Source: a phage. From it: a DNA stretch of 64,000 nt. The notes beneath the pieces are model-generated. The model searched no databases, had not been told where the DNA came from, and saw only the letters and a program-made list of their open reading frames with translations. Location of the stretch: sequence record PZ386947.1, one strand, 5' to 3'. Made by a program: the position numbers and the translations under genes. How positions within the stretch are numbered: the stretch's first letter is position 1; each line of letters opens with the position of its first letter. Positions 1 to 64,000 of this stretch are shown here, in pieces.

Positions 1-64
1 AAATAAGGAAGGCCTGATTGCCAGCTTAAACATACTCCATCAATATCAGTTAAAATAGTAGGCT

Positions 65-529
65 TCATAGAGAGTCTCTTAATAGGTTTAACACATCAAT
101 AAATTCAGCTTCTGTTAGTATTGTATCATCTTTTGTTAGACCACTAGCCATGCTGTGCTTCAAAACTTTTCCTTTCGAGGCTTGTAATGCATCGCGAAAG
201 CCTCTGTTTTGGATCGCTGCTTCAAAATATGCATTTGTGTATAATTCTTTCCACGCTGGGGAGTATCTTGAAAATGGAACTCCAAGCCAGAAGAGGGTTC
301 CGCGGTCCTGAGCTCTTGCATAAGACCTTCCAGCTTGTTGGGCGGCAAGCCCGGATAACCCAAATATACGACGTTGTTGTTCAACATTTTTCACCTTGCA
401 TCCTTGGAGGAATCCTTCAAGACCTCCAAATTGAATACCATCCATAACGAAAGGCCAATGGGCGAAATTACTTAATGCACATGATGGCCATCTAAAATTG
501 CTTCTAATCTCTAACTCAGACATTTTCAA
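65..529 (-). CDS. NADAR (YbiA-like) domain protein, likely ADP-ribose processing
   Basis: 154 aa; motifs LSNFAHWPF..DG..F and SGLAAQQAGR and C-terminal helix align by eye with E. coli YbiA/NADAR family; position matches the T4 gene 30.x cluster. Confidence 0.6.
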   Translation of the reverse strand: MKMSELEIRSNFRWPSCALSNFAHWPFVMDGIQFGGLEGFLQGCKVKNVEQQRRIFGLSGLAAQQAGRSYARAQDRGTLFWLGVPFSRYSPAWKELYTNAYFEAAIQNRGFRDALQASKGKVLKHSMASGLTKDDTILTEAEFIDVLNLLRDSL

Positions 530-722
530 TGCTTATAATTTCAACATCAGCCCAATGACCATAGTTTGGTAGACGAAATTCAACTGGCCAGTCACTGCCT
601 TTTTCTAATATAATAGACTTAACTTGTGGTTCTTCGTGTTCATCAGTATACGGATTTTTATCTGTTACTTTATATGTGACCTTAATGTACTGAATTCCAA
701 AAATCTTATTAATTATATTCAT
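516..722 (-). CDS. hypothetical early protein (gene 30.x cluster)
   Basis: 68 aa ORF packed head-to-tail with neighbours. Confidence 0.35.
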   Translation of the reverse strand: MNIINKIFGIQYIKVTYKVTDKNPYTDEHEEPQVKSIILEKGSDWPVEFRLPNYGHWADVEIISIENV

Positions 723-916
723 ACTATTTCCTTTAATCCGTAGATAGGAGATAATTCATCGCCCATACGAAGGTCTTCATTCCCATCTACCCAAAAAACA
801 ATATAAGCCTCTTTTATTTGAACACCACTCCATTTAAATGGAGGTAGAACCTTAGAAATTAATCCAGGTATACCAACTCCCTTTAATTCAACAGTTTGAC
901 CTAAAAAGAATTTCAT
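719..916 (-). CDS. hypothetical early protein
   Basis: 65 aa ORF, 4-nt overlap with upstream ORF. Confidence 0.35.
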   Translation of the reverse strand: MKFFLGQTVELKGVGIPGLISKVLPPFKWSGVQIKEAYIVFWVDGNEDLRMGDELSPIYGLKEIV

Positions 917-1203
917 CAGAACCTCATCTGAAAGCCGTGTGATTTAACATTACCGCCGCCAATATCAGAAATATTAATTTCACGCGCAATTGAAGGGTCA
1001 ATGTCAATTTCACGATTAAGTTTAGCGATAGCTAAAGTATCACGCCCATTTACTGTACGGAATTCTAAAGGACAAACCACATCAACGTAATTTTTAATCG
1101 ATTCACTGGTAGGTTGCAAATGAGCAGGAAGGTCTTTAGGCGCCTTAGAAAAAACCACTTCACAAAAATTTTTGCGGGTATCAAAATAAGTAGTCATAAA
1201 CAT
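916..1203 (-). CDS. hypothetical early protein
   Basis: Track ORF 916..1254 trimmed to ATG at 1203 (MFMTTYFDT...) preceded by GAGGA Shine-Dalgarno; GC hairpin 1222-1239 just upstream. Confidence 0.35.
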   Translation of the reverse strand: MFMTTYFDTRKNFCEVVFSKAPKDLPAHLQPTSESIKNYVDVVCPLEFRTVNGRDTLAIAKLNREIDIDPSIAREINISDIGGGNVKSHGFQMRF

Positions 1204-1243
1204 AATATTTTCCTCAGTAAGGGGCCGAAGCCCCTGTTTTATT

Positions 1244-1609
1244 TTAAATATCAAATTCGTTAAGAACTACATCAAAGATTGCTTCAAGATGTTCAGGTTT
1301 AGCTCTGTTACTCAGAATATGACGAATCCAAGTTTTAACCAGAAGCTTACGATTGACGCCATTCCAGCAAGGATGAGTCCCTAAATCACGTTGACGAAAA
1401 TCATCATCTAATGCGATTTTAAAAGAAGAACCTTCTTTCGTGATTGAAACCGTGATGCCATTTTCAAATCGCATATAAACGTAGTTAGGAGTCATATACT
1501 GTTCAATTTCGCATACTGATCCATTTTGATGTTTCCAAAGGCAGATAGTATCAATAGAACCTGCAATACCGTTAGAAACATATTTACGTTCAAAGTTGAT
1601 GTAGTTCAT
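1244..1609 (-). CDS. hypothetical early protein
   Basis: 121 aa ORF in minus-strand operon. Confidence 0.4.
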   Translation of the reverse strand: MNYINFERKYVSNGIAGSIDTICLWKHQNGSVCEIEQYMTPNYVYMRFENGITVSITKEGSSFKIALDDDFRQRDLGTHPCWNGVNRKLLVKTWIRHILSNRAKPEHLEAIFDVVLNEFDI

Positions 1610-1677
1610 TTTTATTCTCCGAGATGTTTAATTGCGGTACAGATATATAATATCATATCCTGTACCAAAGTAAACAA

Positions 1678-2010
1678 TTATTTTACTACTTTCCAATGCT
1701 TCATGTCAAGTTTACCAACTTTTTTCATCTTCTCAATTAAGCGTTCGGCACGTTGGCGAGCTGTAACATAATACCATTCACCTAATTCATTTTGTTCAAT
1801 TTTTCCAACGATTACTGTATTCAATTCATAAATCCAACCAGTAAAGAAATTATGAACTTGGATTGTAAAGGTGAAATCTGTTCCCATACCTTCTGTTGTT
1901 TCTACTTCAATAATATCACCTTCAACTGCCATTAAGAACCACATAGTTTCATCATATTTACCATTGAAGCATTTAGTTTTAACTGTAGCGTTCAGATTAA
2001 TCGTTTTCAT
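1678..2010 (-). CDS. hypothetical early protein
   Basis: 110 aa ORF in minus-strand operon. Confidence 0.4.
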   Translation of the reverse strand: MKTINLNATVKTKCFNGKYDETMWFLMAVEGDIIEVETTEGMGTDFTFTIQVHNFFTGWIYELNTVIVGKIEQNELGEWYYVTARQRAERLIEKMKKVGKLDMKHWKVVK

Positions 2011-2091
2011 TTTATTCTCCTTTGTTTGTGTAAGATAATACTATCACAAAGGAACCGTACTGTAAACAACTTTGTGCAATCTTTGGAAAAT

Positions 2092-2117
2092 AAAAAAAGG
2101 ACTCCCGAAGGAGTCCT
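2092..2117 (-). terminator. intrinsic terminator or RNA-stabilising hairpin
   Basis: Stem AGGACTCC / GGAGTCCT with CGAA loop, U-run on the minus strand; identical hairpin recurs at 54945-54964. Confidence 0.5.
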
Positions 2118-2121
2118 CAAC

Positions 2122-2298
2122 TTATGCTTTCTGCTTACCAAAACGAGAAGCATCATCTCGAAGAACCGCACGTGCTCGACGCATGATCTTCTCAACAGTT
2201 TGATTAATACGAGAGTTCGACCCACGCTTGTAGCCAGCGCGTTTAGAATCACCAACTTTCTTTTCAACTGCTTTCTTTGCTTTAGCTTGTTTTGCCAT
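2122..2298 (-). CDS. small basic protein (gene 30.9-like)
   Basis: Track ORF trimmed to ATG at 2298 (MAKQAKAKKAVEKK...); 58 aa, lysine/arginine rich. Confidence 0.4.
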   Translation of the reverse strand: MAKQAKAKKAVEKKVGDSKRAGYKRGSNSRINQTVEKIMRRARAVLRDDASRFGKQKA

Positions 2299-2417
2299 TA
2301 TAAATTCTCTTTTAAATGAAAATGCAGGACTTATTGGCATTGCCTGCGCAAGCCCTCAAGGGGTACTTAGGTTTTGAATATTTACCGACAGGATAACCAT
2401 AAACCTCGTCAACATAA

Positions 2418-2666
2418 TTACTTCAGTGTTACCACAAAGTGACGAACTGCTTTTCGTGCAGCAGAAGCCAAAGGCTTAGCATATTTAAGCTCATCTTTTT
2501 CCTGGAGCTCAGCGGCTAATGCAGTTTGAGCAGGATTCAGATGTTTGAAATAACGCAGGATTTCAAGAGCTTCGGCTTCAACATCAATAGATGCGCCATA
2601 GTTTTCGTGACCATTATTCCATGCGTTTCGTTGCAGTTCAAGAGCGTGTTGTAATTGTTTAATCAT
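2418..2666 (-). CDS. rIII: rIII lysis-inhibition accessory protein
   Basis: 82 aa, same length as T4 rIII and same position next to gene 31. Confidence 0.6.
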   Translation of the reverse strand: MIKQLQHALELQRNAWNNGHENYGASIDVEAEALEILRYFKHLNPAQTALAAELQEKDELKYAKPLASAARKAVRHFVVTLK

Positions 2667-2813
2667 TTAAAAATTCTCGTTAGAGATTAAAACTCGGTAG
2701 TCACGTTCTTCTGAATTTCATCTTCTTTCGACAGATCTCTCAGTTGTAGACTACCACATAGAATTGTTCGGTTAACTTATTATTCCGACACCCAATTCAT
2801 ATTATTATTTATA

Positions 2814-3149
2814 TCACTTATAAAGACACGGAATAGCTTTATAGTGACAGGTAACGAATTTTTGTTTAATTTCTTTTGGCTGCTTAAGACCCAGAGCTAC
2901 AAAAGGATGCGGAACATTTCGAATTTGACCAACTGGAAGAGAAGTCAAATCACCAACTTCGCAGAAACCTTCAGGAACATCAGGACCGACAGAGTGAACT
3001 ACACACAGTTCAGGAACTTCACCTTGAACACGTTTACCGATAATAAGTCCTGATTCTGTGACTTCTTCATCACCTGCTTGTGCAGGTTCAGAAACTAAAA
3101 TAACATATTCACCGACAGCACGAATTGGTAGCTGTTGTACTTCAGACAT
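2814..3149 (-). CDS. 31: gp31 co-chaperonin (GroES analogue)
   Basis: 111 aa; sequence [24 protein letters not shown]... recognised as T4 gp31; length matches. Confidence 0.85.
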
Positions 3150-3205
3150 TGTTTTTCCTTTTTGTTAACAGATGAATTAATAATAACAAATAATTCTTAA
3201 AGCAT

Positions 3206-3514
3206 TTATTTACCAATAAATTGGAGTAAATGCTCAACTTTCATACCATTAACAGAAATCAATTTGTCAATAGAAAAACCTCGCCATGCACCAAGTTCAA
3301 CATCAAATACTGGAATCATGTCAGTAGATTCTTTCCAAGTAGATTCAGTCAATTTGCCGGTTTGCATGGTTGGCATAAAGTCCGCATCACGAGTACCTTT
3401 CATAATACGAATAGTACCATCAGACTTTTCAAAAACTACGTTTGAAACACCCATGGACAATTTAGTTTTCAAAATTTCACGAATTGCTACTTTCTGCTCA
3501 GTTGTCAGTTTCAT
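3206..3514 (-). CDS. hypothetical protein (31.x)
   Basis: 102 aa ORF between cd cluster and gene 31. Confidence 0.4.
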   Translation of the reverse strand: MKLTTEQKVAIREILKTKLSMGVSNVVFEKSDGTIRIMKGTRDADFMPTMQTGKLTESTWKESTDMIPVFDVELGAWRGFSIDKLISVNGMKVEHLLQFIGK

Positions 3515-3754
3515 TTATTTACCTATCACAGTTTTAATATGAGTTGTTCCACGTTCTTTAAGGGTGGAAAGTAATTTTTGGCATTTTTCTAAATCAGATT
3601 TCCAACTATATGGTCTATCAATACTAGTCCAATCAGTTTTATAATACTGTTTCCATTTAGAGAAAAAATATTTCTTATACTCTACAGCAAATGAGATGTT
3701 CTCATTAGAATAAGAACTAATTGCTGTGAGCTTTACCAAACGAAATTTCATCAT
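3515..3754 (-). CDS. hypothetical protein (31.x)
   Basis: 79 aa ORF, 4-nt overlap with cd. Confidence 0.35.
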   Translation of the reverse strand: MMKFRLVKLTAISSYSNENISFAVEYKKYFFSKWKQYYKTDWTSIDRPYSWKSDLEKCQKLLSTLKERGTTHIKTVIGK

Positions 3755-4332
3755 TCACCACAGAATTCGTTGATATTTTCCCAGTTTAACTTATTTAAGT
3801 TTTTCTTAGGAACATTAAACACTTCAATACCTGCATTTCGCAGAATATCATCCCAGCCAGGTTTATTTTTATCGTATGTTTCACAATAAACCAGCTTTTT
3901 AATTCCAGATTGAGCTATTGCTTTTGCACAATCTGGGCAAGGAGAAAGTGTTACATACATAGTAGCACCTTCAATAGAAGAACCATTTCGTGCAGCAAAC
4001 AAAATTGCATTTAGCTCAGCATGAATTTCATTTTTAGACGACCATTCAGAGTGAGCGCTGCGGTGTTCTTTCGCCAAGACAAAGCGATCAGTTGAACCAA
4101 ATGATACGCATTCAGGCTTATGGCCTTGGATGATAGTATGTTTAGGTTTATTCAGCAACCAACCTTGCTCAGCGGCATAATCACAACAGTTCACACCTCC
4201 TGCGGGTGAACCATTATACCCAGTAGAAATAATACGTCCATTCTTTTCAATTACTGCTCCTACCTTCCAGGAGCAGCATTTTGATTCTTGTGATACTAAA
4301 TATGCAATTTGAAGTACTGTACTCGCTTTCAT
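3751..4332 (-). CDS. cd: dCMP deaminase
   Basis: 193 aa; zinc-binding deaminase motifs HAELNAI and PCPDCA; length equals T4 Cd. Confidence 0.85.
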   Translation of the reverse strand: MKASTVLQIAYLVSQESKCCSWKVGAVIEKNGRIISTGYNGSPAGGVNCCDYAAEQGWLLNKPKHTIIQGHKPECVSFGSTDRFVLAKEHRSAHSEWSSKNEIHAELNAILFAARNGSSIEGATMYVTLSPCPDCAKAIAQSGIKKLVYCETYDKNKPGWDDILRNAGIEVFNVPKKNLNKLNWENINEFCGE

Positions 4333-4667
4333 TTCATAATCACCAGATAAGCAGATTTAGCAGTTTCAACACGATAAATTTCGTGACGAAGTTTAGTTAT
4401 ACTTTTAATAACAGAACTAATTATATTCTGCCCATCTTTAAAGCGGTTTTTCTTATCAATAAAAATTGCGCCAACCATCTTTTTGTGAAGCTCAACTGGA
4501 TACTTCGTCACAATAATAGCATCATACACAGAAGGATGAATACTATTCACTAGAGTATCATTCATTAAAGTTATTCTAATGAACTGTGCTGTTTCAGAAT
4601 CAAGCGCTCTATGATCGCCAGTATCATTTTCAAGACAATTATCAATTATATCAGTTAAATTCATCAT
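4329..4667 (-). CDS. hypothetical protein (cd.x)
   Basis: 112 aa ORF, overlapping start/stop with neighbours. Confidence 0.4.
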   Translation of the reverse strand: MMNLTDIIDNCLENDTGDHRALDSETAQFIRITLMNDTLVNSIHPSVYDAIIVTKYPVELHKKMVGAIFIDKKNRFKDGQNIISSVIKSITKLRHEIYRVETAKSAYLVIMK

Positions 4668-4900
4668 AGTACGCCATACACCCTTTGTGCTTCAACTAAT
4701 CCATCAAAATCCAGTTTAAGATGCGATATTTGATCGCCATCACCTGGATTCACAATTACTAATACCGAACGAGGAGTTTCGGTAATAACACGAACCGATG
4801 TTTCAGGAAATCGTTCAGAAACCTTATTTACCAATTCCTGTGCAAATAGTTTAACTTTTTCTTGGAATTCTTTAACAGTAATTGGTTTTTCACTTAGCAT
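4664..4900 (-). CDS. hypothetical protein (cd.x)
   Basis: 78 aa ORF. Confidence 0.4.
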   Translation of the reverse strand: MLSEKPITVKEFQEKVKLFAQELVNKVSERFPETSVRVITETPRSVLVIVNPGDGDQISHLKLDFDGLVEAQRVYGVL

Positions 4901-4962
4901 TTTGTTTTCCTCATTTGTTTTGGTAGAGCTATAATATCACAACTCTACCGTAAAGTAAACTG

Positions 4963-5238
4963 TTAAATTGCTTTGAATTCTGATGTCTGTGATTCAAAGC
5001 GAATATCGCCTTTGATGACTAGCTCAGCATCAAGACCAAATACGACAATGATATGCGCAGAACCTGGATACAGCGTAATGGCAATAGAATCCACTTGGTC
5101 TGGAAGCAAAGTGTTCAATACATGAGTCACTTGAGCATGAATTCGAAGCTCGGCTGCGTTATCAAGCTTTTCAAACATATTATTAGCGATAATTTGGCTA
5201 AAAACTACTTCTACGATTTTAGAATAAGTCGGAAACAT
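4963..5238 (-). CDS. hypothetical protein (cd.x)
   Basis: 91 aa ORF. Confidence 0.35.
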   Translation of the reverse strand: MFPTYSKIVEVVFSQIIANNMFEKLDNAAELRIHAQVTHVLNTLLPDQVDSIAITLYPGSAHIIVVFGLDAELVIKGDIRFESQTSEFKAI

Positions 5239-5240
5239 AT

Positions 5241-5433
5241 TTACCTCACATAATTTTCTTCAAGCCAATCAATAACATCCAACGCATTATCAAAAGTTGA
5301 ACCATCTACTTTGTCTTCTGTTTCATAATCAAGAACATCTAAGCCTACTCTTCCATCAACAATAGGCCATAAACAAAATAGATATTTCTTTTCTTTTTCA
5401 ATTTTATCACAAAGTCGATAAATCTTTTCTATG

Positions 5434-5441
<8 letters not shown>
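5241..5441 (-). CDS. hypothetical protein (cd.x)
   Basis: 66 aa ORF. Confidence 0.35.
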
Positions 5442-6856
<1,415 letters not shown>

Positions 6857-6859
6857 TTA

Positions 6860-7090
6860 TTATTTCTCAACCAATGATTGAATATAATCATGTAGGTCTT
6901 TAGATGCTTTACCCCACTTATTTTGGTATTCATTTTTAAGATTAGCACGTGATTGAGCTAATAAAACATCATTAGTTGGAGGTAAAGATTCTAACCGCTG
7001 AATCTGGCGTCCGTAAATCATTGCAGCTATCTCGGATTCATAAATCAATCCTTTGAGATGTTCAAATTGATGCCATGAAATCATTTGCAT
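6860..7090 (-). CDS. hypothetical protein (pseT.x)
   Basis: 76 aa ORF. Confidence 0.35.
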   Translation of the reverse strand: MQMISWHQFEHLKGLIYESEIAAMIYGRQIQRLESLPPTNDVLLAQSRANLKNEYQNKWGKASKDLHDYIQSLVEK

Positions 7091-7380
7091 TTATCCTCTT
7101 TTAACTCTTGACGATAATAACATATCATAGTTTTCTGATCATGTACATATCGTTTTACATCATTGAGCCAAATACGAAATTCCTGGGAATCTTCGAATGG
7201 CATACCGACCCAAGCTTTACCATCAATAACTTTAACTTGCCAAAATAGTTTAGCTTCATCGTATGACTTTATCTGTACAGGCCAATTAGGATGAACTGTT
7301 TCTTTCTTTACTTCTAGAGGCTTTGTCGAACAACCAGCTAGAAGACCGATAGATAATATTACTGCTGATAGTCTAATCAT
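7081..7380 (-). CDS. outer-membrane spanin (Rz1-like lipoprotein)
   Basis: 99 aa; signal peptide with lipobox LLAGC; 4-nt overlap with upstream TM/coiled-coil ORF; corresponds to T4 pseT.2. Confidence 0.65.
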   Translation of the reverse strand: MIRLSAVILSIGLLAGCSTKPLEVKKETVHPNWPVQIKSYDEAKLFWQVKVIDGKAWVGMPFEDSQEFRIWLNDVKRYVHDQKTMICYYRQELKEDKCK

Positions 7381-7730
7381 TTAGAAAGGTCCTGGATGTC
7401 TTCTGCGAACTTGTTGAAGGAGTTGTTGATTTGTTTTTCAACCAATCCTGGCTTACGAGCCACCACATCCGCCTTCTTTGCATCTTTGCGCAGTTTTTCA
7501 TTTTCACGCTCAATAGCAGCAATCGCCTCACGATTTTTATTATTCATCGCATCAATATAATTATACTGAATTCGCAAATTATTTAATGCTAAGGCGTTTT
7601 CATTGGCCGTTTTTGTAATTTCTACAACAGACGTTTCTAATCTTTCAATTTTATTTTTTAAAATTAAAGAAGTTCCGCCTAATGCAATTACAATTAATAG
7701 CAAACCTGCTGTCGTATTACTTAATTGCAT
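7377..7730 (-). CDS. inner-membrane spanin (Rz-like)
   Basis: 117 aa; N-terminal TM helix (LLLIVIALGGTSLIL) then charged coiled-coil; corresponds to T4 pseT.3. Confidence 0.65.
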   Translation of the reverse strand: MQLSNTTAGLLLIVIALGGTSLILKNKIERLETSVVEITKTANENALALNNLRIQYNYIDAMNNKNREAIAAIERENEKLRKDAKKADVVARKPGLVEKQINNSFNKFAEDIQDLSK

Positions 7731-8227
7731 AAAGTTTTAATAACCTCTATAATATCGTCTTGAGAAAGACCGTTAATTAAAATATGATGTTCAGCCGGAG
7801 ATTTAGAAATTTTAAAGCATGCCTCAACATCTTCTGCCATATCCGATGCACTACGATTTGGATTACTAATACCAAGGCGGTGTTTTCCCGTTAAAGGATT
7901 AACGATGATATAGCATTTACAGTTGTTAATATGAACATTAGGTTGAGTCTGATTAATGAACACATCGCAATCATATTTCGCAAGCTGATTTTCTAAAAAG
8001 ACTTTCATCTCTTCAACCGCATCAGGAAGCATATCACGGGCTTGCTCAAGACGACGATTTCGATATTCTTTAATGGTCGTTTTCCGCTTGACTTGCTTAG
8101 CTAAATCTTTCTTAAGATCGGTGATATATCCAACTCGACGATTTCCTTTAAATACAGAAATCCCATCTGTAGTATCACCGTATGCTTCAACGACCATTTC
8201 AGTAGTAATAAGCTGCAAATCCATCAT
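7721..8227 (-). CDS. alc: Alc, blocks host transcription on cytosine-containing DNA
   Basis: 168 aa (T4 Alc is 167); position between pseT cluster and rnlA. Confidence 0.7.
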   Translation of the reverse strand: MMDLQLITTEMVVEAYGDTTDGISVFKGNRRVGYITDLKKDLAKQVKRKTTIKEYRNRRLEQARDMLPDAVEEMKVFLENQLAKYDCDVFINQTQPNVHINNCKCYIIVNPLTGKHRLGISNPNRSASDMAEDVEACFKISKSPAEHHILINGLSQDDIIEVIKTLCN

Positions 8228-8255
8228 AAAGTCCTCATGTTATGTCAGTAAGACT

Positions 8256-8285
8256 ACTATAACACAACACGAGGGACTTGTAAAC
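8256..8285 (-). promoter_or_regulatory. early sigma70-type promoter upstream of alc
   Basis: Minus strand GTTTAC (8285-8280), about 18-nt spacer, TATAGT-like -10. Confidence 0.45.
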
Positions 8286-8288
8286 AGC

Positions 8289-9876
<1,588 letters not shown>

Positions 9877-9904
9877 AATAAAATGGGCCTTGCGGCCCAC
9901 TCCT
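9877..9904 (-). promoter_or_regulatory. structured translation-initiation region of denA
   Basis: AAGGAG immediately after nrdB stop, then hairpin GGGCC-GCAA-GGCCC, then AUUUUAUU AUG; hairpin sits between Shine-Dalgarno and start codon. Confidence 0.45.
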
Positions 9905-11082
9905 TAAAAGTATTTTTTAAAACTCATCATAACTTTATCATCAACATCATTATCAATCTGTGCAACAAGATAAGATGACAGTTCTACTTCTTGTGGCGCT
10001 GATTGAACATTATCAGAATTAAGATATTCACGAATCCAAGGATATGGATGTTTAACCGGAGCATCGGTAATTGGGCATGGAAGACCACACTGTTTCATAC
10101 GAGATACAGTTAAGTAATCAATAAAGCTCCACATGCTATTTGTATTTAATCCAGGAACATCGCCATCTTTAAATAAATGAACTGCCCAATCTTTTTCTTG
10201 GCGGTTAACTTCCATGAAAATATCAACTGCTTCTTGTTCACACTCTTTGGCAATTTTAACCCATTCATCACCATCAGTGCCAAGTTGAAGTTGACGAATA
10301 ATATATTGTGTACCTTTAAGATGAAGCTGCTCATCACGTGCAATGAACTTCATAATCTTGGCATTACCTTCCATGATTTCCATATTCTTGTGGAAGTTAA
10401 AGGTACATGCAAAAGATACATAAAAACGAATAGCTTCCAATGCGTTGATTACGTGCAGGCAGAGGTAAAGAGAGCGCATTAGTTCACGTTTCCAATACAT
10501 TTCATGCTCTATGGCATCTTCAATAACGTCTTCGTCTGCATTAATTTCTTTTTGGTATTCGATATCAGCTTTAGCGTTTTCCCAATAACGAGTTTTAATC
10601 AGAACATCATCATAATAACGTCCAATGGATTCAGCACGTTTCATAATAGCTTCATCTAATACAATTTCATCAAATACTTTCGATGGATCAGTATAAAGAT
10701 TTCGCATGATATGTGTATATGAACGGCTGTGAATAGTTTCACTAAAAGTCCACGTAGCAACCCATGTATCAAGGCTTGGGTCTGAAATTAATGACATAAG
10801 TACAGCAGACGGCGCACGACCCTGAATGCTATCCAAAAGTGATTGATACTTCAGGTTATTAGTAAAAATATTTTGCTGATACTGAGGAAGCTTATTAAAT
10901 TGCGCAGCATCCATCATTAAGTTTACTTCTTCAGGACGCCAGAAAAATGACAACTGCTTTTCGGTTAAATCTTCAAAAACTTTATGACGTTGAATATCAT
11001 AACGCGCAATACCAAGACCTGAACCAAAAAACATAGGTTCTTTTAAAACATCAACTGGATTTGTATTAAAAACTGTGCTCAT
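9904..11082 (-). CDS. nrdB: ribonucleotide reductase small subunit
   Basis: 392 aa, continuous ORF with no intron interruption; length close to T4 NrdB; adjacent to nrdA. Confidence 0.9.
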   Translation of the reverse strand: MSTVFNTNPVDVLKEPMFFGSGLGIARYDIQRHKVFEDLTEKQLSFFWRPEEVNLMMDAAQFNKLPQYQQNIFTNNLKYQSLLDSIQGRAPSAVLMSLISDPSLDTWVATWTFSETIHSRSYTHIMRNLYTDPSKVFDEIVLDEAIMKRAESIGRYYDDVLIKTRYWENAKADIEYQKEINADEDVIEDAIEHEMYWKRELMRSLYLCLHVINALEAIRFYVSFACTFNFHKNMEIMEGNAKIMKFIARDEQLHLKGTQYIIRQLQLGTDGDEWVKIAKECEQEAVDIFMEVNRQEKDWAVHLFKDGDVPGLNTNSMWSFIDYLTVSRMKQCGLPCPITDAPVKHPYPWIREYLNSDNVQSAPQEVELSSYLVAQIDNDVDDKVMMSFKKYF

Positions 11083-11133
11083 AAATTTTCCACTTAGTTA
11101 ATAGATAGTGACTCGTCCATGAGTCAAATTATA

Positions 11134-13398
11134 TCATAATTTACAGGATGAACAATCTTCAGCTTTTGGAGTTTCTATTTCATAATCATCAGTACCAGAA
11201 CCATCACGGGTATTATGATAATAGAAATTTTTTCCGCCAAAATACCAAAAATACAAAAGGTCATCAATCATTATTGACATTGGAACCTTTCCTTTTGGAA
11301 AAATCTGTGGGTCATAATATGTATTCGCCGAAGCTGATTGACAAACCCATTTCAGCATAATAGCTACCTGCGTAAGATAAGGTTTATTACCTTTCTTAGC
11401 TAATTTCCATGTATAATCATAGAGGTCTATGTTATGCTCAATATTGGGCACGACTTGATTAAAGGAGCCCTCTTTTGATTCTTTAACAGAGACTGGTCCA
11501 CGTGGAGGCTCGATACCGTTTGTACTGTTAGAAACTTGGGAAGATGACTCACATGGCATAAGTGCTGATAATGTGCTATTACGGATGCCAAAGAGCTTAA
11601 GGTCTTCCCGCAGCGACGACCAGTCACAAACGTATTTTGGAGCTGCGATTTGGTCAATCTTTTTATTGTACCAGTCGATAGGTAATTCGCCTCGAGACCA
11701 ACGAGTGTCTGAATAATATTCGCAAGGTCCTTTTTCTTTGGCGAGCTTAATGGATGCTTTAATGAGTCCATACTGTAATCTCTCAAATAGTTCATGTGTT
11801 AAATCGTTAGCATCTTCATAAGAAGCAAAGTTACTTGCCAGCCAAGCTGCATAGTTAGTAACACCTACACCGAGGTTACGACGCTTTTTAGCTTTTTCTG
11901 CTTCAGGAACTGGATATCCTTGGTAATCCAAAAGATTATCAAGAGCACGAACTTGAACTTCTGCTAATTCATTAATTTTATCTTGGTCTTGCCAATCGAA
12001 GTTATCCAGCACAAATGCAGATAACGTGCACAATCCAATTTCAGCATCAGGACTATTCACATCATTTGTTGGAATAGCAATTTCACAGCACAAGTTACTC
12101 TGACGAATAGGTGCCTTTTCACGAATAAACGGAGTATAGTTATTCGTATTATCAATGAACTGTACATAAATCCTTGCTGTTCCTGAGCGTTCAGTCATGA
12201 GCAATTCAAATAGTTCACGGGCTTTAATACGCTTTTTACGAATATTAGGGTCTTTTTCTGCTGCTTCGTATAATTCACGGAAACGGTCTTGGTCTTTAAA
12301 ATAAGAATAATAAAGCTCGCCACCCATTTCATGCGGACTGAACAAAGTAATGTAATCGTTCTTTCCGAATCGTTCCATCATCAAATCATTCAGCTGAACA
12401 CCATAATCCATATGACGAATGCGGTTTTCTTCTACACCTTTGTTATTTTTCAAAACGAGAAGATTTTCAACTTCCAAATGCCAAATAGGATAATAAGCAG
12501 TAGCAGCGCCGCCACGAATTCCACCCTGTGAGCATGATTTAACAGCAGTCTGAAAATGTTTCCAAAAAGGAATAACCCCAGTATGGCGTACTTCACCCAT
12601 GCCAATCTTAGAACCTTCGGCACGAATCATACCAACGTTAATACCAATTCCAGCGCGTTTAGAGATATATTCAACAATCGAAGCGGAAGCCTTATTGATA
12701 GACTTCAGCGAATCACCTGCCTCAATAACAACACATGAACTAAACTGTCGAGTCGGAGTACGACAACCAGCCATAATAGGAGTTGGCAATGAAATCTGTC
12801 GAGTAGATACTGCTTCATAAAAACGAATAACATGTTTTAATCTGTCAACAGGTTCATCTTGATGCAATGCCATTCCAATAGTCATAAATGCAAACTGTGG
12901 AGTTTCATAAATTTGACCAGTGGTTTTATCTTTAACGAGATATTTTTCTTTTAATTGCATCGCCCCGGAATAAGTAAATTCCATATCCCGCTCGTGCTTA
13001 ATTTTTGATTCTAAAAATGTAATTTCTTCTGCTGAATATTTTGACAATAATTCAGGGTCATATTTACCTTCATTTACACAGTAAGAAATATGGTCAATAA
13101 ATGAACGTGGTTCATACTGCCCATAAACATGCTTACGAAGAGCAAACATTAAACAGCGTGCAGCTACATATTGATAATCAGGTTCTTCAACCGAAATAGA
13201 ATTCGCAGCGGCCTTAATGACAATAGTCTGAATATCATCAGTTGTCATTCCATCACGGAGATAAGATTTAATATTTTCATATAATTCATAAGGATCTACT
13301 GATGTTCCCTCAGCTGCCCAAGATAAAACTTTAATAATTTTTTGCGGGTCAAAGCTCTGAGAAACACCACTACTTTTGATAACATTAATTAATTGCAT
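11134..13398 (-). CDS. nrdA: ribonucleotide reductase large subunit
   Basis: 754 aa, same length as T4 NrdA; C-terminal CxxC tail. Confidence 0.9.
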   Translation of the reverse strand: MQLINVIKSSGVSQSFDPQKIIKVLSWAAEGTSVDPYELYENIKSYLRDGMTTDDIQTIVIKAAANSISVEEPDYQYVAARCLMFALRKHVYGQYEPRSFIDHISYCVNEGKYDPELLSKYSAEEITFLESKIKHERDMEFTYSGAMQLKEKYLVKDKTTGQIYETPQFAFMTIGMALHQDEPVDRLKHVIRFYEAVSTRQISLPTPIMAGCRTPTRQFSSCVVIEAGDSLKSINKASASIVEYISKRAGIGINVGMIRAEGSKIGMGEVRHTGVIPFWKHFQTAVKSCSQGGIRGGAATAYYPIWHLEVENLLVLKNNKGVEENRIRHMDYGVQLNDLMMERFGKNDYITLFSPHEMGGELYYSYFKDQDRFRELYEAAEKDPNIRKKRIKARELFELLMTERSGTARIYVQFIDNTNNYTPFIREKAPIRQSNLCCEIAIPTNDVNSPDAEIGLCTLSAFVLDNFDWQDQDKINELAEVQVRALDNLLDYQGYPVPEAEKAKKRRNLGVGVTNYAAWLASNFASYEDANDLTHELFERLQYGLIKASIKLAKEKGPCEYYSDTRWSRGELPIDWYNKKIDQIAAPKYVCDWSSLREDLKLFGIRNSTLSALMPCESSSQVSNSTNGIEPPRGPVSVKESKEGSFNQVVPNIEHNIDLYDYTWKLAKKGNKPYLTQVAIMLKWVCQSASANTYYDPQIFPKGKVPMSIMIDDLLYFWYFGGKNFYYHNTRDGSGTDDYEIETPKAEDCSSCKL

Positions 13399-13715
13399 AA
13401 GTCCTCAACTTGAAAATCGTCTTTAAACAATCGGTTAACTATATGAGCTATTATATCACCATGACACGGCTTTGGTTTACATGTGCATCCTAGCCTCATT
13501 CCACGTAAAGGCTCTAAATGTGCTTTAGTTATTTCTCCGGATTTAATTCGACGTATAAAATCTTTTTTGAATAATTCAATGGCAGCCTCTCGGCTGCCAG
13601 CATCTTTACCGACGTAATTTCCCCAAAATGTACCACGGTGAATATTAACATCAAAGTCGGATTTATATTTATTCACTACCCGACATAGACGGCCCGCGCG
13701 GTGATAATTCGGCAT
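13389..13715 (-). CDS. conserved hypothetical protein (nrdA.1)
   Basis: 108 aa ORF immediately upstream of nrdA. Confidence 0.45.
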
Positions 13716-13932
13716 ATTGTTTTTCCGTTAAAACAGTAATATCATAATAACAGTCAGAAGAAATTTTAATGGTGGAAACTTTATTATCAAAATACTCACG
13801 GGTCATTTTATGAGTATAATATTTTTTGCCATAAATGATAATAGGCTGATTTGGTCCTGGAACTTCTAACTCGCTTGGGTTAGGAAGTGTAAAAAGAACT
13901 GCACCAGAAGTATCTTTAAATCGTAAAATCAT
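13669..13932 (-). CDS. hypothetical protein (nrdA.2)
   Basis: 87 aa ORF between td and nrdA.1; true start uncertain. Confidence 0.35.
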
Positions 13933-13955
13933 AAATCCTCACAATTAAATTAAAA

Positions 13956-14816
13956 TTACACCGCCATCTTTCCTTTAATTGGCGGGTGAGATACATAGTC
14001 GTTAAGAACAAAATTATGCGGCTTTGCTAATTGACTCAACCAAAATACCTGTGATTCTGTGTTCCATTCATCAAATTCATCTGGGAATTTTAATTGTAAT
14101 TCGCATAAATCCATAGGTTCACGACGCAAAATTTCTTTACATTGTTCTACGTGATTCATATAGATATGAGTATTACCGCCAGAAAATATCAAATCTCCCG
14201 GAATAAGATTACATATCTTAGCTACAATATGAACTAACGCAGCATATGATGCAATATTAAATGGAAGACCGAGGAAAACATCTACTGATCGTTGATACCA
14301 CTGAAGGTCAAGGTATCCATTACGAACATTAAATTGATAGAACATATGACAAGGTGGTAATGCCATCTGCTTGAGTTCAGCTGGATTCCATGCTGAAACA
14401 ATTTGACGCCTATCATTTGGCAGTTTTTTAATACGATCAATAACTTCTATAATTTGGTCTACACCACCAAAATCACGCCATTGTTTTCCATAAATTGGAC
14501 CAAGTTCACCGCTATGGTATCCTAAATCTTTTGCTTGATTTTCGTAATTTTCATCCCAAACTGTTTTGCCTTGGATTAACGAATCATGCTGAATTAATCG
14601 TAAATCATTGACATTTGTGCTTCCTGATAAAAACCATAGAAGCTCAGCAATGCATGCATTCCACGCAAGCTTCTTAGTTGTTACCGCAGGAAAACCTTTA
14701 GTTAAATCCCAACGTAATTTAGTACCGAACAAAGCAATTGTTCCTGTGCCTGTTCGGTCATCGGTTTCATAGCCATTTTCAAAAATGTCTTTAATTAAAT
14801 CTTGGTATTGTTTCAT
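13956..14816 (-). CDS. td: thymidylate synthase
   Basis: 286 aa uninterrupted, identical in length to spliced T4 Td; thymidylate synthase active-site region (LPPCH). Confidence 0.9.
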   Translation of the reverse strand: MKQYQDLIKDIFENGYETDDRTGTGTIALFGTKLRWDLTKGFPAVTTKKLAWNACIAELLWFLSGSTNVNDLRLIQHDSLIQGKTVWDENYENQAKDLGYHSGELGPIYGKQWRDFGGVDQIIEVIDRIKKLPNDRRQIVSAWNPAELKQMALPPCHMFYQFNVRNGYLDLQWYQRSVDVFLGLPFNIASYAALVHIVAKICNLIPGDLIFSGGNTHIYMNHVEQCKEILRREPMDLCELQLKFPDEFDEWNTESQVFWLSQLAKPHNFVLNDYVSHPPIKGKMAV

Positions 14817-14861
14817 TTAGTACCTTATATAAATTATAATACATTTTATGAAGCTAAATAA

Positions 14862-15209
14862 TCAATACGGTTTAGCATCAAATTTTCTCTCAATTTCAGG
14901 CGTGAAATATAATTCTTTACCGCGTTTGGAAAAGCGACCAATAATATGATAATTATTCTCATCAAACGTGATATTACCAATATCCATAGCTTTCAACCAA
15001 ATATCGATATTTCTATCCAGCTTTATGTCAAAATTCCAATACGGTGAACTATTACCGAAAATACTGCAAGCGGATTCAGTGAAACAACTGCTATAAATCT
15101 TGTCTTTAGGAACTACTAATTGATAGACACCTTTAATAAACTGAGGACCCTGCCACTTTGGCTGTTTCGTGTCTTTTTCTAATAGAATAGGGTAATAATT
15201 AAAATTCAT
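14862..15209 (-). CDS. hypothetical protein (td.1)
   Basis: 115 aa ORF between frd and td. Confidence 0.4.
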   Translation of the reverse strand: MNFNYYPILLEKDTKQPKWQGPQFIKGVYQLVVPKDKIYSSCFTESACSIFGNSSPYWNFDIKLDRNIDIWLKAMDIGNITFDENNYHIIGRFSKRGKELYFTPEIERKFDAKPY

Positions 15210-15228
15210 ATTTCCGCCACGCGTTATT

Positions 15229-16055
<827 letters not shown>

Positions 16056-16066
16056 ATTATCTCCTA

Positions 16067-16399
16067 TTAAAAAGGATCAGGAACATATCCGCTAGCTTTA
16101 ATCATTTTAATTAACGTTAACATTCCTTTGTTAACTGCTCGTGAGATTTCATCAAAAACTTCATCACTAAAAAGTTCTAACACGCCCTTCTGAACTTTTA
16201 ATTTACAGCCAACAATTTCTTCATCGCCTACAGTAAATTCATTACCACCAATTCCACCGAAAAACTTAATTACACCAGTTAACTGTCTTCCACGAGAATA
16301 TGGGTCGTGTGATAAAGTAATATGAGTCACCCCGGGTACAGTTTTAAATTGGCAGCGAATATTTACTTGTGAAATTCCAGTTACATGAATGTCAGACAT
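16067..16399 (-). CDS. hypothetical protein (frd.x)
   Basis: 110 aa ORF. Confidence 0.4.
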   Translation of the reverse strand: MSDIHVTGISQVNIRCQFKTVPGVTHITLSHDPYSRGRQLTGVIKFFGGIGGNEFTVGDEEIVGCKLKVQKGVLELFSDEVFDEISRAVNKGMLTLIKMIKASGYVPDPF

Positions 16400-16409
16400 A
16401 ATATTTTCC

Positions 16410-16652
16410 TCAAATAGACTTTTTCACAATTTTCCAATCAGCTTTAAACTGATCGACGTCAGAGTGATAAATCCAAAATCCTGCGCTTTCACCGTCTTCA
16501 TAAAGCGGACACCCATCACATTCATCTTCCCATCCCATGCCACGTAAAAGGTGTTCAGCTTTTTCAACAAGTTCAGAATCTTTACCGATGATATTAAAAT
16601 ACCATTTACCTCTAACTTCCGAATCTTTGATGCTCTGACGTTGTAATCTCAT
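16410..16652 (-). CDS. hypothetical protein (frd.x)
   Basis: 80 aa ORF; early promoter GTTTAC...ATACTAT at about 16665-16700 upstream. Confidence 0.4.
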   Translation of the reverse strand: MRLQRQSIKDSEVRGKWYFNIIGKDSELVEKAEHLLRGMGWEDECDGCPLYEDGESAGFWIYHSDVDQFKADWKIVKKSI

Positions 16653-16710
16653 TTTATTCTCCTCAAGTTGATAAGGCTATAGTATCATTACTATAGCCCG
16701 TTGTAAACAA

Positions 16711-17013
16711 TTATTTTTGAATTTTATCGAGCCACTTACCAAGCTTAATCATTTCTTTAGTAGCCTTTTCCATACTTCTGAACTTGACCATTAGAGGATA
16801 GGTATCGACACCCATAACTAAACTGGTTACAAGACTGTGTTCACCCACAAGCCATAACGAATACGTTTGAATATCGAGCCCGTAATTTCTGTCTTTATGG
16901 ACCCGTACACCCATCACTTCAAATTTCTCACTAGCTTTTTCTACCGCATCCAGGAAATCATCTTTAGTCATATTAGGCCTTAAAAGTTTTTCGCAAAAGT
17001 TCAATGATTTCAT
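16711..17013 (-). CDS. hypothetical protein
   Basis: 100 aa ORF. Confidence 0.35.
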   Translation of the reverse strand: MKSLNFCEKLLRPNMTKDDFLDAVEKASEKFEVMGVRVHKDRNYGLDIQTYSLWLVGEHSLVTSLVMGVDTYPLMVKFRSMEKATKEMIKLGKWLDKIQK

Positions 17014-17338
17014 CTACATTGTTTTCGTCAACAATGCAGTGAATTTTTGTTACGCCAGAAACCTTGTCTTTGACTTCATCCTCTTCAGAAGTCGGTTCTT
17101 TATATTCGCGGAAACAATAAAACTCTTCTTCACAAACGTTAAAGTAAAAATGCTTTCCATTTGCGCATTCAATGTGTTTTATTACTCTAAATCCATCAAC
17201 AAAGAAAGCTTCTTTAACTTCAAACCATCCACCATTTTCTTGAATAATTTTAACTATCGATGAATTAGAACGTGGGCGATAATTAATAAATGTATCAATA
17301 AGTCTTGGAACAAGCTCATACTTTTTGCCAATATACAT
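16973..17338 (-). CDS. hypothetical protein
   Basis: 121 aa ORF; Shine-Dalgarno GAGGAAAACG upstream. Confidence 0.35.
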   Translation of the reverse strand: MYIGKKYELVPRLIDTFINYRPRSNSSIVKIIQENGGWFEVKEAFFVDGFRVIKHIECANGKHFYFNVCEEEFYCFREYKEPTSEEDEVKDKVSGVTKIHCIVDENNVDEIIELLRKTFKA

Positions 17339-17383
17339 TACGTTTTCCTCATTTTAACGGGGCTTGTAATAGCCCCTTGATAA

Positions 17384-17614
17384 TTATTGTTCAATCAATC
17401 CCATGTAAAATTCTGCGTCTTCAGAATCCATACCATCACAATATTCATTAGCCATAAAGCGGGTGAGGTCTTCAAGAGGACCTTCAATGACAATAGAAAA
17501 ATTGCAATAATTGGGATCATCGTGAATACTTGTGATACTAAGTTCAGGATAACGATTACGAATAATTTCTTCAATATATTCAAAATCAACGATGTCAATA
17601 TCAACTTTAGCCAT
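17384..17614 (-). CDS. hypothetical acidic protein
   Basis: Track ORF trimmed to ATG at 17614 ([13 protein letters not shown]...), 76 aa; AAAGAGGA Shine-Dalgarno; early promoter immediately upstream. Confidence 0.4.
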
Positions 17615-17711
17615 ATTGTTTTCCTCTTTAATCGTCAGCAGTATTGCCGATAGTTGTATAGTACCATAGAAGAACAGGGATGTAAACCATTTTGTGAAAA
17701 AATTTTGAAAT

Positions 17712-17734
17712 AAAAAAGGGACCTCTAGGGTCCC
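17712..17734 (-). terminator. intrinsic terminator downstream of gene 32
   Basis: Stem GGGACC / GGTCCC with 4-nt loop, followed by U6 on the minus strand, directly after gene 32 stop. Confidence 0.6.
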
Positions 17735-17757
17735 CAATTAATTAGTAATATAATCTG

Positions 17758-18666
17758 TTAAAGGTCATTCAAAAGGTCATCCAGGTCCGTGTCATCAGCA
17801 CTAGATGAACTGCCAGAGCTTGAGCTCATAAAATCATCTTCAGTTTTTGTTTTGAAGTCATCAACATTGAATGCATCCAAATCATCAGCAACTTTATCAG
17901 CTTTCTTAGCGGCAGTTGCAGCGGCACCACCCATTGCAGCAGTTCCCATAACTTGACTGAACTTAGTGCTCAGTTCTTCAAATGATTTGAATTTATCTTT
18001 AGAAGTCATTTCAGAAAGGTCAACCATTTGTTCGAACAGTTCTTTCTGGAAAGATTCATCGTCAATGTTTGGAATCGCAGATTGATTCAGGAATTTAGAT
18101 TCGTCGTAGTTACTAAAACCAGAAACTTGTTTAACTTTCAGTACAAAGTTAGCACCTTCCCACGGGCAAGTTACATCAACCGGAGTTTCACCCATTTCAA
18201 CATCAACTGCAATCATTGCATTGATTTTATCCCAGATTTTCTTACCGAAACGATATTTAAATACTTTACCTTCGTTTTCTGGAGCAGCTGGGTCTTTTAC
18301 AACAAGAATGTTAGCCCAGTAAGAAGTTTTACGTTTAACAAGACCGTACTCTTTATTGTCAGTGTTGTACAAATCATTTTTACTGATATACTGACATACT
18401 GGGCAAGAATCGTAATCACCGTGGGTAGATGAACAGTTTTCAATATACCATTTACCATTTTTCTTGAAACCGTGATTTACAAGAATTGCGAATGGTGCTT
18501 GTTCATCATTTTTAGACGGAAGAAAACGAATTACTGCTTGACCGTTACCCGCATTATCGAGTTTCAGTTTCCACTCGCCTTTATCTTCAGAAGAAAAACC
18601 ACCTTTATTTCCAGCCAGTTTAGCCATTTGTGCAGCGAGTTCAGCAGTAGATTTACGTTTAAACAT
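17758..18666 (-). CDS. 32: single-stranded DNA-binding protein gp32
   Basis: 302 aa; N-terminus [17 protein letters not shown] and zinc site [12 protein letters not shown] recognised as T4 gp32; acidic Ser/Asp-rich C-terminal tail. Confidence 0.9.
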
Positions 18667-18765
18667 TTTTATTTCCTTTTTAATTTAATTAACAGTTGGT
18701 GCTATGACGATGTATGACCTCATAGCTGGTCAGTGAGATAATTATAATCTATTTATAATAAGCAA

Positions 18766-19419
18766 TTAATACTTGCAAGATTTCACAGTTTCAATGAAAA
18801 CATTTTTAGCTTTCTGTGAATCAATATTTAAAATTTTTCTATAAGCCTTTAACTTTATAGAATAATTATTCCAGACTAAATTATCAGTCTGTTCATCATG
18901 TTTATCAATTATATTTAAAAACGAATCAAGCAAGATAAACGTCTCAAACGAAATTATGTTCGATTGCAGAAGTTTAAAAATATAACTTGACTGAACCTTT
19001 GGATTATATTCAAAGATTTCTTTAAAAGCAGAAACTTCAACTTTTTTACTAAAATAATAAATGTTGCGAATATCTTCTTCAAACTTAAATTTAATTTGCT
19101 TTAAGCGTCCGATATATTCACGATAAAACACAAGTGCATCAGCGTCAGAGATGTCACCAATCCAAGCATCTTGGTTAGCAACCAAATTACTTATAAAGAT
19201 TAAAGCAAGTTCCTTTAATTTATATTTTTCTGATAACTTCTGGAAAAAATACTTATCCCTTCGCTTTTGATAAGCGGCATCAGACACCCGCATGCACCAA
19301 TTATACTTAATTACATCATACTTTCCATTCATATGTTGTTTTATCATTAAGTATAATTTATAAACTGATTTACCATCAATGTATCTTTCACCACCAGCAG
19401 GCATGCGGAGTTTAATCAT
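18766..19419 (-). CDS. 59: gp59 helicase loader
   Basis: 217 aa, same length and position as T4 gp59 (between 32 and 33). Confidence 0.7.
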   Translation of the reverse strand: MIKLRMPAGGERYIDGKSVYKLYLMIKQHMNGKYDVIKYNWCMRVSDAAYQKRRDKYFFQKLSEKYKLKELALIFISNLVANQDAWIGDISDADALVFYREYIGRLKQIKFKFEEDIRNIYYFSKKVEVSAFKEIFEYNPKVQSSYIFKLLQSNIISFETFILLDSFLNIIDKHDEQTDNLVWNNYSIKLKAYRKILNIDSQKAKNVFIETVKSCKY

Positions 19420-19754
19420 AGCAGAAAATCTAATGTATTAGTTTTTTCACAACGAACAACAGAAGGACGTAAAAGATTTTCGTCAATGGCTTCTGACTGA
19501 ATTTTTTCAATTATACCCGAAGGAATAAATTTAGCAAATTGAGTTTCAGGAATAGAGTTTTCTTCCAAGAATGCTGTTGTAGCTTCAAGATAACTCATTC
19601 CAAACTCTTCTATCATTTTTTCAATAATAAATCCGTTTTCTTGACGATCAAGAAGCTTTGCTATTTCATCCTTTTCTTTCTTGATTGAAAGTTCTTTTTC
19701 TGAAAGACCGGTCTCATCGACCGGACGAATATCATTTAGAGAAAACTGTGTCAT
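19416..19754 (-). CDS. 33: gp33 late transcription co-activator
   Basis: Trimmed to ATG at 19754 (MTQFSLNDIRP...), 112 aa as in T4 gp33. Confidence 0.7.
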   Translation of the reverse strand: MTQFSLNDIRPVDETGLSEKELSIKKEKDEIAKLLDRQENGFIIEKMIEEFGMSYLEATTAFLEENSIPETQFAKFIPSGIIEKIQSEAIDENLLRPSVVRCEKTNTLDFLL

Positions 19755-20001
19755 AAAGTTCAACTACCTCTTCAGTTTCAGCTTCAAACACATCACGATT
19801 ATCTTTATGATACAAAGCTAATAGACGATTAAACATCTTACCATCAACGCCAAGTTCATCTTTGGCACGAATTCGAATATCTTTAATCAGTTCATTATAA
19901 CCGGAAATTTTCAGTTTATGGTCAGATGCTTCTTTAATAAATTTAGCCAAGTCTTCGCCATGGATAGCTTCATCAAATTCAACCATTTCTTTTTTAGCCA
20001 T
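19732..20001 (-). CDS. dsbA: DsbA double-stranded DNA-binding protein
   Basis: 89 aa, same length and position as T4 DsbA. Confidence 0.65.
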   Translation of the reverse strand: MAKKEMVEFDEAIHGEDLAKFIKEASDHKLKISGYNELIKDIRIRAKDELGVDGKMFNRLLALYHKDNRDVFEAETEEVVELYDTVFSK

Positions 20002-20009
20002 TATTCACC

Positions 20010-20927
20010 TCAAAATTCATTAATGCTATTAGTTAATTTAGAAAGACCCGCTTTTACAAAATATGAATAAATTTTGCCACGCGGTGGTAATTTATATGAA
20101 TTATAGTAATTCACAATGTTTGAAGCAATATTATCAGGAATATAATCAAAATCAATTAGAACTAAATTTTCTTTATAACGATTATACTCAGATTCTGAGA
20201 GAAGTACCTTAGCTTGCTCACGATCATTAGCAATAGCTTCAACGATTGAAGTTTTCATTGAAGGAGTCCGTTCACCTTCAACTCTGGTAAACCAAAAGTC
20301 AGAACGTACTTTAACTGAAGCAACGTTATCCTTTTTGTCACCCTTAAGAATTTTAGTCATACAATCAATTTCAGCAGAACCGCTTTTAATTTTAACCCAT
20401 TTCTTGTGCATCGGTGACCATTGCTTAACATTTGGATATTTGTGAAGTTGAGTAAAGTCACCGTCCGATGAAATGATTAAAATCTTATGTCCTTCTAAAG
20501 AGAACTTTTTAACAAGAACAGCAATGTGGTCATCTGCTTCATACTTATCAATATCCATAACAATGTATGGCATATAAGCTTTCAATTCATCTATAACTTT
20601 ATGACTGGATTCAAAATAACCTTCCCAGTCCCAAGTAGATTCTTCTCGTGCTTTTCCACGGTTTTTCTTATAATAATAAGCGAAATCACGACGCCAGTAT
20701 CCAGATTTCGCGTTATCAATACATAGTACAATTTTAGTGTATCCAAGCGTTTTTGCTTTTTTGACATTAAACTTAATTGAGTTCAATATCAAATGACGAA
20801 CCATTGATAAATTAATTTTTTCTTTATCTGGGAAGTTTACCAGAGCAGTTGAAAGAGCAATTTGACTAAAGTCAATAAAGCAAATTCCTTCTTTGTAATC
20901 TTCATCCAGCATCATTTCTAAATCCAT
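20010..20927 (-). CDS. rnh: RNase H (5-prime to 3-prime exonuclease / flap endonuclease)
   Basis: Trimmed to ATG at 20927 (MDLEMMLDEDYKEG...), 305 aa as in T4 RNase H. Confidence 0.85.
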   Translation of the reverse strand: MDLEMMLDEDYKEGICFIDFSQIALSTALVNFPDKEKINLSMVRHLILNSIKFNVKKAKTLGYTKIVLCIDNAKSGYWRRDFAYYYKKNRGKAREESTWDWEGYFESSHKVIDELKAYMPYIVMDIDKYEADDHIAVLVKKFSLEGHKILIISSDGDFTQLHKYPNVKQWSPMHKKWVKIKSGSAEIDCMTKILKGDKKDNVASVKVRSDFWFTRVEGERTPSMKTSIVEAIANDREQAKVLLSESEYNRYKENLVLIDFDYIPDNIASNIVNYYNSYKLPPRGKIYSYFVKAGLSKLTNSINEF

Positions 20928-20989
20928 ATGAACCTCGTTCAATTAGTGAGATTTCTATTATATACTATCTAAATCTTAAAGTAAACAGG

Positions 20990-20997
20990 TATAAATA
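20990..20997 (+). promoter_or_regulatory. late promoter (TATAAATA) for gene 34
   Basis: Exact TATAAATA 35 nt upstream of gene 34 ATG; GGAG Shine-Dalgarno follows. Confidence 0.6.
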
Positions 20998-21031
20998 CTT
21001 ATTATTGAAAACACAATAGGAGCCCGGGAGA

Positions 21032-24000
21032 ATGGCCGAGATTAAAAGAAAGTTCAGAGCAGAAGATGGTCTGGACGCAGGTGGCGATAAAATAATCAAC
21101 GTAGCTTTAGCTGATCGTACCGTAGGAACTGACGGTGTTAACGTTGATTACTTAATTCAAGAAAACACAGTTCAGCAATATGATCCAACTCGTGGATATT
21201 TAAAAGATTTTGTAATCATTTATAATAATCGTTTTTGGGCAGCAACGGATAATATTCCAAAACCTGCTGGAAATTTTAATAGAATTCGTTGGAAAGCATT
21301 ACGTACTGATGCCGTATATACAACCGTATCATCTGGACCATATCAATTAAAATCCGGAGAAGCAATTTCAGTAGATACATCAGTTGGCAATGACATTGAG
21401 TTTACTTTACCACCTTCTCCGCTTGATGGAGAAACCGTAATAATTCAAGATATTGGTGGAAAACCTGGCATAAATCAGGTTAAAATAAATTCTTCAAATC
21501 AGAGTATTGTCAATTTTAGAGGTGAACAGGTACGTTCAGTTTTAATGACTCATCCAAAGTCACAGATGGTATTCATTTTTAATAACCGTTTGTGGCAAAT
21601 GTATATTGCTGATTATAGCAGAGAAGCTGCAATTGTTACTCCATCGACTGCATATCAAGCACAATCTAATGATTTTATCGTACGTAGATTTACTTCTGCC
21701 GCACCGATTAATGTTAAACTTCCAAGATTTGCCAATCATGGAGATATCATTAATTTCGTTGATTTAGATAAATTAAATCCACTTTATCATACAATTGTTA
21801 CGACATATGATGAAACAACGTCAGTGCAAGAAGTTGGAACTCATTCCATTGAAGGCCGTACATCGATTGACGGTTTCTTGATGTTTGATGATAATGAGAA
21901 ATTGTGGAGATTGTTTGACGGGGATAGTAAAGCACGTTTACGCATTATAACGACTAATTCAAACATTCGTCCAAATGAAGAAGTTATGGTATTTGGTGCG
22001 AATAATGGAACAACTCAAACAATTGAGCTTCAGCTTCCGACTGATATTTCTGTTGGTGATACTGTTAAAATTTCCATGAATTACATGAGAAAAGGACAAA
22101 CAGTTAAAATCAAAGCTGCCGGTGAAGATAAAATTGCTTCTTCAGTTCAATTGCTGCAATTCCCAAAACGTTCAGAATATCCGCCTGAAGCTGAATGGGT
22201 AACAGTTCAAGAATTAGTTTTTAATGGTGAAACTAATTATGTACCAGTTTTGCAACTTGCTTATATAGAAGATTCTGATGGAAAATACTGGGTTGTACAG
22301 CAAAACGTTCCAACAGTTGAAAGAGTCGATTCTTTAAATAATTCTACTAGAGCAAGATTAGGCGTAATTGCTTTAGCTACACAAGCTCAAGCAAATGCTG
22401 ATTTAGAAAATTCTCCGCAAAAAGAATTGGCAATTACTCCAGAAACGTTAGCTAATCGTACTGCTACTGAAACTCGCAGAGGTATTGCAAGAATAGCAAC
22501 TACTGCTCAAGTAAATCAGAACACCACATTCTCTTTTGCAGATGACCTTATCATCACTCCTAAAAAGCTGAATGAAAGAACTGCTACAGAAACTCGTAGA
22601 GGTGTCGCTGAAATTGCTACGCAGCAGGAAACTAATACAGGTACTGATGATACTACAATCATCACTCCTAAAAAGCTTCAAGCTCGTCAAGGTTCTGAAT
22701 CATTATCTGGTATTGTAACTTTTGTATCTACCGCAGGAGCTACTCCAGCTTCTAGTCGTGAATTAAATGGTACGAATGTTTATAATAAAAACACTAATAA
22801 TTTAGTTGTTTCACCTAAAGCTTTGGATCAGTATAAAGCTACTCCAACGCAACAAGGCGCAGTAATTTTAGCAGATGAAAGTGAAGTAATTGCTGGACAA
22901 AGCCAAGAAGGATGGGCAAATGCGGTTGTAACGCCAGAAACGTTACATAAAAAGACATCAACTGATGCAAGAATTGGTTTAATTGAAATTGCTACGCAAA
23001 GTGAAGTTAATACAGGAACTGATTATACTCGCGCAGTCACTCCTAAAACTTTAAATGACCGTAAAGCAACTGAAAGTTTAAGTGGTATAGCTGAAATTGC
23101 TACACAGGTTGAATTCGACGCAGGCGTCGACGATACTCGTATCTCTACACCATTAAAAATTAAAACCAGATTTAATAGTACTGATCGTACTTCTGTTGTT
23201 GCTCTATCTGGATTAGTTGAATCAGGAACTCTCTGGGACCATTATACCCTTAATATTCTTGAAGCAAATGAGACACAGCGTGGTACACTTCGTGTAGCTA
23301 CACAAGTTGAAGCTGCTGCAGGAACATTAGATAATGTTTTAATAACTCCTAAAAAGCTTTTAGGTACTAAATCTACTGAAGCACAGGAAGGTGTCATTAA
23401 AGTTGCAACTCAGTCTGAAACTGTGGCTGGAACGTCAGCAAATACTGCTGTATCTCCAAAAAATTTAAAATGGATTGTGCAGAGTGAACCTACTTGGGCA
23501 GCTACTACTGCAATAAGAGGTTTTGTTAAAACTTCATCTGGTTCAATTACATTCGTTGGTAATGATACGGTAGGTTCAACACAGCCATTAGAATCATATG
23601 AGAAAAATGGTTATGCAGTATCACCATATGAATTAAATCGCGTATTAGCAAATTATTTGCCATTAAAAGCAAAAGCTGTAGATAGTAATTTATTAGATGG
23701 TCTAGATTCGCTCCAGTTCATTCGTAGGGACATTGCACAAACAGTTAATGGTTCACTAACCTTAACCCAACAAACGAATCTGAGTGCCCCTCTTGTATCA
23801 TCTAGTACTGCTACATTCGGTGGATCAGTTTCAGCAAATAGTACATTAACTATTTCTAATACTGGAACGGCAACTCGTCTGATTTTTGAGAAAGGACCTC
23901 AAACTGGAACAAACCCAGCTCAAACGATGACAGTCAGAGTGTGGGGAAATCAATTTAGTGGGGAATCAGACACAACACGTTCTACCGTATTTGAAGTTAG

Positions 24001-24901
24001 TGATGAAACGTCTAGTCATTTTTATTCTCAGCGTAATAAAGCTGGAAATATAACATTTAATATCAACGGTACAGTAACACCGATAAATGTTAATGCTTCA
24101 GGAACATTGAATGCAAATGGTGTAGCAACATTTGGTAATTCAGTCACTGCAACTGGTGAAATTATTTCTCGAAGCGCAAATGCTTTCCGTGCTATTAGCG
24201 GAAATTATGGTTTCATTGTTCGCAATGACGGGTCAGTAACGAATTTTATGCTTACTGCATCGGGTGATCAGACTGGCGGATTTAATGGATTGCGTCCTTT
24301 AGCTATTAATAATGCATCTGGCCAAGTAACGATTGGTGAAAGCTTAATCATTGCAAAAGGTGCTACTATAAGTTCGGGTGGTTTGACTGTTAACTCGAGA
24401 ATTCGTTCTCAGGGTACTAAAACCTCTGATTTATATACCCGTGCGCCAACATCTGATACAGTAGGATTCTGGTCAATCGATATTAATGATTCAGCCACTT
24501 ATAACCAGTTTCCGGGTTATTTTAAAATGGTTGAAAAAACTAATGAAGTGACTGGACTTCCATACTTAGAACGTGGTGAAGAAGTTAAATCTCCTGGTAC
24601 ATTGACTCAGTTTGGTAACACACTTGATTCACTTTACCAAGATTGGATTACTTATCCAACGACCCCAGAAGCACGTACCACTCGCTGGACGCGTACATGG
24701 CAGAAAACTAAAAATTCTTGGTCAAGTTTTGTTCAGGTATTTGATGGAGGTAACCCTCCTCAACCTTCGGATATAGGAGCAATCCCATCTGATAATGGAA
24801 TAATAGGTAATCTTACCATTCGTGATTTCTTACGAATTGGTAATGTTCGCATTATTCCTGACCCAGTGAATAAAACTGTTAAATTTGAGTGGATTGAATA
24901 A
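21032..24901 (+). CDS. 34: long tail fiber proximal subunit gp34
   Basis: 1289 aa, identical in length to T4 gp34; N-terminus MAEIKRKFRAEDGLDAGGDKI... Confidence 0.95.
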   Translation: MAEIKRKFRAEDGLDAGGDKIINVALADRTVGTDGVNVDYLIQENTVQQYDPTRGYLKDFVIIYNNRFWAATDNIPKPAGNFNRIRWKALRTDAVYTTVSSGPYQLKSGEAISVDTSVGNDIEFTLPPSPLDGETVIIQDIGGKPGINQVKINSSNQSIVNFRGEQVRSVLMTHPKSQMVFIFNNRLWQMYIADYSREAAIVTPSTAYQAQSNDFIVRRFTSAAPINVKLPRFANHGDIINFVDLDKLNPLYHTIVTTYDETTSVQEVGTHSIEGRTSIDGFLMFDDNEKLWRLFDGDSKARLRIITTNSNIRPNEEVMVFGANNGTTQTIELQLPTDISVGDTVKISMNYMRKGQTVKIKAAGEDKIASSVQLLQFPKRSEYPPEAEWVTVQELVFNGETNYVPVLQLAYIEDSDGKYWVVQQNVPTVERVDSLNNSTRARLGVIALATQAQANADLENSPQKELAITPETLANRTATETRRGIARIATTAQVNQNTTFSFADDLIITPKKLNERTATETRRGVAEIATQQETNTGTDDTTIITPKKLQARQGSESLSGIVTFVSTAGATPASSRELNGTNVYNKNTNNLVVSPKALDQYKATPTQQGAVILADESEVIAGQSQEGWANAVVTPETLHKKTSTDARIGLIEIATQSEVNTGTDYTRAVTPKTLNDRKATESLSGIAEIATQVEFDAGVDDTRISTPLKIKTRFNSTDRTSVVALSGLVESGTLWDHYTLNILEANETQRGTLRVATQVEAAAGTLDNVLITPKKLLGTKSTEAQEGVIKVATQSETVAGTSANTAVSPKNLKWIVQSEPTWAATTAIRGFVKTSSGSITFVGNDTVGSTQPLESYEKNGYAVSPYELNRVLANYLPLKAKAVDSNLLDGLDSLQFIRRDIAQTVNGSLTLTQQTNLSAPLVSSSTATFGGSVSANSTLTISNTGTATRLIFEKGPQTGTNPAQTMTVRVWGNQFSGESDTTRSTVFEVSDETSSHFYSQRNKAGNITFNINGTVTPINVNASGTLNANGVATFGNSVTATGEIISRSANAFRAISGNYGFIVRNDGSVTNFMLTASGDQTGGFNGLRPLAINNASGQVTIGESLIIAKGATISSGGLTVNSRIRSQGTKTSDLYTRAPTSDTVGFWSIDINDSATYNQFPGYFKMVEKTNEVTGLPYLERGEEVKSPGTLTQFGNTLDSLYQDWITYPTTPEARTTRWTRTWQKTKNSWSSFVQVFDGGNPPQPSDIGAIPSDNGIIGNLTIRDFLRIGNVRIIPDPVNKTVKFEWIE
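22430..23475 (+). repeat. internal tandem sequence repeats within gene 34 (fibrous shaft)
   Basis: Repeated ~40-aa units of form (I)TPK(K)L..R.ATE..RG.A.IAT..E.N.GTDD seen at least six times in the translation. Confidence 0.6.
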
Positions 24902-24909
24902 GAGGTATT

Positions 24910-26025
24910 ATGGAAAAATTTATGGCAGAGTTTGGACAAGGATATGTCCAAACGCCATTTTTATCGGAAAGCAATTCAGTAAGATATAAAATAAGCATAG
25001 CGGGTTCTTGCCCGCTTTCTACTGCGGGGCCATATGTTAAATTTCAGGATAATCCCGTTGGAAATCAAACATTTAGTGCAGGTCTTCATTTAAGAGTTTT
25101 TGACCCTTCTACGGGAGCATTAGTTGATAGCAAGTCATATGCTTTTTCTGCTTCAAACAATACAACATCTGCCGCTTTTGTCAGTTTCATGAATTCTTTG
25201 TCAAACAATAGACTTGTTGCTATATTAACTAGCGGAAAGGTTAATTTTCCTCCTGAAGTGGTATCTTGGTTAAGGGGAGCAGGAACTTCAGTTTTTCCAT
25301 CAGATTCAGTATTGTCAAGATTTGACGTATCATATGCTGCTTTTTATACTTCTTCTAAAAGAGCTATTGCATTAGAGCATGTTAAACTAAGTAATAGAAA
25401 AAGCACAGATGATTATCAAACTATTTTAGATGTTGTATTTGATAGTTTAGAAGACGTCGGAGCGACAGGATTTCCAAAAAGAACTTATGAAAGTGTAGAG
25501 CAATTCATGTCAGCAGTTGGTGGAACTAATAACGAAATTGCGCGATTGCCAACTTCAGCTGCTATAAGTAAACTTTCTGACTATAATTTAATTCCTGGTG
25601 ATGTTCTTTATCTTAAAGCACAGTTATATGCTGATGCTGATTTACTTGATCTTGGAACTACAAACATATCCATTCGTTTTTATGATGCATCAAATGGATA
25701 TATTTCCTCGACCCAAGCTGAGTTTACTGGGCAAGCTGGGTCTTGGGAATTAAAAGAAGACTATGTAGTTGTTCCTGAAAATGCAGTAGGATTTACGATA
25801 TATGCACAAAGAACTGCCCAAGCAGGTCAAGGCGGCATGAGAAATTTAAGCTTTTCTGAAGTATCAAGAAATGGCGGAATTTCAAAACCTGCTGAATTTG
25901 GTGTCAATGGTATTCGTGTTAATTATATCGGTGAATCCTCTTTACCTCCAGATATAATGGTACTTCCTACACAGGCATCGTCTAAAACTGGTAAAGTGTT
26001 TGGACAGGAATTTAGAGAAGTTTAA
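24910..26025 (+). CDS. 35: long tail fiber hinge connector gp35
   Basis: 371 aa (T4 gp35 is 372), immediately after gene 34. Confidence 0.85.
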   Translation: MEKFMAEFGQGYVQTPFLSESNSVRYKISIAGSCPLSTAGPYVKFQDNPVGNQTFSAGLHLRVFDPSTGALVDSKSYAFSASNNTTSAAFVSFMNSLSNNRLVAILTSGKVNFPPEVVSWLRGAGTSVFPSDSVLSRFDVSYAAFYTSSKRAIALEHVKLSNRKSTDDYQTILDVVFDSLEDVGATGFPKRTYESVEQFMSAVGGTNNEIARLPTSAAISKLSDYNLIPGDVLYLKAQLYADADLLDLGTTNISIRFYDASNGYISSTQAEFTGQAGSWELKEDYVVVPENAVGFTIYAQRTAQAGQGGMRNLSFSEVSRNGGISKPAEFGVNGIRVNYIGESSLPPDIMVLPTQASSKTGKVFGQEFREV

Positions 26026-26030
26026 ACTGA

Positions 26031-26054
26031 GGGAGCCTTCAGGTTCCTTTTTTC
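26031..26054 (+). terminator. intrinsic terminator or attenuator after gene 35
   Basis: Stem GGAGCC / GGTTCC with TTCA loop, followed by T7 run. Confidence 0.5.
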
Positions 26055-26056
26055 TT

Positions 26057-26064
26057 TATAAATA
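26057..26064 (+). promoter_or_regulatory. late promoter (TATAAATA) for gene 36
   Basis: Exact TATAAATA 24 nt upstream of gene 36 ATG. Confidence 0.55.
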
Positions 26065-26087
26065 ATATTAAAATAAAGGGGCATACA

Positions 26088-26738
26088 ATGGCTGATTTAA
26101 AAGTAGGTTCAACTGTGGGTGGATCTGTCATTTGGCATCAAGGAAATTTTCCATTGAATTCAGCCGGTGACGATGTACTCTACAAATCATTTAAAATATA
26201 TTCAGAATATAATAAACCACAGGCAGCTGATAATGATTTCGTTTCTAAATCTACTGGTGGTACTTACACAGGCCCAGTTACTATTAATTATGGTGTAAAT
26301 AGTTATCTTCAATTAAGTAATAATGAAACCCCCATCCGAATTCGTTCTGGTGGCGGCACTGGCAATACTCTTGTAGTTGGTGGCTCTTCTGGCGGTATTA
26401 GTTTTAGACCAGCAGGTAGTGAAATCACTACTGGACAAATTACTATTACGCCAGAAGGTTTGACAACATTTACCAAAGCTGTAAAGGCTCCATCTGTAAC
26501 TGTTACATCTACTCCTTCCGCAGCATCTGATGCTACTCGTAAAGATTATGTTGATGGAGCAATAAATACTGTTACAGCAAATGCAAACTCTAGGGTATTA
26601 CGCTCTGGAGACACTATGACAGGAAATTTAACTGCGCCAAACCTTTTTTCACAGAATCCTGCATCTCAACCTTCACACGTTCCACGATTTGACCAAATCG
26701 TAATTAAGGATTCTGTTCAAGATTTCGGCTATTATTAA
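26088..26738 (+). CDS. 36: long tail fiber distal connector gp36
   Basis: 216 aa, position between 35 and 37. Confidence 0.8.
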
Positions 26739-26746
26739 GAGGACTT

Positions 26747-29692
26747 ATGGCTACTTTAAAACAAATACAATTTAAAAGAAGCAAAACTGCAGGTCAACGT
26801 CCTGCTGCTTCAGTATTAGCCGAAGGTGAATTGGCTATAAACTTAAAAGATAAAACAATTTTCACAAAAGATGACTCAGGTAGTGTTATAGAATTAGGTT
26901 TAAAATATGGAGGAACTATAAATGGGTCTTTAGAGGTTACAGAAAATATAACTGGAACTTTAATTGGAAATTCTAGCACAGCTACTAAATTGCAAACACC
27001 TAGGAAAATTAATGGTATATCTTTTGATGGGTCAAAGGACATTACCTTAACTCCATCTGACATAAATGTCAATAGCACAACATTTATAAAAAATAATGGC
27101 GAATTACCTACTGATGCTAATTTAGATACGTATGGGCCCATTGAAGAATATCTTGGTGTTTGGTCGAAATCTACTTCAACAAATGCGCAACCAGCAAATA
27201 AATTCCCAGAAAAAAATGCCGTAGGTGTACTAGAAGTGTTTGTGGCCGGCCAATTTGCTGGCACTCAGCGTTATACTGTAAGATCTGGTAACGTCTATAC
27301 TCGTTCCTTATCTGCTAAATGGAATGGCGTCGATGGTCCATGGGGTGTGTGGCGTAATGTTCAAGCGTCAACTCGTCCACTTTCACAAACGATTGACCTT
27401 GATAGCTTGGGAGAATTAGAACATTGTGGCTTATGGCGAAACAGTTCAAGCGCAATCGCATCATTTGATCGCCATTATCCAGAAGAAGGATCAGCCGCAC
27501 AAGGATTTTTAGAAATATTTGAAGGTGGTTTATACACGAGAACTCAGCGTTATACTACCCGCATGGGTATGGTTTATACTCGTTGTCTCGCTGCTGCATG
27601 GGATGCTAGTGCACCTAAGTGGGAGGAATGGAAGCAGGTTGGTCATGGCACACCAGCGACTTTCTATGATGGTGACCTTAATGATTTTAAAACTCCTGGG
27701 TTATATAATATTTTAGGCACCGATGCCGTTATTAACTGCCCTACAGGTGAAGGTTTGCCGCCTGTTATTGTTGGTTTGCTGGAAGTTAAACAGCGTGCTT
27801 CTGGTGGTGCTATTTTCCAAAAATTTACTACTGCCGGAACAGGCGCAACTACTCGCGGACGTATTTTTGAGCGTGCATATACTGGTGGTGCGTGGGGTGC
27901 ATGGAACGAAGTATATACATCTTACTCTCTGCCAATTACTTTGGGTATGGGTGGTATTAAAGCTCAATTAGCGGAGTTAGATTGGCAAACCTTTGATTTT
28001 GTTCCTGGTAGTATGTTTAGCGTTCCTTTGAACAAAATAAAGAACATGCCAGCAAATATGGATTGGGGGACGATTGACGGAAACTTGGTTATGTTTTCCG
28101 TTGGTCCTAGCGAACACACTGGCACAGGGCGTACTGTTCAGGTTTGGCGCGGTACTGTATCCCAGACAAACTACCGTTATTTCGTTGTTCGTATCGCTGG
28201 TAATCCAGGAAGTAGGACTAATACTTGTCGCCGTGTTGTTCTTGAAGACGGATCACATACTTGGACTGCTCAACAAAACTTTAGGGGATTGCTGAATATC
28301 ACTGCTGCTGTTAATCTTGGTGCTAATCAGAAAATTTCACTTGCTCCAGGAGCATATATTCAAGCCCCTGCTAGCGGTTCTGGTTCTAATACTTACGCAA
28401 ATCAGAATACTACCATTGCGCCATTATATCAGGCTATTGACAATTCAAATAAAAACCAGTTTGCGCCAATTGTTAAACAGAAAAATACTGTAAGTAATAT
28501 CACCTTTGCCACTGGTATGGCTATAGGTACATCCGAATATAAGATCATTGCTCAGGGTGATTTATCCGCTGATGGAACAGCAGATGGGTTAAAACAGTGG
28601 ACTTTCATGCCGTCAGGTTATTTTAAATCTCCAGGGCGTGTATATGTCGGTGGTGCGTTCCTTAATACAGATGGTAATATTGCCGGTTCAATCTGGAAGA
28701 AATATAACAATGCGACAAATTTAGATGCTGCCTTGAATACTCGCGTAGGTAAAGGCGGTGATACGATGACAGGTCGGTTAACAATCAATACACCTAATGA
28801 TTCTATTGTATTATCAACGACTGCTAGTAATTCTTTGCATATTCGTGGTGACATAGACGGGACTGGTAACTGGTATATTGGTAAGGGTGGTGCTGATAAT
28901 TCGCTAGCATTTTATAGCTATGCTTCTCAGGCGGCAGTACATATCACAAACAATGGTGAGATTGCGTTAAACCCGCAAAATACCACAATGGTTAACGTTA
29001 ACCGTGACCGTGTACACATTAACGGTTCTGGATGGATTGCTAGACAACCGGGTGATTGGGGCAACCAATGGCAAGTAGAAGCTCCATTATTCGTTGATCA
29101 TGGTTATGTTTCACAGGATTGTTATTATCCTATTCTTAAAGCAAGAAGCGTTATAACCAATCAAGGATATAGCACCGCTGTTGACTTTGGTATGCGTCGT
29201 ATTCCATCACAGTGGGGGCAAGCAATCATTCGTGTCGGATCCACGGAGGCTTCTCCTGATGCTGGACACCCACAAGCTGTGTTTGAATTCCATCATGATG
29301 GATTCTTTTATACACCAGGAAATGGTAGCTTTAGCGATGTGTATATTCGTTCTGACTCCCGTCTCAAGATTAATAAAGAAGAATTAGAATATGGAGCGGT
29401 CGAAAAAGTTTGCCGACTGAAAGTTTATATTTACGATAAAGTTAAGTCTATTAAAGACCGTAGTGTTATTAAACGTGAAGTTGGTATTATTGCTCAGGAC
29501 CTTGAAAAGGAATTACCGGAAGCTGTATCTAAAGTTGAAGTTGATGGATCTGATGTTCTGACAATTTCTAACTCTGCTGTGAATGCTCTTTTAATTAAGG
29601 CTATTCAGGAAATGAGTGAAGAAATTAAAGAATTGAAAACGCCTCTCTTTACTAAAATTGCTCGCAAAATTAGTAAATATTTTAAATTCTAA
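26747..29692 (+). CDS. 37: long tail fiber distal subunit gp37
   Basis: 981 aa; N-terminus [22 protein letters not shown] typical of gp37; shorter than T4 gp37, consistent with a T2-type gp37/gp38 arrangement. Confidence 0.9.
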
Positions 29693-29698
29693 CAACAA

Positions 29699-29716
29699 GG
29701 GGGAAATGCCCCCTTT
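29699..29716 (+). promoter_or_regulatory. intergenic hairpin between genes 37 and 38
   Basis: GGGGG-AAATG-CCCCC stem-loop plus TTT, directly upstream of GGAG Shine-Dalgarno of gene 38. Confidence 0.45.
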
Positions 29717-29728
29717 GGAGTATAAATT

Positions 29729-30508
29729 ATGGCAGTAGTTGGAGTTCCTGGCTGGATTGGAAGTTCAGCCGTAAATGAAACGGGTCAGCGCTGGATGAGT
29801 CAAGCAGCTGGTCAATTAAGATTGGGTGTTCCTTGCTGGATGAGTCAATTTGCAGGTCGCTCAAGAGAAATTATTCATACACTTGGAGCAGACCATAACT
29901 TCAATGGTCAATGGTTCCGAGATAGATGTTTTGAGGCAGGTAGTACACCTATAGTGTTTAATATCACTGGAGATTTAGTATCATATTCTAAAGATGTTCC
30001 TTTATTCTTCATGTATGGAGATACACCGAATGAATATGTTCAGTTGAATATACACGGCGTAGCGATGTATGGCCGTGGCGGTAATGGCGGTAGCAATAGT
30101 CCTGGTTCAGCTGGCGGTCATTGTATTCAAAACGATATTGGTGGGAGACTAAGAATTAATAATGGCGGAGCTATTGCTGGAGGTGGCGGCGGCGGAGGCG
30201 GCGGCAACAGGGGTAGACTATCCTTTGGCGGCGGAGGCGGTCGTCCATTTGGCGCTGGTGGGTCTTCCTCTCATATGAGTGCTGGTGCAACCTCCGGCAC
30301 TATTTACGCTCCGGGTGCAGGATCTGTCGGTGAGGGGTCTCTTAGTGCATATACAGGCGGGAATGGCGGTGAAGTTGGCTCCGCAGGAGGTAGATGTAAT
30401 ACTCACGGTACCGGTACAGAATATGACGGCGGTGCTGCTGGTTATGCCGTCATAGGGTCTACGCCGACATGGCAAAACGTTGGAGCAATATATGGTCCAA
30501 GAGTATAA
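29729..30508 (+). CDS. 38: gp38 receptor-binding adhesin (T2-type, glycine-rich)
   Basis: 259 aa with multiple poly-Gly stretches ([24 protein letters not shown]) separating short variable segments; follows gene 37. Confidence 0.8.
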
Positions 30509-30538
30509 TGTGAATAAATACCCTTAAAAGGAGGGTCT

Positions 30539-31195
30539 ATGGCAGCACCTAGAATATCATTTTCGCCCTCTGATATTCTATTTGGTGTTCTAGATCGCTT
30601 GTTCAAAGATAATGCTACCGGGAAAGTTCTTGCTTCCCGGGTAGCTGTCGTAATTCTTTTGTTTATAATGGCGATTGTTTGGTATAGGGGAGATAGTTTC
30701 TTTGAGTACTATAAGCAATCAAAGTATGAAACATACAGCGAAATTATTGAAAAGGAAAGAAATGCACGCTTTGAATCTGTCGCCCTGGAACAACTCCAGA
30801 TAGTTCATATATCATCTGAGGCAGACTTTAGTGCGGTATATTCTTTCCGCCCTAAAAACTTAAACTATTTTGTTGATATTATAGCATACGAAGGAAAATT
30901 ACCTTCAACAATAAGCGAAAAATCACTTGGAGGATATCCTGTTGATAAAACTATGGATGAATATGCAGTTCATTTAAATGGACGTCATTATTATTCCGAC
31001 TCAAAATTTGCTTTTTTACCAACTAAAAAGCCTACTCCCGAAATAAATTACATGTACAGTTGTCCATATTTCAATTTGGATAATATCTATGCTGGAACAA
31101 TAACCATGTACTGGTATAGAAATGATCATATAAGTAATGACCGCCTTGAATCAATATGTTCTCAGGCGGCCAGAATATTAGGAAGGGCTAAATAA
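30539..31195 (+). CDS. t: holin
   Basis: 218 aa; MAAPRISFSPSDILFGVLDRLFKDNATGKVLASRVAVVILLFIMAIVW recognised as T4 holin T, one TM helix plus large periplasmic domain. Confidence 0.9.
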   Translation: MAAPRISFSPSDILFGVLDRLFKDNATGKVLASRVAVVILLFIMAIVWYRGDSFFEYYKQSKYETYSEIIEKERNARFESVALEQLQIVHISSEADFSAVYSFRPKNLNYFVDIIAYEGKLPSTISEKSLGGYPVDKTMDEYAVHLNGRHYYSDSKFAFLPTKKPTPEINYMYSCPYFNLDNIYAGTITMYWYRNDHISNDRLESICSQAARILGRAK

Positions 31196-31468
31196 TTATT
31201 TGTTTGTATACATCTCTAGATATCGATATACACCCTCAAAACCCTCGTTGAATTCGTCGATGAGGGTTTTCTTATCTTCTTGGGTTAATTCAGAAACAAT
31301 TTTACGGAATGAATTCTGATTTAACTTTCTACCTTCATGCGTTACTCCAATCTCATTCAGAAATGCAATAAAATTAGCACGATTCTCAACAATATCTTCT
31401 CTGGAAAATTTAATCAAAATAGACGCAACAGTAATAATTTCACGAACTGTATCAATGTTTTTATTCAT
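31196..31468 (-). CDS. asiA: anti-sigma70 factor AsiA
   Basis: 90 aa; sequence MNKNIDTVREIITVASILIKFSREDIVENRANFIAFLNEIG... recognised as T4 AsiA. Confidence 0.9.
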   Translation of the reverse strand: MNKNIDTVREIITVASILIKFSREDIVENRANFIAFLNEIGVTHEGRKLNQNSFRKIVSELTQEDKKTLIDEFNEGFEGVYRYLEMYTNK

Positions 31469-31629
31469 TAACTATACCACTCAATTAGTTGACTTTATTA
31501 TAATATCATCAGACGCTTGATTTGTAAACTGGTCTGTGTTATTTTCTTCAAAAATTTTTTCTACGAATTCCTTGAACGACTCGCGTTCCTGAGCTACATT
31601 ATGCTCGATTACTTTTTCAAGATTATGAC

Positions 31630-31908
31630 TCATTCGAAATAATCTTCAATTTCATAATCATGGACATAAATCATTATAGTTTTTAATACATCATCAATAC
31701 TTTTTCCTGGAGCTGGAATTACGTAAAAATATCCTGCTTTTGAGAGGTCTTTATAAGTTCCAATCAAGAAATCATTATTCTCAAGATGTAGTTCTTCAAT
31801 TAATTCATTAACAATTGAGTGGTATAAATTTGGTAGAAACTTATATAGCTTTTCTAGAATATCAATTTTGATTGTGTATTGAACCACAGATTGAGAATCA
31901 ATAATCAT
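31630..31908 (-). CDS. arn: Arn-like anti-restriction protein (McrBC inhibitor)
   Basis: 92 aa acidic protein, same length and position (next to asiA) as T4 Arn. Confidence 0.5.
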   Translation of the reverse strand: MIIDSQSVVQYTIKIDILEKLYKFLPNLYHSIVNELIEELHLENNDFLIGTYKDLSKAGYFYVIPAPGKSIDDVLKTIMIYVHDYEIEDYFE

Positions 31909-31991
31909 AGACCTTCCCCTTATGTTTCTGTTTGCGATTAGATTCTTTAAACGCTTTCTTCTTATCCTTATGAACAGAAGCTTTATTAAAA

Positions 31992-32210
31992 TTATGTTTT
32001 GCGACTAAATTGTTCATAGTGCTGAATTACCTCTCTCAAACATTTGCATGTGAATGAAAACTTTTTAGCTACACCACATTCAAATATATGTTCTCTTAAA
32101 TCACGTGTATCAATATATCCCATCTCAACAATAAAATGCCGTATTAGATTTTTATCTTTATCATTGAGAGAATTAAAATAGTCAGATTTTGAATTAATTT
32201 CCCTGGCCAA
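31992..32210 (-). CDS. hypothetical protein (arn.x)
   Basis: 72 aa ORF. Confidence 0.35.
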   Translation of the reverse strand: MAREINSKSDYFNSLNDKDKNLIRHFIVEMGYIDTRDLREHIFECGVAKKFSFTCKCLREVIQHYEQFSRKT

Positions 32211-32490
32211 ATTGAATCACCTTCAGTTGACGTTTTAATTCTTTTATCATTTCTTCGTTCATCGCAATATAAAGATCGCGTAAAGCAGGTTTTAACATTC
32301 CATTTACTGGAGAACTAAATGGACATACATAATCTTTTCCTACGAGCTTTTTAGTTAATTCCATATCACAGAATTTAAATCCCGGTTCATTGGTATAAAT
32401 TCCCCAATTAGTTGACATCATTTTATTGGCATATTCCAGCGCCTGGATTTGATTCATAATTCCATCAATTTGAAACTTTTTAATATTCAT
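32194..32490 (-). CDS. hypothetical protein (arn.x)
   Basis: 98 aa ORF. Confidence 0.35.
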   Translation of the reverse strand: MNIKKFQIDGIMNQIQALEYANKMMSTNWGIYTNEPGFKFCDMELTKKLVGKDYVCPFSSPVNGMLKPALRDLYIAMNEEMIKELKRQLKVIQFGQGN

Positions 32491-32954
32491 TAGTAAAGGT
32501 CCTCAGAGTAAAGTTCTTTTTCACTACCACCACGTTCAATACGTACTTGTCCAGCGTAAGTTGCAATAATCATTGCTTCTTCACGTGTCCAATAATTACT
32601 ATATTGGTCAATAAACCCTTGGTCATCATCACAAACTTGTTGAGTAACTAATTGAGGTTTAACTACATCTAAAACTGCTGCCATATCTTTAGAATAATGA
32701 CGAGCACCAGGAATAACAAGAGTTCCACCATCCTTTAATTTAAACCGATTAGCAGCACATACAATTCGTCGTTGATACTTTTGGTTTTCATCCCAGTATG
32801 CAGGCTGCCAACAGATTTCAGGAACTTCTTTCAGAACATCTTCTTCCGTATAATTAGTATAACCTGCTGATTTAAATTTTTCGGCTAAACTCTCTGGAGT
32901 CTCACGAGATAATGCAACGTTTAGCATTTCAAGTCTTTCTTCAAATGTTTTCAT
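32490..32954 (-). CDS. hypothetical protein (arn.x)
   Basis: 154 aa ORF. Confidence 0.4.
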
Positions 32955-33280
32955 TTAAACCATCCTTTAATACGCTGCCACAAAGTTTTCTGTTGAGCTT
33001 TGTTAACACCAATTGAACGAATAACTGGTTGAGATTCCTGGAATTCTTTATAATCAGCAAGGTAAATTTCGTAAGCTGCATCCGTAAATGAACTTATCGC
33101 TGCCATAAAATTATTGCGAATACCTACTGGAGCATCTTTACTTTCACGAATAATCATGTATTTACCAGTCTTAATCTTTACGATAGTTCCAAGATAAGCT
33201 CCATGGTACCAGATGTCCCACCCCTCTTGAGTGGGTTCTGCACAACGACGAAGTTCATTGACAATTTCTAACTTGTTCAT
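32951..33280 (-). CDS. hypothetical protein (arn.x)
   Basis: 109 aa ORF. Confidence 0.4.
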
Positions 33281-33290
33281 TATTTATTCC

Positions 33291-33926
33291 TCACAGTTCA
33301 GATGCTACAGTGATTACAGCTTCAATGTTTTCTACCGAGCGTTTAATGTCAAGATACACATTACCGTTTTTAGCGATTTTACATGACATTCCGATATCAG
33401 TAAATTTCTGAATATGATGTTCCATCATTTTGTATCCAAAAATTCGCATATTTCCATTGTTGTTAATTTCAAAATTACGAATTCCGTGAGTGCGTTTTTC
33501 TAAAATAGCGAGATAGTTACTGCGGTAAGTTTCAACCTTTTTAAGAACAAATCCATTTTCATCTAAAAGTTTTAACATGAAGTCTTTATCTTCTTCCATA
33601 TCAGAAGTAATTTCGCGAGCTTTACGAGTTGCTCGTTTTTTCAGCAGTTCCGGAGCGTTTTCCTGTGCGTATAAAGTTGCTGCATTTGAAATAATATCCT
33701 GAGCTTCACCAGTAATGATTAATCCATCACCAGATTTCTCCACCAGGCCTTTTTTAATCAATACCCCAATATTACTATTAACTACTGCATTACCTAAATC
33801 TGGATGCACCTCACGAACTTCTGCGGCTGTAATGAAATCTTTCTTAGCAATGGTAATTAAAATCGCAGCAGTTTTTTCATTCAGAACATCGTTAGAAGCT
33901 TTGATGATGTAAGTTACTTTAGACAT
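33291..33926 (-). CDS. motA: MotA middle-transcription activator
   Basis: 211 aa; N-terminus MSKVTYIIKASNDVLNEKTAAILITIAKKDFITAAEVREVHPDLG recognised as T4 MotA. Confidence 0.85.
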   Translation of the reverse strand: MSKVTYIIKASNDVLNEKTAAILITIAKKDFITAAEVREVHPDLGNAVVNSNIGVLIKKGLVEKSGDGLIITGEAQDIISNAATLYAQENAPELLKKRATRKAREITSDMEEDKDFMLKLLDENGFVLKKVETYRSNYLAILEKRTHGIRNFEINNNGNMRIFGYKMMEHHIQKFTDIGMSCKIAKNGNVYLDIKRSVENIEAVITVASEL

Positions 33927-34031
33927 TTTAATCTCCGTTTCAGTTCATTTATTTGATAGGTCTATAGTATCATGTTTAAAGCAGAAGTAAACACTTTTTT
34001 GCACTCTTTTTCAAGAGCTCTAATAAAGTAC

Positions 34032-34259
34032 TTACTTAATGTTCAGATTACGAACTTCGATTTCGTCTTCATGGGCAAAATCAAACTGTTTGAATTCTGT
34101 GTCACCTTTAAATTTAAAAATCATTGTGAAGAAAGTCAGAACACCAGGTTTTTCTTCACGAACTCCACAGATATCATATTCAATACCATCTACAACCAGT
34201 TTGTTAGCAGTCAGAGCATTTTTAGCTTTAACGATTTCGTTTTCGATTTTAAATTTCAT
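34032..34259 (-). CDS. hypothetical protein
   Basis: 75 aa ORF with GGAGATACAAAA Shine-Dalgarno; early promoter GTTTAC...TGGTACTATAC at about 34300-34340 upstream. Confidence 0.4.
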   Translation of the reverse strand: MKFKIENEIVKAKNALTANKLVVDGIEYDICGVREEKPGVLTFFTMIFKFKGDTEFKQFDFAHEDEIEVRNLNIK

Positions 34260-34363
34260 TTTTTGTATCTCCGGGTTGTTTGTTTCAGTTCATTTATTTG
34301 ATAGTTGTATAGTACCACAGTATGCTTTGGTTGTAAACCGTTTTGTGAAAAAATTTTTGAAAT

Positions 34364-34389
34364 AAAAAAGGGAGAGCCGAGGCTCTCCC
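34364..34389 (-). terminator. intrinsic terminator
   Basis: Stem GGGAGAGCC / GGCTCTCCC followed by U6 on the minus strand. Confidence 0.6.
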
Positions 34390-34394
34390 TAAAA

Positions 34395-34544
34395 TTACTG
34401 CATGACTGTGATAACTGTCATGATAACACGTTGAATTCCGAACGCAAGAAGACCTCCTGCTACGGCAGGAACAACACCTAAACCCGCCAGTAAAATGCCA
34501 CCAGATACTAATGCAGCGCTTGTGATACCAATGAATGGACTCAT
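34395..34544 (-). CDS. small glycine-zipper membrane peptide
   Basis: Hand-translated 49 aa MSPFIGITSAALVSGGILLAGLGVVPAVAGGLLAFGIQRVIMTVITVMQ; ATG overlaps gene 52 stop (ATGA); below ORF-track size cutoff. Confidence 0.4.
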   Translation of the reverse strand: MSPFIGITSAALVSGGILLAGLGVVPAVAGGLLAFGIQRVIMTVITVMQ

Positions 34545-35869
34545 TTGATTTCCTCTAAATCTTTGGTGTATTCTGTAACTACATCAGTAGTTTTCCAATA
34601 TTCGTTTTCTTCTTTTTTGGCTTTAGCTTCTTCAGCAAGTTTCTTTGCTTCGTCGGAAGTCATATGAAAAATGTTCATTCCAACTAGTTTATCAACATAA
34701 GAAGAATACATATCAATTTTAGAAAGTTCTTCGGTCAGTTCTTTGCGAGTTTTACCTTGTACAACAATTTCACCTGAAATTACTTTCTTAATGAAATGTG
34801 CCTTGGCAAAAGCTAAACGAAATGCTGATTCAGTTTCTTTGATTTTGTTATCAATTCGTTTTTGGACATAAGTTTTACGAACTTCAACGAAGTCTTTGAT
34901 TAAATCAACTACATTATCGTAAACTTGCAGCTTTCCTTTCTCATTAATGACGGTAATATTCTGGGAACGACGCTCAATCAACCCGAAGTCTTTCATAATT
35001 TTTGCATGGCGTTCTTCTTCGTTATCGCTCAAAGAGTATTCTTTACGGAATTTAACTTTAAAGCCAAACCCATGCTCACCGCAAGCATCATCCCACGTAA
35101 TAAAGCCTTTATCTTCAAGCGGGTCTAAAATTTTGCTCACGTAAGTTTCACGATCATACTTATACGGAATCTCAGTGATATGCATTTGAGTTCGTGAAGT
35201 AAACTTGTACGTTCCACGAATTTCATATTGACCGTCAATTTCAACGACTTCACCGCGAAATTCTGGAAATTCTACCTTCGGTTTAGTTACTTTCTTTCCT
35301 TGAAGAGCTTGCAATACAGCTTTCTTGACAGAAGAAACACTATGAGGAAGAATATAAGTTGCATAACCAGTTGCAATACCGGAAACACCATTAAGAAGAA
35401 CAGTAGGAATAATAGGCAAATAGAAAGCAGGCGGAATGTGTTCTTTATCTTGATGTACCGGAGCATATTCAGTATCTTTATATACGTTATAGAAATTTTT
35501 ACTTACACGAGCAAAAATATAACGACTTGCTGCTGCTTTTTGGACGGTACGAGAACCAAAGTTTCCTTGACCATCTAACAGAGGAAAGTTATTATTCCAA
35601 GTATTAGCCATCAAAGCACCTGCGTCTTGTGCAGAGTTTTCACCATGATGATATCCAAGGTCTGCTACACCACCTGCAATAGAAGCGAGTTTGTGAAACT
35701 TATCTTTATTTCCTCGTGCCAAATCAAGAGCTCGAGCAATAACAAATCGTTGAACTGGCTTAAATCCATCAATCATATTTGGGATAGCACGATTTTCAAC
35801 CGTGTACATAGCATAAGCCAATGCTTCATTATCAATGATACTTTTTAAATCACGATTATTCAGTTGCAT
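34541..35869 (-). CDS. 52: DNA topoisomerase II medium subunit gp52
   Basis: 442 aa as in T4 gp52; GyrA-like segment with catalytic-Tyr region. Confidence 0.9.
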   Translation of the reverse strand: MQLNNRDLKSIIDNEALAYAMYTVENRAIPNMIDGFKPVQRFVIARALDLARGNKDKFHKLASIAGGVADLGYHHGENSAQDAGALMANTWNNNFPLLDGQGNFGSRTVQKAAASRYIFARVSKNFYNVYKDTEYAPVHQDKEHIPPAFYLPIIPTVLLNGVSGIATGYATYILPHSVSSVKKAVLQALQGKKVTKPKVEFPEFRGEVVEIDGQYEIRGTYKFTSRTQMHITEIPYKYDRETYVSKILDPLEDKGFITWDDACGEHGFGFKVKFRKEYSLSDNEEERHAKIMKDFGLIERRSQNITVINEKGKLQVYDNVVDLIKDFVEVRKTYVQKRIDNKIKETESAFRLAFAKAHFIKKVISGEIVVQGKTRKELTEELSKIDMYSSYVDKLVGMNIFHMTSDEAKKLAEEAKAKKEENEYWKTTDVVTEYTKDLEEIK

Positions 35870-35873
35870 AAAT

Positions 35874-36014
35874 TTACCATACTAGTGAATGTAGTGCCAT
35901 AATAACATCAGAAATGAAAAGCACGACTTGAATTAATCCGAACATTATTCCGTAATATAATGCTATCAATAAAATAGCAAGGGCTAATGAATAGCCCAAG
36001 ATTTTCTTAATCAT
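35874..36014 (-). CDS. small hydrophobic membrane peptide (52.1-like)
   Basis: Hand-translated 46 aa MIKKILGYSLALAILLIALYYGIMFGLIQVVLFISDVIMALHSLVW; ATG overlaps ac stop. Confidence 0.35.
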   Translation of the reverse strand: MIKKILGYSLALAILLIALYYGIMFGLIQVVLFISDVIMALHSLVW

Positions 36015-36165
36015 TAGTAGATAACAACACAAATGTTAAATATGCACACATACCCTGAGCTAAAGCTTGCGAAAACACACTGCTGGCATCAATACAGATA
36101 GTTAAAACACATGCTACTATCCAACAAATAAATGAAATAACTCCTAATAATTTTGCAATATTCAT
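36007..36165 (-). CDS. ac: small membrane protein (ac-like, acridine sensitivity locus)
   Basis: Hand-translated 52 aa MNIAKLLGVISFICWIVACVLTICIDASSVFSQALAQGMCAYLTFVLLSTND; GAGGA Shine-Dalgarno; position between stp and gene 52 as in T4. Confidence 0.5.
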   Translation of the reverse strand: MNIAKLLGVISFICWIVACVLTICIDASSVFSQALAQGMCAYLTFVLLSTND

Positions 36166-36172
36166 ATTTTCC

Positions 36173-36253
36173 TCACTGGCGTCCGAAGACGCCTTTAGTT
36201 TTAAGATTATTACGATAGAACTGCATCACGTGTTCGTTGTGGAAATTACTCAT
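36173..36253 (-). CDS. stp: Stp peptide (activator of host PrrC anticodon nuclease / anti-restriction)
   Basis: Hand-translated 26 aa [26 protein letters not shown], which matches the T4 Stp peptide as I recall it; ATG overlaps ndd stop (TAATG). Confidence 0.75.
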
Positions 36254-36711
36254 TAATATGCCTGCAAAACGAATTTAAAGTTATCAGCCAACATACGGTT
36301 CATTTCTTCAAGTGTTTGATACTCGGAATGATGATTACGGGTAAACGCCAAAGCTAACTGACCTTTACCAAATCCTGTCGTCAGAGGTTTCATCTTAGAA
36401 GCAGGCAGATAAAATACTGTGTATACCATATTGTTATTTGCAATAGTACGTGCAAGCTGAGACCGACGTTGACGAATATGACTTAGAACTGCACTGAATC
36501 CTTGCTTAGAACGCTGATTACCTACATAAAATCGTGCAGACACACATGGATTACTAAATGGACGACCATCTAATTTACTTACTAAAAAGTAAAATCCAGG
36601 TTTAGATAAAATATCTTTATGCGGAGTTCCTAAAAACCACTCACCACCCTTGATTGTACCAATAACAGTAGCGCCTGCGTTGTTCAGATCAGTAACAGTC
36701 ATGTATTTCAT
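36253..36711 (-). CDS. ndd: Ndd nucleoid disruption protein
   Basis: Trimmed to ATG at 36711 ([13 protein letters not shown]...) with AGAGGA Shine-Dalgarno, 152 aa (T4 Ndd about 151); position between denB and stp. Confidence 0.65.
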
Positions 36712-36769
36712 ATTAATTTCCTCTAAATTATTTTCTACTCCAAGGCCGCATGAATACGCGGCCATTAAA

Positions 36770-36985
36770 TTAATCGTCGCAGTCGACGCTCAATTCCCAA
36801 AACTCTTCTACAGTATAAGTTTCAGTATCATTTTCAATACAGAAACGTTCATTACTGTTATTTGCTAAAGTAGCATTAACTGTCGGTTTCTCGCTAGTGC
36901 TCTTAAGAGGTGAAATACGAATTAACTGATCACCGTTATCTAAACAGAAAATTTCACCAACTTTTACATCTTTAAAACTTTTCAT
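36770..36985 (-). CDS. hypothetical protein (ndd.x)
   Basis: 71 aa ORF. Confidence 0.35.
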
Positions 36986-37100
36986 AATTCACCTCAAGGA
37001 GTATAAAATCCAAATGCAGTTGTTGACCATCCCATCCAATACGGAAAATTTGCACCAATGTAAAACATAAGAATATAAAACCAAATGTTTAGTAAATTCA

Positions 37101-37319
37101 TCATTTTACACCATTCCAAATTGTTTCAACTACGGATTTTAAACCATTCTGATGAATATCCATTCCGACTACCGCCATCAAATAGATTCCAACTACAACT
37201 GAACCTAAGGCAAAAATCAGCATGAAAATGAATAAAGCCGGAAAAATATTATCGAAAAACCATTCAATAAATGTAAAAGCACTGCGTTTACGCTTCATAT
37301 TTTCCTCACATAAATCCAA
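37101..37319 (-). CDS. small membrane protein
   Basis: 72 aa with two hydrophobic segments. Confidence 0.35.
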   Translation of the reverse strand: MDLCEENMKRKRSAFTFIEWFFDNIFPALFIFMLIFALGSVVVGIYLMAVVGMDIHQNGLKSVVETIWNGVK

Positions 37320-37419
37320 AGTAAACGTTTAATACATCAATCATTAAAACGATTGGGAATATACTCAAAACTATTAGTATTATAACTACATTCCATATAG
37401 CTTTAACAATCTTTTTCAT
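37306..37419 (-). CDS. small membrane peptide
   Basis: Track ORF trimmed to ATG at 37419 (MKKIVKAIWNVVIILIVLSIFPIVLMIDVLNVYFGFM), GGAGGAACAGAAA Shine-Dalgarno, early promoter upstream. Confidence 0.35.
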   Translation of the reverse strand: MKKIVKAIWNVVIILIVLSIFPIVLMIDVLNVYFGFM

Positions 37420-37662
37420 TTTCTGTTCCTCCGTAGTTGATAGGGTAATAGTACCACGGAAGAACAGTCTTGTAAACAACTTTTTTAAAAATATTCGTAA
37501 TAAATGTGAATACCAACTACTACCGCTGAAACTTGCACAACCCACCACGCACAAGCAATAAGTACAGAATTCAAAATTTTCATAATAACCTCATCACAAA
37601 AGTAAATGTTAAACAAATTACTGGAATACTAATTAACCAAACAAAACACCACCATAATGAAC

Positions 37663-37926
37663 TCATAGCTCAATCTCAGCGATTTTCATTTCACTACTAT
37701 TAATAGCCGCTTTAAGACTATCTGAAAGAATTACATTCCAGTGGTCATTCATATGACCATTAACTAAGCGTGTAATTTCTTCAGGAGTTGAAAAATAAGG
37801 CTGATCAGACTCCCAATGCGATAATCCTAAGCGAGTATAAATCATGCCTTCATCATCGCTAGAATATTCAACTGACACAAACTCATCAGTTATTTTATGT
37901 TTAGCGTAATAAAATTTAAATTTCAT
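37663..37926 (-). CDS. hypothetical protein (ndd.x)
   Basis: 87 aa ORF with GGAGGAGTAAAA Shine-Dalgarno and early promoter upstream. Confidence 0.4.
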   Translation of the reverse strand: MKFKFYYAKHKITDEFVSVEYSSDDEGMIYTRLGLSHWESDQPYFSTPEEITRLVNGHMNDHWNVILSDSLKAAINSSEMKIAEIEL

Positions 37927-37998
37927 TTTTACTCCTCCGTAGCTGATAGTTGTATTACCACGGTCCTTGTGGTATGTAAACCATTTTGTGAAATTTTT

Positions 37999-38556
37999 TT
38001 AAATGGAAAGATACCATCCGTTGTAGTTGCTTTTTCTTACAACCTTACGAAGGTCTTCTCTGTCACCGATGAACTTCGGAGTGTACTGGATGACACCTGG
38101 ATGAATTTCTTTAGTGTTGAATATAATTATACAGTCAGCGACTTGATGATTTAGAATGGGCCCTAGATTTATTCCAGAACCGTATGGATACTCTCCGCTG
38201 CATCCTGTTGTTACAGAAATCCAACGTGAGTCAGTTTGGTGTGTCTTAACTTCTACACGAAGCCCGCAGTATCTTGGATGCGCCAATACATCCCATGCGT
38301 ATGTATACGGGTCATTAACATCCTCTTGGCCTTTATTAACATACCCGCTTAACCAATCTGCTACAAAAAATTCTGCGTACACAGCGATACGACATCTTTC
38401 AATAACTTCTGCTTTATCCTGGTTCGGGTTTTGTTTTAAAGAGTATCTTGCTGTATCAGCAATTTTGACCTTCATTTCACTAGTCAAGTCACTGTTCGAT
38501 AGGGTAAATGTCGGAATCTGAAATAGTCTCTGTAAACCCGGATTCGTTTTCTGCAT
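37999..38556 (-). CDS. denB: endonuclease IV
   Basis: 185 aa as in T4 DenB; position between rIIB and ndd. Confidence 0.75.
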   Translation of the reverse strand: MQKTNPGLQRLFQIPTFTLSNSDLTSEMKVKIADTARYSLKQNPNQDKAEVIERCRIAVYAEFFVADWLSGYVNKGQEDVNDPYTYAWDVLAHPRYCGLRVEVKTHQTDSRWISVTTGCSGEYPYGSGINLGPILNHQVADCIIIFNTKEIHPGVIQYTPKFIGDREDLRKVVRKSNYNGWYLSI

Positions 38557-38818
38557 TTAGACTTTCCTTTTTACCACTGAGATAGGCGTTATATACTTTA
38601 AGAGTGCCATAATAAATTCGGTCATTTTCATCTAAAGACTCGCGGTCAAGTTCATCGAGCTCTTTTTTATCCATGACTATAACATCATTACAGTAAAGAA
38701 ACCCAAGTTTTTCGTGACCAAACTCAAATTTATTACAGTACACAATATTAGCGTGATGATTTCCGTGCAGTTTAATCTCTTTTATGTCGGAATCACCGAT
38801 ATTCATACAATAAATCAT
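38489..38818 (-). CDS. hypothetical acidic protein (denB.1-like)
   Basis: 109 aa ORF whose 3-prime 68 nt overlap the denB 5-prime end. Confidence 0.35.
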   Translation of the reverse strand: MIYCMNIGDSDIKEIKLHGNHHANIVYCNKFEFGHEKLGFLYCNDVIVMDKKELDELDRESLDENDRIYYGTLKVYNAYLSGKKESLNAENESGFTETISDSDIYPIEQ

Positions 38819-38830
38819 AATTTTTCCTTA

Positions 38831-38852
38831 AAACAAAAGGGCCGAAGCCCTT
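38831..38852 (-). terminator. intrinsic terminator or attenuator hairpin
   Basis: Stem AAGGGC / GCCCTT with UUCG-type loop on the minus strand, then U-rich tract; same hairpin sequence recurs at 39064-39079. Confidence 0.5.
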
Positions 38853-38854
38853 AT

Positions 38855-39049
38855 TTATTTGAATTGTGCAATTCTTTTCTCTAGACATTCAGCATAAGAT
38901 TTCATTGAGATGAACTGTGAAAGTAGCAATTCTTGCTCAACTGCACTAACTGTTAGAAACTTTGCGCTTTCTAAAAATTTGCTCAGTGCATTAATTTTGA
39001 GCATTAATTGATCGTATTCTTCTTTTACTCGTGCTTGATAACCTAACAT
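38855..39049 (-). CDS. hypothetical protein (rIIB-downstream)
   Basis: 64 aa ORF with AAGGA Shine-Dalgarno. Confidence 0.35.
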   Translation of the reverse strand: MLGYQARVKEEYDQLMLKINALSKFLESAKFLTVSAVEQELLLSQFISMKSYAECLEKRIAQFK

Positions 39050-39063
39050 AATTTTCCTTAGTT

Positions 39064-39079
39064 AAGGGCCGAAGCCCTT
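39064..39079 (-). promoter_or_regulatory. hairpin overlapping rIIB stop codon
   Basis: AAGGGC-CGAA-GCCCTT stem-loop, second copy of the 38837-38852 element. Confidence 0.4.
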
Positions 39080-40016
39080 ATTTAAATTGTTCAGTAACGT
39101 CTTCAACTACTTCGTATTGGCAGGTACGCATTTTAGCATCGTTGTAATCAATCGGAATTGATACTACATCACGCGGATGTACTTTAACTTTTACGACTCG
39201 GCTGGTTGAACTGCCAAAGTGACGAATATAAGATTTAGAACACACATGCAGACCACGAGAACAAGTTTGTGTATCATCGTCATTCACACGAGTACGTGGC
39301 ATTTTAACTACTTTACCCGGACTGTTATCAAAGGTGTTTGAGTGACAGTCAAAGTAATTGCTGCGAACTACTTTCCAAGCATAGAAGTAACCATCTTCTG
39401 TAATTTCAATATCGTTTGCTACCAAGAAATCAAAGAGTCGAGATACCGCTTTTTGGCTTGGGTTTTCCAGCAGATTTTCCAAGAACGGAAAATAAAATTC
39501 AAAGTTTTCGCCTTTTTCCATCGAGTCAAGAATACGATCAACCAAACCAGACCGCAATTCAATATTTTGATAGAACAAGCTTCCACCTTCAATTCGAACA
39601 TCGCCGGAAATATATTTTTCAACAGCGCGACGAACATTAATTTTTTGTGCCGCTTCTTCCAACTTATCCGCTACAAGCAGATTAAGAATTTCCTGGAAGT
39701 TTGAATGAGTATTAGGAGTTGCATTATAAGTTACACCGTCAACAGTAATTGAAATGAATTTTTTAGATGCATTCCAAATAATGTCAGATTTAGCAACTGG
39801 AGCAATAACTGCATCGCTATTAACTTTAACTGTAATATCACCGCTAATAGTAACTTTAGAACGTTTAGCTTCTTCAGCATTTTTCAAAACACGACGGATT
39901 GTGTCAACCGATACATCCTTCCAATAAGCTAATTCCTGCTGAGTGTAATTACCACTTGAATACAGTTTAACAATTTCAGCTTGTTCGTTTTTGGTCAGGC
40001 ATTTAATATTGTACAT
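39078..40016 (-). CDS. rIIB: rIIB membrane-associated lysis-inhibition protein
   Basis: 312 aa, identical in length to T4 rIIB; immediately downstream of rIIA. Confidence 0.9.
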   Translation of the reverse strand: MYNIKCLTKNEQAEIVKLYSSGNYTQQELAYWKDVSVDTIRRVLKNAEEAKRSKVTISGDITVKVNSDAVIAPVAKSDIIWNASKKFISITVDGVTYNATPNTHSNFQEILNLLVADKLEEAAQKINVRRAVEKYISGDVRIEGGSLFYQNIELRSGLVDRILDSMEKGENFEFYFPFLENLLENPSQKAVSRLFDFLVANDIEITEDGYFYAWKVVRSNYFDCHSNTFDNSPGKVVKMPRTRVNDDDTQTCSRGLHVCSKSYIRHFGSSTSRVVKVKVHPRDVVSIPIDYNDAKMRTCQYEVVEDVTEQFK

Positions 40017-40027
40017 AATTTTCCTTA

Positions 40028-42205
40028 TTAGGCCGCAAGGGCCTTCATAGTTTTAGCGATTTGGGAAACTTCATCATCACTTAAAGAGTTGCGATATCCG
40101 ATGAAGTCGGAAACAATACGGAATTTCTTGGTAAACTCAGCAACCATTTTATCACTGTTTTTTGAAGCATTATTTGATAATACATCAAAAAGATTAGTTA
40201 CTGTCCAGATGTCATGACCGATGGTATCTTTTCCACCATTAAAATATACACCGCGCAATGAACTAACTATATTAGCGAGTCGTGTATATTCTTCAGAAAC
40301 TTCATCTGTACTGAAGTACTTCATCATAAAATCTAGTTCAGGATACTTGATAATTTTATCAATATATCGTTGAGCTGAACTTGAATAACCTACATACTTA
40401 TCATAATCTACATCATCAAAAGCATCTACATATAAATCACGCAAAGCTTCAAAAATACATTGGCACTGACCGAGTTCTTTTACCTTTTTCTGTAAAAGCG
40501 GACGAATAACATAAAATTCATTAATGCCAATAAGATTAGCCATACGAATCAAAATATTCATAGATGGATGACAAAGAGATGTAGTACCATCCATAGAGAA
40601 AATATCAGAACGATGCATATACGCTACATAACCAGTAATTTCATCTGCTTCTGACGTAAGTGTAAATAGTTCCTCTTTTTCCCAGCGCCCGTCTTTAATT
40701 TCAAACTTAAATGCTGTAGCAGCTTTAGGACGAGGAGCTTTACTTTTAACTACCTTTGGAATATAGCTTTTAACTAAAGCTTCAATTTCTGACAAATAAT
40801 GAATGTTAACTTCATCACTTTCAAACATCGCCATAATATCAGGAAGTAAATCAATCTGCGATTCTACTTCTGGGTTAATAAACAGAAGGCGTTCGTTATG
40901 ATGAATATTTAAAGTGTTATTAAATTCACTATCATCTAACGCATGTGCTAATCCACGGACAATATTAACACGATTTTTAATATCATCAATAACGATATTA
41001 ATTTTTGTTGTATTAATACCAAACAGACGATAGCTTGATGCAACGGCTGAAGTTTCATGGCTTTGCTTAATACGTTTCAGCCGAGGGTCAAGATTTACTT
41101 CATACACAACTCCTGCATTGCATAACTTACTATCAGGTTCAAACATGCTCTGCATCTTCTTATATGACAGATTTTTAGTCGTAAATTTGACTGAATTACT
41201 AATCATATAATCTCGAGCAGAATACCCCATCTTCATCAATTCGCGATATGTGTGACGAGGAGATGTAGATTCTTTAAATCGTTTTACATCTTCATTAAAT
41301 GCTTTCTCACTGAGTTCTTTAACTCGTTCAATAATATTTTTACGAGTGCGATCATCCAGTGAAAGAGCCTCGCGAGATGGAGCAATATCAAGTGAACCCA
41401 TTGGAAACTTAATGTAATTCACTTCATTGCGAATGCTTAGCCAGTTACGGTCTCTAATAACACCATCGATAGGATAAACAATACCGCCATAGATAGCATA
41501 CAATCCGCCGCGATCAGGCCAGTATCTTTCTGGATTTACACCGTAATAGTCATCAAAATCTGGAAAATAATCAATTTCGCGGTCAAGACCATTAATGATA
41601 GCCAAATCTTTGAATGGTCGCATGATATAAGAAACTTCATAAGCAAAGTTTCTAAAGTCTTTTTCTTCAACTGGAACTACGATTTCAATGCCAGTTTTAT
41701 CATCTGGACCCATTTCTTTTACGAATGTAGGTTTAATCTGTGGACCATCACCATCCATGTAAGCTACATAACCACGAATTTCACCTTTATGATACGAAGT
41801 AATACTAAACGTATCAGTATAACTAAACGGAGATTTAGAACCTAAACCAAATCCGCCAATGAAATCGTTAGATTCAGCTTTAGATGAACTGAAGTATGAA
41901 TTATACAAGCCAGGAGAATTATCATCACCTTGAATATCAAAATCACTCATACCCGGACCAAAATCTCGACAAACAAATCGCGGGTCTAAACGTCCTGGAA
42001 CTTGTATGATAAATTTTTCAGGATTTCCATTGAGAGCATGGGCATCAATCATATTAGTAATCAATTCACGGACTACTGCGCGAATCTTGTTTGTATACAA
42101 ATCAGATGACAGAATTTTAAATACTTTAGGAGATGCTGTGATGCTAAATGCTTTTGATTTAGAACCATTGCCAAGAATTGTTTCTTTTTCAGTGGTGATA
42201 ATCAT
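40028..42205 (-). CDS. rIIA: rIIA lysis-inhibition protein
   Basis: 725 aa, identical in length to T4 rIIA; N-terminal GHKL-type ATPase-like region. Confidence 0.9.
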
Positions 42206-42215
42206 AATTTCCTCA

Positions 42216-42419
42216 TTAATTCATATTACGCTTAATAACTTCAGCAACTTCTAGTAGTTCATCTTTAGTTGCAGTGTCGGATTGAATTTTATCTCTAATA
42301 TCTTTAAAGCGGTTTTTAAATTCTTCGGCTTCTCCCATATCGAAAAAGCGTTGAATGATTCTATATTCTCGATGAACTGCTTTATCAAAAAGTTCTAAAT
42401 TTACTTTATATGATTTCAT
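42216..42419 (-). CDS. hypothetical protein (rIIA.1)
   Basis: 67 aa ORF between gene 39 and rIIA. Confidence 0.45.
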
Positions 42420-42444
42420 TTCAATATCCTCATTTGCCCAATTA

Positions 42445-42474
42445 ATTATACCACATCCTTGTGGTAAAGTAAAC
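42445..42474 (-). promoter_or_regulatory. early sigma70-type promoter for rIIA.1 / rIIA
   Basis: Minus strand GTTTAC (42474-42469), 18-nt spacer, perfect TATAAT (42450-42445). Confidence 0.55.
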
Positions 42475-44294
42475 TATTGGCTCATCCATTCTTTACGAAG
42501 ATCAGCATTATCTCCCATGAGCATTTCAAAAAGCTCTTTCCAGTTCTCAGGAAGTTTAACAACATCATATACTGGGTTTTGAATCATCTCACGATATTCA
42601 GATTTTTCCAAAGAGCCAAGTCCTTTAATATAACGGATGCTATGTTTAGGTAGAGCATCTTTGGCACTCTCATATTCAGCGACTGTATAAAACCATTCTT
42701 GTTTTTTACCGACCTGAGCGATGATTACAGGAGTTTTGACAAAGCGAATTCGTCCTTGCTCAAACAATTCTGGCCAATTACTAAAAAATCCGAGCAGAGA
42801 AGGATAAATGCTTCCTAGACCATCATGGTCAGCATCAGTCATAATAGCAATATTATGATAATTCAAGTTTTCAGCTTTTTCACCGAGAACTAATCCAGTG
42901 ATTGCGCAAATATCAAATAGTTCTTTGTTTTTAAGCATATCGGCATATGACATACCCCAGCTATTAAGAACTTTACCGCGCAATGGATAACCACCATGAA
43001 GTTCTTTATCACGAACATCAATAAGATATCCGATAGCTGAATCACCCTCAGTCAAGAACAATGTAGTGTCAGCATCTTTACCGCAAAGATTCGCTTTAAT
43101 ATGTTTATGAACCTTAGCTTTAGAAGCCTTTTTAGCTGCTTTAGTTTCTGCTGCTTTTTCTGCTGCCAATTTACGGGCCAAGGCAGCTTCAATAATTGGC
43201 ATCAAAATAGCTTCATTATTTAGAATAGCGCGTGAAATCTTTTTAGCATCAAGCTGAATATGACTACGAATTTCGCCAAATGGAGAAGTCAAACGCTCTT
43301 TAGTTTGAGAATCAAATCGCATGTTTTTCATATCACGGACAAACATAACGATAGTCAAACATTCTTTGACACGCGCTTTAGTCACATCAATTTTGAACTT
43401 ACGTTTGATTTGCGGAATAAGGTCTTCACAAATATCATCCATAACACAGTCAATGTGATGGCCACCATTCTTAGTGTGAATGTTATTCACATAAGTTAAT
43501 TGGCGAAATCCATCCGGTGAACGACCAACCGCAATAGAACAATTTTCTTGTTCTTGAACAATAGCATGTTCATCATACTGTCGTGCATATTTCTTAAAAT
43601 TGCCCTGAACCTTTTTACCATTAAAGGTAAATTGAATATCAGGATAAACAACAGCAAGTGTCTGGAGACGATCTAGTGTAATGTCAAGATAAACTTGGGA
43701 CAGCTCATTAGTTTCAAATGACATAAAATCAGGAATGAAAGTAACACGAGTTCCTTTCCATTTTCCAGGAATAGTTTCCCAGGATTTATTTTCCATGCCA
43801 TTTGAACAACGAACTACAATATTATTTTGACCATCGCCAGTTTCACCGACAAACATCACAGAAAAAATGTTAGTTAAACTAGAACCAACACCATTCATAC
43901 CACCGGTGACGCGTTCTTTATCATCACCAAAGTTACCACCTGCTTTTGGAATAGTCCAAGCAGCAACTGGGCCAGGAATTTCTTCACCGGTAGGTGTTTT
44001 AACCATCGCTTGTGGAATACCGCGACCGTTATCTTCAACTGTTACCTGATTATTTTTAATGGTAACATTAATTTTATTTGCGAATTTAAACTTAGTACGA
44101 ATACCTTCATCTACTGAGTTATCGATAATTTCATCAATAAGCTTAACAAGACCAGGTACATACTGAACACTTTCCCATTTACCAAACAGAAAGCGCTCAT
44201 GCATTTCATTAGCTGAAGAGCCAATGTACATGCCGCTACGCTTTTTGATATGTTCAATATCGCTCAGAATTTTAATTTCATTCTTAATCATCAC
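42474..44294 (-). CDS. 39: DNA topoisomerase II large subunit, unsplit (gp39 plus gp60 equivalent)
   Basis: 606 aa continuous GyrB-like ORF (ATPase domain plus TOPRIM); T4 splits this into gene 39 and gene 60, here it is one ORF. Confidence 0.9.
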   Translation of the reverse strand: MMIKNEIKILSDIEHIKKRSGMYIGSSANEMHERFLFGKWESVQYVPGLVKLIDEIIDNSVDEGIRTKFKFANKINVTIKNNQVTVEDNGRGIPQAMVKTPTGEEIPGPVAAWTIPKAGGNFGDDKERVTGGMNGVGSSLTNIFSVMFVGETGDGQNNIVVRCSNGMENKSWETIPGKWKGTRVTFIPDFMSFETNELSQVYLDITLDRLQTLAVVYPDIQFTFNGKKVQGNFKKYARQYDEHAIVQEQENCSIAVGRSPDGFRQLTYVNNIHTKNGGHHIDCVMDDICEDLIPQIKRKFKIDVTKARVKECLTIVMFVRDMKNMRFDSQTKERLTSPFGEIRSHIQLDAKKISRAILNNEAILMPIIEAALARKLAAEKAAETKAAKKASKAKVHKHIKANLCGKDADTTLFLTEGDSAIGYLIDVRDKELHGGYPLRGKVLNSWGMSYADMLKNKELFDICAITGLVLGEKAENLNYHNIAIMTDADHDGLGSIYPSLLGFFSNWPELFEQGRIRFVKTPVIIAQVGKKQEWFYTVAEYESAKDALPKHSIRYIKGLGSLEKSEYREMIQNPVYDVVKLPENWKELFEMLMGDNADLRKEWMSQ

Positions 44295-44360
44295 TTATCC
44301 TCGTTTGGTTTCGGGAATATTATACTCCAGTAATCATAAAGCTAAAGGCCCGAAGGCCTT

Positions 44361-44630
44361 TTATTTAAAACGGATAGTCGAATCCTTGAAGAATAGACCA
44401 GAACATACTGTTCCTTCTACTTTCTGCCCAGTAGGTCCAACAGCACGAAATCCAGTGTGTTGGAAATCATTTTCAGAGCAACCGAACCAGTTATATCCAG
44501 TGATTTCAATATTAGTAAAACCGCTTGAAGATAAAACTTTGGTTGCATTATCAGCATCAGTACATCCTACTAAAGATACTGCTAATACTAATGCTGCAAT
44601 AGAACGATTAATATATTTCATAATTTTCAC
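44361..44630 (-). CDS. small secreted lipoprotein
   Basis: 89 aa; signal peptide with lipobox LVGC (MKIMKYINRSIAALVLAVSLVGC...). Confidence 0.5.
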   Translation of the reverse strand: MKIMKYINRSIAALVLAVSLVGCTDADNATKVLSSSGFTNIEITGYNWFGCSENDFQHTGFRAVGPTGQKVEGTVCSGLFFKDSTIRFK

Positions 44631-44998
44631 TTAAATTTAATGGCTTGAAGAAGACTAATAATTCTCAAGCGACTTCTTTCATCTTTAACTGTAAAAGAAA
44701 GAGGGTCACCAGATTTCATAGTAATAGTACATTCAAAATCAAAATCTTCGGGAACTTCTTCGAATAGGTCAAATTCTTCATCATAAATTAGAACATTACT
44801 CTGAAAACTGTGAAGAATTTTTCCATCATTTCCAGATGCTGTACTAATCATTGTAACATTATTACCTTTCATATCTTCAACGATAAATTCGCTTGTAGAT
44901 ATTACATTACTAATAGAACCATTCCTATAAATAGCAGAAAATAGATATTTCTTTTCTTCACCTTCGCGAATACGATACTTCTTACCGATTTTAAACAT
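44627..44998 (-). CDS. hypothetical protein
   Basis: 123 aa ORF. Confidence 0.4.
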   Translation of the reverse strand: MFKIGKKYRIREGEEKKYLFSAIYRNGSISNVISTSEFIVEDMKGNNVTMISTASGNDGKILHSFQSNVLIYDEEFDLFEEVPEDFDFECTITMKSGDPLSFTVKDERSRLRIISLLQAIKFK

Positions 44999-45000
44999 AA

Positions 45001-45177
45001 TTACCCTTTAAGTAAGTCGTAAAAACCGCCATTCACATGCTTAGGAGCAGAAGGCCGACGAGTAGACAGACGATGACATTTAGGACAAACATCATTTTCT
45101 CGTTCAGAAATCTTTTTAATTTTTTCATATTCATGCCCGCAATCTTCGGATTGGCATTTATAATCATACATTGGCAT
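45001..45177 (-). CDS. small zinc-ribbon protein
   Basis: Hand-translated 58 aa MPMYDYKCQSEDCGHEYEKIKKISERENDVCPKCHRL... with CxxC...CxxC; AAGGA Shine-Dalgarno. Confidence 0.4.
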   Translation of the reverse strand: MPMYDYKCQSEDCGHEYEKIKKISERENDVCPKCHRLSTRRPSAPKHVNGGFYDLLKG

Positions 45178-45179
45178 AA

Positions 45180-45599
45180 TTATTCCTTAAAGTGTGCTTT
45201 CAACATCTGATACAAGGACCATGCCTGTTCATTATTTTCAATAGTAACTTTCATGACCGGGAATTCTGTGAAATCTTCTATTTGTTCTTGCTCTTCCTGC
45301 TTTTGCTCTTCGGACGCTTGATATGGATTTCCAACTTCGTCAAAGAACTCTGCTTCATTCGTGGAGAGCCAGATAAAGTTTTCATCAAGGATATCACCGC
45401 CTGTTGCGTATCCAACCGTGCCAGTAGATGTCACAATTTTAGTAGGACGACTGAGATGGTCAACATCTAAAATTTTAAAAGGTTCCATACCTAAACGTCG
45501 TGCGTAGATTCCGTTATCAGTATGGTCTTTAATAAAAGCTTCTTGAGCTTGTTTATTTTTAAATTGATACCATTTATTAACTTCAAATCTAATAGCCAT
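45180..45599 (-). CDS. hypothetical protein (possibly goF-like)
   Basis: 139 aa ORF at the position of T4 goF; assignment is by position and length only. Confidence 0.35.
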
Positions 45600-45814
45600 T
45601 AATAAATTTCCTTCCAGTAAGTTGTACCGTCTTCAGTGATTTCACGGAATACATCATAAATCGGTTGTTTATCACCAACCTTTTCATACACATAAACCGA
45701 AGTCAAGTGAGTAAACTTGATGGTGTGTTCCTTTTTAACTACTACCAAATCTGGATCAAATAATACATCTTCAAATTCGTCATTAGTGCAATTCTGAACA
45801 ATTTTACGTTTCAT
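45599..45814 (-). CDS. hypothetical protein (possibly cef-like)
   Basis: 71 aa ORF, same length as T4 Cef; positional assignment only. Confidence 0.3.
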
Positions 45815-45827
45815 TACAATTTCCTCA

Positions 45828-46109
45828 TTAATTGAACAGTGGAGCGATGCGTTTCAGAAGAGTAGCAGCACCTTTGGCAAATTTTACATCATGAAAAACA
45901 GTTTCTTCTTCCGTTACAACACGAGCTTTAATGTTTTCACAATCCCAATTTTTGCGAACAATCTTCAAAAGCTGCAGTAAATCTTTACATTCAGCAATAT
46001 CGATAACACATCCACGAGAATCTTCCATTATCGCACGATAACCGTAAGCCATACCATAATCGTTGAAAGATTGCTCGATGATAATTAAGTTTTCCATTTT
46101 ATTCTCCAA
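45828..46109 (-). CDS. hypothetical protein (motB.x)
   Basis: 93 aa ORF. Confidence 0.35.
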   Translation of the reverse strand: MENKMENLIIIEQSFNDYGMAYGYRAIMEDSRGCVIDIAECKDLLQLLKIVRKNWDCENIKARVVTEEETVFHDVKFAKGAATLLKRIAPLFN

Positions 46110-46194
46110 GTTGTTTTCTGTATCAGTAGTTGATATTGATATAGTACCATAATCAACTACTGATGTATATAGTTTTATGAAAAAATTTTAAACT

Positions 46195-46686
46195 TTATGC
46201 ATAGAGAGCATTGCTATAGTGTTTAATCCAACTTTCAGGAATGACTTTGTATGTTCCTAAAAATACCACATTGTATAACTTAACGCCATCTTCTACCCAT
46301 TGATCGGTAATATATCCACACATAGCGCGAGTACGCCGAGGAAGTGGTTGTCCACCTTCGATAAATTTAAACTCATAAGGAGCAATGAACTTAATAGCTT
46401 TACCGAGTTTCCACTTAAAGTCTACACCTACATGCGAAGTATCAATCGTTTCAATTCCTTTAGCAGGAACAGCTTTCAAAAACGCAGATTCAAGAAATTT
46501 CGCGCGAACATAACCAAACTGAGGTTTAGACTTTCCATCTTTAGGAATGATACGCACTTTTACTTCAGAATCTTCATCTTTAACACCATGTTTAAGCTGA
46601 ATGCTTACAATTTCAACCAATTTTCCTGCTGCTTTAGAACGGGATTTATCAGATACACGAGCAATTTCACCAATATTAATAATCAT
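46195..46686 (-). CDS. motB: MotB-like DNA-binding protein
   Basis: 163 aa (T4 MotB 162 aa) at the expected position upstream of dexA cluster; early promoter directly upstream. Confidence 0.5.
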   Translation of the reverse strand: MIINIGEIARVSDKSRSKAAGKLVEIVSIQLKHGVKDEDSEVKVRIIPKDGKSKPQFGYVRAKFLESAFLKAVPAKGIETIDTSHVGVDFKWKLGKAIKFIAPYEFKFIEGGQPLPRRTRAMCGYITDQWVEDGVKLYNVVFLGTYKVIPESWIKHYSNALYA

Positions 46687-46730
46687 AGTTATCTCTCACT
46701 TGTTAAAAAGATTTTATACTCCACGGGACC

Positions 46731-46760
46731 ATTATACTCTGGTCCCAAGAGTTTGTAAAC
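46731..46760 (-). promoter_or_regulatory. early sigma70-type promoter for motB
   Basis: Minus strand GTTTAC (46760-46755), 18-nt spacer, TATAAT (46736-46731); -10 lies in the loop of inverted repeat GGGACC/GGTCCC. Confidence 0.5.
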
Positions 46761-46762
46761 TA

Positions 46763-47302
46763 TTAATTTAAAATAGCTACCACCGCACTACGAGGTACTA
46801 CACTAAAATCACCTGCATGAACAACGTTCAGAAGTTCAACACCATCTTCAATCCATTGGTCTGTTACCCAACCACAGACCGAAATAAATGGAGTCTTGAT
46901 AGCTACCGCACGAGTTAGAAGGTCAGTAGGATCGCATTCTTGAAAGAGGATGAACTCTGCTTCAAAAACTATAGTTTTAATTACTTCATCATTATCTAAA
47001 CGGTGCACTCGAATCACGTAAGCTTTATTCTTATCATGCCAGTTACTTTTTGAAAAGCTTTTAACCACAAACTCGCCTTCACCAAAAACATTAGTCAATG
47101 CTTTATAACCCAAATTTAGTTCAGTAGTTTTAATTTCAGTTTCAGCCAGTTTGTAGATTTTGCCGATTTCAATAGCGGTAGTCATAGTAGGTTCCTTAAT
47201 TTCCAGTGGTTTAACAGGGCATACATAAGTGCTTACAACATCAAAATCAATCAGTTTAGCTACCGGATTTGGTATGTATTCAGGATTATAATTAAATTTC
47301 AT
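46763..47302 (-). CDS. MotB-paralogous protein
   Basis: 179 aa; C-terminal segment CGWVTDQWIEDGVELLNVV parallels CGYITDQWVEDGVKLYNVV of the adjacent MotB-like ORF. Confidence 0.4.
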   Translation of the reverse strand: MKFNYNPEYIPNPVAKLIDFDVVSTYVCPVKPLEIKEPTMTTAIEIGKIYKLAETEIKTTELNLGYKALTNVFGEGEFVVKSFSKSNWHDKNKAYVIRVHRLDNDEVIKTIVFEAEFILFQECDPTDLLTRAVAIKTPFISVCGWVTDQWIEDGVELLNVVHAGDFSVVPRSAVVAILN

Positions 47303-47304
47303 AA

Positions 47305-47844
47305 TTATCTCATTTCAATAAAATCTATGAGTTCAGCATGCGATTTGCGGAACATTACTTGGTGCCCACCAATGATAACTTCATCTTCAGGAACTTCGTA
47401 TACAGCGAGATAAAATCCTTTAGAAGATAATTCTTCCCGCTCTTCTCGTGTGAACCATCTCATCATATCATATTCACTAGCGAAAGCAAAATGATAAAGA
47501 GCTATAAACCACCCTGGAATATGATATTCTACTCCAACATAATCTTTCTTGAACTTAGTATTAATTACTATATTAGCGTTTTTAACTAATAGTTTATCTT
47601 CGTGTGGTAAAGGAATTCTTTTATTATTATCGCTATGATGCATAAAATTAGGTCTGTCATAACCTACGTGTAATAGCCACTCTTCGCTCCATGAATCTAT
47701 TATACTCCTGTACGGCGTTATTTGAACACAAAGATTTCGACGTATTGTTATAGCATCTTCATAATCAAGAATACTAAACGATGATTCAACACGATAAATT
47801 TTCATTTTATTATCCTCAGTAGCTATGGTGTTATAATACCACAA
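47305..47844 (-). CDS. hypothetical protein (dexA-downstream)
   Basis: 179 aa ORF; early promoter GTTTAC...TGGTATTAT at about 47830-47865 upstream. Confidence 0.4.
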   Translation of the reverse strand: MWYYNTIATEDNKMKIYRVESSFSILDYEDAITIRRNLCVQITPYRSIIDSWSEEWLLHVGYDRPNFMHHSDNNKRIPLPHEDKLLVKNANIVINTKFKKDYVGVEYHIPGWFIALYHFAFASEYDMMRWFTREEREELSSKGFYLAVYEVPEDEVIIGGHQVMFRKSHAELIDFIEMR

Positions 47845-47868
47845 CTAACCGAGGAAGTAAACAACTTT

Positions 47869-48552
47869 TTATCGTTTTGTTGGAAGAGATAGAGGATCGC
47901 ATTCTTCCTCTGACGGAGCATCTTCAAGACCCATAGCATATCGCAAAGCATACTTCATCATCAGAATGTCTTTCGCACAGTCATGAATAGAATCATGCGC
48001 AACGAATCCATCTAAAGTTCCCTTTGGAAGAGGACATGTGGTCATATCACGAACAAGCAGAAGTGCTTCAATTCTGGTACGAATATCACGCTGATTCCAA
48101 AATTTACATGGTTCTAACTTAAATGTGTCAAGCTCATTCTCAGATACACCATTAAGACGCTGAATATCACGAATGAGATCGACTAAAATTGGAAAATCAA
48201 ATGACATTCCACGACACCAGCCTTGAGATTTCCAAGGATCGATATTATGTGCATTAATGTAATCATTAAATTTTGCAATACCATCGATAGTGCTTACATC
48301 TTCATCTGATGGTGCAATATTTTTTCGAGCTTCAGGAGATTGGTTCTTCCACCATTCAATAGTGCTTTTAGTAAAAAGACGATGTCCTTTTTGGCTTTTT
48401 AAATCAAATTTGATTTTAATGCCGCGTGAAACTAATTCATCAAATGTTTCAACTACTTCTGGGTTAGGGTCAAAAGCAATTACAGCTAAATCAATAACAG
48501 CTGCCTTTTCGCCGCTTCCCATTGTTTCAAAATCTATAATAAAATCAAACAT
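47869..48552 (-). CDS. dexA: exonuclease A (DEDD-type 3-prime to 5-prime exonuclease)
   Basis: 227 aa as in T4 DexA; N-terminal Exo I-like motif IIDFETMG. Confidence 0.8.
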   Translation of the reverse strand: MFDFIIDFETMGSGEKAAVIDLAVIAFDPNPEVVETFDELVSRGIKIKFDLKSQKGHRLFTKSTIEWWKNQSPEARKNIAPSDEDVSTIDGIAKFNDYINAHNIDPWKSQGWCRGMSFDFPILVDLIRDIQRLNGVSENELDTFKLEPCKFWNQRDIRTRIEALLLVRDMTTCPLPKGTLDGFVAHDSIHDCAKDILMMKYALRYAMGLEDAPSEEECDPLSLPTKR

Positions 48553-48794
48553 TAAATTTTCCTCGCTAAATCACGAATTTGACCTACAGTATAGTCTTGA
48601 ATATAAACTTTATTGATAGGCTCATCAATAAATTTTGCCATAGATTCAATATCTTTTTGTATTTCTTCAAGACTGTATACTATCTTTAAAGCTTTTTCGC
48701 GAATAGTAATATTTTCAGGACCCGGATTTTCTTCAATGACAGCTTTAACATTTGTCATAAGAGATTTAAATTGGTACCAACTTAATTCAATCAT
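48552..48794 (-). CDS. hypothetical protein (dexA.1)
   Basis: 80 aa; paralogous to the adjacent 86-aa ORF. Confidence 0.4.
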   Translation of the reverse strand: MIELSWYQFKSLMTNVKAVIEENPGPENITIREKALKIVYSLEEIQKDIESMAKFIDEPINKVYIQDYTVGQIRDLARKI

Positions 48795-49047
48795 TAATAA
48801 TCGCCTTATAAAGATAGCTAATTTCGCCTAAAACGTAATCATTGATTGTAACAGTTTTAACTTCACCACAAAAGAATTCTAACGCAATTAAATCTCGTTC
48901 AATTTCTTCTAATTGAAGCATCAACTTACTAGATTCTATTTTTACAGTTTCACGATTTTTGCTATAAGCAATTTCATAAATTTCGCTTACTTTATCTTGA
49001 AGAAGATAAAACTGATCTTTAGTTATTTCCACGAATAGCTTCCTCAA
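48787..49047 (-). CDS. hypothetical protein (dexA.2)
   Basis: 86 aa; shares LEEI(Q/E)(K/R)D...(V/I).I.DY..G.I pattern with dexA.1. Confidence 0.4.
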   Translation of the reverse strand: MRKLFVEITKDQFYLLQDKVSEIYEIAYSKNRETVKIESSKLMLQLEEIERDLIALEFFCGEVKTVTINDYVLGEISYLYKAIIND

Positions 49048-49053
49048 ATTTAA

Positions 49054-50373
49054 TCATACATAAAACACATCATAACGACCACGGGTAACACCAACATAAA
49101 GAAGTTGTTGAGCCAATTCAGCATCTGCATAATGAATACAAGGCGTATAAATGAAAGCACGGTCTACAGACATGCCCTGTGCTTTATGGAATGTTGATGC
49201 AGGAAGTGCTTTCACTTTACTAAACTGTGATTTAGCATCCCAAAAATCACTCCATGGAGCTTTTCCGCCTTTGTTCCAATTTTTATAAGTTTCTGCCGTT
49301 TTACCTAAAAATAGGTTAAACTTATACAGTTCTTCATCAGATGAAATTATTTTAATCTTTTCACGATAATATTCATCATCGCCATAAGTTTCTACTGTTA
49401 AATCCCAATGACGAATTAAGTATTCTCCAGGAACACCACGAGCTTTAACAAACGTCGATGTATACTCTGCTTCTATAATACGAACTAATTGTCCGTTATT
49501 AAAAATAATTTCTAGCACAGGCTTTCCATCAATTTTATATGTTTTAATTAATGGTTCCTGCATTACAATAATTTCACCGACAATAAAATCTTTATCAGTT
49601 TCAAAAATCTTTTTACGAATAATGCTATTTAACTTGTCAACAGATTTATTCGTAAATGCCATTACGCGATTTTCAAACAAATCATCTAGTGATTTTACGA
49701 TTGAAAAATAATTTACCATAAAATCGCGTAAAGCGGTATCACCTGTAAATCCACGTACTCCATGCCCGTCAACAATTTTATCATAAATCCACTTACCGTT
49801 ACGAACATCAGTAGCTACATCAATAATAGGAGCATTACTGCGTTTAACTTCAGTAAGTTCACACTGATAAAAATCTTTGTGTGTAAAGAACGGACTGATA
49901 TAAGCAGTGTTTTCTCCTGGGTCAACAGGTCTAATTTGCTTATTATCACCTATTCCAATTATAGTACACCACGGCGGGATAGTTGAAAGCAGAATTTTAA
50001 ATAGCTTTCTATCATACATTGACACTTCGTCGCAGATTAATACCCTGCATTTAGCTAAATCTGGTACTTCCTTCTGCTCAAAAAGAACATTTTCTTCATA
50101 TGTTACTGGGTTAATTTTAAGAATACTATGAATAGTACTCGCTTCTTTCCCTGATAGTTTTGAAAGAATCTTTTTAGCCGCATGCGTAGGAGCTGCTAAA
50201 ATAATACCAGTTTCACCCGTAGATATTAAAGCTTCAATGATGAATTTAGTAAGAGTAGTCTTACCGGTACCAGCAGGTCCATTAATAGTTACATGATGTT
50301 TCTTTTCTTTAATAGCCCTCATAACGATGTTAAAGGCATTTTTCTGGCCTTCTGTCAAATCATCAAATGTCAT
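49054..50373 (-). CDS. dda: Dda DNA helicase (SF1B)
   Basis: 439 aa as in T4 Dda; Walker A GPAGTGKTT. Confidence 0.9.
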   Translation of the reverse strand: MTFDDLTEGQKNAFNIVMRAIKEKKHHVTINGPAGTGKTTLTKFIIEALISTGETGIILAAPTHAAKKILSKLSGKEASTIHSILKINPVTYEENVLFEQKEVPDLAKCRVLICDEVSMYDRKLFKILLSTIPPWCTIIGIGDNKQIRPVDPGENTAYISPFFTHKDFYQCELTEVKRSNAPIIDVATDVRNGKWIYDKIVDGHGVRGFTGDTALRDFMVNYFSIVKSLDDLFENRVMAFTNKSVDKLNSIIRKKIFETDKDFIVGEIIVMQEPLIKTYKIDGKPVLEIIFNNGQLVRIIEAEYTSTFVKARGVPGEYLIRHWDLTVETYGDDEYYREKIKIISSDEELYKFNLFLGKTAETYKNWNKGGKAPWSDFWDAKSQFSKVKALPASTFHKAQGMSVDRAFIYTPCIHYADAELAQQLLYVGVTRGRYDVFYV

Positions 50374-50681
50374 CGGAAAGTCCCTGCAATTGGAATACTA
50401 ACAATACGCCCAGTATCTAGAATTCGTTGATATAATCTTTGTGTATCTACATCAGGCTTAACATGTTTAACTTCTATTTTATTAAACCAAAACTTGCGTG
50501 GAGTCTCAACTAGTCTTGGAATTCCCATACCTAAAGCTAGTTTATATTGGTCTTTGAGAGTAGTAAAAACTCTATCAGCAATCTCTCTTTCAAAAAATAC
50601 AGCAGGACGATGTTCATCAAGTGGAACTGGCGCAGTAAATCCATCTTTGTCTCGGTAAACTATCGCATATACATAAACCAT
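50370..50681 (-). CDS. hypothetical protein (dda.1)
   Basis: 103 aa ORF, ATGA overlap with dda. Confidence 0.45.
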   Translation of the reverse strand: MVYVYAIVYRDKDGFTAPVPLDEHRPAVFFEREIADRVFTTLKDQYKLALGMGIPRLVETPRKFWFNKIEVKHVKPDVDTQRLYQRILDTGRIVSIPIAGTFR

Positions 50682-50682
50682 A

Positions 50683-51429
50683 TTATCCTCGGATAAGTTT
50701 AAAAATTGAACAATTTAGCGGGTATCCTCTTTTCAGTTTAAGTTTATCAATAAAAGACAAGTTTTGATACCGCTCTACACCTTGAATAATTTTATCACAC
50801 ATATCATATTGCATTTCTGCTTCTGACAACTTTTTCACAATTTTCCAATCCGAGCCTTTAAGAAGAACGTTCAATTTAACAACTTCAGCGCCTTCTGCTA
50901 TGCGAGAACCATCAATACGTGCTTTAAGTGCTATAATCCTTAGCTTAATGTCAGAGGTCTGTTTTGATTTAGAAAGCTGAGAAATGTGTTCAATTCGGTT
51001 TTCACGTTTTTTCTGTATAGCTTTAATTTGATTATAAGTCTTTTTGATTTTAGCCCATTTCTTTTCATCTAAATTTAGTTTATGAACTTTTTTCGCAGAT
51101 GAACGACCAATTCGCAAAGCAAATAAATCACGCTTTTCAATCAACTCTTCTAAAGTATAATCAGAACGAAATGTATTATACTTTTTCTTTACTGCAATAA
51201 CATTCCCTTTAATGTATCCAACGTTATTATCAAAACGTTCTAATGATAATTTCTCTCCTTCAATACGATTATCAAAAGGTTCTCCCGAGTAAGCGCAAAC
51301 TTTTTGATCTAAAATGTTCTTAATGTAATTGAAGTCTAAGTTAAAATCTTTAGAACGTCTTTTTGCAGATGCCTGAGTATGCTCTAAACGACGTTTAATT
51401 TTACGAATTTGATTATTAGACAGCTTCAT
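50683..51429 (-). CDS. srd: Srd-like protein
   Basis: 248 aa basic protein at the T4 srd position between dda.1 and modA; contains an HNH-like segment C.YSG...LSLERFDNNVGYIKGNVIAVKKKYN. Confidence 0.45.
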   Translation of the reverse strand: MKLSNNQIRKIKRRLEHTQASAKRRSKDFNLDFNYIKNILDQKVCAYSGEPFDNRIEGEKLSLERFDNNVGYIKGNVIAVKKKYNTFRSDYTLEELIEKRDLFALRIGRSSAKKVHKLNLDEKKWAKIKKTYNQIKAIQKKRENRIEHISQLSKSKQTSDIKLRIIALKARIDGSRIAEGAEVVKLNVLLKGSDWKIVKKLSEAEMQYDMCDKIIQGVERYQNLSFIDKLKLKRGYPLNCSIFKLIRG

Positions 51430-51510
51430 ATTTTTCTCACATCTTACGGACGGTTAACTACTTATACTATAACATTTTTACCTTAACTTGTAAACAACTT
51501 TATGTAAAAA

Positions 51511-51535
51511 TGCTTTAAAACTTTCATGGTATAAT
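51511..51535 (+). promoter_or_regulatory. middle-promoter-like element on the plus strand (antisense to modA)
   Basis: MotA-box-like TGCTTTA at 51511-51517, then extended -10 TGgTATAAT at 51527-51535 with middle-promoter spacing; plus strand, facing into minus-strand modA. Confidence 0.35.
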
Positions 51536-51552
51536 GAATCTAAGTCCTTCCA

Positions 51553-52155
51553 TTATAGATTAAATCCTTCAAAATCAAGAGTATAGATAGTGTATGTTGA
51601 ATACTTTTTATACTCATATCTATCTGCAATTCTAAATACACTTCCAGCTGGTATCATTACTTCTTGTTCATCTGAAACTAATTCCATATTACGATAACGA
51701 TGACTATCCGGAAACTTAAAGTTTGGATTGTATTCTTTACAGCGTAGAGCTTTTATAGCATACTCCTGGAAATTGAATACCATAGGAGCTTTGAATTCAA
51801 AAATAACTTGTGTGTTATACTCTAAACCGGAAGCAAAATGTAGAGCTATATTTTTATCATATGAAGCTGATACGACTTTATCAAATGTAATAATATCAAT
51901 TCCTTGATTTAACACCTGCTTAGTCTCAGCTGGAACACCTCTCCAAAGAGGTTTATCGTTTGGAACCAAACGAGATTTGATTATTTCATTTAACCAAGAA
52001 TGATCGTCTGGTTTATTAGTAATACAATGAATTAAAAGTTCAATTTCAGATAAATTAAACCCTTCAGAAAGTAATTCTTCACGAATAGAAGCACGCACCG
52101 ATGCATCCATTGATTTTATTTTAAAATCTTTTAGTTGCATTACTGAGTATTTCAT
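51553..52155 (-). CDS. modA: ADP-ribosyltransferase ModA
   Basis: 200 aa as in T4 ModA; paralogous to adjacent modB; 4-nt overlap between the pair. Confidence 0.75.
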   Translation of the reverse strand: MKYSVMQLKDFKIKSMDASVRASIREELLSEGFNLSEIELLIHCITNKPDDHSWLNEIIKSRLVPNDKPLWRGVPAETKQVLNQGIDIITFDKVVSASYDKNIALHFASGLEYNTQVIFEFKAPMVFNFQEYAIKALRCKEYNPNFKFPDSHRYRNMELVSDEQEVMIPAGSVFRIADRYEYKKYSTYTIYTLDFEGFNL

Positions 52156-52775
52156 TCAACTACCTCAATATCATAAACTTTAAATGTTCCAAATGAATCG
52201 TGTAATTTTTCTTTTGAAATAGAAGTTATTCTATACTTTCCAATTGGAATCATCCATTCCTGTTCACGCACAATCATCATTAAGTTATCAGTACGCTCTG
52301 AATCTAATCCATCAGTATCTTCATACGTGTACTTAAACTCAGTATTAGGAGAAGAAAGTATAATATCGCTGATATGGTCAGAATAATTAAAAGCTTTATT
52401 AGTTTTTAAGCGAAGTATTATTTTAGTAAAATATTCAGCGTAAGAAAAAGAACATGCTGTGAGCAAACTAGTAGTAAATGAATCTACTCTATTCGTTGAA
52501 AACACTTCTCCAACTTGTAAATCTTTAATAAGTTCTTCTGTTGATTTTGATATACCACGATATAACTGATAAGGTGATTTAGTTAAATGCTTTTTAATGA
52601 TTTTATTCAACTGCCGATGAAGAGCTTCATTCTTTTTGGCTTCCATACATTGCCAAAGAACTGACTGCTCAAAGTCAGTAAATTTTTCACAGACCTTTTT
52701 ATACATATCATATTGAAAATCGACGCTTTCAGCTTTTATAGATAACTGTTCAACATCTGCAAGATTAATAATCAT
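52152..52775 (-). CDS. modB: ADP-ribosyltransferase ModB
   Basis: 207 aa as in T4 ModB; LYRGIS (R-motif region) and FSTNRVD (STS-like). Confidence 0.75.
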   Translation of the reverse strand: MIINLADVEQLSIKAESVDFQYDMYKKVCEKFTDFEQSVLWQCMEAKKNEALHRQLNKIIKKHLTKSPYQLYRGISKSTEELIKDLQVGEVFSTNRVDSFTTSLLTACSFSYAEYFTKIILRLKTNKAFNYSDHISDIILSSPNTEFKYTYEDTDGLDSERTDNLMMIVREQEWMIPIGKYRITSISKEKLHDSFGTFKVYDIEVVE

Positions 52776-52801
52776 GATAGCCTCCGTATACTTCAGAAGC
52801 T

Positions 52802-52831
52802 ATCATATCATCGTTAGAAAGGAAAGTAAAC
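52802..52831 (-). promoter_or_regulatory. early sigma70-type promoter for modB
   Basis: Minus strand GTTTAC (52831-52826), 18-nt spacer, TATGAT -10. Confidence 0.45.
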
Positions 52832-52842
52832 AACTTTTTGAA

Positions 52843-53025
52843 TTATTTTGCCCAGGGAGCCCAGGGCGGAGGGTCAAGATGGTATGAAGCTAGTTCTTCT
52901 AGAAGAGCATCTGGGGCTTCAATTCCATAATTCTGTAATACTATACGGTACTCTTTCTTATAATCACTGGAATCATTCTGGTTATTCGTAAAATGATTAT
53001 CTTCTAACATCTCAAATAAATCCAT
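52843..53025 (-). CDS. hypothetical protein (modA.x)
   Basis: 60 aa acidic ORF. Confidence 0.35.
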   Translation of the reverse strand: MDLFEMLEDNHFTNNQNDSSDYKKEYRIVLQNYGIEAPDALLEELASYHLDPPPWAPWAK

Positions 53026-53033
53026 ATTAATTC

Positions 53034-53504
53034 CTAGCGATAAAAACCAAATTGACGATTAGCTTCAATAATCTTTCTTTCTTCTTCGGACATTCTCCAG
53101 CGTAGTCCAACATCAAAATGAGCCCAGACCATCTTAACAAATGCATTTATATCTTTAATATCTTCAATAATGAATGATTTACTTTTAGAAGGTTGACTCG
53201 CTAATTTAACTTTATCGTCTTCAAACAGGTCAAAAAGACCATATTCATGGGCTCTTTTATAGCCTTTAATAGTTAAAGCTTCAGAAGAAGAAAAAGGTGA
53301 ATCTGTATTCTGCAAAATATCTTCAGTATGCTTTATAATTAGAATAACATTTTCTGGATATTTTCTTTCTTTTATATCTTTAATTAAAAGATCCGGATTT
53401 TCTGCTAAAGGAATAATTAATGAGCACTTTTTATCAAGTGTATTTACTGATTTACCTTCTTTGGACATAAATTCTATTGAATAATGTTTTGCTACTTCAA
53501 TCAT
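53034..53504 (-). CDS. hypothetical protein (modA.x)
   Basis: 156 aa ORF. Confidence 0.4.
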
Positions 53505-53657
53505 GTGATTTCCTTTTGCCTACTAATGGACCGTCAGGAATTTTATTTTCCTGAATGTATTTTTCATTTTCTTCCATCATTTTACTGCCAATTTTAAGAA
53601 GCAAATCCATTGCTTCATTTGCTTTAGCTTTAGCCTCTTCTAATATCATATCTCTGT

Positions 53658-53861
53658 TCACGATTTATCCCCATAGATGTCTCTCATTAATTTAAGCGCT
53701 GAGCGTTCTAATTTCTTTTCTTTCTCAGCACTAATCATTGATTTCATCCATTCTTCCGATTCGTTCTGCATTTCTTTATTTGCTTGTTCAACCCAACCAT
53801 CATCAATATACATCGAGTTTGGTCTATTGAACCATTCAAGCATCTTCTTCAGAGCTTTCAT
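53658..53861 (-). CDS. hypothetical protein
   Basis: 67 aa ORF. Confidence 0.35.
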
Positions 53862-54333
53862 TTGTTTTACCTAAAACAACAGTAGGAGCATCATCAAATT
53901 CATGAATTTTTAGCAAATTTGGATGTAAACTATTCCATACAGAAGAAATAAAGTATGATAACGCATCTTCACTTGCAATTATAAATTTATTTCCTTTATC
54001 TATTTTCCAACTATATAGTGAATCGTACGAATAAAAAGATAAAGGCTTATCATTATATTGTTCTGCGCTAACATTAATGTATTCGGATTTAGTAAATGCT
54101 TCAATTGCTCTAAATGGAATATTTGGTACAGTTTCAATAATACCAATCTTTTTAAGTTTTATTTCAGCATCTTCTGGAACTGGCATTGAAACGAAATTTT
54201 CTACGAGATACATTGGGTCACAATAACCCTTATCAATCATTACTGCTACGGTAATTGGAACGTCTTTAGCAAACGACATACTATTACTGCTAATATACAT
54301 TTCAAACAAAATCGCTTCCATAATTTTCCTCAA
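53836..54333 (-). CDS. hypothetical protein
   Basis: 165 aa ORF. Confidence 0.4.
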
Positions 54334-54668
54334 TCACAAGATGTAGATGAACAACTAGAATCACAAGAACTTCCACATGAATCGCCCGTCCATACATGAA
54401 CAGGAACATTAGTGTCATATGAATCAGAACTAGACTGTGTATTCTGCGTATTAGATGATGTAGGTGTTGACCAACGCCAAGGATTTTTATAATATTCCTG
54501 GGCTTCTTCATAAGTCATAGTAACTGCTTCTACTGTTCCATCTCCCATATAAACATATTCAACTACAGTTAAAGGGAGGTAGTCATTTGAAATAGGAACT
54601 ACACCTTCTCCGGGAGTTGTAGAGAAAAAATCCGTAAAGAAACTTTTAAACCAATTAAAGATAAACAT
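54330..54668 (-). CDS. hypothetical protein with Cys/Ser-rich C-terminal tail
   Basis: 112 aa; C-terminus ...[22 protein letters not shown]. Confidence 0.4.
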
Positions 54669-54874
54669 TACAAAAAGCCTCTTTTGAATTCGACCTGCTT
54701 CTCACCATAATCATATCGAATCTCTGCGTTAAATTCAACAGACCCATCTGCGTGCATCATAAATGAATGCACAACAACTTCTGTAGACCAGGGTTGCAAT
54801 TCATATTTCTTCATTACATGCCGTGAAATGATAATATCTAAATCTTCATTTGGTTTAATCCAACGATTTAACAT
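54668..54874 (-). CDS. hypothetical protein
   Basis: 68 aa ORF. Confidence 0.35.
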   Translation of the reverse strand: MLNRWIKPNEDLDIIISRHVMKKYELQPWSTEVVVHSFMMHADGSVEFNAEIRYDYGEKQVEFKRGFL

Positions 54875-54939
54875 AGTGCTCTCCTCTATAAGATAATTCT
54901 ATTATACCATACTCATTTTGATATGTAAACCATTTAAAT

Positions 54940-54964
54940 GAAAAAGGACTCCCGAAGGAGTCCT
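54940..54964 (-). terminator. intrinsic terminator downstream of soc
   Basis: Stem AGGACTCC / GGAGTCCT with CGAA loop plus U-run on the minus strand; identical to hairpin at 2098-2117. Confidence 0.55.
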
Positions 54965-54969
54965 TGAAT

Positions 54970-55215
54970 TTATTCACCAGTTACTTTCCACAAATCTTCG
55001 TTTGCAGTAATCCATTCAGTACGTTGATTTTCTTCATATACTGTAGAATATGCTGCTTTTTCTGAAGGGAATGTCTGGTAATGTGCACCAGAAATTTTGT
55101 GAACGTCAGAATAAAGAGGGAAAGCTACGGAAATTTCCTTTCCTTCAATTTTCTTATTTCCATCTAATTTCTGCTCAAATGTTTTGATATTAACATAACC
55201 ACGAGTACTAGCCAT
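54970..55215 (-). CDS. soc: small outer capsid protein Soc
   Basis: 81 aa; MASTRGYVNIKTFEQKLDGNKKIEGKEISVAFPLYSDVHKISGAHYQTFPSEKAAYSTVYEENQRTEWI... recognised as T4 Soc. Confidence 0.9.
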   Translation of the reverse strand: MASTRGYVNIKTFEQKLDGNKKIEGKEISVAFPLYSDVHKISGAHYQTFPSEKAAYSTVYEENQRTEWITANEDLWKVTGE

Positions 55216-55245
55216 GTAATTCTCCTTTTATTTAAATTACATGAT

Positions 55246-55253
55246 TATTTATA
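55246..55253 (-). promoter_or_regulatory. late promoter (TATAAATA) for soc
   Basis: Minus-strand TATAAATA about 30 nt upstream of soc ATG. Confidence 0.5.
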
Positions 55254-55298
55254 ATAAATTCTCGCGGCTTTTAAGTCGTCGTTTATTTAAACGAGCTA

Positions 55299-55817
55299 TT
55301 AATAGCCTCGGTCTTGACGAGCGAAATTTTCAGCATTTTTCAGATAATAAAGTTTAAATATTTCTTCAGCTGACATTCCAAGAGCAATAAATTTATTCAT
55401 GAAAAAGTGAAATTGGTCAATCAGTTCAAATTTAATTTCAAGCTGATCTTCAGGAGATAAGTCTTGAATTTTCTTGGATTGCATTTCAGAATAACGTTTC
55501 TTCCAAGGTTTCCATACGGCAGAAGCTTCTTTTTCACCATTACTCATACCACCAAGAGAAGTATATAGTTCGCGAGTTTCATCTGCGATATAATCGTCTT
55601 GGTTTCGCAACCAAGCAAGAACTTCTCCTGCAGTTTCAAGTGAATCGGGATGACGATTTGTTTCTGGTTTATCATTAGCCAAACGAATCTGTAAATGCCG
55701 CTGCATATCAAGCATAACCTGCAGTGGGTCAATATTGTGCATAATATTCTCAGCATATGCACGATTTGCTTTATCAACACCTTCGATCAAATGAGCGCAT
55801 TCATTAAAGTGAGCCAT
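55299..55817 (-). CDS. 56: dCTP/dCDP pyrophosphatase (MazG-like)
   Basis: Track ORF trimmed to ATG at 55817 (MAHFNECAHLIEGVDKAN...), 172 aa (T4 gp56 about 171). Confidence 0.8.
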   Translation of the reverse strand: MAHFNECAHLIEGVDKANRAYAENIMHNIDPLQVMLDMQRHLQIRLANDKPETNRHPDSLETAGEVLAWLRNQDDYIADETRELYTSLGGMSNGEKEASAVWKPWKKRYSEMQSKKIQDLSPEDQLEIKFELIDQFHFFMNKFIALGMSAEEIFKLYYLKNAENFARQDRGY

Positions 55818-55888
55818 TATTTTTCCTTTCAATTCATGAGTTAGTAGATTAATTATACAATAAATATATAAAGCAATAAGGAGGACAT

Positions 55889-56089
55889 ATGGTACAAAAA
55901 TTAATGGCACTTGTTAATGCCATCAAAGGTAATAAAAAGCGTATAGCTTTTACTATTTCTGCTATGGTAGGAATTTTACTCTGGAACTTTATTCTATCAC
56001 CTGTTGCAATTGCACATGGTATTAATATTCCAGTAGTTACTCTTGATACATTCGTAGATCTAGCATTTGCTTTAGTTGGGTTAATTTAA
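55889..56089 (+). CDS. small membrane protein on the opposite strand (orphan)
   Basis: 66 aa with two hydrophobic helices; strong AAGGAGG Shine-Dalgarno 5 nt before ATG; lies in the 56-61 intergenic gap on the plus strand. Confidence 0.4.
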   Translation: MVQKLMALVNAIKGNKKRIAFTISAMVGILLWNFILSPVAIAHGINIPVVTLDTFVDLAFALVGLI

Positions 56090-57114
56090 ATCTTGGCATA
56101 TTTAGATAGCCGCATTTTAGCCATCAACCCCTGGGCAATATTATTTTTCATATATTCCATAATTTGTTCAGGGGTTGCACCTTCCTTTCTAATCATATCA
56201 TTAACATCTTTTGATTTCCAGGGAGATTTATCCCAAAACATAACCCTTTCTCCTGCATCAACTAATTTAGTCATTCGTTTGATAGTGTCAGGATGACGAG
56301 GTTCATTATCTAAAACCCACACACGTCTATCTTTAAATGGAACAACTTCTAGGTCTAATTGACCACCCGTAATAGCTATACCATTTTCAATAAAAAGTGA
56401 ATCTATAGGTCCTTCTAGAACATATACATCACCATTTTTAACTCGTTCGACTCCATAGATTTTTGTTGCCTCAGGATAAGCTTTGATAGTGATATATTTT
56501 TGAGGAGCATCTTTCTTTAATGCACGTCCTTGAAAAGACTCAGCTTTTCCATTAGCATTATAAATTGGAATAACAAGACGAGGCTCAGGTATTTCCTTTT
56601 TGTATGTTCCCGGTGCTATGCTATTAACTAATTTAGGCCATTCGGTTGTAAACCAAAGATATTTCCATTTATCCTTTGGAATACAACGAGCTTTTATATA
56701 TTTTATAATTGCATGGTCTTCCGCCAGTTTATCTAATCGAACACATGACGGAAGAGATTTAATTATTTTCTTCTCAGGTTGTTTAGGAAGTTCTTTAGGT
56801 TTTTCTACTGGACGACTTTTACCTTTTTCTTTTCTTATTTCAAAGATATACTCACGATATAAATCAGGTTCAAACTCCTTTAAATATATTCCGATTGGTG
56901 CATGATAGTTACAGTTATAACAATGAATATTTCCTTCATTATTATCACCATAATACCATCCACGAGCTTTATTCTGGTCGGTTTTTGAATCTCCACAAAC
57001 AGGACATCTAAACCGTAATTTAAAAGTTGAACTATTATTTACTTGTGTGAATTTAGGTAAATGAGCCAATGCACGATATGCAAACTCATTATCAATCCAA
57101 GGTATTGATGACAT
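56086..57114 (-). CDS. 61: DNA primase gp61
   Basis: 342 aa as in T4 gp61; N-terminal zinc-binding CPVCGDS...CYNC and TOPRIM core. Confidence 0.9.
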   Translation of the reverse strand: MSSIPWIDNEFAYRALAHLPKFTQVNNSSTFKLRFRCPVCGDSKTDQNKARGWYYGDNNEGNIHCYNCNYHAPIGIYLKEFEPDLYREYIFEIRKEKGKSRPVEKPKELPKQPEKKIIKSLPSCVRLDKLAEDHAIIKYIKARCIPKDKWKYLWFTTEWPKLVNSIAPGTYKKEIPEPRLVIPIYNANGKAESFQGRALKKDAPQKYITIKAYPEATKIYGVERVKNGDVYVLEGPIDSLFIENGIAITGGQLDLEVVPFKDRRVWVLDNEPRHPDTIKRMTKLVDAGERVMFWDKSPWKSKDVNDMIRKEGATPEQIMEYMKNNIAQGLMAKMRLSKYAKI

Positions 57115-57116
57115 TT

Positions 57117-57281
57117 TTACTCTTCTTTTTCTTTAGATTCCTCTTTTTTCTTTTTAGGAATCTGCTCAGGACCTTTATTTACTACAGCGCCTGATGTTGT
57201 TCCAGTAGAGATATTTTCAGGACTACCACCTGAATCTCCAGCGACCATATCTTCTTTGATAAATTCTTTATATGTTTTCAT
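57117..57281 (-). CDS. small basic protein (61.1-like)
   Basis: Hand-translated 54 aa MKTYKEFIKEDMVAGDSGGSPENISTGTTSGAVVIKVLSRFLKRKKRNLKKKKR; below ORF-track size cutoff. Confidence 0.3.
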   Translation of the reverse strand: MKTYKEFIKEDMVAGDSGGSPENISTGTTSGAVVNKGPEQIPKKKKEESKEKEE

Positions 57282-57282
57282 A

Positions 57283-57909
57283 TTAACCTCTATTCATAAA
57301 AGCATTAAAAATTTGGTCATCAATAGAAACATTTACTTTAGACTGTTTTTCTGATGGTAATTCATATCCACATATTACAATTTTGTGATCAATATCAAAA
57401 TACACAGAAGCAATATGATTAATGATGTTTTCAGTAAAGTCTAAATCAACATCAATATCTTTTTGACCACAGCCCAAAGGATAAATAATGCGAGTAATTC
57501 GATTATCTTTAACAAATATTCCACCGACATACTCTGTACTGCGTTTAAAGTCTACACGCCGACGAAATGAAAAATATTCAGGCTCTTTATGAGCTCGGCT
57601 CATAGGACACAACGAGTAACTAGAATAAGAGATGTCAAATCCTACGCCTTCGATATGAGCCAAAGTGTCATGATTAAACCAATTATAATCGTACGCCAAA
57701 TCCATTAGATTATAATATGTAAAAGGCACCGGATTAACATCATTAGTCACAAGCATGTAATTAGCAACTGCTATAATTTCATTGTTTTTAACGAATACAA
57801 ACCGTGATTGATGCGAATGACCTGGACCCGCGTTTTCACGATTAATGATATAACACTGGGCACCTTTATATTTGTATGTATCTTTGCATTTGTGCATTTG
57901 ATAGAGCAT
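57283..57909 (-). CDS. hypothetical protein at the T4 61.2 position (possible AdfA-like anti-DarT factor)
   Basis: 208 aa ORF between 61.1 and sp; identification is positional only and rests on my recollection that T4 61.2 is AdfA. Confidence 0.35.
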   Translation of the reverse strand: MLYQMHKCKDTYKYKGAQCYIINRENAGPGHSHQSRFVFVKNNEIIAVANYMLVTNDVNPVPFTYYNLMDLAYDYNWFNHDTLAHIEGVGFDISYSSYSLCPMSRAHKEPEYFSFRRRVDFKRSTEYVGGIFVKDNRITRIIYPLGCGQKDIDVDLDFTENIINHIASVYFDIDHKIVICGYELPSEKQSKVNVSIDDQIFNAFMNRG

Positions 57910-58202
57910 TATTCACCTACCACTTCAGCGATGATATTTTTGTTATTAAAGTTTTTATCGCAATACAGAACATAATTATACTGCATTACACCACCAGACT
58001 TAAGTTGTTTTTGCACTTCAGCTTTCATTTCAGGACGATCGCGCTCAACGATATTCATAATATCCGCTTCAATTTGAGTTTCAACCTCAGTCTGATCCGC
58101 AGTCATAGACCATTCACACAAATCTTTATCATAACCTGCCATAGCAGGCTGAGCAGCACAAGAAGCTAAAGCAAAAATTGTGGCAAAGATAAATTTTTTC
58201 AT
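57909..58202 (-). CDS. sp: Spackle periplasmic protein (superinfection exclusion / lysozyme inhibitor)
   Basis: 97 aa as in T4 Sp; cleavable signal peptide MKKFIFATIFALASCAAQPAMA. Confidence 0.8.
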   Translation of the reverse strand: MKKFIFATIFALASCAAQPAMAGYDKDLCEWSMTADQTEVETQIEADIMNIVERDRPEMKAEVQKQLKSGGVMQYNYVLYCDKNFNNKNIIAEVVGE

Positions 58203-58230
58203 GATAATCTCCTCAGTAGTTTATGTTTAT

Positions 58231-58260
58231 ATAGTATCTCAATTTCCAACAAAAGTAAAC
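58231..58260 (-). promoter_or_regulatory. early sigma70-type promoter for sp
   Basis: Minus strand GTTTAC (58260-58255), 18-nt spacer, TACTAT -10. Confidence 0.45.
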
Positions 58261-58262
58261 AG

Positions 58263-58520
58263 TTATTTTAAAATTTCTGCGTAATCACATGTTACAAACT
58301 GTTTCTCTAGCTTGACGATTTTACGAAAGTATCTTTTGCATTGGCGAATCTGCCGCTTCGTAGGGCGAACAGCAAACTTAATAAATTCCACTCGACCAAA
58401 TGGAGGACTTTCTTCTGCTGGAATATCTAACACCAATTCCCACGTATCTGCAATAAGTGCTTTGAATTGCGTATTTTTCCTGACGTTATACGGAGTAGGT
58501 TTAAATAAAACAATATGCAT
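58263..58520 (-). CDS. small basic protein at the T4 61.4 position (possible TifA-like toxin-antitoxin inhibitor)
   Basis: Track ORF begins at a TTG; likely ATG at 58520 (MHIVLFKPTPYNV..., 85 aa) with GAGGA Shine-Dalgarno, 1 nt after dmd stop; TifA assignment positional and from memory. Confidence 0.4.
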   Translation of the reverse strand: MHIVLFKPTPYNVRKNTQFKALIADTWELVLDIPAEESPPFGRVEFIKFAVRPTKRQIRQCKRYFRKIVKLEKQFVTCDYAEILK

Positions 58521-58521
58521 A

Positions 58522-58704
58522 TTATCCTCGGCAATCCACTTCACACACTTTCTTGTCATCAATGAAAGCTTTAACTAATGCTTTATTAACTTCAGCATAT
58601 TGAGTAGTAGCCCATTGAACGTCATCTTTCATCATTGTGGTTTCTTTAGTAAACATGCTTTCATTCTTAAACCACCCCATAAAAACTACCTTTACCAATT
58701 CCAT
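58522..58704 (-). CDS. dmd: Dmd antitoxin (inhibitor of host RnlA/LsoA toxins)
   Basis: 60 aa; MELVKVVFMGWFKNESMFTKE...VDCRG recognised as T4 Dmd. Confidence 0.8.
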   Translation of the reverse strand: MELVKVVFMGWFKNESMFTKETTMMKDDVQWATTQYAEVNKALVKAFIDDKKVCEVDCRG

Positions 58705-58733
58705 AACAATCTCCTCATTTAACCAACAAGACT

Positions 58734-58763
58734 ACTATACCATAGTCTTGTCAGCTTGTAAAC
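58734..58763 (-). promoter_or_regulatory. early sigma70-type promoter for dmd
   Basis: Minus strand GTTTAC (58763-58758), 18-nt spacer, TATAGT -10. Confidence 0.45.
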
Positions 58764-60190
58764 TAAAATTTTAATTCATTTGCCAAAGCATCTAACTGAG
58801 CTCGAGTGGATTCATTTCTTTGATAGCGATTCTGCTCAGCCTGAATCTGTTGTGAACCTGCTACTTCACTCACTTCAGTTGGAGTAGAATCTTGTTCAAT
58901 TTCTACCCATTTTTGATTTCCTTTTTGAACACCCATCAAAAACTTATTCCACTTATTCTTATCACCATATCGTGATTTGATTTGCTTAATGAGTTGTTGT
59001 TCAGCAGCTGCTAGCTCTTCGGTTTCAATGACCGCAAGCATAAAATCAGCTGTTGCTGGAAGACCAGCAGATTCTGCAATATCGCTCATGTTAACATCAG
59101 AAGAATCCCAAGCCTGTTTACCAACCTGTGCTGCAGTCCAAAGAACAGTTTCGGTTTCAACAGCAAGAGCACGCAATTCCTCTGCAATAGCTTTAACAGT
59201 TGTGTAACTATTTTCTGAGTAAACTCTGATGCGGCAAGATTTACAAATACCTAGATAGTCGACAATAATGATTGTTGGAACAAAATTCTTTTTGAGCTTC
59301 AATTCATTCAAGAGAGACCTGAATGTGTTAGCATCTGCCCCACCAGTAGGGTACTGTTTAACAATTAAACGACCGAGAGTAGATTTCTCACGCCATTTTT
59401 CCATTTTTCCTTTATACTCAGCGTAAGAAATATGCCCATCATCAATGTCATCAAGAGAAACATCAAGCATATTAGCGTCAATACGTTTAGCACAGACTTC
59501 TTCTGCCATTTCCATGGAAATGTAAAGAACATTATGTCCGAGCTGTAAATAATCTGCCGCTAATGAACACAATCCTAATGATTTACCAACGTTAACGCCA
59601 GCCATTAAAACGTTCAGTGTTCCAGTTTCAGCTCCGCCTTTCGTAATTTTGTTTAGAATTCTGAGTTTAAATGGAACCTTACGAGCTTTATTCATATAAG
59701 ATAGCCAACGTGCTTCGTAGTCATCCATCCAATCATGACCAACGTAGCTATCAAATGAAATTGATAATGCTTGGCGCATGATGTCAGGAATAGCACCAAC
59801 ATCCGGCATTTTCTTATTTCGTTTTTCCGGAGGAAGTTCAGCATTAGTTTGAATTTCGATTATTTTAGACGTAGCATTAAACATCGCCCTTTGCTGAACA
59901 TATTTTTCTGTTTCTTTTATTAACCAACTGTGGTCTTCCGGAGAATCAGCTAGTTTTGAAATAAGTGTTTTTACACCAGAATATTCCGTTTCAGTAAATG
60001 AACTATTTTCTAATGCAACATTTAACGCATTAATAGATGGAACGCTATGATACTCATTAACATGGGATTTAATTAATTTGAATGTATTTTTAGCTGGACC
60101 ACTTTCAAAATATTCTGAATCCATATATGGCCAAACTTTTGAAAAATAAGCTTGATCAAATATGAGATGAGAAAGAATAATTTCTACCAC
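58763..60190 (-). CDS. 41: replicative DNA helicase gp41 (DnaB-like)
   Basis: 475 aa as in T4 gp41; Walker A GVNVGKS. Confidence 0.9.
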   Translation of the reverse strand: MVEIILSHLIFDQAYFSKVWPYMDSEYFESGPAKNTFKLIKSHVNEYHSVPSINALNVALENSSFTETEYSGVKTLISKLADSPEDHSWLIKETEKYVQQRAMFNATSKIIEIQTNAELPPEKRNKKMPDVGAIPDIMRQALSISFDSYVGHDWMDDYEARWLSYMNKARKVPFKLRILNKITKGGAETGTLNVLMAGVNVGKSLGLCSLAADYLQLGHNVLYISMEMAEEVCAKRIDANMLDVSLDDIDDGHISYAEYKGKMEKWREKSTLGRLIVKQYPTGGADANTFRSLLNELKLKKNFVPTIIIVDYLGICKSCRIRVYSENSYTTVKAIAEELRALAVETETVLWTAAQVGKQAWDSSDVNMSDIAESAGLPATADFMLAVIETEELAAAEQQLIKQIKSRYGDKNKWNKFLMGVQKGNQKWVEIEQDSTPTEVSEVAGSQQIQAEQNRYQRNESTRAQLDALANELKF

Positions 60191-60199
60191 ACTTACTCC

Positions 60200-60556
60200 T
60201 TAAAAGAATTTAAATTTTTTCTTTGACCTTTTATTAAATGCATCTTGCAGTTGCATTGTAATACATTTTTCTACATGAGGAGCTAACTCAGCTTTTCTTT
60301 CTTGGTCAAGAACAGCAAAGTCCATTACAACCTTTCCATCAACCCAATCTAATTTTGTCACATACACAATGTGTGTAGAACCATCTTCTAGTTTAATGAC
60401 AATCTCCTGGATAACATTTTCCATAGCAGATTTAATTATCTTAAGAGACTCATTAAAAAGACGTTCTTTTCTTTCTTCTTCCCCCTCCGAAGAGGGAGAT
60501 TCATCGATAATTTCTAGATCTAAATCATCTTTACTCATTAAATTCTTCCATATCAC
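60200..60556 (-). CDS. 40: gp40-like head assembly protein
   Basis: 118 aa (T4 gp40 about 120) between uvsX and 41; positional. Confidence 0.5.
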   Translation of the reverse strand: MIWKNLMSKDDLDLEIIDESPSSEGEEERKERLFNESLKIIKSAMENVIQEIVIKLEDGSTHIVYVTKLDWVDGKVVMDFAVLDQERKAELAPHVEKCITMQLQDAFNKRSKKKFKFF

Positions 60557-61712
60557 TTAACTGCTCGAGGTCAGTTTCTAAATCAGCAGCTGATTTACTT
60601 TTACTTTCTGGAGATTTAAATTTTTCAACCTTTGAGTTAATCAATTCATCAACTTCAGCTTCAACAATTTCATTACTATCAATAGCACCTAACTGATAAG
60701 CACGTTTAATAGCATCTCGGAATGGTTGATGCTTAAATAAAGGACCCCAGAATGTAGTGCAGTTGGTATCTTTTGCACGCCAAGATTTTTCTTCGCGAAT
60801 CATCTCGCCGGTTTCTTCATCAAGAAATTCACGAGCATACCAGCCATTTTTAGGTTTTACCACGAATCCTAATTCTAGAGCCATATCTAACAATCCAGAA
60901 TAAGGATCGATACCACCGTCAAATTTAACATCAATAAAGAATTTACTTTTTTCTTTAACGGTACGAGATTTTTCTACATTTAGAACAAATTGATACCCCT
61001 GAAGATCAGAACCATCTTTAATCTGACGCTTACCGATAATGAATACAGTATCAGCCGAATACATTACGCCTGTACCACCTGTCATCACGGTTTTACTAAA
61101 CATTTCAATTGTTTCAATTGTATGGTTAACCGCAACACATGGAATATTTTTAATGCTAAAGTAAGGAGTAACAATACGGAATAATGACTTCAGTGATTTA
61201 GCACGAGTCATATCTGCCACAGATTTTTCATTCAAGGCATCTTCAGTTTCTTTCTTAGAAGCCATATTACCGATTGAGTCGATGAATACAATAACTTTTT
61301 CACCGCGCTCAATAGCTTCAAGCTGATTCACCATATCAATTTTCAGCTGTTCAACTGACTGGATTGGCGTATGAATTACTCGTTCCGGGTCAACTCCCAT
61401 GGATCGCAAATAAGCTGGAGTAATACCAAATTCGCTATCATAGAATAGACAAACCGCGTCAGGATATTTGTTCAAATATGCCGCAACCATAGTCAAAGAC
61501 ATATTTGATTTAAAGTGTTTAGAAGGCCCTGCGAAAATAGTTAAACCAGACTGCATACCGCCATCAATCGCACCAGAAATAGCAATATTAAGCATTGGAA
61601 TTTTTGTACGAATTACATCCTTTTCATTAAAGAATTTAGATGTAGTCAGTTCAGCAGTCATTTTAGAAGTGGAAGCTTTAATCAAACGGGATTTTAAATC
61701 TGCAATAGGCAT
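60531..61712 (-). CDS. uvsX: UvsX recombinase (RecA-like)
   Basis: 393 aa; near-identical over long stretches to T4 UvsX as I recall it (e.g. DLKSRLIKASTSK, Walker A GPSKHFKS). Confidence 0.9.
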   Translation of the reverse strand: MPIADLKSRLIKASTSKMTAELTTSKFFNEKDVIRTKIPMLNIAISGAIDGGMQSGLTIFAGPSKHFKSNMSLTMVAAYLNKYPDAVCLFYDSEFGITPAYLRSMGVDPERVIHTPIQSVEQLKIDMVNQLEAIERGEKVIVFIDSIGNMASKKETEDALNEKSVADMTRAKSLKSLFRIVTPYFSIKNIPCVAVNHTIETIEMFSKTVMTGGTGVMYSADTVFIIGKRQIKDGSDLQGYQFVLNVEKSRTVKEKSKFFIDVKFDGGIDPYSGLLDMALELGFVVKPKNGWYAREFLDEETGEMIREEKSWRAKDTNCTTFWGPLFKHQPFRDAIKRAYQLGAIDSNEIVEAEVDELINSKVEKFKSPESKSKSAADLETDLEQLSDMEEFNE

Positions 61713-61789
61713 TCATTTTTTCCATAGGCATCATTATATTTTCCTCACTGGTTAAAGATAGAGTAATTATAACACAATAAATTTAGGCA

Positions 61790-62638
61790 TTAATCAACTG
61801 CTATTGGATGAATAGCATTAAACTTATGAAATGCTTCTGATTTTTCTTTACGAGAAACACACATGCGAAGAACCTTTAATGGCTCGTCTTCTTCACCCAA
61901 CGATTTTCGTTTTTCAATATTAGAAGTTTTCCAACGAGCTTGCTCTGGAAACTCTCTATTGATTTGCTCAAGCGCTCTATTATGTTTAGAATTACTACGA
62001 ATTGAACTGCACCCGCCAGGAGCTTGTGCTTTTCCAGATACAACCAGATATTTGAACAAGGCCAAATGCGGATAACCTTGATTAATTAAATTGAGAAATG
62101 CATACATATCTTCGCACAAATCAATTTTTCCATACCCAATTTGTTCTGTCGTAAGTTTTCCGAGGTCATACCATGTATTCGTGAATCCATATGAATTTTC
62201 ACGATAATTACCCCAAGATGAAGTAATTTTAAAAATAGGTAGACGAGCATGGCCATGATAATACCCACAATCCATGGCATCCTCAACATATTGAATCAAT
62301 TCATAGAACTGTTCACGAGTCAATTGATTGACTTTATCCACACAACGACGATCATCTCTTTTTCGCATTGAACTCATACGAATAGTAGTATCATCGTCAA
62401 TCATCCAGATTCGTTGACCTGCATACATATCAGTAATTGCTTTACGAGTACCAGCAATTCCATTTACATCATCAGGAATAGTTATAATTTTAGCTCTAGA
62501 CCCATAGGCATCATAATAAGCTTTTTCTTCATGTTCACGCACTACAATATGGGGTTCATAATCAGTCGGAAACATATCAAGGGCAGAAACTGCCCCGACA
62601 CGCTGATAACTTGGAATTACGAATTGAATCATTTCCAC
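61790..62638 (-). CDS. GT-A fold glycosyltransferase at the beta-gt locus (HMC-DNA glycosylation)
   Basis: 282 aa; N-terminal VIPSYQR and DxD-like IWMIDDDTTI motif typical of GT-A enzymes; sits between uvsX and gene 42 where T4 has beta-gt, but length and fold differ. Confidence 0.5.
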   Translation of the reverse strand: MEMIQFVIPSYQRVGAVSALDMFPTDYEPHIVVREHEEKAYYDAYGSRAKIITIPDDVNGIAGTRKAITDMYAGQRIWMIDDDTTIRMSSMRKRDDRRCVDKVNQLTREQFYELIQYVEDAMDCGYYHGHARLPIFKITSSWGNYRENSYGFTNTWYDLGKLTTEQIGYGKIDLCEDMYAFLNLINQGYPHLALFKYLVVSGKAQAPGGCSSIRSNSKHNRALEQINREFPEQARWKTSNIEKRKSLGEEDEPLKVLRMCVSRKEKSEAFHKFNAIHPIAVD

Positions 62639-63369
62639 TCACCTTTATAGTCTTTTTTCACAATATGAGTTTCGCCAGTATTCCACCAATGATCAACCAA
62701 GTAAAAATGACGAGAATATACATGAAGACTTCCGACATTCCATATAATAGAACCTGCTTTATACTGACGAGTTGAATCGCCGGCATTCAAATCAGATACT
62801 AATTTATCTAATACGTATTTTTGCCATGCATAATCATTACGGAATCCGAAGACCACGTCATTTGAGCGCATGCTTACTACTGCATTGACTTTCTTATCAC
62901 GAATCAGGTACTGTACTGTATTAGTACACATGAAATCTGACATACCATCTTTATTGTAGTCAAATTGCATGGATGGACGAGTATAAATCATGATACCACG
63001 TCGAGAATCAGGATTTTGACCAAGTTCAGCTAAACACATATCATACTGGGCATAGTTATCTTCTGACCAAATAGCCCAACCATAATTCGAGTTAATTTCG
63101 CCTTTAGAAGATGCTACCTGCTGCCAAATCTTTGGTGTTTCACCTGGAATATCTTTAACAAACAAGCTCTTAGATTTATACCATTCAAGTTCACGCTGAA
63201 TGTATTCATCATTAAGAGCGCCAAAAATAAACGGTTCATCTGCTACAAATGATGCGCCAATAATTTCAATAGTTTTAACACCGGTTTTATCAACTACGAA
63301 ATCTTTTTCTTTTAATGCAAGCCCCAAATGAAGACGGATTTCTTCAACTGTCATAGAGTCACTAATCAT
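62629..63369 (-). CDS. 42: dCMP hydroxymethylase
   Basis: 246 aa as in T4 gp42; thymidylate-synthase-like fold. Confidence 0.85.
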   Translation of the reverse strand: MISDSMTVEEIRLHLGLALKEKDFVVDKTGVKTIEIIGASFVADEPFIFGALNDEYIQRELEWYKSKSLFVKDIPGETPKIWQQVASSKGEINSNYGWAIWSEDNYAQYDMCLAELGQNPDSRRGIMIYTRPSMQFDYNKDGMSDFMCTNTVQYLIRDKKVNAVVSMRSNDVVFGFRNDYAWQKYVLDKLVSDLNAGDSTRQYKAGSIIWNVGSLHVYSRHFYLVDHWWNTGETHIVKKDYKGEWK

Positions 63370-63376
63370 TTAAACC

Positions 63377-63526
63377 TCAATTGATACATTCATATTTAAC
63401 TTGTAACAGTAATAAACCCCAACCTAAAATAATAGTTGGAATCATAAGAGGAACCGTTACACTATAGTATATACTTATTATAATCATCAAGATTAAAAGC
63501 AACACTGCTATAATTTTGCTTTTCAT
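63377..63526 (-). CDS. small membrane peptide
   Basis: Hand-translated 49 aa MKSKIIAVLLLILMIIISIYYSVTVPLMIPTIILGWGLLLLQVKYECIN; ATG overlaps imm stop (ATGA). Confidence 0.35.
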   Translation of the reverse strand: MKSKIIAVLLLILMIIISIYYSVTVPLMIPTIILGWGLLLLQVKYECIN

Positions 63527-63774
63527 TCCTTCTCTCTGATGATAATTACCTGATTTGGTTGTGCAGACTTTTTAGTTTCACCCGCAATTGACCAAATAAA
63601 TGTAATAAACCAACCAATAATTGACCAGTTAAACAGTAAAGATGTGAAAAAGATTCCTACTGTCGATTTTGACCCACGCATCAAGGCGATAAACCATGGA
63701 AGCATGTATATAATAATAGCCAACACACCTGAAACTAAAACCATAAAAATTGAACCTGCTACTAAAGTTTCCAT
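63523..63774 (-). CDS. imm: Imm superinfection immunity membrane protein
   Basis: 83 aa as in T4 Imm; two TM helices. Confidence 0.85.
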   Translation of the reverse strand: METLVAGSIFMVLVSGVLAIIIYMLPWFIALMRGSKSTVGIFFTSLLFNWSIIGWFITFIWSIAGETKKSAQPNQVIIIREKE

Positions 63775-63781
63775 GTTTTCA

Positions 63782-63997
63782 TCACTTAGTCAAATTTTTT
63801 ACACATGAATTATAAGAATTCACTACATACTCCATCGGAGCATTTTTACCAGTACGCCATTGGTAATTATTAGCCCAATTAGCCCAAATTTCGGCGCAGT
63901 AGTTTTCAATTTTTTCTTCGCGTGTAATTACATCAGAATTACGATATGCTTGAGCAGATTCATCTGGACGAATAGCTTCGTCAAAATTCGCCTGCAT
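63782..63997 (-). CDS. hypothetical protein (imm.1-like)
   Basis: 71 aa ORF upstream of imm; start lies 3 nt from the window edge. Confidence 0.35.
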   Translation of the reverse strand: MQANFDEAIRPDESAQAYRNSDVITREEKIENYCAEIWANWANNYQWRTGKNAPMEYVVNSYNSCVKNLTK

Positions 63998-64000
63998 TTG

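Follow-up and report, generated by a model that had tools for sequence, protein, structure and literature searches.

Do the very short open reading frames (ORFs) that flank the topoisomerase gene 52 of a T4-like phage encode proteins, and are the hydrophobic ones toxins directed at the host membrane? The question arises from a 64,000-nucleotide stretch of phage DNA (sequence record PZ386947.1, here called the window), in which a sequence-only reading had picked out four small ORFs and proposed pore-forming or membrane-depolarising toxins among them. We conclude with good confidence that the ORFs lie in an early gene block of T4 type, ndd-stp-ac-52.1-52-motA.1, carried by a Tequatrovirus, that they are genuine genes, and that MotA.1 and gp52.1 would be accessory membrane micro-proteins, probably modulators.

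The small genes around gene 52

A 4.2-kb query spanning the small genes matched Shigella phage CM8 (Tequatrovirus) with 100% identity. The four ORFs were found with exactly the positions and lengths first reported for them, all on the minus strand, and are those known in T4 as motA.1 (49 aa), 52.1 (46 aa), ac (52 aa) and stp (26 aa); the T4 reference genome has all four annotated, in the order seen in the window. They belong to a compact gene unit, ndd-stp-ac-52.1-52-motA.1, that is closed by an intrinsic terminator. Its members around gene 52 are as follows.

34395..34544, minus strand: motA.1, 49-aa Gly/Ala-rich hydrophobic peptide (T4 identity, phrog_3487, PF26886)
34541..35869, minus strand: gene 52, DNA topoisomerase II medium subunit, 442 aa, with small genes on both sides
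35874..36014, minus strand: 52.1, 46-aa hydrophobic peptide (PF24129 DUF7396, T4 identity, synteny)
36007..36165, minus strand: ac, 52-aa hydrophobic peptide (phrog_2501, T4 identity)
36173..36253, minus strand: stp, 26-aa soluble peptide (PF08133, T4 identity)

Relative to T4, one residue differs in MotA.1, three in gp52.1 and none in Stp, Ac has one residue more, and gp52 itself differs at one residue. MotA.1 shares 48 of its 49 residues (98%) with T4 MotA.1 (NP_049874), the sole change being S16G, and belongs to phrog_3487 over its full length (E=7e-31). Its Pfam family, PF26886 (Phage_T4_Y16H), is taken from a precomputed assignment on the identical protein; the Pfam copy that we searched lacked this model, and MotA.1 and Ac gave no matches there. 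The T4 gene likewise encodes 49 aa, starts in the same ATGA that contains the end of gene 52 and is followed by the same terminator region; beyond, the window has a 75-aa ORF between motA.1 and motA, which in T4 are 127 nt apart. gp52.1 matches PF24129 (DUF7396) with 78.3 bits (cutoff 27) over profile positions 1-46 of 46. Like T4 gp52.1 (NP_049876; phrog_3595), from which it departs by three conservative differences, it is 46 aa long, and its gene, as in T4, overlaps ac by 8 nt and stops 4 nt short of gene 52. A TTG at 36032, upstream of the 52.1 ATG, is not kept as a start in homologues.

The ac gene lies between stp and 52.1 in the window. Its product (phrog_2501, E=3.7e-25) is the 51-aa T4 Ac with a single Thr added three codons ahead of the stop, a common natural variant with unchanged acriflavine sensitivity (bioRxiv 10.1101/2025.06.30.662393). 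Stp is identical to T4 Stp at 26 of 26 residues and matches PF08133 (Nuclease_act) with 75.3 bits (cutoff 25). T4 Stp is an activator of the host PrrC anticodon nuclease, and its 100% identical counterpart in the window is a soluble 26-aa peptide acting on the host EcoprrI-PrrC system. The three peptides other than Stp, which had been described as hydrophobic, are strongly so and of membrane type (GRAVY 1.42-1.80).

Only Stp and ac had been regarded as classical, which is mistaken: motA.1 and 52.1 are likewise in the T4 reference, Pfam and PHROG. The observation of these four genes, all already catalogued in T4, is therefore ordinary rather than new, and has little value as a discovery. The 49- and 46-aa peptides had also been placed below the usual ORF-calling thresholds. 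For 52.1 this holds, many sampled records having a match without an annotated feature, and small genes are indeed missed, 52.1 and stp more often than the others: stp is unannotated in most sampled Tequatrovirus genomes and Stp is named as such in just one sampled record, while the CM8 record leaves both stp and 52.1 unannotated. For MotA.1 it does not, since this protein is usually called, often under a wrong label ('transcriptional regulator', 'topoisomerase', 'flagellar motor protein MotA').

Coding evidence and translation signals

The presence of an ORF and its hydrophobicity are by themselves no better than chance here. As background, 76 ORFs of 20 aa or longer occur within 5.5 kb, and a 59-aa alternative-frame ORF inside gene 52, taken as a control, is equally hydrophobic, open in 16 of 40 loci, and has a dN/dS of 1.21. 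The four small ORFs rise above this background because of frame-specific purifying selection, to which synteny and translation signals add. Conservation across T-even relatives had been named as a check on the ORFs, and the reading frames are kept: no in-frame stop occurs in any homologous locus of motA.1 (n=9), 52.1 (n=28), ac (n=11) or stp (n=8). Over few, non-independent pairwise comparisons (within-clade pairs with pS <0.45), dN/dS in the annotated frame is 0.058 for motA.1, 0.28 for 52.1, 0.18 for ac and 0.018 for stp, with 0.049 for gene 52, and one pair of motA.1 homologues shows 1 nonsynonymous versus 17 synonymous changes. The shifted frames of the four genes contain stops and give dN/dS of 0.56 to about 7. 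A pooled pN/pS over all pairs was saturated (pS about 0.6-0.68) and therefore misleading, and within-clade pairs were used instead. On this comparative evidence, the four small ORFs do encode proteins, and purifying selection maintains them.

The junctions of the unit were also examined. The genes had been described as all linked by overlapping start and stop codons, which is correct for ndd/stp (1-nt overlap, TAATG), ac/52.1 (8-nt overlap, ATGATTAA, the 52.1 ATG lying within the last ac codons) and 52/motA.1 (4-nt overlap, ATGA), but not for stp-ac and 52.1-52, where there are gaps of 7 and 4 nt. Four signals accompany these junctions.

36178..36193, minus strand: mRNA hairpin GGCGUC-UUCG-GACGCC, in the last stp codons, just before the ac Shine-Dalgarno sequence
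36170..36174, minus strand: ac Shine-Dalgarno sequence GAGGA, overlapping the stp stop (duplex with the 16S rRNA 3' end, -6.5 kcal/mol)
34551..34555, minus strand: motA.1 Shine-Dalgarno sequence GAGGA, within the gp52 C-terminal codons (K-D-L-E-E; duplex -6.0 kcal/mol)
34369..34390, minus strand: intrinsic terminator, a 9-bp stem (6 GC pairs) and then TTTTTTATTTC, 4 nt after the motA.1 stop

The nucleotides of the hairpin at the end of stp are invariant, third codon positions included, in 8 of 8 stp loci. Shine-Dalgarno sequences are strong at ndd, ac and motA.1, which are possible ribosome loading points. That of stp is weak (-2.5 kcal/mol), 52.1 has none (+0.9 kcal/mol), and gene 52, starting 4 nt past the 52.1 stop, again has a weak one; with each of these three starts beside a preceding stop, the arrangement would favour translational coupling. 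Translation of 52.1 is probably coupled to that of ac, because it has no Shine-Dalgarno sequence and its ATG is embedded in the end of ac.

A strict MotA-box middle-promoter pattern found no minus-strand site upstream of gene 52. An imperfect candidate inside 52.1 (TGCTTTTCA, 10 nt, TATTAT; ~35900-35924) overlaps highly conserved codons, and we do not claim it.

Published data place the transcripts of motA.1, 52.1, ac and stp in the early class, and in one proteome dataset their four products went undetected by shotgun mass spectrometry (PMC9697503 Table S2). The non-detection fits the long hydrophobic tryptic peptides of the small proteins (39, 42 and 47 residues). In a CRISPRi-ART knockdown of T4, motA.1, 52.1, ac and stp were scored 'Not Fit' and gene 52 'Fit'; knockdown of the four small genes left T4 fitness unaffected (PMC11879866). 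That blocking the 52.1 ribosome-binding site gave no phenotype suggests that gene 52 is not strictly dependent on 52.1. A T4 deletion from gp52.1 through rIIB is viable (PMC9712115). Our literature search found neither ribosome profiling of T4 nor a functional study of MotA.1 or gp52.1.

Structure and possible function of MotA.1 and gp52.1

AlphaFold2 models MotA.1 as a two-helix hairpin (helices 3-19 and 24-48, pLDDT 92) and gp52.1 as a single long helix (2-45, pLDDT 96.7). From these models we infer that MotA.1 would be inserted in the inner membrane as a hairpin, and gp52.1 as one long helix with a Lys-rich N-terminus. The T4 reference label 'predicted periplasmic protein' for MotA.1 finds no support in the hairpin model or in the lack of a conserved cleavage site. 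We rejected a signal peptide cleaved after A27-V28-A29, the N-region being uncharged and the AxA out of register in a diverged clade, and also a lipoprotein anchored through the Cys found at position 28 of some homologues, since this Cys is not conserved.

Among 1.84 billion proteins, a profile search found MotA.1 relatives in six 50%-identity clusters, all of 49 aa, and as a search for bacterial or toxin relatives it returned these six clusters only. Those clusters whose genomic context was inspected are all phage-encoded and adjoin gene 52. The 52.1 gene has 28 syntenic homologues directly upstream of gene 52, ending 4-11 nt before its start, and the C-terminal half of gp52.1 is almost invariant.

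Our preferred reading is that MotA.1 and gp52.1 would be non-essential accessory micro-proteins that, by analogy with Ac, most likely bind and modulate a larger membrane protein of host or phage rather than form lethal pores. Comparable in size, and in having one or two hydrophobic helices, are the bacterial inner-membrane regulators AcrZ, MgtS and MgrB, small proteins of about 30-50 aa; no sequence relationship to them was found for MotA.1 or gp52.1, and the likeness would be in mode of action only. The neighbour Ac sensitises cells to acridines, for which impaired AcrAB-TolC efflux is the proposed route, and this acridine sensitivity is known in T4 and, for the variant with the added Thr, in phage PP01 (bioRxiv 10.1101/2025.06.30.662393).

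The 49-aa peptide had been called a glycine zipper. Transmembrane glycine zippers follow the pattern (G/A/S)xxxGxxxG or GxxxGxxx(G/S/T) within a membrane helix. MotA.1 contains 8 G and 6 A in its 49 residues, but a motif scan found no GxxxG and neither of the canonical patterns in it, just small-xxx-small repeats such as G6-A10-S14 and G23-A27-G31. It is gp52.1 that carries a canonical motif, A18xxxG22xxxG26, in which G26 is Ala in some homologues.

That MotA.1, and perhaps gp52.1, are glycine-zipper toxins that form pores in or depolarise the host membrane seems unlikely to us. TisB and HokB are type I toxins, small pore-forming or depolarising peptides. With these and with glycine-zipper channel peptides the phage proteins share shortness, hydrophobicity and richness in small residues, and the idea draws further on the very hydrophobic character of the peptides, on the small-xxx-small repeats of MotA.1, on the canonical AxxxGxxxG of gp52.1, and on one group of related phage loci in which the peptide in the MotA.1 position has GLATGLAIG, a GxxxGxxxG. 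MotA.1, lacking the canonical zipper, also lacks homology to these toxins, and has no sequence or fold relation to any toxin family. Against Pfam, with E up to 1, no toxin family was matched, nor any family besides its own Phage_T4_Y16H. The MotA.1 hairpin found no PDB structure below E=1 with Foldseek, all matches having E >3 in a search for which 49 residues are too few to be informative; the top one, not significant at E=3.6, is to the membrane-inserting part of an alpha-pore-forming toxin. The genes are early, and an early loss of membrane potential would cost the phage its own energy supply. They are moreover dispensable, and their knockdown changes phage fitness in neither direction (PMC11879866). 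The one neighbour that has been studied, Ac, is a permeability or efflux modulator during whose production infection is normal (bioRxiv 10.1101/2025.06.30.662393). The toxin proposal of the sequence-only reading thus found no backing in Pfam, the PDB or the 1.84 billion proteins, nor in the position of a phage-encoded, knockdown-neutral gene beside gene 52.

Gene 52 and its flanking peptides across relatives

In 24 of 40 T4-like loci, a small hydrophobic ORF begins with an ATG overlapping the gene 52 stop. At every locus inspected, the MotA.1 homologue starts at this stop or no more than 2 nt away. The ORFs after gene 52 make up four or more sequence groups that seem unrelated, and two of these are clearly constrained: the Y16H family of 49 aa, and a family of 34 aa with GxxxGxxxG and a dN/dS of 0.07. 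Evidence of constraint is weak or lacking for the shortest peptides found there (22-26 aa), with a dN/dS of 0.51 as an example, and in RB69-type phages and several other clades no peptide follows gene 52. Most of the loci compared, among them some without a downstream ORF, have GAGG or GGAGG at the 3' end of gene 52. The gene 52 3' end may be a conserved translational 'landing pad', in which the codons for the conserved C-terminal motif of gp52, K-D-L-E-(E/A), form a Shine-Dalgarno sequence. It is modestly interesting that, in other genera, unrelated small membrane peptides appear to fill the translationally coupled slot that MotA.1 occupies.

This linkage raises a further possibility, in our judgement an improbable one, that MotA.1 and gp52.1 are membrane partners co-produced with gp52 that, at the inner membrane, tether or regulate the topoisomerase or the replication complex. 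Equally doubtful is its extension to relatives, in which the peptides flanking gene 52 would be made in fixed proportion with gp52 and act with the topoisomerase or the replication complex at the membrane, with different peptides taken up for one function in different genera. gp39 and gp52 were reportedly found in membrane fractions in fractionation studies of the 1970s; a search of open-access literature text on gp52/gp39 membrane association found none. Such a partnership would agree with the strict synteny of MotA.1 homologues with the gene 52 stop, held down to about 35-40% identity, with the 4-11 nt spacing of gp52.1 homologues before the gene 52 start at 28 loci, and with the filling of the same coupled slot in other genera by unrelated small membrane peptides, the 34-aa family among them. 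Acriflavine resistance, moreover, arises from mutations in the topoisomerase genes 39 and 60 as it does from mutations in ac (bioRxiv 10.1101/2025.06.30.662393). The partnership accords poorly with the RB69-type phages and several clades that do without the downstream peptide, with the knockdown of motA.1 or 52.1, which lacks the fitness defect of gene 52 (PMC11879866), and with the viability of T4 lacking 52.1 through rIIB (PMC9712115). A Shine-Dalgarno sequence encoded by the conserved gp52 C-terminus is a simpler account of the shared position.

Far less probable still is that the peptides are irrelevant and the ORFs mere coupling devices, by-products of the Shine-Dalgarno sequence at the end of gene 52, or untranslated chance ORFs: the missing signal of 52.1 and the weak one of gene 52, the constitutive Shine-Dalgarno sequence that gp52 C-terminal codons give even where no ORF follows, the chance hydrophobic ORFs that arise in T-rich DNA here, and the weakly or not constrained 22-26 aa peptides would all suit it, but selection is frame-specific and purifies amino-acid sequences, MotA.1 keeps a length of exactly 49 residues, 11 of them invariant, in clades that are only 35-41% identical, and half of gp52.1 hardly varies.

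Accessory membrane peptides that probably modulate a larger protein remain our reading of MotA.1 and gp52.1, which the comparative data mark as constrained proteins and not annotation noise. There is practical value in recognising that stp and 52.1 are routinely overlooked in deposited T4-like genomes and that MotA.1 is often mislabelled, and the rigid linkage of motA.1 and 52.1 to gene 52 provides a concrete, testable lead.

A catalogued T4 gene string

Four small genes, motA.1, 52.1, ac and stp, flank gene 52 (DNA topoisomerase II medium subunit, gp52), and the coordinates and lengths given for their peptides in the sequence-only reading proved exact. All are on the minus strand; in transcription order:

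36253-36711, minus, ndd, 152 aa
36173-36253, minus, stp, 26 aa
36007-36165, minus, ac, 52 aa
35874-36014, minus, 52.1, 46 aa
34541-35869, minus, gene 52, 442 aa
34395-34544, minus, motA.1, 49-aa ORF

Past motA.1 come a terminator, a 75-aa ORF and then motA. The same order of genes (ndd, stp, ac, 52.1, 52, motA.1) is annotated in the T4 reference genome. Window segment 33200-37400 matches Shigella phage CM8 (Tequatrovirus) at 100% identity and many other T4-like phages at 98-99.5%. Relative to T4, MotA.1 has one changed residue (S16G), gp52.1 three conservative changes, Ac an inserted Thr and Stp no differences; the Thr-bearing Ac is a known common variant with unaltered acriflavine sensitivity (bioRxiv 10.1101/2025.06.30.662393). 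Stp matches PF08133 (75.3 bits), gp52.1 PF24129 DUF7396 (78.3 bits), MotA.1 phrog_3487 (E=7e-31) and PF26886 'Phage_T4_Y16H', and Ac phrog_2501. Only stp and ac had been considered classical; given the T4 annotation and these family assignments, motA.1 and 52.1 cannot count as unannotated novelties. All the peptides are genuine and conserved, yet they are T4 genes already catalogued.

The annotation gap assumed earlier is in fact reversed: the CM8 record annotates motA.1 and ac, and omits 52.1 and stp. Just one of the sampled records gives stp its name, and in many the 52.1 match lies under no feature. MotA.1 is usually called in public records, frequently with wrong labels ('transcriptional regulator', 'topoisomerase', 'flagellar motor protein MotA') that are name-propagation errors, from the gene name and its neighbors; one mislabelled record is filed under Shigella flexneri.

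The 75-aa ORF (34032-34259, minus; phrog_10955, a function-unknown family) occupies the motA.1-motA interval, which in T4 is just a 127-nt gap. It is flanked by the two copies (92% identical) of a 36-nt direct repeat, one (33937-33972) just upstream of motA and the other (34282-34317) just upstream of the ORF, and a promoter-like site is nearby (34337-34309); by its layout this looks like insertion of a promoter-carrying cassette.

Coding constraint and translation signals

ORF presence and hydrophobicity are weak evidence of genes in the T-rich DNA here, with 76 ORFs of at least 20 aa within 5.5 kb. Forty-one loci around gene 52 homologs (gp52 identity 100% down to 47%) were taken from IMG/VR and their flanking small ORFs extracted. 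The annotated frames hold no stops in the homologs of motA.1 (n=9), 52.1 (n=28), ac (n=11) and stp (n=8). From unsaturated pairs only (pS <0.45), dN/dS is 0.058 for motA.1 (7 nonsynonymous and 38 synonymous pairwise changes), 0.28 for 52.1, 0.18 for ac, 0.018 for stp and 0.049 for gene 52, the counts being small and the pairs non-independent. The same alignments shifted by one or two bases give many stops and dN/dS of 0.56 to ~7. This frame contrast is unambiguous: all four are protein-coding and under purifying selection, and the reading frames are conserved in related phages. As a negative control, a very hydrophobic 59-aa ORF in an alternative frame within gene 52 (35287-35466, minus) is uninterrupted in 16 of 40 related loci; a dN/dS of 1.21 rejects it as a gene and marks it as a by-product of the conservation of gene 52.

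The peptides had been described as all linked by overlapping start and stop codons. This is so at three of five junctions: ndd/stp (1 nt, TAATG), ac/52.1 (8 nt, ATGATTAA) and 52/motA.1 (4 nt, ATGA); gaps separate stp from ac (7 nt) and 52.1 from 52 (4 nt). Predicted pairing with the 16S rRNA 3′ end is strong for ndd, ac and motA.1 (-6.0, -6.5 and -6.0 kcal/mol), weak for stp and gene 52 (-2.5 and -2.8 kcal/mol), and absent for 52.1 (+0.9 kcal/mol), which suggests translation of stp, 52.1 and perhaps gene 52 by ribosomes coming from the preceding cistron. An intrinsic terminator (9-bp stem and T-run) lies 4 nt past the motA.1 stop, so the unit ends with this gene.

The last stp codons (G-V-F-G-R) encode a perfect tetraloop hairpin, GGCGUC-UUCG-GACGCC, in the minus-strand mRNA (36178-36193), directly before the ac ribosome-binding site. 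Every nucleotide of it is invariant in 8/8 stp loci, third codon positions included, while other stp third positions vary; this pattern suggests constraint as RNA and as peptide.

The ndd frame is open for 18 more codons upstream (36712-36765, minus) to ATG 36765, giving 170 aa. We rejected this start: a strong ribosome-binding site precedes ATG 36711 and the extension is missing in two close relatives (loci L005 and L006), so the 152-aa start is real.

Published data (PMC9697503, Table S2) class the transcripts of all four small genes as early; shotgun proteomics there detected none of their proteins, as expected because trypsin would leave hydrophobic peptides of 39, 42 and 47 residues. T4 fitness does not change when motA.1, 52.1, ac or stp is knocked down by CRISPRi-ART, and knockdown of gene 52 is deleterious (PMC11879866, supplementary data); T4 deleted from gp52.1 through rIIB is viable (PMC9712115). 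The neutral 52.1 knockdown and the viable deletion speak against a strict dependence of gene 52 expression on 52.1 translation.

Predicted membrane peptides and the toxin question

By inference, MotA.1, gp52.1 and Ac are micro-proteins integral to the inner membrane; Stp is hydrophilic (GRAVY -1.03). MotA.1 (GRAVY 1.61; 8 Gly, 6 Ala; R39 its single charged residue) had been called a glycine-zipper peptide, a label that its sequence does not bear out: it contains neither GxxxG nor either canonical zipper pattern, only the small-xxx-small runs G6-A10-S14 and G23-A27-G31. AlphaFold2, given an 18-sequence alignment of two clades, models a helical hairpin (helices 3-19 and 24-48, mean pLDDT 92), for which Foldseek found no significant match in the PDB. 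The T4 reference label 'predicted periplasmic' probably reflects a signal-peptide-like N-terminus; the charged N-region is absent, and in the diverged clade the supposed AxA cleavage site falls out of register. gp52.1 (GRAVY 1.80) has a Lys-rich N-terminus, a C-terminal half (Y20 to W46) that hardly varies and the run A18xxxG22xxxG26, and is modeled as one continuous helix (residues 2-45, pLDDT 96.7).

A toxin role had also been proposed. Nothing beyond hydrophobicity favors it: a MotA.1 profile search of 1.84 billion representative proteins found no bacterial or toxin relatives, and the knockdowns are neutral. Nothing that could be tested here lends support to the glycine-zipper and toxin interpretation. 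Of the three hydrophobic peptides, Ac alone has been the subject of studies; it sensitises infected cells to acridines, and a preprint proposes that it inserts in the membrane and impairs AcrAB-TolC efflux (bioRxiv 10.1101/2025.06.30.662393). By analogy, MotA.1 and gp52.1 would most likely bind and modulate a larger membrane protein, and may be conditionally useful accessory factors.

Distribution and the gene 52 junctions

By tblastn, 459 phage records carry MotA.1 at ≥90% identity, and almost all of these are T4 relatives of the coliphage type; Enterobacter and Kosakonia phages have a diverged clade (35-41% identical). The profile search returned only six clusters, all of exactly 49 residues, and all members with examined context directly follow a gene 52 homolog. 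gp52.1 is spread wider: at 28 loci, including clades with gp52 only ~67% identical, 44-46-aa homologs stop 4-11 nt short of gene 52. In RB69, ac, 52.1 and 52 are present, motA.1 and stp absent.

Stp-like peptides were seen in ~40-50-kb phages unrelated to T4 (matched records H145-H152), as in Shigella phage Sf12 (MF158039.1 45894-45965; 70.8% identity over 24 residues, E=1e-5), with weaker matches in many Salmonella and Citrobacter phage records, mostly unannotated. The ndd-52.1 interval (loci L008-L014, L021-L027, L040-L044) carries a changing set of small membrane-peptide genes across T4-like genera: Ac-type, a 52-54-aa 'VFIELI' type, 57-60-aa ending ERL/ERI, and 43-44-aa. Stop-start overlaps usually chain these genes, and the 52.1 start is overlapped by the gene upstream of it, whichever that is. 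In Enterobacter-phage-type and metagenomic clades the MotA.1 homolog is followed by an overlapping hydrophobic ORF of 25-39 aa ending (E/D)Y(F/L/I)F (L010 3954-4034, L043 3954-4034, L046 3147-3224, L049 3057-3176); it is absent in the window, where the terminator is directly 3′ of motA.1.

The codons for the conserved gp52 C-terminus (K-D-L-E-E/A) read ...GAnnTnGAGGA... and themselves constitute a Shine-Dalgarno sequence, only a few bases upstream of the stop; even phages that lack a downstream ORF have it. In 24/40 loci, the window included, a small hydrophobic ORF starts at an ATG that overlaps the stop of gene 52. At least four groups of these ORFs can be told apart, seemingly unrelated to one another: the 49-aa Y16H (MotA.1) family; a 34-aa peptide carrying a genuine GxxxGxxxG motif (dN/dS 0.07); a 45-46-aa peptide, with changes too few to judge constraint in the 45-aa family; and several 22-26-aa peptides (dN/dS 0.51 for the 23-aa family). 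Either the embedded Shine-Dalgarno sequence lets new small ORFs arise and persist easily, or a membrane peptide is made with gp52 for a functional reason. Of all the features here, only the strict coupling of MotA.1 and gp52.1 to gene 52 might be worth experimental work.

Follow-up and report, generated by a model that had tools for sequence, protein, structure and literature searches.

The region of phage DNA between positions 42474 and 44294 holds gene 39, the gene for the topoisomerase II large subunit, as one uninterrupted open reading frame on the minus strand. The stretch in which it lies (sequence record PZ386947.1; 64,000 nt, hereafter the window) also carries intron-less genes for thymidylate synthase (td) and the RNR small subunit (nrdB), as well as short spacers at positions where T4 has homing endonuclease genes (Table 1). 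From gene 30.3 by way of rIIB/rIIA to imm, the genes of the window follow the T4 order. Shigella phage CM8 (Tequatrovirus cm8) aligns to the whole 64-kb window at 99.81% identity, with 84 mismatches and 18 gaps; this alignment spans the ends of the CM8 record, position 1 of CM8 corresponding to window position 40028. For a 4-kb query around gene 39, identity is 100% with CM8 and 96-98% with hundreds of further Tequatrovirus genomes. The window is distinct from CM8, as seen for example in gp38 (29729-30508), which has 259 aa as against 260 aa in CM8, a 3-nt difference in length.

Table 1. Genes, motifs and spacers of the window discussed in the text (window coordinates).
Feature	Position	Strand	Remarks
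denA (endonuclease II), sole GIY-YIG protein in the window	9466..9876	-	100% identical to T4 DenA; PF01541 E = 1.7e-6
Intron-less nrdB, RNR small subunit, 392 aa	9904..11082	-	Empty intron site between 10407 and 10406
nrdB-nrdA spacer, 51 nt	11083..11133	.	T4 comparison: nrdB.1 and mobE (~700 nt) in T4
Intron-less td, thymidylate synthase, 286 aa	13956..14816	-	Empty intron site between 14268 and 14267
Gene 32-gene 59 spacer	18667..18765	.	T4 comparison: segG in T4
Gene 52, GyrA-like partner subunit, 442 aa	34541..35869	-	~96% nucleotide identity to T4 gene 52
Unsplit gene 39, topoisomerase II large subunit	42474..44291	-	605 aa from ATG 44291; GHKL ATPase, GyrB transducer, TOPRIM
64-nt 'parental' segment, replaced by the MobA element in T4	42810..42873	-	Sequence identical to T2
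TOPRIM acidic motif D-A-D-H-D-G codons	42819..42836	-	D490/G491 in 605-aa numbering
soc-gene 56 spacer	55216..55298	.	T4 comparison: segF in T4
uvsX-glucosyltransferase spacer	61713..61789	.	T4 comparison: segA in T4

Called mechanically, the gene 39 reading frame (42474-44294, minus strand) begins at a GTG at 44294 and encodes 606 aa, which is the length given in the preliminary description. The very next codon, at 44291, is an ATG. The start context GAGGATAAGTGATG is common to gene 39 of T4 and of the window, and both T4 and CM8 are annotated from the ATG, which is also better placed than the GTG behind the GAGGA Shine-Dalgarno sequence. Because of this annotation and this spacing, a length of 605 aa, as in T2, is the most likely one for the gene 39 protein; the single ORF of the preliminary description stands, and its length is the part that most likely has to be changed. 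Window gp39 is identical to residues 1-473 of T4 gp39 at 465 of 473 positions (98.3%) and continues unbroken into residues 27-160 of T4 gp60, with 128 of 134 residues identical (95.5%). The gene runs colinear with T4 gp39 and then gp60 in one ORF that contains no stop, frameshift or coding gap. Only two residues differ between T2 gp39 and window gp39, and the 71 nucleotide differences between the two genes over 1818 nt are mostly synonymous.

Domain searches with the gp39 sequence returned the Pfam families HATPase_c, DNA_gyraseB and TOPRIM_C above their cut-offs and Toprim below its own (17.5 vs 23.1 bits). At full length the protein matches type IIA topoisomerases; its best PDB match is 8ylu_C (residues 1-605, 1388 bits), and a 605-aa large subunit chain is present in six PDB entries, 8ylu and five related ones. 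A scan for promoters and terminators around gene 39 found no more sites than in shuffled sequence. The structure of unsplit T6 gp39 has been solved. The topoisomerase II of T2 and T6 is built from two subunits, and that of T4 alone from three (PMC11461880, T4 and T6 structures; source of the 8ylu group of entries). In the window, one 605-aa chain with the ATPase, the transducer and the whole TOPRIM domain would pair with gp52 to give an A2B2 type IIA topoisomerase, as in T2 and T6. A single-chain GyrB-like subunit of this kind requires neither subunit reassembly nor ribosomal bypass.

The position at which T4 gene 39 is split is readily located in the window. DNA homology to T4 ends at window position 42809 and restarts at 42874, so that 64 nt in the window stand against 1117 nt in T4 (T4 2794-3910). 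The T4 segment comprises the gp39 C-terminal extension, mobA, 60.1, the gp60 N-terminal extension and the 50-nt bypass. None of these parts of the MobA element was found in the window, which bears out the earlier contrast between a T4 gene split into 39 and 60, with mobA and a bypass, and the unsplit gene seen here. Directly after the DADHDG motif the window continues with CTA (Leu), giving LGSIY, whereas in T4 the Gly codon that closes the motif is followed by TAG and the 50-nt coding gap. The 124 nt around the would-be insertion point are identical to T2 except at three upstream positions. Insertion of the MobA element is described as deleting a 64-nt parental segment, with the end of the insertion at D490 or G491 (10.1101/2022.08.31.505936), and both the 64-nt segment and the D490/G491 position in the window fit this published anatomy.

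Similarly, the exons of td and nrdB are continuous. Window td lacks the 1017-nt T4 intron (with I-TevI) exactly at 14268/14267, and window nrdB lacks the 598-nt T4 intron (with an I-TevIII remnant) exactly at 10407/10406. The Td protein has 286 aa, the same as spliced T4 Td, and 255 of 286 residues are identical; NrdB has 392 aa vs 388 in spliced T4 NrdB, with 362 identical residues, and the four extra residues fall in a variable patch around residues 161-205. The preliminary description had both genes uninterrupted and at spliced-protein lengths. Their continuity was confirmed, and the statement on length is exact for Td and approximate for NrdB. Neither gene needs splicing for its expression. 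With the I-TevI target geometry taken from PMC2988022, the CAACG cleavage motif is kept in the window td gene, 23-27 nt upstream of the insertion site, and the ~39-bp target carries five substitutions relative to the T4 exons.

Intron-like catalytic RNA was sought with Rfam models. At gathering thresholds nothing was returned for the window, yet the T4 td and nrdB introns were missed as well, so this negative is uninformative. The gathering score of Intron_gpI (50) exceeds the scores of the T4 introns (35.7 for nrdB, 40.3 for td), and default Rfam scans miss both; a negative Rfam scan at the gathering threshold is uninformative on phage introns that carry ORFs. When Intron_gpI was run in E-value mode, the positive controls were detected, the T4 td intron at 40.3 bits (E = 9e-8) and the T4 nrdB intron at 35.7 bits (E = 2e-6); the matches lie at 14509-14749 (nrdB) and 19596-19826 (td) of T4 locus L004. 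With E-value cut-offs of 1 for the matching stretch of the window and 0.05 for the whole window, the same mode gave no Intron_gpI match. Pairwise alignment to T4 across genes 39/60, td and nrdB showed all of them colinear, without split reading frames.

The T4 interval syntenic with the window contains seven homing endonuclease genes (mobA, segF, segA, I-TevIII, mobE, I-TevI and segG), and all seven positions are empty in the window. The preliminary description had concluded that the phage lacks several mobile insertions of T4; within the window this is confirmed and extended by four further absences (mobE/nrdB.1, segG, segF and segA). It had also reported no seg or mob ORF, in agreement with our searches: when 15 T4 homing endonucleases were compared with 1201 six-frame stop-to-stop segments of the window, by tblastn, phmmer and family HMMs built from all 15, no match was better than E = 0.027. 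As a positive control, the same queries found a segB-like gene, mobD and a second mob-like gene in CM8 outside the window, with E values from 1e-15 to 1e-176. The search has power because the same queries recover these three CM8 homing endonuclease genes. Pfam and PHROGs profiles identified no GIY-YIG, HNH, LAGLIDADG or other nuclease domain in the window-specific ORFs, defined as the ORFs of all segments of at least 40 nt without a DNA match to T4.

The only GIY-YIG protein of the window is DenA. We considered the ORF at 9466-9900 as an overlooked seg gene and rejected it: the ORF is DenA/EndoII, 100% identical to its T4 counterpart and in the conserved denA position. DenA/EndoII is a conserved host-DNA nuclease and no homing enzyme.

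Four genes annotated in CM8 as homing or HNH endonucleases lie outside the window (CM8 32367-33221, 53097-53876, 68156-68764 and 68983-69591): a mob-like gene between 46 and 46.1, a copy of mobD (99.6% identical to T4), a segB-like gene and an HNH gene. Two of the four sit in the tRNA cluster. The CM8 nrdD gene is uninterrupted. The lineage is poor in homing elements, yet, because CM8 has these four genes outside the window, it is not free of them.

The window differs from T4 in several other respects. A 115-aa ORF (14862-15209, phrog_1928) lies between td and frd, genes that overlap in T4, and at 15810-16399, between frd and frd.1, the window has two small ORFs more than T4, of 81 aa and 110 aa (DUF7247); none of the three contains a nuclease domain. 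The genes for gp37 (distal tail fibre) and gp38 (adhesin, Pfam GP38), at 26902-30513, have no DNA match to T4 and form a T2/T6-type module. At 61790-62638 a 282-aa glycosyltransferase (Pfam TAGT) replaces T4 beta-gt, again a T2/T6-type module; in CM8 it is annotated as beta-glucosyl-HMC-alpha-glucosyltransferase. The homologue of T4 61.2 (57283-57909) is a full-length match to Pfam AdfA (anti-DarT factor A; E = 1.5e-136), and AdfA, a known anti-defence gene, is conserved in the window. The T4 dam methyltransferase gene is absent, 20 nt between gene 56 and gene 61 (55858-55877) standing in place of T4 16826-17724, and searches of the window and of the sampled 98% of CM8 gave no homologue of Dam. 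Missing dam was considered as an unusual trait and rejected, the dam-less junction being common among phage records (294, vs 183 with a T4-like dam).

Identity to T4 shifts at both empty intron sites. In nrdB (window 9400-11082) the exon-2/denA side matches T4 at 97.6% and the exon-1 side at 84.3%; in td (window 13617-14819) the values are 93.7% for exon 1 and 85.4% for exon 2. Such a mosaic would be in keeping with earlier recombination or co-conversion at homing sites. The switches at the two insertion sites, together with the gain-and-loss cycles described for homing elements (PMC2988022), also speak for a history in which an ancestor carried elements, such as the td or nrdB intron, and was cured of them precisely by recombination with an intron-less allele. 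However, gene 39 contains no remnant of the element-encoded C- and N-terminal extensions and retains the 64-nt parental segment in a form identical to T2, and the junctions are seamless. We regard such a secondary loss as unlikely, and the present-day state is identical under either history. That real insertions were collapsed out of the sequence by an assembly or annotation error has a probability close to nil: the same uninterrupted junctions are seen in hundreds of independent genomes, the reading frames are intact and of full length, and no point in support of such an artefact was found.

A different alternative is that one of the window-specific ORFs encodes a homing endonuclease of an unrecognised family, with the 115-aa ORF at 14862-15209 as lead candidate. 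This ORF is an insertion relative to T4, adjoins a classic homing target gene and belongs to a PHROG family without known function, and about ten small window-specific ORFs likewise have no known function. However, it lacks a Pfam nuclease domain and is unlike any T4 seg, mob or I-Tev protein, and 115 aa leave little room for both a nuclease and a DNA-binding domain. T4-like genomes, moreover, commonly contain small variable ORFs, and a hidden endonuclease of this kind seems to us very improbable. We hold with high confidence that the window comes from a close relative of CM8, a T2/T6-type Tequatrovirus, in which gene 39 is parental, td and nrdB are intron-less and the four mobE/seg sites are empty. 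Chance is not at issue here, because the comparison is made with a reference genome and does not depend on a statistical signal.

The state of the window is the majority state at all three loci, gene 39, td and nrdB. A record was scored as empty if the window's uninterrupted junction matched it across 80% or more of the query, and as occupied if it contained the T4 insert, again at 80% or more. Among public phage records, in counts that include redundant, near-identical genomes, the empty gene 39 junction occurs in 474 and the mobA cassette in 41, the intact td junction in 295 and the intron in 197, and the intact nrdB junction in 494 and the intron in 118; the direction is clear at each locus. 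The mobA split is found in only ~8% of comparable records. An unsplit gene 39 with intron-less td and nrdB is the described T2/T6 state and is already known, and T4 is the exception. Since the T4 reference genome is an outlier, the lack of a T4 homing element is no distinguishing feature of a new Tequatrovirus genome. The significance beyond annotation is small: the gene is to be named as a T2/T6-type single-chain gp39 (605 aa).

The preliminary description connected the missing insertions with marker exclusion in co-infections, which is the textbook explanation for T2 x T4 crosses (PMC2988022). In that review of T4 mobile elements, cleavage sites of T4 endonucleases in T2 are tied to the exclusion of T2 markers, and in work cited in 10.1101/2022.08.31.505936 MobA was shown to copy the split gene and the bypass into T2. 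In a mixed infection with T4, the phage studied here would be on the receiving side for T4-type elements, and gene conversion would cost it the flanking markers. Its MobA target region matches T2 and its exon junctions in td and nrdB are unbroken, so it would probably act, like T2, as recipient of the mobA cassette and of the td and nrdB introns in crosses with T4. From these sequences we predict that it is susceptible to MobA, I-TevI and I-TevIII.

Gene 56 (window 55299-55857) is 73.9% identical to T4 at the nucleotide level vs ~96% in its flanks, a hotspot of divergence beside the empty segF site. Gene 56 is the gene that SegF targets when T4 is crossed with T2. Its 26% nucleotide divergence and the five I-TevI-target substitutions in td might be candidates for cleavage-resistant targets. 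It is quite improbable, in our judgement, that the sites stay empty through such target variants and not through lack of exposure; were it so, the lineage would have partial immunity against T4-type marker exclusion.

As in the intron-less td and nrdB genes of T-even phages that serve as recipients of I-TevI and I-TevIII, the exon junctions are continuous at the T4 insertion sites; relative to the T4 alleles, the differences are the five substitutions in the td target and the four additional residues of NrdB. The coding sequence of gene 39 is orthologous to that of T4 39/60, and the two agree in upstream sequence and start context, whereas the split T4 gene has the 1117-nt insert that window gene 39 is without. 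Synonymous differences between the two are concentrated around the DADHDG codons. The window gene is another example of the 'parental Topo2L' alleles (10.1101/2022.08.31.505936) and shows no difference from that class; a further shared trait is that the split is missing from a close relative's genome. The length of 605 aa, the order of the domains and the gp52 partner are all as for gp39 of T2 and T6, with no notable difference.

Follow-up and report, generated by a model that had tools for sequence, protein, structure and literature searches.

What is the function of the small gene that borders the topoisomerase gene in T-even-type phages, and does its product act at the envelope of the infected cell? 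The question arises from a 64,000-nucleotide stretch of phage DNA (sequence record PZ386947.1; hereafter the window), in which an initial annotation had described a Cor- or Llp-like lipoprotein that would exclude superinfecting phages by blocking receptors or DNA entry. We examined the identity of this gene, the signals and fold of its product, its conservation, and the roles that these features allow.

Identity and genomic position of gene 39.1

Judging from profile matches and gene order, the open reading frame (ORF) is the Tequatrovirus ortholog of T-even gene 39.1, a member of the function-unknown PHROG 902. Residues 3-89 of its 89-aa form match the phrog_902 profile with E=1.8e-37, and the region is 100% identical to Shigella phage CM8 and to Escherichia phages slur02 and slur04. 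The ortholog is labeled 39.1 in the records of T2, RB32, VR7, T6 and T4T, with the T2 gene 39.1 product showing 97.8% identity across the 89-aa query. No paralog representing a second copy of 39.1 was found in the window.

The ORF was originally delimited as an 89-aa frame at 44361-44630. Such a frame does exist on the minus strand, starting from an in-frame GTG at 44630 that adds three residues (MKI), but the conserved and annotated start is the ATG at 44621, which yields 86 aa. Homologs are nearly all 81-86 aa long and begin at the equivalent of this ATG (MKY...), and the identical 261-nt CDS, beginning at the equivalent position (MKYINRS...), is annotated in CM8, T6, T2 and T4T. Because the homologs and the identical CM8 annotation start at the ATG, we take the gene as 44361-44621. 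Use of the GTG would merely extend the cleaved signal peptide, and the mature protein is identical from either start. The possible GTG start overlaps, as GTGA, the stop codon of the upstream ORF, a goF paralog that T6 and CM8 possess, that T2 has in a shortened form (105 aa) and that T4 lacks.

Between 40 and 48.5 kb, all genes are encoded by the minus strand and follow the classical T-even order (Table 1). The synteny goF-39.2-(ORF)-39.1-39-rIIA.1-rIIA agrees with that of T4, T6, T2 and Klebsiella phage KP179, and 39.1 occupies the position characteristic of the T-even gp39.1 family, between 39.2/goF and topoisomerase gene 39 on the same strand. Because both genes are on the minus strand, 39.1 is located immediately upstream (5') of the topoisomerase gene, and not downstream of it as first described; a 69-nt spacer separates the two, and 39.1 is the final gene of the preceding early unit. 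The adjoining topoisomerase large subunit is a fusion of 39 and 60 in which neither the mobA/60.1 insertion nor the translational bypass of T4 gene 60 is present. An antisense ORF of 136 aa (44224-44634, plus strand) was rejected as an unsupported shadow of gene 39.1.

Table 1. Gene 39.1, its predicted elements and other features of the window
Feature	Position	Strand	Remarks
Gene 39.1 CDS	44361..44621	(-)	86 aa from conserved ATG, stop codon included
Predicted lipoprotein signal peptide	44565..44621	(-)	Residues 1-19 of 86-aa form (MKYINRSIAALVLAVSLVG); lipobox rule and conservation
Predicted lipid-modified Cys codon	44562..44564	(-)	Cys20 of 86-aa form, Cys23 of 89-aa form
Predicted mature periplasmic domain	44364..44561	(-)	Helix, then four antiparallel strands
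RNA hairpin	44344..44361	(-)	AAAGGCC-UUCG-GGCCUUU; first base is last base of 39.1 stop codon
Promoter-like site for gene 39	44319..44344	(-)	MotA-box-like TAGCTTTA (44337-44344), 12-bp spacer, TATAAT (44319-44324)
Topoisomerase gene 39(+60)	42474-44294	(-)	Unsplit, 606 aa; followed by rIIA.1 and rIIA
goF paralog	44627-44998	(-)	123 aa; phrog_622
39.2	45001-45177	(-)	Zinc ribbon
goF	45180-45599	(-)	phrog_622
motB	46195-46686	(-)	cef next in order
dexA	47869-48552	(-)	
o-spanin, Rz1-type	7081-7380	(-)	phrog_812; passes lipobox rule
52-aa hydrophobic protein	36007-36165	(-)	phrog_2501; passes lipobox rule
spackle	57909-58202	(-)	phrog_1586, E=1.4e-46

Two elements in the spacer may separate the transcription of 39.1 from that of gene 39. 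The first is an RNA hairpin with a 7-bp stem and a UUCG loop in the minimum-free-energy fold. It was not listed by an automatic terminator scan, and the 51-nt stretch that bears it folds only marginally better than shuffled sequences (z-score -1.5); a 'terminator' feature is annotated in the same stretch of phage OE5505. The hairpin is likely a terminator or an mRNA-stabilizing element that closes the early transcription unit. The second element is a promoter-like site that a sigma-70 scan did not list and that, when read against the known T4 consensus, resembles a T4-type middle promoter of gene 39. If so, it would mark the boundary between 39.1 and 39 transcription. Time-resolved omics of T4 infection place 39.1 in the class 'early RNA, late protein' (PMC9697503 supplement). 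The protein is indeed made, since it was detected by proteomics in these infections (PMC9697503 supplement).

A predicted lipoprotein with a compact mature domain

The N terminus of the 86-aa precursor contains a charged n-region (K2 and R6) and a 12-residue hydrophobic core, followed by a lipobox, L-V-G-C, that is formed by the end of MKYINRSIAALVLAVSLVG and the adjoining Cys (residues 20-23 of the 89-aa form). The predicted lipid-modified Cys is followed by Thr at position +2 and Asp at +3. As a stand-in for SignalP and LipoP, we applied a PROSITE-PS51257-style rule, which was passed by just six loci among the 1188 start-to-stop candidates in the window: gene 39.1, the o-spanin, spackle, a small membrane protein and two antisense ORFs. 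The rule alone is no proof, because two of these six are antisense noise and because spackle, a signal peptidase I substrate, also passes. The signal peptide of spackle holds a lipobox-like L-A-S-C, which cautions against reliance on the specificity of so simple a rule.

The decisive evidence is conservation. In an alignment of 149 diverse sequences, comprising the window protein and 148 homologs, the lipid-modified Cys is aligned in 131 of the homologs (132 of all 149 sequences). Position -1 is G, A or S in 127 of these 131 homologs and position -3 is mostly L, and 130 of the 131 carry K or R upstream of a hydrophobic core whose mean hydropathy is 2.15. Of the 149 aligned sequences, 135 have T or S at position +2. 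By this measure the lipobox signal is no chance match, and the lipoprotein signal peptide with lipobox LVGC that was originally proposed is upheld. We therefore regard the gene 39.1 product as very probably an exported lipoprotein. Its charged n-region, h-region and lipobox with a conserved Cys are the features expected of an Lgt/LspA substrate, and lipidation is predicted. The Thr at +2, interpreted with the Lol-avoidance rule of E. coli, would place the protein in the outer membrane. Some records already annotate family members as 'lipoprotein'.

The other 17 homologs (11%) lack the lipobox Cys, and in all of them another hydrophobic segment, a transmembrane anchor or a signal peptide, stands at the N terminus. 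This group includes P0148, P0051, P0107, P0156 and 13 others; P0148 carries GFTLVEML, an N-methylation motif like that of type IV pilins (Pfam N_methyl, E=2.2e-6). With such non-lipoprotein anchors these members would not be located on the outer membrane, so that anchoring there may be nonessential and the target of the protein may be soluble. They suggest that a periplasmic position at the membrane surface matters more than which membrane provides it.

The mature protein of 64-67 residues is predicted with confidence to form a single helix on a four-stranded sheet (model pLDDT 88.7). In the model, the helix begins at mature residue 4, three residues past the lipid-modified Cys, such that the domain would have almost no tether. 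Conserved motifs of the family are C-T-D, A..R.L...GY, ITGY..F.C..DD...TGF.A and G.VCSG..FK..TIRF. Y46, D55, T59, S77, K82, T85 and R87 make up a conserved patch. Two Cys residues of the mature domain, C51 and C76 (89-aa numbering), are both present in 144 of the 149 sequences and both lost in three. At the positions of S77 and S84, 25 sequences have a second pair of Cys, and no sequence has just one of the two (Fisher p = 6e-29, uncorrected for phylogeny). These covarying pairs indicate disulfides, as expected in an oxidizing compartment, and it is strongly supported by the alignment that at least one predicted disulfide staples the mature domain.

Neither the sequence nor the model leads to a characterized relative. 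Foldseek searches with the model gave nothing significant against the PDB (best E=1.4), and against BFVD they recovered only members of the family and weaker relatives from jumbo phages, none of which carry a name. The arrangement of helix and sheet may resemble those of cystatin, PepSY and VirB8-type (NTF2-like) domains, including the colicin M immunity protein, but the similarity is weak and the small topology is a very common one. The fold neighbors include inhibitor and immunity proteins. Pfam profiles of the cystatin, PepSY and VirB8-like kinds matched none of the 149 members (E<=0.01) and did not match the window protein (E<=0.1). Searches of Pfam, NCBIfam, PADLOC and PDB sequences with the window protein gave signal-peptide noise only, and the 149-member profile found no related entry in the PDB or Pfam. 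A lambda Bor-like protein was considered and rejected, since no Pfam family of any kind was matched. Literature searches under the names gp39.1, Y00C_BPT4 and phrog_902, and on phage lipoproteins in general, yielded no study of its function, and 39.1 is absent from the main text of recent phage functional-genomics papers.

Constraint on the family and errors in the T4 reference

One entry appears to contradict the prediction of a lipoprotein. In the T4 reference NC_000866, ORF 39.1 has 65 aa, no signal peptide and LINS at the position of the lipobox, as might be expected if the locus were a chance ORF or a decaying remnant. Over 141 nt at the 39.2/39.1 junction, however, the T4 reference (NC_000866/AF158101, derived from the 1980s entries M89919 and X06220) deviates at about 11 positions through G/A miscalls and two extra T's (NC_000866 5540-5760 compared with HM137666 345-560). 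All resequenced T4 stocks among the matches listed (T4T, KJ477684-6, MT984581, OL964735 and others) agree with each other and are 90.8-92.3% identical to the reference. In T4T (HM137666), 39.1 is intact, with 86 aa and the lipobox LIGC. In the reference, the differences frameshift not only 39.1 but also 39.2, which is left with 45 aa instead of 58 aa. These differences look like old Sanger errors.

The frameshifted reference accounts for two labels attached to the T4 gene: the UniProt entry 'uncharacterized 7.2 kDa protein' (Y00C_BPT4, quoted via a phage-record note) and the 'singleton' PHROG label of T4 39.1 in a recent screen. It also bears on a CRISPRi-ART knock-down of T4 genes, in which 39.1 was scored 'Not Fit', that is, without effect on fitness (PMC11879866 supplement). 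The guides used (T4 reference 5565-5605; PMC11879866 supplement files 15 and 25) cover the mis-annotated internal start and a spurious base. Because they target a false start and contain a base that resequenced T4 does not have, the 'Not Fit' score is weak and probably uninformative. The T4 reference annotation thus masks the signal peptide of 39.1 and has already misled at least one genome-wide knock-down design. The corrected sequence makes the gene directly testable.

Gene 39.1 is under strong purifying selection. Pairwise dN/dS values among the window phage, T2, T4T and T6 are 0.02-0.09, with 7.5-12 synonymous versus 1-2.5 nonsynonymous differences in the same comparisons. By megablast, 526 phage records contain the full-length gene, and 506 contain the first (5') kilobase of the topoisomerase coding sequence; 39.1 is therefore effectively a core gene of Tequatrovirus. 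An exhaustive profile search recovered 2045 clusters at 50% identity (E<=1e-3), or 862 at E<=1e-10. With such constraint, with the protein detected in T4 infection and with a family of this size, the possibility that the locus is a chance ORF or a remnant is very remote and, in effect, already refuted.

Family members are essentially all single-domain proteins of 80-120 aa; longer members that might have represented domain fusions were rejected as products of mis-called starts. The family was found by tblastn in 1071 phage records, from hosts that include Escherichia, Klebsiella, Enterobacter, Serratia, Aeromonas, Rhizobium, Brevundimonas and Pseudomonas. All contexts that were examined are of phage type, including T4-like and jumbo contigs of 165-235 kb. 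One contig, judged T7-like by eye, has ORFs resembling a primase-helicase and DNA polymerase I, and another carries ERF, Lar and a holin. A profile scan of genome contigs with a narrower alignment gave three matches (L003-L005), of which L003 is phage-like, L004 lies beside an integrase and L005 is the weakest match.

When neighbors were clustered at 80 IMG/VR loci from 37 lineages, no conserved partner gene was found beyond the T4-type synteny, and the most widely shared neighbor family occurs in at most four of the 37 lineages. With no widely shared neighbor family and no domain fusions, 39.1 is a stand-alone gene. Apparent 'second copies' adjacent to some members proved to be an unrelated small basic ORF that had been linked to the family via one read-through ORF. 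In the distant Rhizobium phage RHph_Y2_17_1 (117 kb; region 2974-6228), a 39.1 homolog lies a few genes from rIIA, adjoining a prohibitin-family membrane protein amid nucleotide-metabolism genes. The proximity to rIIA may reflect old synteny or coincidence.

Possible roles at the envelope of the infected cell

The classical receptors of T2, T4 and T6 differ, being FadL/OmpF, OmpC/LPS and Tsx, respectively. By comparison, any two of the 39.1 proteins from the window phage, T2, T4T and T6 are distinguished by only 1-3 of 86 residues, with the window protein one residue away from that of T2 and two away from those of T4T and T6. Because 39.1 is near-identical in phages with different receptors, receptor-matched masking is unlikely. 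This consideration weakens the proposal of receptor-blocking exclusion, and the masking of any one particular phage receptor by 39.1 is not likely.

The proposed model for such a function is Llp of T5, with Cor of T1, phi80 and N15. These are small phage lipoproteins with mature parts of ~60-70 residues that, like 39.1, are made early, and they share with it a predicted location at the periplasmic face of the outer membrane and an intramolecular disulfide (Llp features from PMC9586334). Llp jams the FhuA plug from the periplasm, and its gene, llp, directly follows the receptor-binding gene pb5 (PMC9586334). An equivalent function for 39.1 would have the lipoprotein bind the periplasmic face of a receptor and lock it in a form unable to take the receptor-binding protein, and the format common to the two proteins, small, early, of the outer-membrane lipoprotein type, disulfide-bearing and almost tetherless, is compatible with this mechanism. 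Beyond format, however, the likeness is lost. Aligned by hhalign with T5 Llp (a query 100% identical to T5 llp), the 149-sequence profile matched over 18 columns within the signal peptide only, at a probability of 40%. T5 Llp matches phrog_1119 ('Cor superinfection exclusion protein'), whereas 39.1 matches phrog_902 only. The gene sits among early genes beside the topoisomerase gene and has no link to receptor-binding genes, its product does not vary with receptor specificity, and its family covers phages of very different hosts in 1071 records, compared with 34 records for T5 Llp. We therefore consider an Llp/Cor-type mechanism to be quite improbable. What stands of the initial annotation is a small exported lipoprotein, as indicated by the lipobox and the Cys covariation; membership in the Cor/Llp family does not. 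The gene is already catalogued (gp39.1, phrog_902), and the Cor/Llp analogy fails the sequence-based tests that were run.

Exclusion need not act through a receptor. Spackle is a soluble helical periplasmic protein that is released by signal peptidase I and inhibits the gp5 tail lysozyme. To our knowledge, classical T4 genetics credits exclusion to no genes other than imm and sp. Like 39.1, Spackle (Sp, T4 gene 61.3) and Imm are early T-even envelope proteins, and they guard the infected cell. Gp39.1 could similarly bind a part of the superinfecting virion, for which the tail-tip lysozyme, the tube tip and ejected proteins are candidates, and thereby prevent penetration or the entry of DNA. 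It is early, predicted to be periplasmic and held against the membrane, it has inhibitor and immunity proteins among its fold neighbors, and lipid-anchored and transmembrane-anchored members alike would meet a tail tip that traverses both membranes. It differs from Spackle (phrog_1586) in matching phrog_902 only and in being a lipoprotein with a helix-plus-sheet predicted fold, and the phage already has a spackle gene. Moreover, proteins of phage-versus-phage conflict usually evolve fast, whereas 39.1 is under strong purifying selection, and the family is common to T4-like, jumbo and temperate-type phages and to one contig judged T7-like by eye, whose penetration machineries are unrelated. On balance this alternative appears unlikely, though less so than an Llp-like mechanism.

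Other small outer-membrane lipoproteins encoded by phages are the o-spanins, which are extended and proline-rich. Gene 39.1 differs from these in being early, in lying outside the lysis cassette and in encoding a predicted folded domain. Assignment of 39.1 as the o-spanin of this phage was rejected, because the o-spanin is a separate gene.

It is also conceivable that gp39.1 counters a defense of the host, for example by blinding or blocking an envelope defense or stress sensor such as a membrane-anchored sensor of penetration. A conserved accessory gene that is early, that lacks a conserved partner and that recurs widely in virulent phages with Gram-negative hosts would suit such a role, as would its position near rIIA, a membrane-associated counter-exclusion function, in T-even phages and one Rhizobium phage. 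The protein has no PADLOC match, although the PADLOC library holds defense and not anti-defense proteins. Against this possibility, there is no known precedent for periplasmic anti-defense, and the near-universal presence of 39.1 in Tequatrovirus fits a housekeeping function better than the countering of a patchily distributed defense. The chances of this explanation seem to us as slim as those of Llp/Cor-type exclusion.

The best explanation, in our assessment, is that gp39.1 is an early, lipid-anchored periplasmic binder or inhibitor of a conserved host envelope component, a reading to which we assign a probability of about 0.5. Because the family is strongly conserved among phages that adsorb and penetrate by unrelated machineries, its target is better sought in the host than in the phage. 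We give roughly even odds that this target is a conserved component of the host and neither a specific receptor nor part of a phage.

Under the preferred explanation, the 86-aa precursor would be exported via its type II (lipoprotein) signal peptide, and the mature domain would lie flat on the membrane, facing the periplasm. There it would serve as a stand-alone binding or inhibitor module directed against an envelope component conserved across Gram-negative bacteria, and the envelope of the infected cell would be conditioned or protected from early in infection. The protein might take part in a general, non-receptor-specific exclusion or in resistance to lysis from without. The outcome could be exclusion, resistance to lysis from without or a more stable envelope during lysis inhibition; alternatively, the protein could inhibit a periplasmic enzyme or help the phage to evade an envelope-sensing defense. 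That the net phenotype of 39.1 is the exclusion of superinfecting phages we regard as a tentative possibility, considerably less likely than not.

Few viruses are better studied than T4 and its relatives, and 39.1 is present in essentially every Tequatrovirus genome of the collection. The gene is expressed and constrained, and it represents a family of about 2000 clusters that has so far been seen in phage-type contexts only and that has no Pfam entry or solved structure. Few phage proteins act in the periplasm, and Llp, Cor, Spackle, Imm, RI and the spanins have each revealed a distinct mechanism. Although structurally and genetically nothing extraordinary, 39.1 offers a tractable, highly conserved predicted periplasmic protein in a model phage. 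More speculatively, and with considerable doubt, the gp39.1 family might be a new class of periplasmic host-takeover effector, a minimal lipid-anchored domain employed by thousands of phage lineages (T4-like, jumbo and temperate phages, and a contig judged T7-like by eye), which would bind one universal Gram-negative envelope machine or an envelope-sensing defense. If this were true, gp39.1 would be a general determinant of infection success, and not a receptor-specific exclusion factor.

What the first reader, a model, noticed from the sequence alone, without database searches (positions are those of the whole stretch)
51511..51535. Middle-promoter-like element pointing antisense into modA/modB
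On the plus strand there is a MotA-box-like TGCTTTA followed at correct spacing by an extended -10 TGgTATAAT, inside a region where all genes are on the minus strand. If active, it would produce an antisense RNA across modA (51553-52155), a possible regulatory layer over the ADP-ribosyltransferase genes. It could also be chance in AT-rich DNA.
Basis: seen in the sequence. Interest (0 to 1): 0.45.

Follow-up and report, generated by a model that had tools for sequence, protein, structure and literature searches.

The report
Conserved antisense middle promoter behind modA
A T4-type phage carries, just past the end of its modA gene and facing backwards into it, the best match in the whole T4 genome to the phage's "middle" promoter signal; the site is kept in at least seven related phage genera, so it is almost certainly a real, so far unlisted, promoter making RNA antisense to two early toxin-like genes.

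Summary
The window is a T4-type phage, 100% identical to Shigella phage CM8 and 98.9% to T4 over 51200-52200. The plus strand reads AAATGCTTTA (51508-51517), a 12-bp spacer, then TGgTATAAT (51527-51535), in the 123-bp modA/srd spacer. T4 itself has the same element.

- A matrix trained on the 58 mapped T4 middle promoters (all minus strand, this site excluded) ranks it first in the T4 genome, at 22.8 bits. None of 300 shuffles of the window reached that score.
- From the TGn to +11 it is 25/26 identical to PuvsY, the oriF promoter. That places the start at window 51542.
- Eight phages from six other Tevenvirinae genera, with ModA only 25-36% identical, keep an antisense GCTTT box, 12-13 bp and a perfect TATAAT 6-39 nt past the modA stop. 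The spacer sequence between the two elements has diverged.
- A sister plus-strand promoter lies between T4 genes 3 and 2. It ranks second and is also conserved.
- The window encodes MotA and AsiA.

The site is absent from the published list and from the GenBank records inspected. Transcription was not observed here. Best reading: a MotA/AsiA-dependent convergent promoter that helps shut off modB-modA at the early-to-middle switch. An oriF-like R-loop role is not excluded.

The parts
51508..51517 (+). MotA box AAATGCTTTA (core TGCTTTA at 51511-51517), centred near -30
   Evidence: sequence; consensus from PMC2988021. The GCTTT core is kept in 8/8 phages of six other genera. In 16 Tequatrovirus variants the only change is T->C at the tolerated t/c position.
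51518..51529 (+). 12-bp spacer whose last three bases, TGG (51527-51529), form the TGn extended -10
   Evidence: Spacer length is 12-13 bp in all genera but its sequence is not conserved. The two variable spacer positions within Tequatrovirus are 51521 and 51526.
51530..51535 (+). sigma-70 -10 hexamer TATAAT
   Evidence: Invariant in all 8 non-Tequatrovirus phages and in all 16 Tequatrovirus variants.
51527..51552 (+). 26-nt block TGGTATAATGAATCTAAGTCCTTCCA, 25/26 identical to the T4 PuvsY (oriF) promoter from the TGn to +11
   Evidence: BLAST E = 3e-8 in a 700 x 700 nt comparison. nhmmer finds four family members in T4.
51542..51542 (+). predicted transcription start (A), 7 nt after the -10 and 11 nt beyond the modA stop codon
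   Evidence: Inferred by homology with the mapped PuvsY start at T4 115371 = CT[A]AGTCC. Not measured here.
51553..52155 (-). modA (RNA polymerase ADP-ribosyltransferase), the first gene the antisense RNA would cross
   Evidence: 99.5% identical to T4 ModA.
52152..52775 (-). modB (ADP-ribosyltransferase), the second gene on the antisense path
51466..51494 (-). srd early promoter (TTTACA, 17 bp, TGtTATAGT), back to back with the antisense promoter; the two predicted starts are about 83 bp apart
   Evidence: scan. Annotated as -35/-10 in X98695 and as a promoter in phage Lutter. Absent in Karamvirus and Jiaodavirus, where the antisense promoter persists.
50683..51429 (-). srd, the gene downstream of modA on the sense strand
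33294..33926 (-). motA, activator required at middle promoters
   Evidence: tblastn, 97% identity to T4 MotA over 211 aa.
31199..31468 (-). asiA, co-activator required at middle promoters
   Evidence: tblastn, 100% identity to T4 AsiA over 90 aa.

Best explanation
The element is a genuine MotA/AsiA-dependent (sigma-appropriation) middle promoter on the strand opposite to all neighbouring genes.

Proposed sequence of events:
1. Once MotA and AsiA have accumulated, about 2-4 min after infection, AsiA-remodelled sigma-70 holoenzyme binds the TGn/-10 and MotA binds the box at -30.
2. Transcription starts at about window 51542, 11 nt beyond the modA stop codon, and runs antisense through modA and modB. 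It converges on the early transcription unit that starts upstream of modB.
3. Head-on collision and occlusion of incoming polymerases, together with pairing of the untranslated antisense RNA to the modB-modA mRNA, then help switch off these two early ADP-ribosyltransferase genes. They also limit early read-through into srd at the early-to-middle transition.

Shown here: the sequence features, the genome-wide rank, the homology to PuvsY, the cross-genus conservation, and the presence of motA and asiA.
Inferred: activity in vivo (my estimate about 0.8), dependence on MotA, and the shut-off role.
The confidence given below is for the whole statement including the role.
For: 1. The MotA box, 12-bp spacing, TGn and TATAAT all match the consensus.
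2. A matrix built from the 58 mapped promoters, with this site excluded, ranks it first of all positions on both strands of T4. Ranks 3-16 are all mapped promoters, so high scores are predictive.
3. No shuffle of the window reaches its score.
4. It is 25/26 identical to PuvsY from -15 to +11. PuvsY is a mapped MotA-dependent promoter (PMC2988021).
5. At the same position, 6-39 nt past the modA stop and on the antisense strand, eight phages carry GCTTT, 12-13 bp and a perfect TATAAT. They represent Dhakavirus, Gaprivervirus, Karamvirus, Kanagawavirus, Mosigvirus and Jiaodavirus. Their scores are 15.8-21.7 bits and the spacer sequence has diverged. In those loci no other antisense-strand hit reaches 15.8 bits.
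6. As a positive control, homologues of the mapped Pdda.1 promoter in the same loci score only 13.1-18.0 bits.
7. Within Tequatrovirus, no variant among 16 sequences touches TGCTT, TGn or TATAAT. The 50-nt element is at least 95% identical in 506 records.
8. motA and asiA are in the window.
9. The promoter persists in genera that lack the adjacent srd early promoter, so its conserved partner is the 3' end of modA.
10. How T4 shuts off early expression is stated to be unknown (PMC2988021), and ModA synthesis is described there as highly toxic to E. coli.
Against: - No transcript was observed here.
- The site is not among the 58 mapped middle promoters and is not annotated in any GenBank record examined.
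- From my memory of the abstract of Stoskiene et al. 2007 (paper not held), some good consensus matches give no transcript in vivo or in vitro. This site could have been one of them.
- No conserved intrinsic terminator or conserved RNA structure was found downstream, so there is no sign of a discrete small RNA.
- Deleting modA does not change the decline of early transcription (PMC2988021), so any role is local rather than global.
- A TGn plus a perfect -10 could also fire without MotA, which would blur the proposed timing.
- The sister promoter between genes 3 and 2 faces late genes, not early ones. A single shared 'early shut-off' role does not fit both.
Confidence: 0.45

Rival explanations
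1. An oriF-like element. The promoter makes a transcript that stays hybridised to the A+T-rich DNA just downstream as an R-loop. That R-loop primes clockwise leading-strand synthesis or seeds recombination, as shown for PuvsY/oriF and P34i/oriG. The antisense orientation would then be incidental.
For: It is 25/26 identical to the oriF promoter PuvsY through +11. Two T4 origins are driven by middle promoters, and P34i is itself antisense to gene 34 (PMC2988021; T4 annotation). The DNA from +1 to +80 is 72% A+T, like oriF at 71%. R-loop formation at oriF needs no specific sequence, only an unwinding element (PMC3016281).
Against: [quoted passage not shown] The plasmid-based isolation described in that review yielded only oriF and oriG. 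The A+T content is only about 1 SD above the genome mean, so it does not discriminate. PnrdC.7 belongs to the same sequence family and is not an origin.
Confidence: 0.12
2. An active, conserved promoter whose selected role is at the DNA level. A stably bound or paused polymerase forms a roadblock or insulator between the modB-modA unit and srd-dda. Where an srd early promoter exists, the bound complex also competes for the upstream (UP-element) zone it overlaps. The RNA itself would have no function.
For: The MotA box lies at about -53 to -59 of the srd early promoter, inside its UP-element zone. The initially transcribed bases (A/G)AG(T/G)(T/C)C and the -6 G are conserved across the family, which suggests selection on initiation or escape rather than on the RNA body. 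No terminator or RNA structure is conserved.
Against: The srd early promoter is missing in Karamvirus and Jiaodavirus while the antisense promoter stays, so UP-element competition cannot be the conserved role. Nothing here distinguishes a roadblock from ordinary convergent transcription.
Confidence: 0.18
3. Silent in vivo: a consensus match that does not fire on glucosyl-hydroxymethylcytosine DNA or in its local context. Its conservation would then have another cause, for example a sense-strand RNA or DNA signal at the end of modA.
For: It is absent from the list of 58 mapped promoters. GATT-type consensus matches are known to be inactive in T4 DNA (PMC2988021). A weak inverted repeat TATAATG/CATTATA (51530-51536 / 51551-51557) could form a hairpin in the sense RNA over the modA stop.
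Against: The conserved positions are exactly the two promoter elements at promoter spacing, with free sequence between them. The reverse complement matches no known T4 signal. This site has the canonical GCTT core, not GATT. The identical -10, discriminator and start region works at PuvsY on modified T4 DNA. The inverted repeat is not conserved in other genera.
Confidence: 0.15
4. A chance match in AT-rich intergenic DNA.
For: T4 DNA is 65% A+T, and TATAAT occurs 117 times in the window on both strands.
Against: It is the top score of the whole T4 genome. 0 of 300 shuffles reach it. It shares a 21-nt exact stretch with PuvsY. It is conserved in seven genera.
Confidence: 0.01

Closest known systems
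T4 PuvsY, the MotA/AsiA-dependent middle promoter of uvsY and of replication origin oriF
   Same: The MotA box TGCTT(t/c)A, TGgTATAAT, and 25/26 identical bases from -15 to +11 including the start-site context CT[A]AGTCC.
   Different: PuvsY lies on the minus strand, sense to uvsY, has a 13-bp spacer, and has a mapped start and a proven origin function. The site here is on the plus strand with a 12-bp spacer, no gene downstream and no mapped transcript.
T4 P34i / oriG, a middle promoter inside and antisense to late gene 34
   Same: A MotA-type promoter whose transcript is antisense to the gene it lies in or next to (T4 annotation; Table 1).
   Different: P34i is on the usual prereplicative (minus) strand and opposes a late gene. 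The site here is on the plus strand and opposes early genes.
Lambda PRE (CII-activated promoter that reads antisense through cro) and lambda OOP RNA (antisense to the 3' end of cII); from my own knowledge
   Same: Like PRE, it is an activator-dependent promoter that, once an early phage protein has accumulated, fires backwards through an earlier gene. Like OOP, its start lies just past the 3' end of the target gene.
   Different: The activator and mechanism differ (sigma appropriation versus CII at -35). PRE goes on to express cI, whereas here there is no sense gene downstream. OOP is a short terminated RNA, whereas no terminator is seen here.
Antisense transcription of T4 gene 32 (Belin et al. 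1987, cited in PMC2988021)
   Same: A precedent for antisense RNA in T4.
   Different: A different locus. I could not read that paper, so the promoter class and role there were not compared.

Membership tests
T4-type MotA/AsiA-dependent middle promoter | MotA box (a/t)(a/t)(a/t)TGCTTtA centred near -30 | tested here: met
   AAATGCTTTA at 51508-51517; consensus from PMC2988021.
T4-type MotA/AsiA-dependent middle promoter | 12 +/- 1 bp between the MotA box and the -10 hexamer | tested here: met
   12 bp (51518-51529), the commonest class: 33 of the 58 mapped promoters.
T4-type MotA/AsiA-dependent middle promoter | Excellent sigma-70 -10 element TAtaaT, with TGn in about half of members | tested here: met
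   TGgTATAAT at 51527-51535.
T4-type MotA/AsiA-dependent middle promoter | No usable sigma-70 -35 hexamer in place of the MotA box | tested here: met
   The hexamer 17 bp upstream of the -10 is AAAATG (51507-51512), read. The site was not called by the -35/-10 scan.
T4-type MotA/AsiA-dependent middle promoter | The phage encodes MotA and AsiA | tested here: met
   motA at 33294-33926 (97% identical to T4) and asiA at 31199-31468 (100%).
T4-type MotA/AsiA-dependent middle promoter | A primary transcript that starts about 7 nt after the -10 in vivo and is lost in motA- or asiA- infection | not testable with these tools
   dRNA-seq of T4 exists (150 starts, 22 of them antisense; bioRxiv 10.1101/2024.04.04.588121), but its coordinate table is not held.
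T4 R-loop replication origin (oriF/oriG type) | A middle-mode promoter | tested here: met
   Met at sequence level only.
T4 R-loop replication origin (oriF/oriG type) | An A+T-rich DNA unwinding element just downstream | tested here: inconclusive
   72% A+T over +1..+80, against 71% at oriF and a genome mean of 65% (SD 6%).
T4 R-loop replication origin (oriF/oriG type) | A persistent R-loop and autonomous replication of a plasmid carrying the fragment during infection | not testable with these tools
   Criteria taken from PMC3016281.
cis-antisense RNA / convergent-transcription control | A promoter on the opposite strand, at or just beyond the 3' end of the target gene | tested here: met
   The predicted start is 11 nt past the modA stop here, and 6-39 nt past it in eight other phages.
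cis-antisense RNA / convergent-transcription control | The antisense transcript is detected, and expression of the target changes when it is removed | not testable with these tools
   Needs RNA mapping and a promoter mutant.

The most novel reading that the evidence does not exclude
T4-type phages keep a small, ancient set of 'wrong-strand' middle promoters. There are two in T4, at 11.9 kb behind modA and at 76.0 kb between genes 3 and 2. They are the two best consensus matches in the genome and are sequence relatives of the oriF promoter. They would form a programmed layer of MotA-timed antisense or convergent transcription, or unrecognised R-loop start sites, that has been missed because promoter hunts looked upstream of genes on the coding strand. 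For modA/modB this would give a concrete mechanism for part of the long-unexplained shut-off of early gene expression.
Probability: 0.4. Interest if true: 0.75.

Novelty: new member of a known kind. Interest (0 to 1): 0.6.

Why it matters
T4 is the reference system for sigma appropriation, and its promoter catalogue is thought to be close to complete. All 58 mapped middle promoters sit on the strand that carries the prereplicative genes. Here the strongest consensus match of the genome sits on the other strand, and it has been preserved since the Tevenvirinae genera diverged. That means a selected transcription event is missing from the map.

It points into modA and modB. ModA is described as highly toxic to E. 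coli, and both are early products. The 2010 review states that how T4 turns early expression off is unknown.

The site is intergenic, so it can be mutated without touching any protein. Public dRNA-seq and motA-mutant RNA-seq data can confirm or refute it within hours. Its near-identity to the oriF promoter also makes it a candidate for an unrecognised R-loop site.

Tried and rejected
- Looked for an existing annotation of the site. None was found in T4 AF158101.6, X98695, M30001 or phage Lutter. Only the minus-strand srd early promoter is annotated.
- Literature searches for antisense or plus-strand middle promoters in T4 found no mention of this site. Miller 2003, Tiemann 1999 and 2004, Stoskiene 2007 and Truncaite 2003 are not held, so prior mention there cannot be excluded.
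- The dRNA-seq preprint's table of start sites is not in the held supplement.
- oriA identity was rejected. oriA is annotated at T4 16763 (P56/69), about 4.9 kb away.
- A coding role was rejected. The only plus-strand ORFs downstream are 35 aa (GTG start) and 59 aa (TTG start), lying antisense inside modA. No start codon follows the conserved AAGG/GAGG at +2 in any genus.
- A discrete small RNA was not supported. There is no conserved terminator within 900 nt and no Rfam match.
- 'By-product of the srd early promoter UP element' was rejected. The antisense promoter persists where that early promoter is absent.
- Concerted evolution with PuvsY outside Tequatrovirus was not supported. The Mosigvirus version of the core occurs once in IMG/VR.
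- The search for related loci with ModA returned only close relatives. The diverged genera were reached through tblastn of the phage collection instead.

Full report
**What the window is.** Positions 51200-52200 are 100% identical to Shigella phage CM8 and 98.9% identical to T4. The gene order dda, dda.1, srd, modA, modB, all on the minus strand, is that of T4. Near the finding, window position is about T4 (AF158101.6) position plus 39645. The element is identical in T4 at 11863-11890, apart from a 1-bp deletion further upstream.

**The observation.**
- The plus strand reads AAATGCTTTA (51508-51517), a 12-bp spacer, and TGgTATAAT (51527-51535).
- This matches the published middle-promoter consensus: (a/t)(a/t)(a/t)TGCTTtA, 12 +/- 1 bp, TAtaaT, with TGn in about half of cases (PMC2988021).
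- It lies in the 123-bp spacer between the modA stop (51553) and the srd start (51429).
- The minus strand of the same spacer holds the srd early promoter, TTTACA-17-TGtTATAGT at 51494..51466. The scan finds it, and it is annotated in two GenBank records.
- The two promoters are therefore back to back, with predicted starts about 83 bp apart.

**Is it more than chance?**
- The strict pattern occurs twice in both strands of the window.
- I assembled T4 from four fetches and extracted the 58 mapped middle promoters of Hinton 2010, Table 1. At all 58 listed starts I read the minus strand, and most show a recognisable MotA box and -10 there.
- I aligned them on the -10 and MotA box and built a position matrix: a MotA 10-mer, an extended -10 9-mer and a spacer term.
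- Scanned over both strands of T4, the top hit is this site (T4 + 11897, 22.8 bits), although it was not in the training set.
- Rank 2 is another plus-strand site (T4 + 76000, 21.8 bits). Ranks 3-16 are all mapped promoters: PuvsY, P31, PmobB, PnrdC.7, P1 and others. The next plus-strand hit is at rank 36.
- In the window the site is also the top hit. None of 300 dinucleotide shuffles reached 22.8 bits; the maximum was 21.1, and hits of 20 bits or more averaged 0.01 per shuffle.

**A relative of the oriF promoter.**
- Listing the mapped promoters showed that PuvsY reads TGGTATAATGAATCTAAGTCCATCCA. The site here reads TGGTATAATGAATCTAAGTCCTTCCA. That is 25/26 identity from the TGn to +11.
- The mapped PuvsY start is the A of CT[A]AGTCC (T4 115371). 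That puts the start here at window 51542, 11 nt beyond the modA stop codon.
- A profile of the family finds four members in T4. They are this site, PuvsY, PnrdC.7 (mapped), and the rank-2 site between genes 3 and 2, which reads AATGCTTTATAACTGTTGGTGGTATAATGGGTCTAAGTCCCTTCCATT.
- Genes 3 and 2 are both minus-strand genes, so that site is a second 'wrong-strand' promoter.

**Conservation.**
- *Within Tequatrovirus.* Sixteen variants of the spacer differ mostly in the srd leader and in the early-promoter spacer. In the 28-nt element only three positions vary: the tolerated t/c of the MotA box and two spacer positions. The 50-nt element is at least 99% identical in 323 records and 95-99% identical in 183.
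- *More distant phages.* ModA drops to 25-36% identity, but the order modB-modA-srd-dda.1-dda is kept.
- *Result in those phages.* In all eight examined, the modA-srd spacer has, on the antisense strand, GCTTT(a/t), 12-13 bp and a perfect TATAAT. Scores are 15.8-21.7 bits and the predicted start lies 6-39 nt past the modA stop. The phages are QL01 and MX01 (Dhakavirus), SP18 (Gaprivervirus), VPA32 (Karamvirus), Entb_45 (Kanagawavirus), ATK47 (Mosigvirus), and PKO111 and JD18 (Jiaodavirus).
- *What is kept and what is free.* Anchored on the -10, the invariant columns are TATAAT, the G at -6, a T at -3 and the GCTTT core. The sequence between the box and the -10 is free. That is the signature of a promoter, not of an RNA or protein-coding constraint.
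- *Specificity.* No other antisense-strand hit in those loci reaches 15.8 bits.
- *Positive control.* Homologues of the mapped promoter Pdda.1 inside srd score 13.1-18.0 bits in the same loci.
- *Independence from the srd early promoter.* That promoter is absent in Karamvirus and Jiaodavirus while the antisense promoter remains. The antisense promoter is therefore not a by-product of the early promoter.
- *The sister site.* The gene 3/gene 2 site is conserved in Mosigvirus (15.3 bits), Dhakavirus (17.6) and Karamvirus (16.1). It is missing only where genes 2 and 3 abut.

**Requirements for activity.** The window encodes MotA (97% identical to T4) and AsiA (100%). There is no -35 hexamer in place of the MotA box. 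Because TGn plus a perfect -10 can work without a -35, some MotA-independent firing is possible.

**What the transcript would be.**
- From 51542 it runs antisense through modA and modB, and then through further minus-strand genes.
- No plus-strand gene lies downstream. The only plus-strand ORFs are short and sit inside modA.
- No conserved terminator occurs within 900 nt and no Rfam family matches.
- It would be an untranslated RNA, presumably ended by Rho or by collision. That ending is my inference.

**Most likely mechanism.** This is a MotA/AsiA-timed convergent promoter. When middle mode begins, polymerases leaving 51542 meet those coming from the early promoter upstream of modB, and the antisense RNA can pair with the modB-modA message. 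Together these effects would shut down two early ADP-ribosyltransferase genes and reduce early read-through into srd. The geometry resembles lambda PRE reading back through cro and OOP RNA overlapping the 3' end of cII (my own knowledge). It fits two statements in the 2010 review: ModA is highly toxic to E. coli, and the means by which T4 stops early expression are unknown. I put the promoter being active in vivo at about 0.8 and this specific role at about 0.45.

**Rivals.**
- *An oriF-like R-loop or priming site.* It is suggested by the identity to PuvsY and by the precedent of P34i/oriG, which is itself antisense to gene 34. The downstream A+T content is like oriF's but not distinctive. The mapped origins lie elsewhere, with oriA at T4 16763.
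- *A DNA-level roadblock or insulator role.* This is possible, and the conserved start-site context hints at selection on initiation.
- *A silent site.* This is conceivable because the site is not in the list of 58. I also recall, from the abstract of a paper I could not read, that some consensus matches give no transcript. The cross-genus pattern argues strongly against it.
- *Chance.* Excluded.

**What is known already.** I found no annotation or mention of this promoter. Several key T4 papers are not in the library. A 2024-26 preprint reports 22 antisense T4 start sites by dRNA-seq without listing them in the held files. The site may therefore already have been seen in data, but it has not been described as far as I could check.

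**Verdict.** This is a real, strongly supported, conserved MotA-type promoter in antisense orientation, and a new member of a known promoter class. Its biological role is unproven. It is easy to test with existing data and with an intergenic point mutant.

Noticed in passing
L018 25969-26000 (= T4 AF158101.6 75969-76000, plus strand); outside the window: A second 'wrong-strand' middle promoter between genes 3 and 2, both minus-strand genes: AATGCTTTA, 13 bp, TGgTATAAT, then GGGTCTAAGTCCCTTCCATT. It ranks second in the T4 genome (21.8 bits), is homologous to the finding, and is conserved in Mosigvirus, Dhakavirus and Karamvirus. It would read antisense through genes 2 and 4 towards gene 53.
   Followed up: partly
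window 51440-51452 (minus strand; srd 5' leader): A small conserved hairpin, CGUC-CGUAA-GAUG, sits just upstream of the srd ribosome-binding site. The motif TCTTACGGACG recurs in Dhakavirus, Gaprivervirus and Mosigvirus. In Jiaodavirus it lies inside the spacer of the antisense promoter. The second stem pair is G-U in T4 and G-C in ATK47 and JD18. Function unknown; possibly a translational or processing signal.
   Followed up: no
window 4413 (minus strand; = T4 132780): A strong middle-promoter match (18.3 bits, AACCGCTTTAAAGATGGGCAGAATATAAT) that is not in the published table. The listed Pcd start (T4 132839) has no recognisable MotA box or -10 at that coordinate. The table coordinate may be off by about 59 nt, or this is an additional promoter.
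   Followed up: no
window 21266 (minus strand; = T4 148338, inside segG): Another unlisted match of 17 bits, TAATGCTT(C/T)... with TTAAAAT.
   Followed up: no
window 55845 (minus strand, predicted start); MotA box starts at 55875: The only other strict TGCTTTA-N11-13-TATAAT match in the window (18.2 bits). Its sequence differs from T4 P56/69, the oriA promoter. Whether it is the positional equivalent of P56/69 in this phage was not checked.
   Followed up: no
window 51530-51536 / 51551-51557: An inverted repeat TATAATG ... CATTATA with a 14-nt loop spans the -10 and the modA stop codon. It could form a weak hairpin in the sense mRNA. Comparable -10/downstream repeats occur at the T4 gene 3/2 copy and in Entb_45 but not in other genera.
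   Followed up: partly
PMC2988021 Table 1 (literature, not sequence): Two start coordinates in the published table look like misprints: PnrdD 6440 for 46440 and P52 65227 for 165227. Good promoters are found at the corrected positions.
   Followed up: yes

Follow-up and report, generated by a model that had tools for sequence, protein, structure and literature searches.

A conserved Cys-Asp motif at the C-terminus of the phage T4 Mrh.1 (DUF7206) family

About half of the genes of phage T4 have no assigned function. One gene of this kind is mrh.1, which is catalogued as the T4 member of an uncharacterised family, DUF7206; the terms 'mrh.1' and 'DUF7206' are absent from main texts in the literature, the gene is named only in supplementary tables, and searches by accession or name returned noise. 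C-terminal tails of a comparable style are better described in other proteins. The C-terminal Cys pairs of class Ia RNR alpha and of E. coli MsrA are redox shuttles that are reduced by thioredoxin or glutaredoxin, with the E. coli NrdA tail ending in a CK[IL]-type sequence, and the acidic tail of T4 gp32 is a protein-interaction and autoregulatory domain. Here, we analyse the Cys/Ser-rich tail of an Mrh.1 protein encoded in a window of 64,000 nucleotides (the whole stretch of phage DNA under analysis; sequence record PZ386947.1). The tail is a real conserved motif in a known gene and as such of modest interest. Since the gene belongs to the catalogued T4 mrh.1/DUF7206 family, the feature counts as already known; new here are a precise motif definition, the restriction of the universal Cys to two, protein-level purifying selection in seven sampled genera, the prediction that the arm with these Cys is disordered, and the recurrence of the tail on unrelated membrane-anchored phage proteins.

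The mrh.1 locus and its expression

The open reading frame at 54330..54668 on the minus strand is initiated by ATG and encodes 112 aa followed by TGA; the position, length and tail sequence given in the original prediction match it exactly. It is an orthologue of phage T4 mrh.1 and encodes a genuine small, early-transcribed DUF7206 protein, and the window phage is a Tequatrovirus. The T4 counterpart (NP_049642, UniProt P20706; T4 14685..15026) is flanked by mrh.2 and mrh, and its product differs from the window protein by two amino-acid differences only, namely one Thr inserted in T4 (an indel) and T94/A. At the nucleotide level the open reading frame is 100% identical to that of Shigella phage CM8 and matched 502 phage records at an identity of at least 90%. 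The protein matches PF23836 (DUF7206) with an E-value of 3.3e-28 and 98.9 bits, as compared to a gathering cut-off of 25.6, and does so over its full length (residues 3-112 on profile positions 1-107 of 107); the match to phrog_2031 has an E-value of 1.5e-33. In alignments it carries the family signatures, i.e., the N-terminal W-L-K-x-x-F...P-G-E-G, the Y-x-G-D-G-x-x-E-x-V hairpin and the C-terminal S-C-D. Membership is uninformative on mechanism because the family has no assigned function. Searches for relatives of solved structure returned none at E-values up to 1, the PADLOC defence/anti-defence libraries contained no match to Mrh.1, and NCBIfam gave nothing above threshold, its sole match being a sub-threshold lanthipeptide precursor model. 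An Rfam search of 53700..55400 produced matches at chance level only.

The features of the gene and its surroundings are:

53836..54321, minus strand: mrh gene, with its ATG at 54321 (Pfam T4_MRH, E 1.8e-42; CM8 annotation)
54330..54668, minus strand: mrh.1 orthologue (open reading frame list, comparison with T4 Mrh.1, PF23836, phrog_2031)
54668..54874, minus strand: mrh.2 orthologue, 68 aa (phrog_1873, E 9e-37; CM8 annotation)
54901..54929, minus strand: sigma-70 early promoter, near-consensus, with extended -10 TG (TTTACA-17-TATAAT; 11/12 in the consensus scan)
54944..54965, minus strand: intrinsic-terminator-like hairpin 3' of soc (9-pair stem, then a T run)

Along the minus strand, soc is followed by the terminator-like hairpin, the sigma-70 promoter just upstream of mrh.2, and then mrh.2, mrh.1 and mrh; the hairpin divides soc from the mrh.2-mrh.1-mrh unit. 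The TAA stop codon of mrh.2 overlaps the start codon of mrh.1 (TAATG; 4-nt overlap), which argues for translational coupling of these two genes, and the Shine-Dalgarno sequence of mrh, TGAGGA, is made up of the mrh.1 stop codon and the bases after it (TGAGGAAAATTATG). The stop/start overlap and the position of the mrh Shine-Dalgarno sequence on the mrh.1 stop codon together indicate that mrh.2, mrh.1 and mrh form a translationally coupled early unit. The neighbours of mrh.1 are mrh.2, mrh, srh, modA.x, modB, soc and 56. Gene order in the window (soc - mrh.2 - mrh.1 - mrh - ... - modB) agrees with that in T4 and CM8, and the region is conserved in distant family members; the distant relatives L003 and L005 have the same 4-nt overlap and a PF26878 (Y01J) gene upstream of mrh.1. 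An obligate partnership with Mrh.2 was considered and rejected: Tequatrovirus and the divergent metagenomic relatives L003 and L005 do have Mrh.2 upstream, but it was undetectable in more distant genera, where the search covered ten open reading frames chosen by coordinates, the coordinate of the upstream frame in L012 being a guess. In Serratia phage CBH8, neither mrh.2 nor mrh is annotated beside mrh.1.

The RNA of T4 mrh.1 is classed as 'early' in supplementary file 4 of PMC9697503. According to the T4 time-course proteome in the same supplement, Mrh.2 and Mrh were detected and Mrh.1 was not; this non-detection says little either way, because the tryptic peptides of Mrh.1 are 8, 53, 4 and 47 residues long. 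The supplement of the genome-wide CRISPRi-ART knock-down (PMC11879866) labels mrh.1 'Semi-Fit' (0.79; 0.069), a label that it gives to only five wholly uncharacterised T4 genes, mrh.1 among them, and lists mrh.2, mrh, srh and soc all as 'Not Fit'. The fitness effect of mrh.1 in this screen is marginal.

A tail motif conserved across the family

54333..54392, minus strand: C-terminal tail, residues 93-112 (sequence, family statistics, alignments)

The tail is as unusual and as rich in Cys and Ser as had been claimed from the sequence. Twelve of the last 20 residues of Mrh.1 are Cys or Ser (4 C + 8 S), and among the 148 ATG-initiated open reading frames of at least 60 aa in the window (background C 1.4%, S 7.4%) this 20-residue stretch ranks first, both for Cys count and for C+S count. 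An origin of the tail by repeat expansion or slippage at the DNA level is ruled out, as TRF found no tandem repeat in the tail DNA and the eight tail Ser codons are a mix of TCA, TCT and AGT, i.e., of TCN and AGY types. Four Cys lie within 14 residues in the T4-type tail. A register checked by hand assigns the universal pair to Cys106 and Cys111 and the T4-type extras to Cys98 and Cys102, with Asp112 as the C-terminus; MAFFT puts the non-terminal conserved Cys at 102 when 98 sequences are aligned but at 106 when 11 are. According to the alignments, the T4-type extras occupy sites that hold Tyr or Ser in other lineages, and ESCO47 (P0051) has three tail Cys, again gained where others have Tyr or Ser.

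Conservation in related phages, which had been put forward as a check, is strong and extends over about 480 Tequatrovirus genomes and seven sampled genera. When the 3' 123 nt of mrh.1 were searched, 484 phage records matched, and 482 of these did so at an identity of at least 90% over at least 80% of the length; the tail is thus intact in close relatives, where absence or a frameshift had been named as the outcome expected of an annotation artefact. Such an artefact or frameshift is ruled out by the intact tail in these genomes and across genera. The 90%-identity protein cluster P0001, with its tail intact, comprises 515 sequences, and frameshifted or truncated entries are isolated (P0006 from phage ERS-1, which is frameshifted, and P0005). 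A family-profile search recovered 103 cluster representatives, nearly all of them flagged DUF7206. A tblastn search that started from a Dhakavirus-type member identified a relative in 804 phage records; the hosts and organism names among the matches listed are Enterobacterales.

We read mrh.1 in Dhakavirus-type genomes, RB69 (Mosigvirus), Klebsiella phage PWKp18 (Marfavirus), Citrobacter phage Merlin (Moonvirus), Serratia phage CBH8 (Winklervirus) and Klebsiella phage KLB31 (Kanagawavirus). Between genera, the middle of the protein is barely alignable, and the same type of tail, in variant form, is present at every C-terminus in the seven sampled genera. Examples from other genera are SSWTGDSSYSSYDSGSCDSSSSSCD, WSGDSGSSYSDCGSSSGSCE, YAGSSYDSGSSYSSCDSGSVSCD, ISGDSYDSGYSSCDSSSSGGCD, GGSYDSGSCDSGGGSCD and SSDSYSSCDSSSSFSGSCD. 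Tail statistics were compiled from 100 full-length DUF7206 family representatives. The penultimate residue is Cys in all 100, and the last residue is Asp in 95, Glu in three and Asn in two. Exactly two Cys per protein, both in the tail, are found in 89 representatives; 'CDS' is present in 90, and in 85 the upstream member of the last Cys pair has Asp-Ser directly after it. Between the two tail Cys lies an almost pure Ser/Gly spacer of 4-9 residues in 98 representatives and of six in 57 (full range 4-18), and the Cys pair lies within the last 7-20 residues. Over the last 25 residues, composition is S 45%, D 14%, G 12%, C 8% and Y 8%, with almost no K, R or H. The conserved unit can be written as ...(Y)DSG(S)-S-C-D-S-[Ser/Gly]4-9-C-D-COOH, in which Tyr-Asp-Ser-Gly usually precedes the first Cys. 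The repeated Cys-Ser units of the original prediction are present in the window, but what is conserved across the family is limited to two Cys with an Asp after each.

Of the 23 codon columns of the tail in five Dhakavirus-type genes, 12 show synonymous variation only and one shows non-synonymous variation, and pairwise comparison of the tail codons gives 79 synonymous versus 6 non-synonymous differences. Across genera, TCN and AGY, GAT and GAC, and TGT and TGC interchange freely in the tail. The tail motif is under strong purifying selection at the protein level across the seven sampled genera.

That such a tail would be atypical for T-even early proteins does not hold, as the open reading frame is itself an annotated T4 early gene with relatives in hundreds of phage records (the 804 above). 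T4 gp32 (17758..18666, minus strand) also has an acidic, Ser-rich C-terminal tail, which is Ser/Asp-rich but contains no Cys. Ser/Asp-rich disordered C-terminal tails are thus not foreign to T-even early proteins, and it is the invariant Cys that are the distinctive part of the Mrh.1 tail.

Predicted anatomy and candidate functions of the tail

54393..54470, minus strand: linker, residues 67-92, variable, Ser/Thr/Asn/Gln-rich and predicted disordered (pLDDT 40-46; alignments)
54471..54569, minus strand: best-ordered part, a beta-hairpin (34-40, 46-52) and helix 53-66 (AlphaFold pLDDT 77-85)
54624..54659, minus strand: N-terminal aromatic amphipathic helix, residues 4-15 (AlphaFold; hydrophobic moment 0.45-0.63)

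Two family members were modelled with AlphaFold2, with a 98-sequence alignment as input for Mrh.1, and both models are of low confidence (pLDDT ~59, pTM 0.20-0.28). In the model of the window protein (mean pLDDT 59.5, pTM 0.28), nothing is ordered from residue 67 to the end (pLDDT ~40-55). In the Dhakavirus-type model the hairpin recurs, pLDDT beyond residue 67 is likewise ~40-55, and low-confidence helices appear in the spacer and in a hydrophobic patch ahead of the tail. The hairpin surrounds the invariant Y-x-G-D-G-x-x-E-x-V, with invariant columns at Y40, G42, D43, G44, E47 and V49, and the N-terminal family consensus reads M-I-x-W-L-K-N-L-F-K, then P-G-E-G-V-V-P, with W6, K8, F15 and P19 conserved. 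Linker residues 67-92 are unconserved and indel-rich in the alignments; in other lineages the place of the linker is taken by a spacer that is longer and coiled or charged, together with a short hydrophobic patch, and the mosaic variant P0003 has a Dhakavirus-type insert in the linker region. Because of this modelled anatomy and the amphipathic N-terminal helix, Mrh.1 is best pictured as a putative small anchor or oligomerisation element with a long disordered arm that is tipped by the motif.

Similar tails also occur outside the family. A scan of viral contigs for C-D-x5-C-D-stop, with a DNA pattern restricted in its codons, matched three Dhakavirus-type mrh.1 genes and small open reading frames on L022, L024 and L025, which are AT-rich jumbo-phage contigs of 149-249 kb. 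The encoded proteins have an N-terminal transmembrane helix, a coiled segment and an acidic-hydrophobic patch, and end in ...NDYSSYSSCDSCSDSSSPSCDSGGCSCD or ...NDYSYSGSTSCDSSSSSSESGSSSCDSGGCSCD; P0110, added by profile search, has a transmembrane helix and then ...SSYDSGSSYDSSSSCDSGGCDCGGGCD. These tails on unrelated membrane-anchored small proteins read YSSYSSCDS...SCDSGGCSCD or SYDSGSSYDSSSSCDSGGCDCGGGCD. The analogues matched no Pfam family and had no relative among the GenBank phage set, and only the last 12 columns align with the Mrh.1 profile (hhalign probability 83%). Chance resemblance is unlikely, because the search pattern covers the Tyr/Ser, SCDS and terminal CD features only in part, and these sequences suggest that the tail may act as a module on different, plausibly membrane-proximal N-terminal anchors. 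A spanin reading of the membrane-anchored analogues was rejected, as L022 has no lipoprotein partner open reading frame downstream. A Band_7/SPFH protein is encoded two genes from the analogue in L022.

We tentatively rank first a role of the tail in metal chelation, as a flexible arm with thiolate and carboxylate ligands. Its Cys, Asp and Tyr can all serve as metal ligands, and the composition of the tail is consistent with that of a candidate chelating tail. Briefly, a metal (Zn, Fe or an Fe-S centre) would be bound through the thiolates and carboxylates. One tail might suffice, several might combine in an oligomer, or the tail might join the metal site of a partner protein within the infected Enterobacterales host. 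Anchoring or oligomerisation would fall to the N-terminal helix and the hairpin, and the T4-type tail, whose two extra Cys stand where other lineages carry Tyr or Ser, would be a higher-denticity version. Chelation is ranked first because it accounts for the invariant thiols, the acid after each of them and the variable, flexible spacer; it also accounts for the C-terminal carboxylate one residue from a thiol, the lack of basic residues, the interchange of Tyr and Cys, and the lineage-specific gains of Cys. The variable Ser/Gly spacer (4-18) fits a chelate loop and disfavours a rigid docking groove. However, two Cys plus Asp are a weak and unusual ligand set for a monomer, with no His and no CxxC pairs, and paired Cys on a flexible C-terminal tail describe redox-active dithiol arms equally well. 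A classical Cys4 zinc-finger or zinc-ribbon site was rejected, given that there are no CxxC pairs, only two of the four Cys are conserved, and the Cys are variably spaced and sit in a tail with predicted disorder.

The closest rival to chelation is such a redox-active dithiol/disulfide arm, in which the two invariant Cys would cycle or form mixed disulfides with a partner, and Mrh.1 would serve as substrate, decoy or sensor for host or phage thiol-redox systems or become disulfide-linked to its target. The Cys pair is close to the C-terminus, with a short flexible spacer and predicted disorder (pLDDT <55), and NrdA of the window phage (11134..13398, minus strand) ends in ...EDCSSCKL, a tail of the same style. 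Mrh.1, however, has no active-site Cys that its tail could recycle, as 89 of the 100 family members lack Cys outside the tail and no enzyme domain was found. Moreover, the Asp after each Cys and the strongly acidic tail should raise the thiol pKa, the protein ends in CD and not in the CK[IL] of RNR alpha, the spacing is six as compared to 2-4, and the extra Cys and the Tyr/Cys interchange are left unexplained. We consider a redox arm unlikely, yet the strongest competitor to the chelating arm.

The motif might instead involve no chemistry at all and be a short linear docking motif or degron, its -S-C-D-COOH end and upstream YDSG/SCDS being read as a peptide, Cys side chains included, by a host or phage protein such as an AAA+ protease, a chaperone or a PDZ-like domain. 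In favour of docking, the motif is conserved, disordered and situated at the extreme C-terminus, with an invariant penultimate Cys and a near-invariant terminal acid; it is carried by different N-terminal scaffolds including membrane-anchored ones, and srh, mrh, modA/B and srd, which neighbour mrh.1, are host-takeover genes. Against it, the spacing of 4-18 between the CD units disfavours one rigid binding register, and in Serratia phage CBH8 mrh.1 has no annotated mrh or mrh.2 alongside. FtsH, as an example of a membrane-proximal target, would suit the amphipathic N-terminus, the membrane-anchored analogues and the sigma-32-related srh and mrh, and the Band_7/SPFH gene near the L022 analogue would also be in keeping with this reading. 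On balance, docking appears improbable and ranks behind a redox arm.

Elements of these readings can be combined in a more speculative proposal, to which we give little credence: (Y)DSG-SCDS-[S/G]n-CD-COOH would be an unrecognised portable phage effector motif, borne by Mrh.1 of T4-like Enterobacterales phages and independently by the membrane-anchored jumbo-phage proteins, whose disordered arm brings a thiolate/carboxylate 'warhead' to a membrane-proximal host metallo-enzyme or redox system. FtsH, a Zn protease that controls sigma-32, is one candidate target. If this were true, targeting of FtsH would link mrh.1 functionally to its neighbours srh and mrh.

That the tail is a substrate for post-translational modification, with the N-terminal part as leader or recognition element, is very unlikely. 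Its Cys/Ser/Gly/Asp-rich C-terminus behind a conserved N-terminal region superficially resembles precursors of LAPs and lanthipeptides, and could thus be a RiPP-like core (azoline/azole, lanthionine or thioether), and residues 94-108 weakly match TIGR04363 (FxLD lanthipeptide precursor; E 0.034). This match, however, is confined to the tail and scores 14.2 bits against a cut-off of 30. The conserved neighbourhood contains no YcaO, LanB/C/M/KC or radical-SAM gene in the lineages examined, the small open reading frames flanking mrh.1 have no enzyme domains across five genera, and the family is confined to lytic phages and accompanied by no export or immunity genes. Apart from the RNR activase NrdG, T4 is not known to encode enzymes of these types. 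ADP-ribosylation is the other form of this explanation, as the ADP-ribosyltransferases ModA and ModB are encoded nearby; both are Arg-specific, and the tail contains no Arg. Taken together, among the functions offered in the original prediction (metal binding, disulfide-linked assemblies or a substrate for modification), the data lean to thiol chemistry on a disordered arm and away from a RiPP-type substrate.

Low-complexity composition and the failure of shotgun proteomics to detect Mrh.1 would fit a non-functional tail or an annotation artefact, but this is effectively excluded by conservation, i.e., by a tail that is intact in ~480 genomes and kept, with its Cys invariant and codon change overwhelmingly synonymous, in genera from Tequatrovirus to Kanagawavirus, Moonvirus and Winklervirus, in a translationally coupled gene of an early operon with a measurable though weak fitness score.

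Comparison with known C-terminal tails

The motif definition provides a sharp handle on mrh.1, namely two invariant Cys-Asp units on a terminal disordered arm. Should a host metallo-enzyme or redox system prove to be the target of the tail, Mrh.1 would represent a new type of small host-takeover effector; if the tail has no such target, mrh.1 would be an ordinary conserved gene.

Among known systems, the tails of RNR alpha and MsrA share with Mrh.1 a Cys pair a few residues apart near the C-terminus, on a flexible tail that contains Ser/Gly. Those tails, however, recycle the active-site disulfide of their own enzyme, and the Mrh.1 tail differs from them in spacing, flanks and last residue; the resemblance is one of style and not of homology. 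FxLD lanthipeptides (TIGR04363) and LAPs of the microcin B17 type likewise have a Cys/Ser/Gly-rich C-terminal segment after a conserved N-terminal region. Unlike these precursors, Mrh.1 gives only a sub-threshold HMM match, has no modifying, export or immunity genes alongside, and comes from a lytic phage, in which its gene is part of an early operon for host takeover. Metal-binding tails rich in Cys, His and Asp, such as the C-terminal tail of E. coli SlyD and metallothionein-like peptides, are, like the Mrh.1 tail, disordered, ligand-rich and acidic, whereas ligand density in most Mrh.1 members is much lower (two Cys) and His is absent. Closest of all is T4 Mrh.1 itself, which occupies the same slot between mrh.2 and mrh and has a tail identical to that of the window protein from Asp96 on.

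Mrh.1-like tails on membrane-anchored small proteins

Tails closely resembling that of Mrh.1 also occur on small proteins of a different build, three of them encoded on metagenomic contigs that are 149-249 kb long and AT-rich, with a GC content of about 30% (L022, L024 and L025, viral contigs matched by a codon-restricted DNA pattern for the tail), and a fourth, P0110, added by profile search:

L022 6009..6401, minus strand, tail-bearing small protein
L025 5825..6193, minus strand, tail-bearing small protein
L024 149..518, plus strand, tail-bearing small protein
Protein P0110, tail-bearing small protein

All four start with a transmembrane helix at the N-terminus, continue through a coiled segment and finish in the Mrh.1-like C-terminal tail, with sequences such as ...YSSYSSCDS...SCDSGGCSCD and ...SYDSGSSYDSSSSCDSGGCDCGGGCD. 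DUF7206, the Pfam family of Mrh.1, aligns with them in the tail only. No Pfam family was found for these membrane proteins, and no relative among GenBank phages. On L022, a jumbo-phage contig, a Band_7/SPFH (HflK/C-like) domain protein (7037..7921, minus strand; Pfam E 7.8e-25) is encoded two genes upstream of the tail-bearing protein; this neighbour, seen on that one contig, might reflect a membrane-protease (FtsH) context or else be a coincidence.

Variation and gene neighbourhood of mrh.1

The 164-aa Mrh.1 of Escherichia phage 235Ecol030PP (P0003; cluster of 17 sequences) is a mosaic, in which a T4-type N-terminus and a tail with four cysteines flank a Dhakavirus-type middle insert (...EKAGNVGAGALPLNSKKLKEHLD...IDTAPIITATAVSSW), and this demonstrates internal modular recombination of mrh.1 with the tail retained. 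In Escherichia phage ERS-1 (P0006, hit H90/H182) mrh.1 is frameshifted past about residue 60 and reads into mrh. The frameshift may come from a sequencing error, the alternative being a natural knock-out; among the entries seen, this record is the only one with a clear frameshift of this kind.

Serratia phage CBH8 carries mrh.1 immediately 3' of soc (L020 2428..3093) with no annotated mrh.2 or mrh adjoining it at the locus, which argues against a strict need for these neighbours in cis. Some relatives possess a tandem pair of T4_MRH-family genes (L005 8634..9480, plus strand), and T4 modA.3 (L001 1890..2360) is annotated as Mrh and falls into the same phrog; there is thus an Mrh paralogue in the region.

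A small ORF between genes 56 and 61

Window 55889..56089, plus strand, hydrophobic 66-aa ORF, located between genes 56 and 61 and running opposite to them

This ORF and the end of gene 61 share a 4-nt overlap. CM8, RB69, Merlin and KLB31 each have a comparable ORF annotated at the equivalent position ('contains transmembrane domain'), and such an ORF is also called in metagenomic relatives, whereas the T4 interval holds segF and dam, both absent from the window.

Other C-terminal tails in the window

Window 17758..18666, minus strand, gp32, acidic, Ser-rich C-terminal tail
Window 11134..13398, minus strand, NrdA, 754 aa, ending ...PKAEDCSSCKL

The gp32 tail reaches 8 Cys+Ser per 20-residue stretch, a value tied with several others and exceeded by three stretches in the window, and among known early genes it offers the clearest match. 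Such tails are therefore not unusual among T-even early proteins, for which the original prediction had considered the Mrh.1 tail atypical. NrdA ends in the redox-shuttle Cys pair that class Ia RNR alpha typically carries, and it gives the window its own handy reference for a working dithiol tail at the C-terminus.
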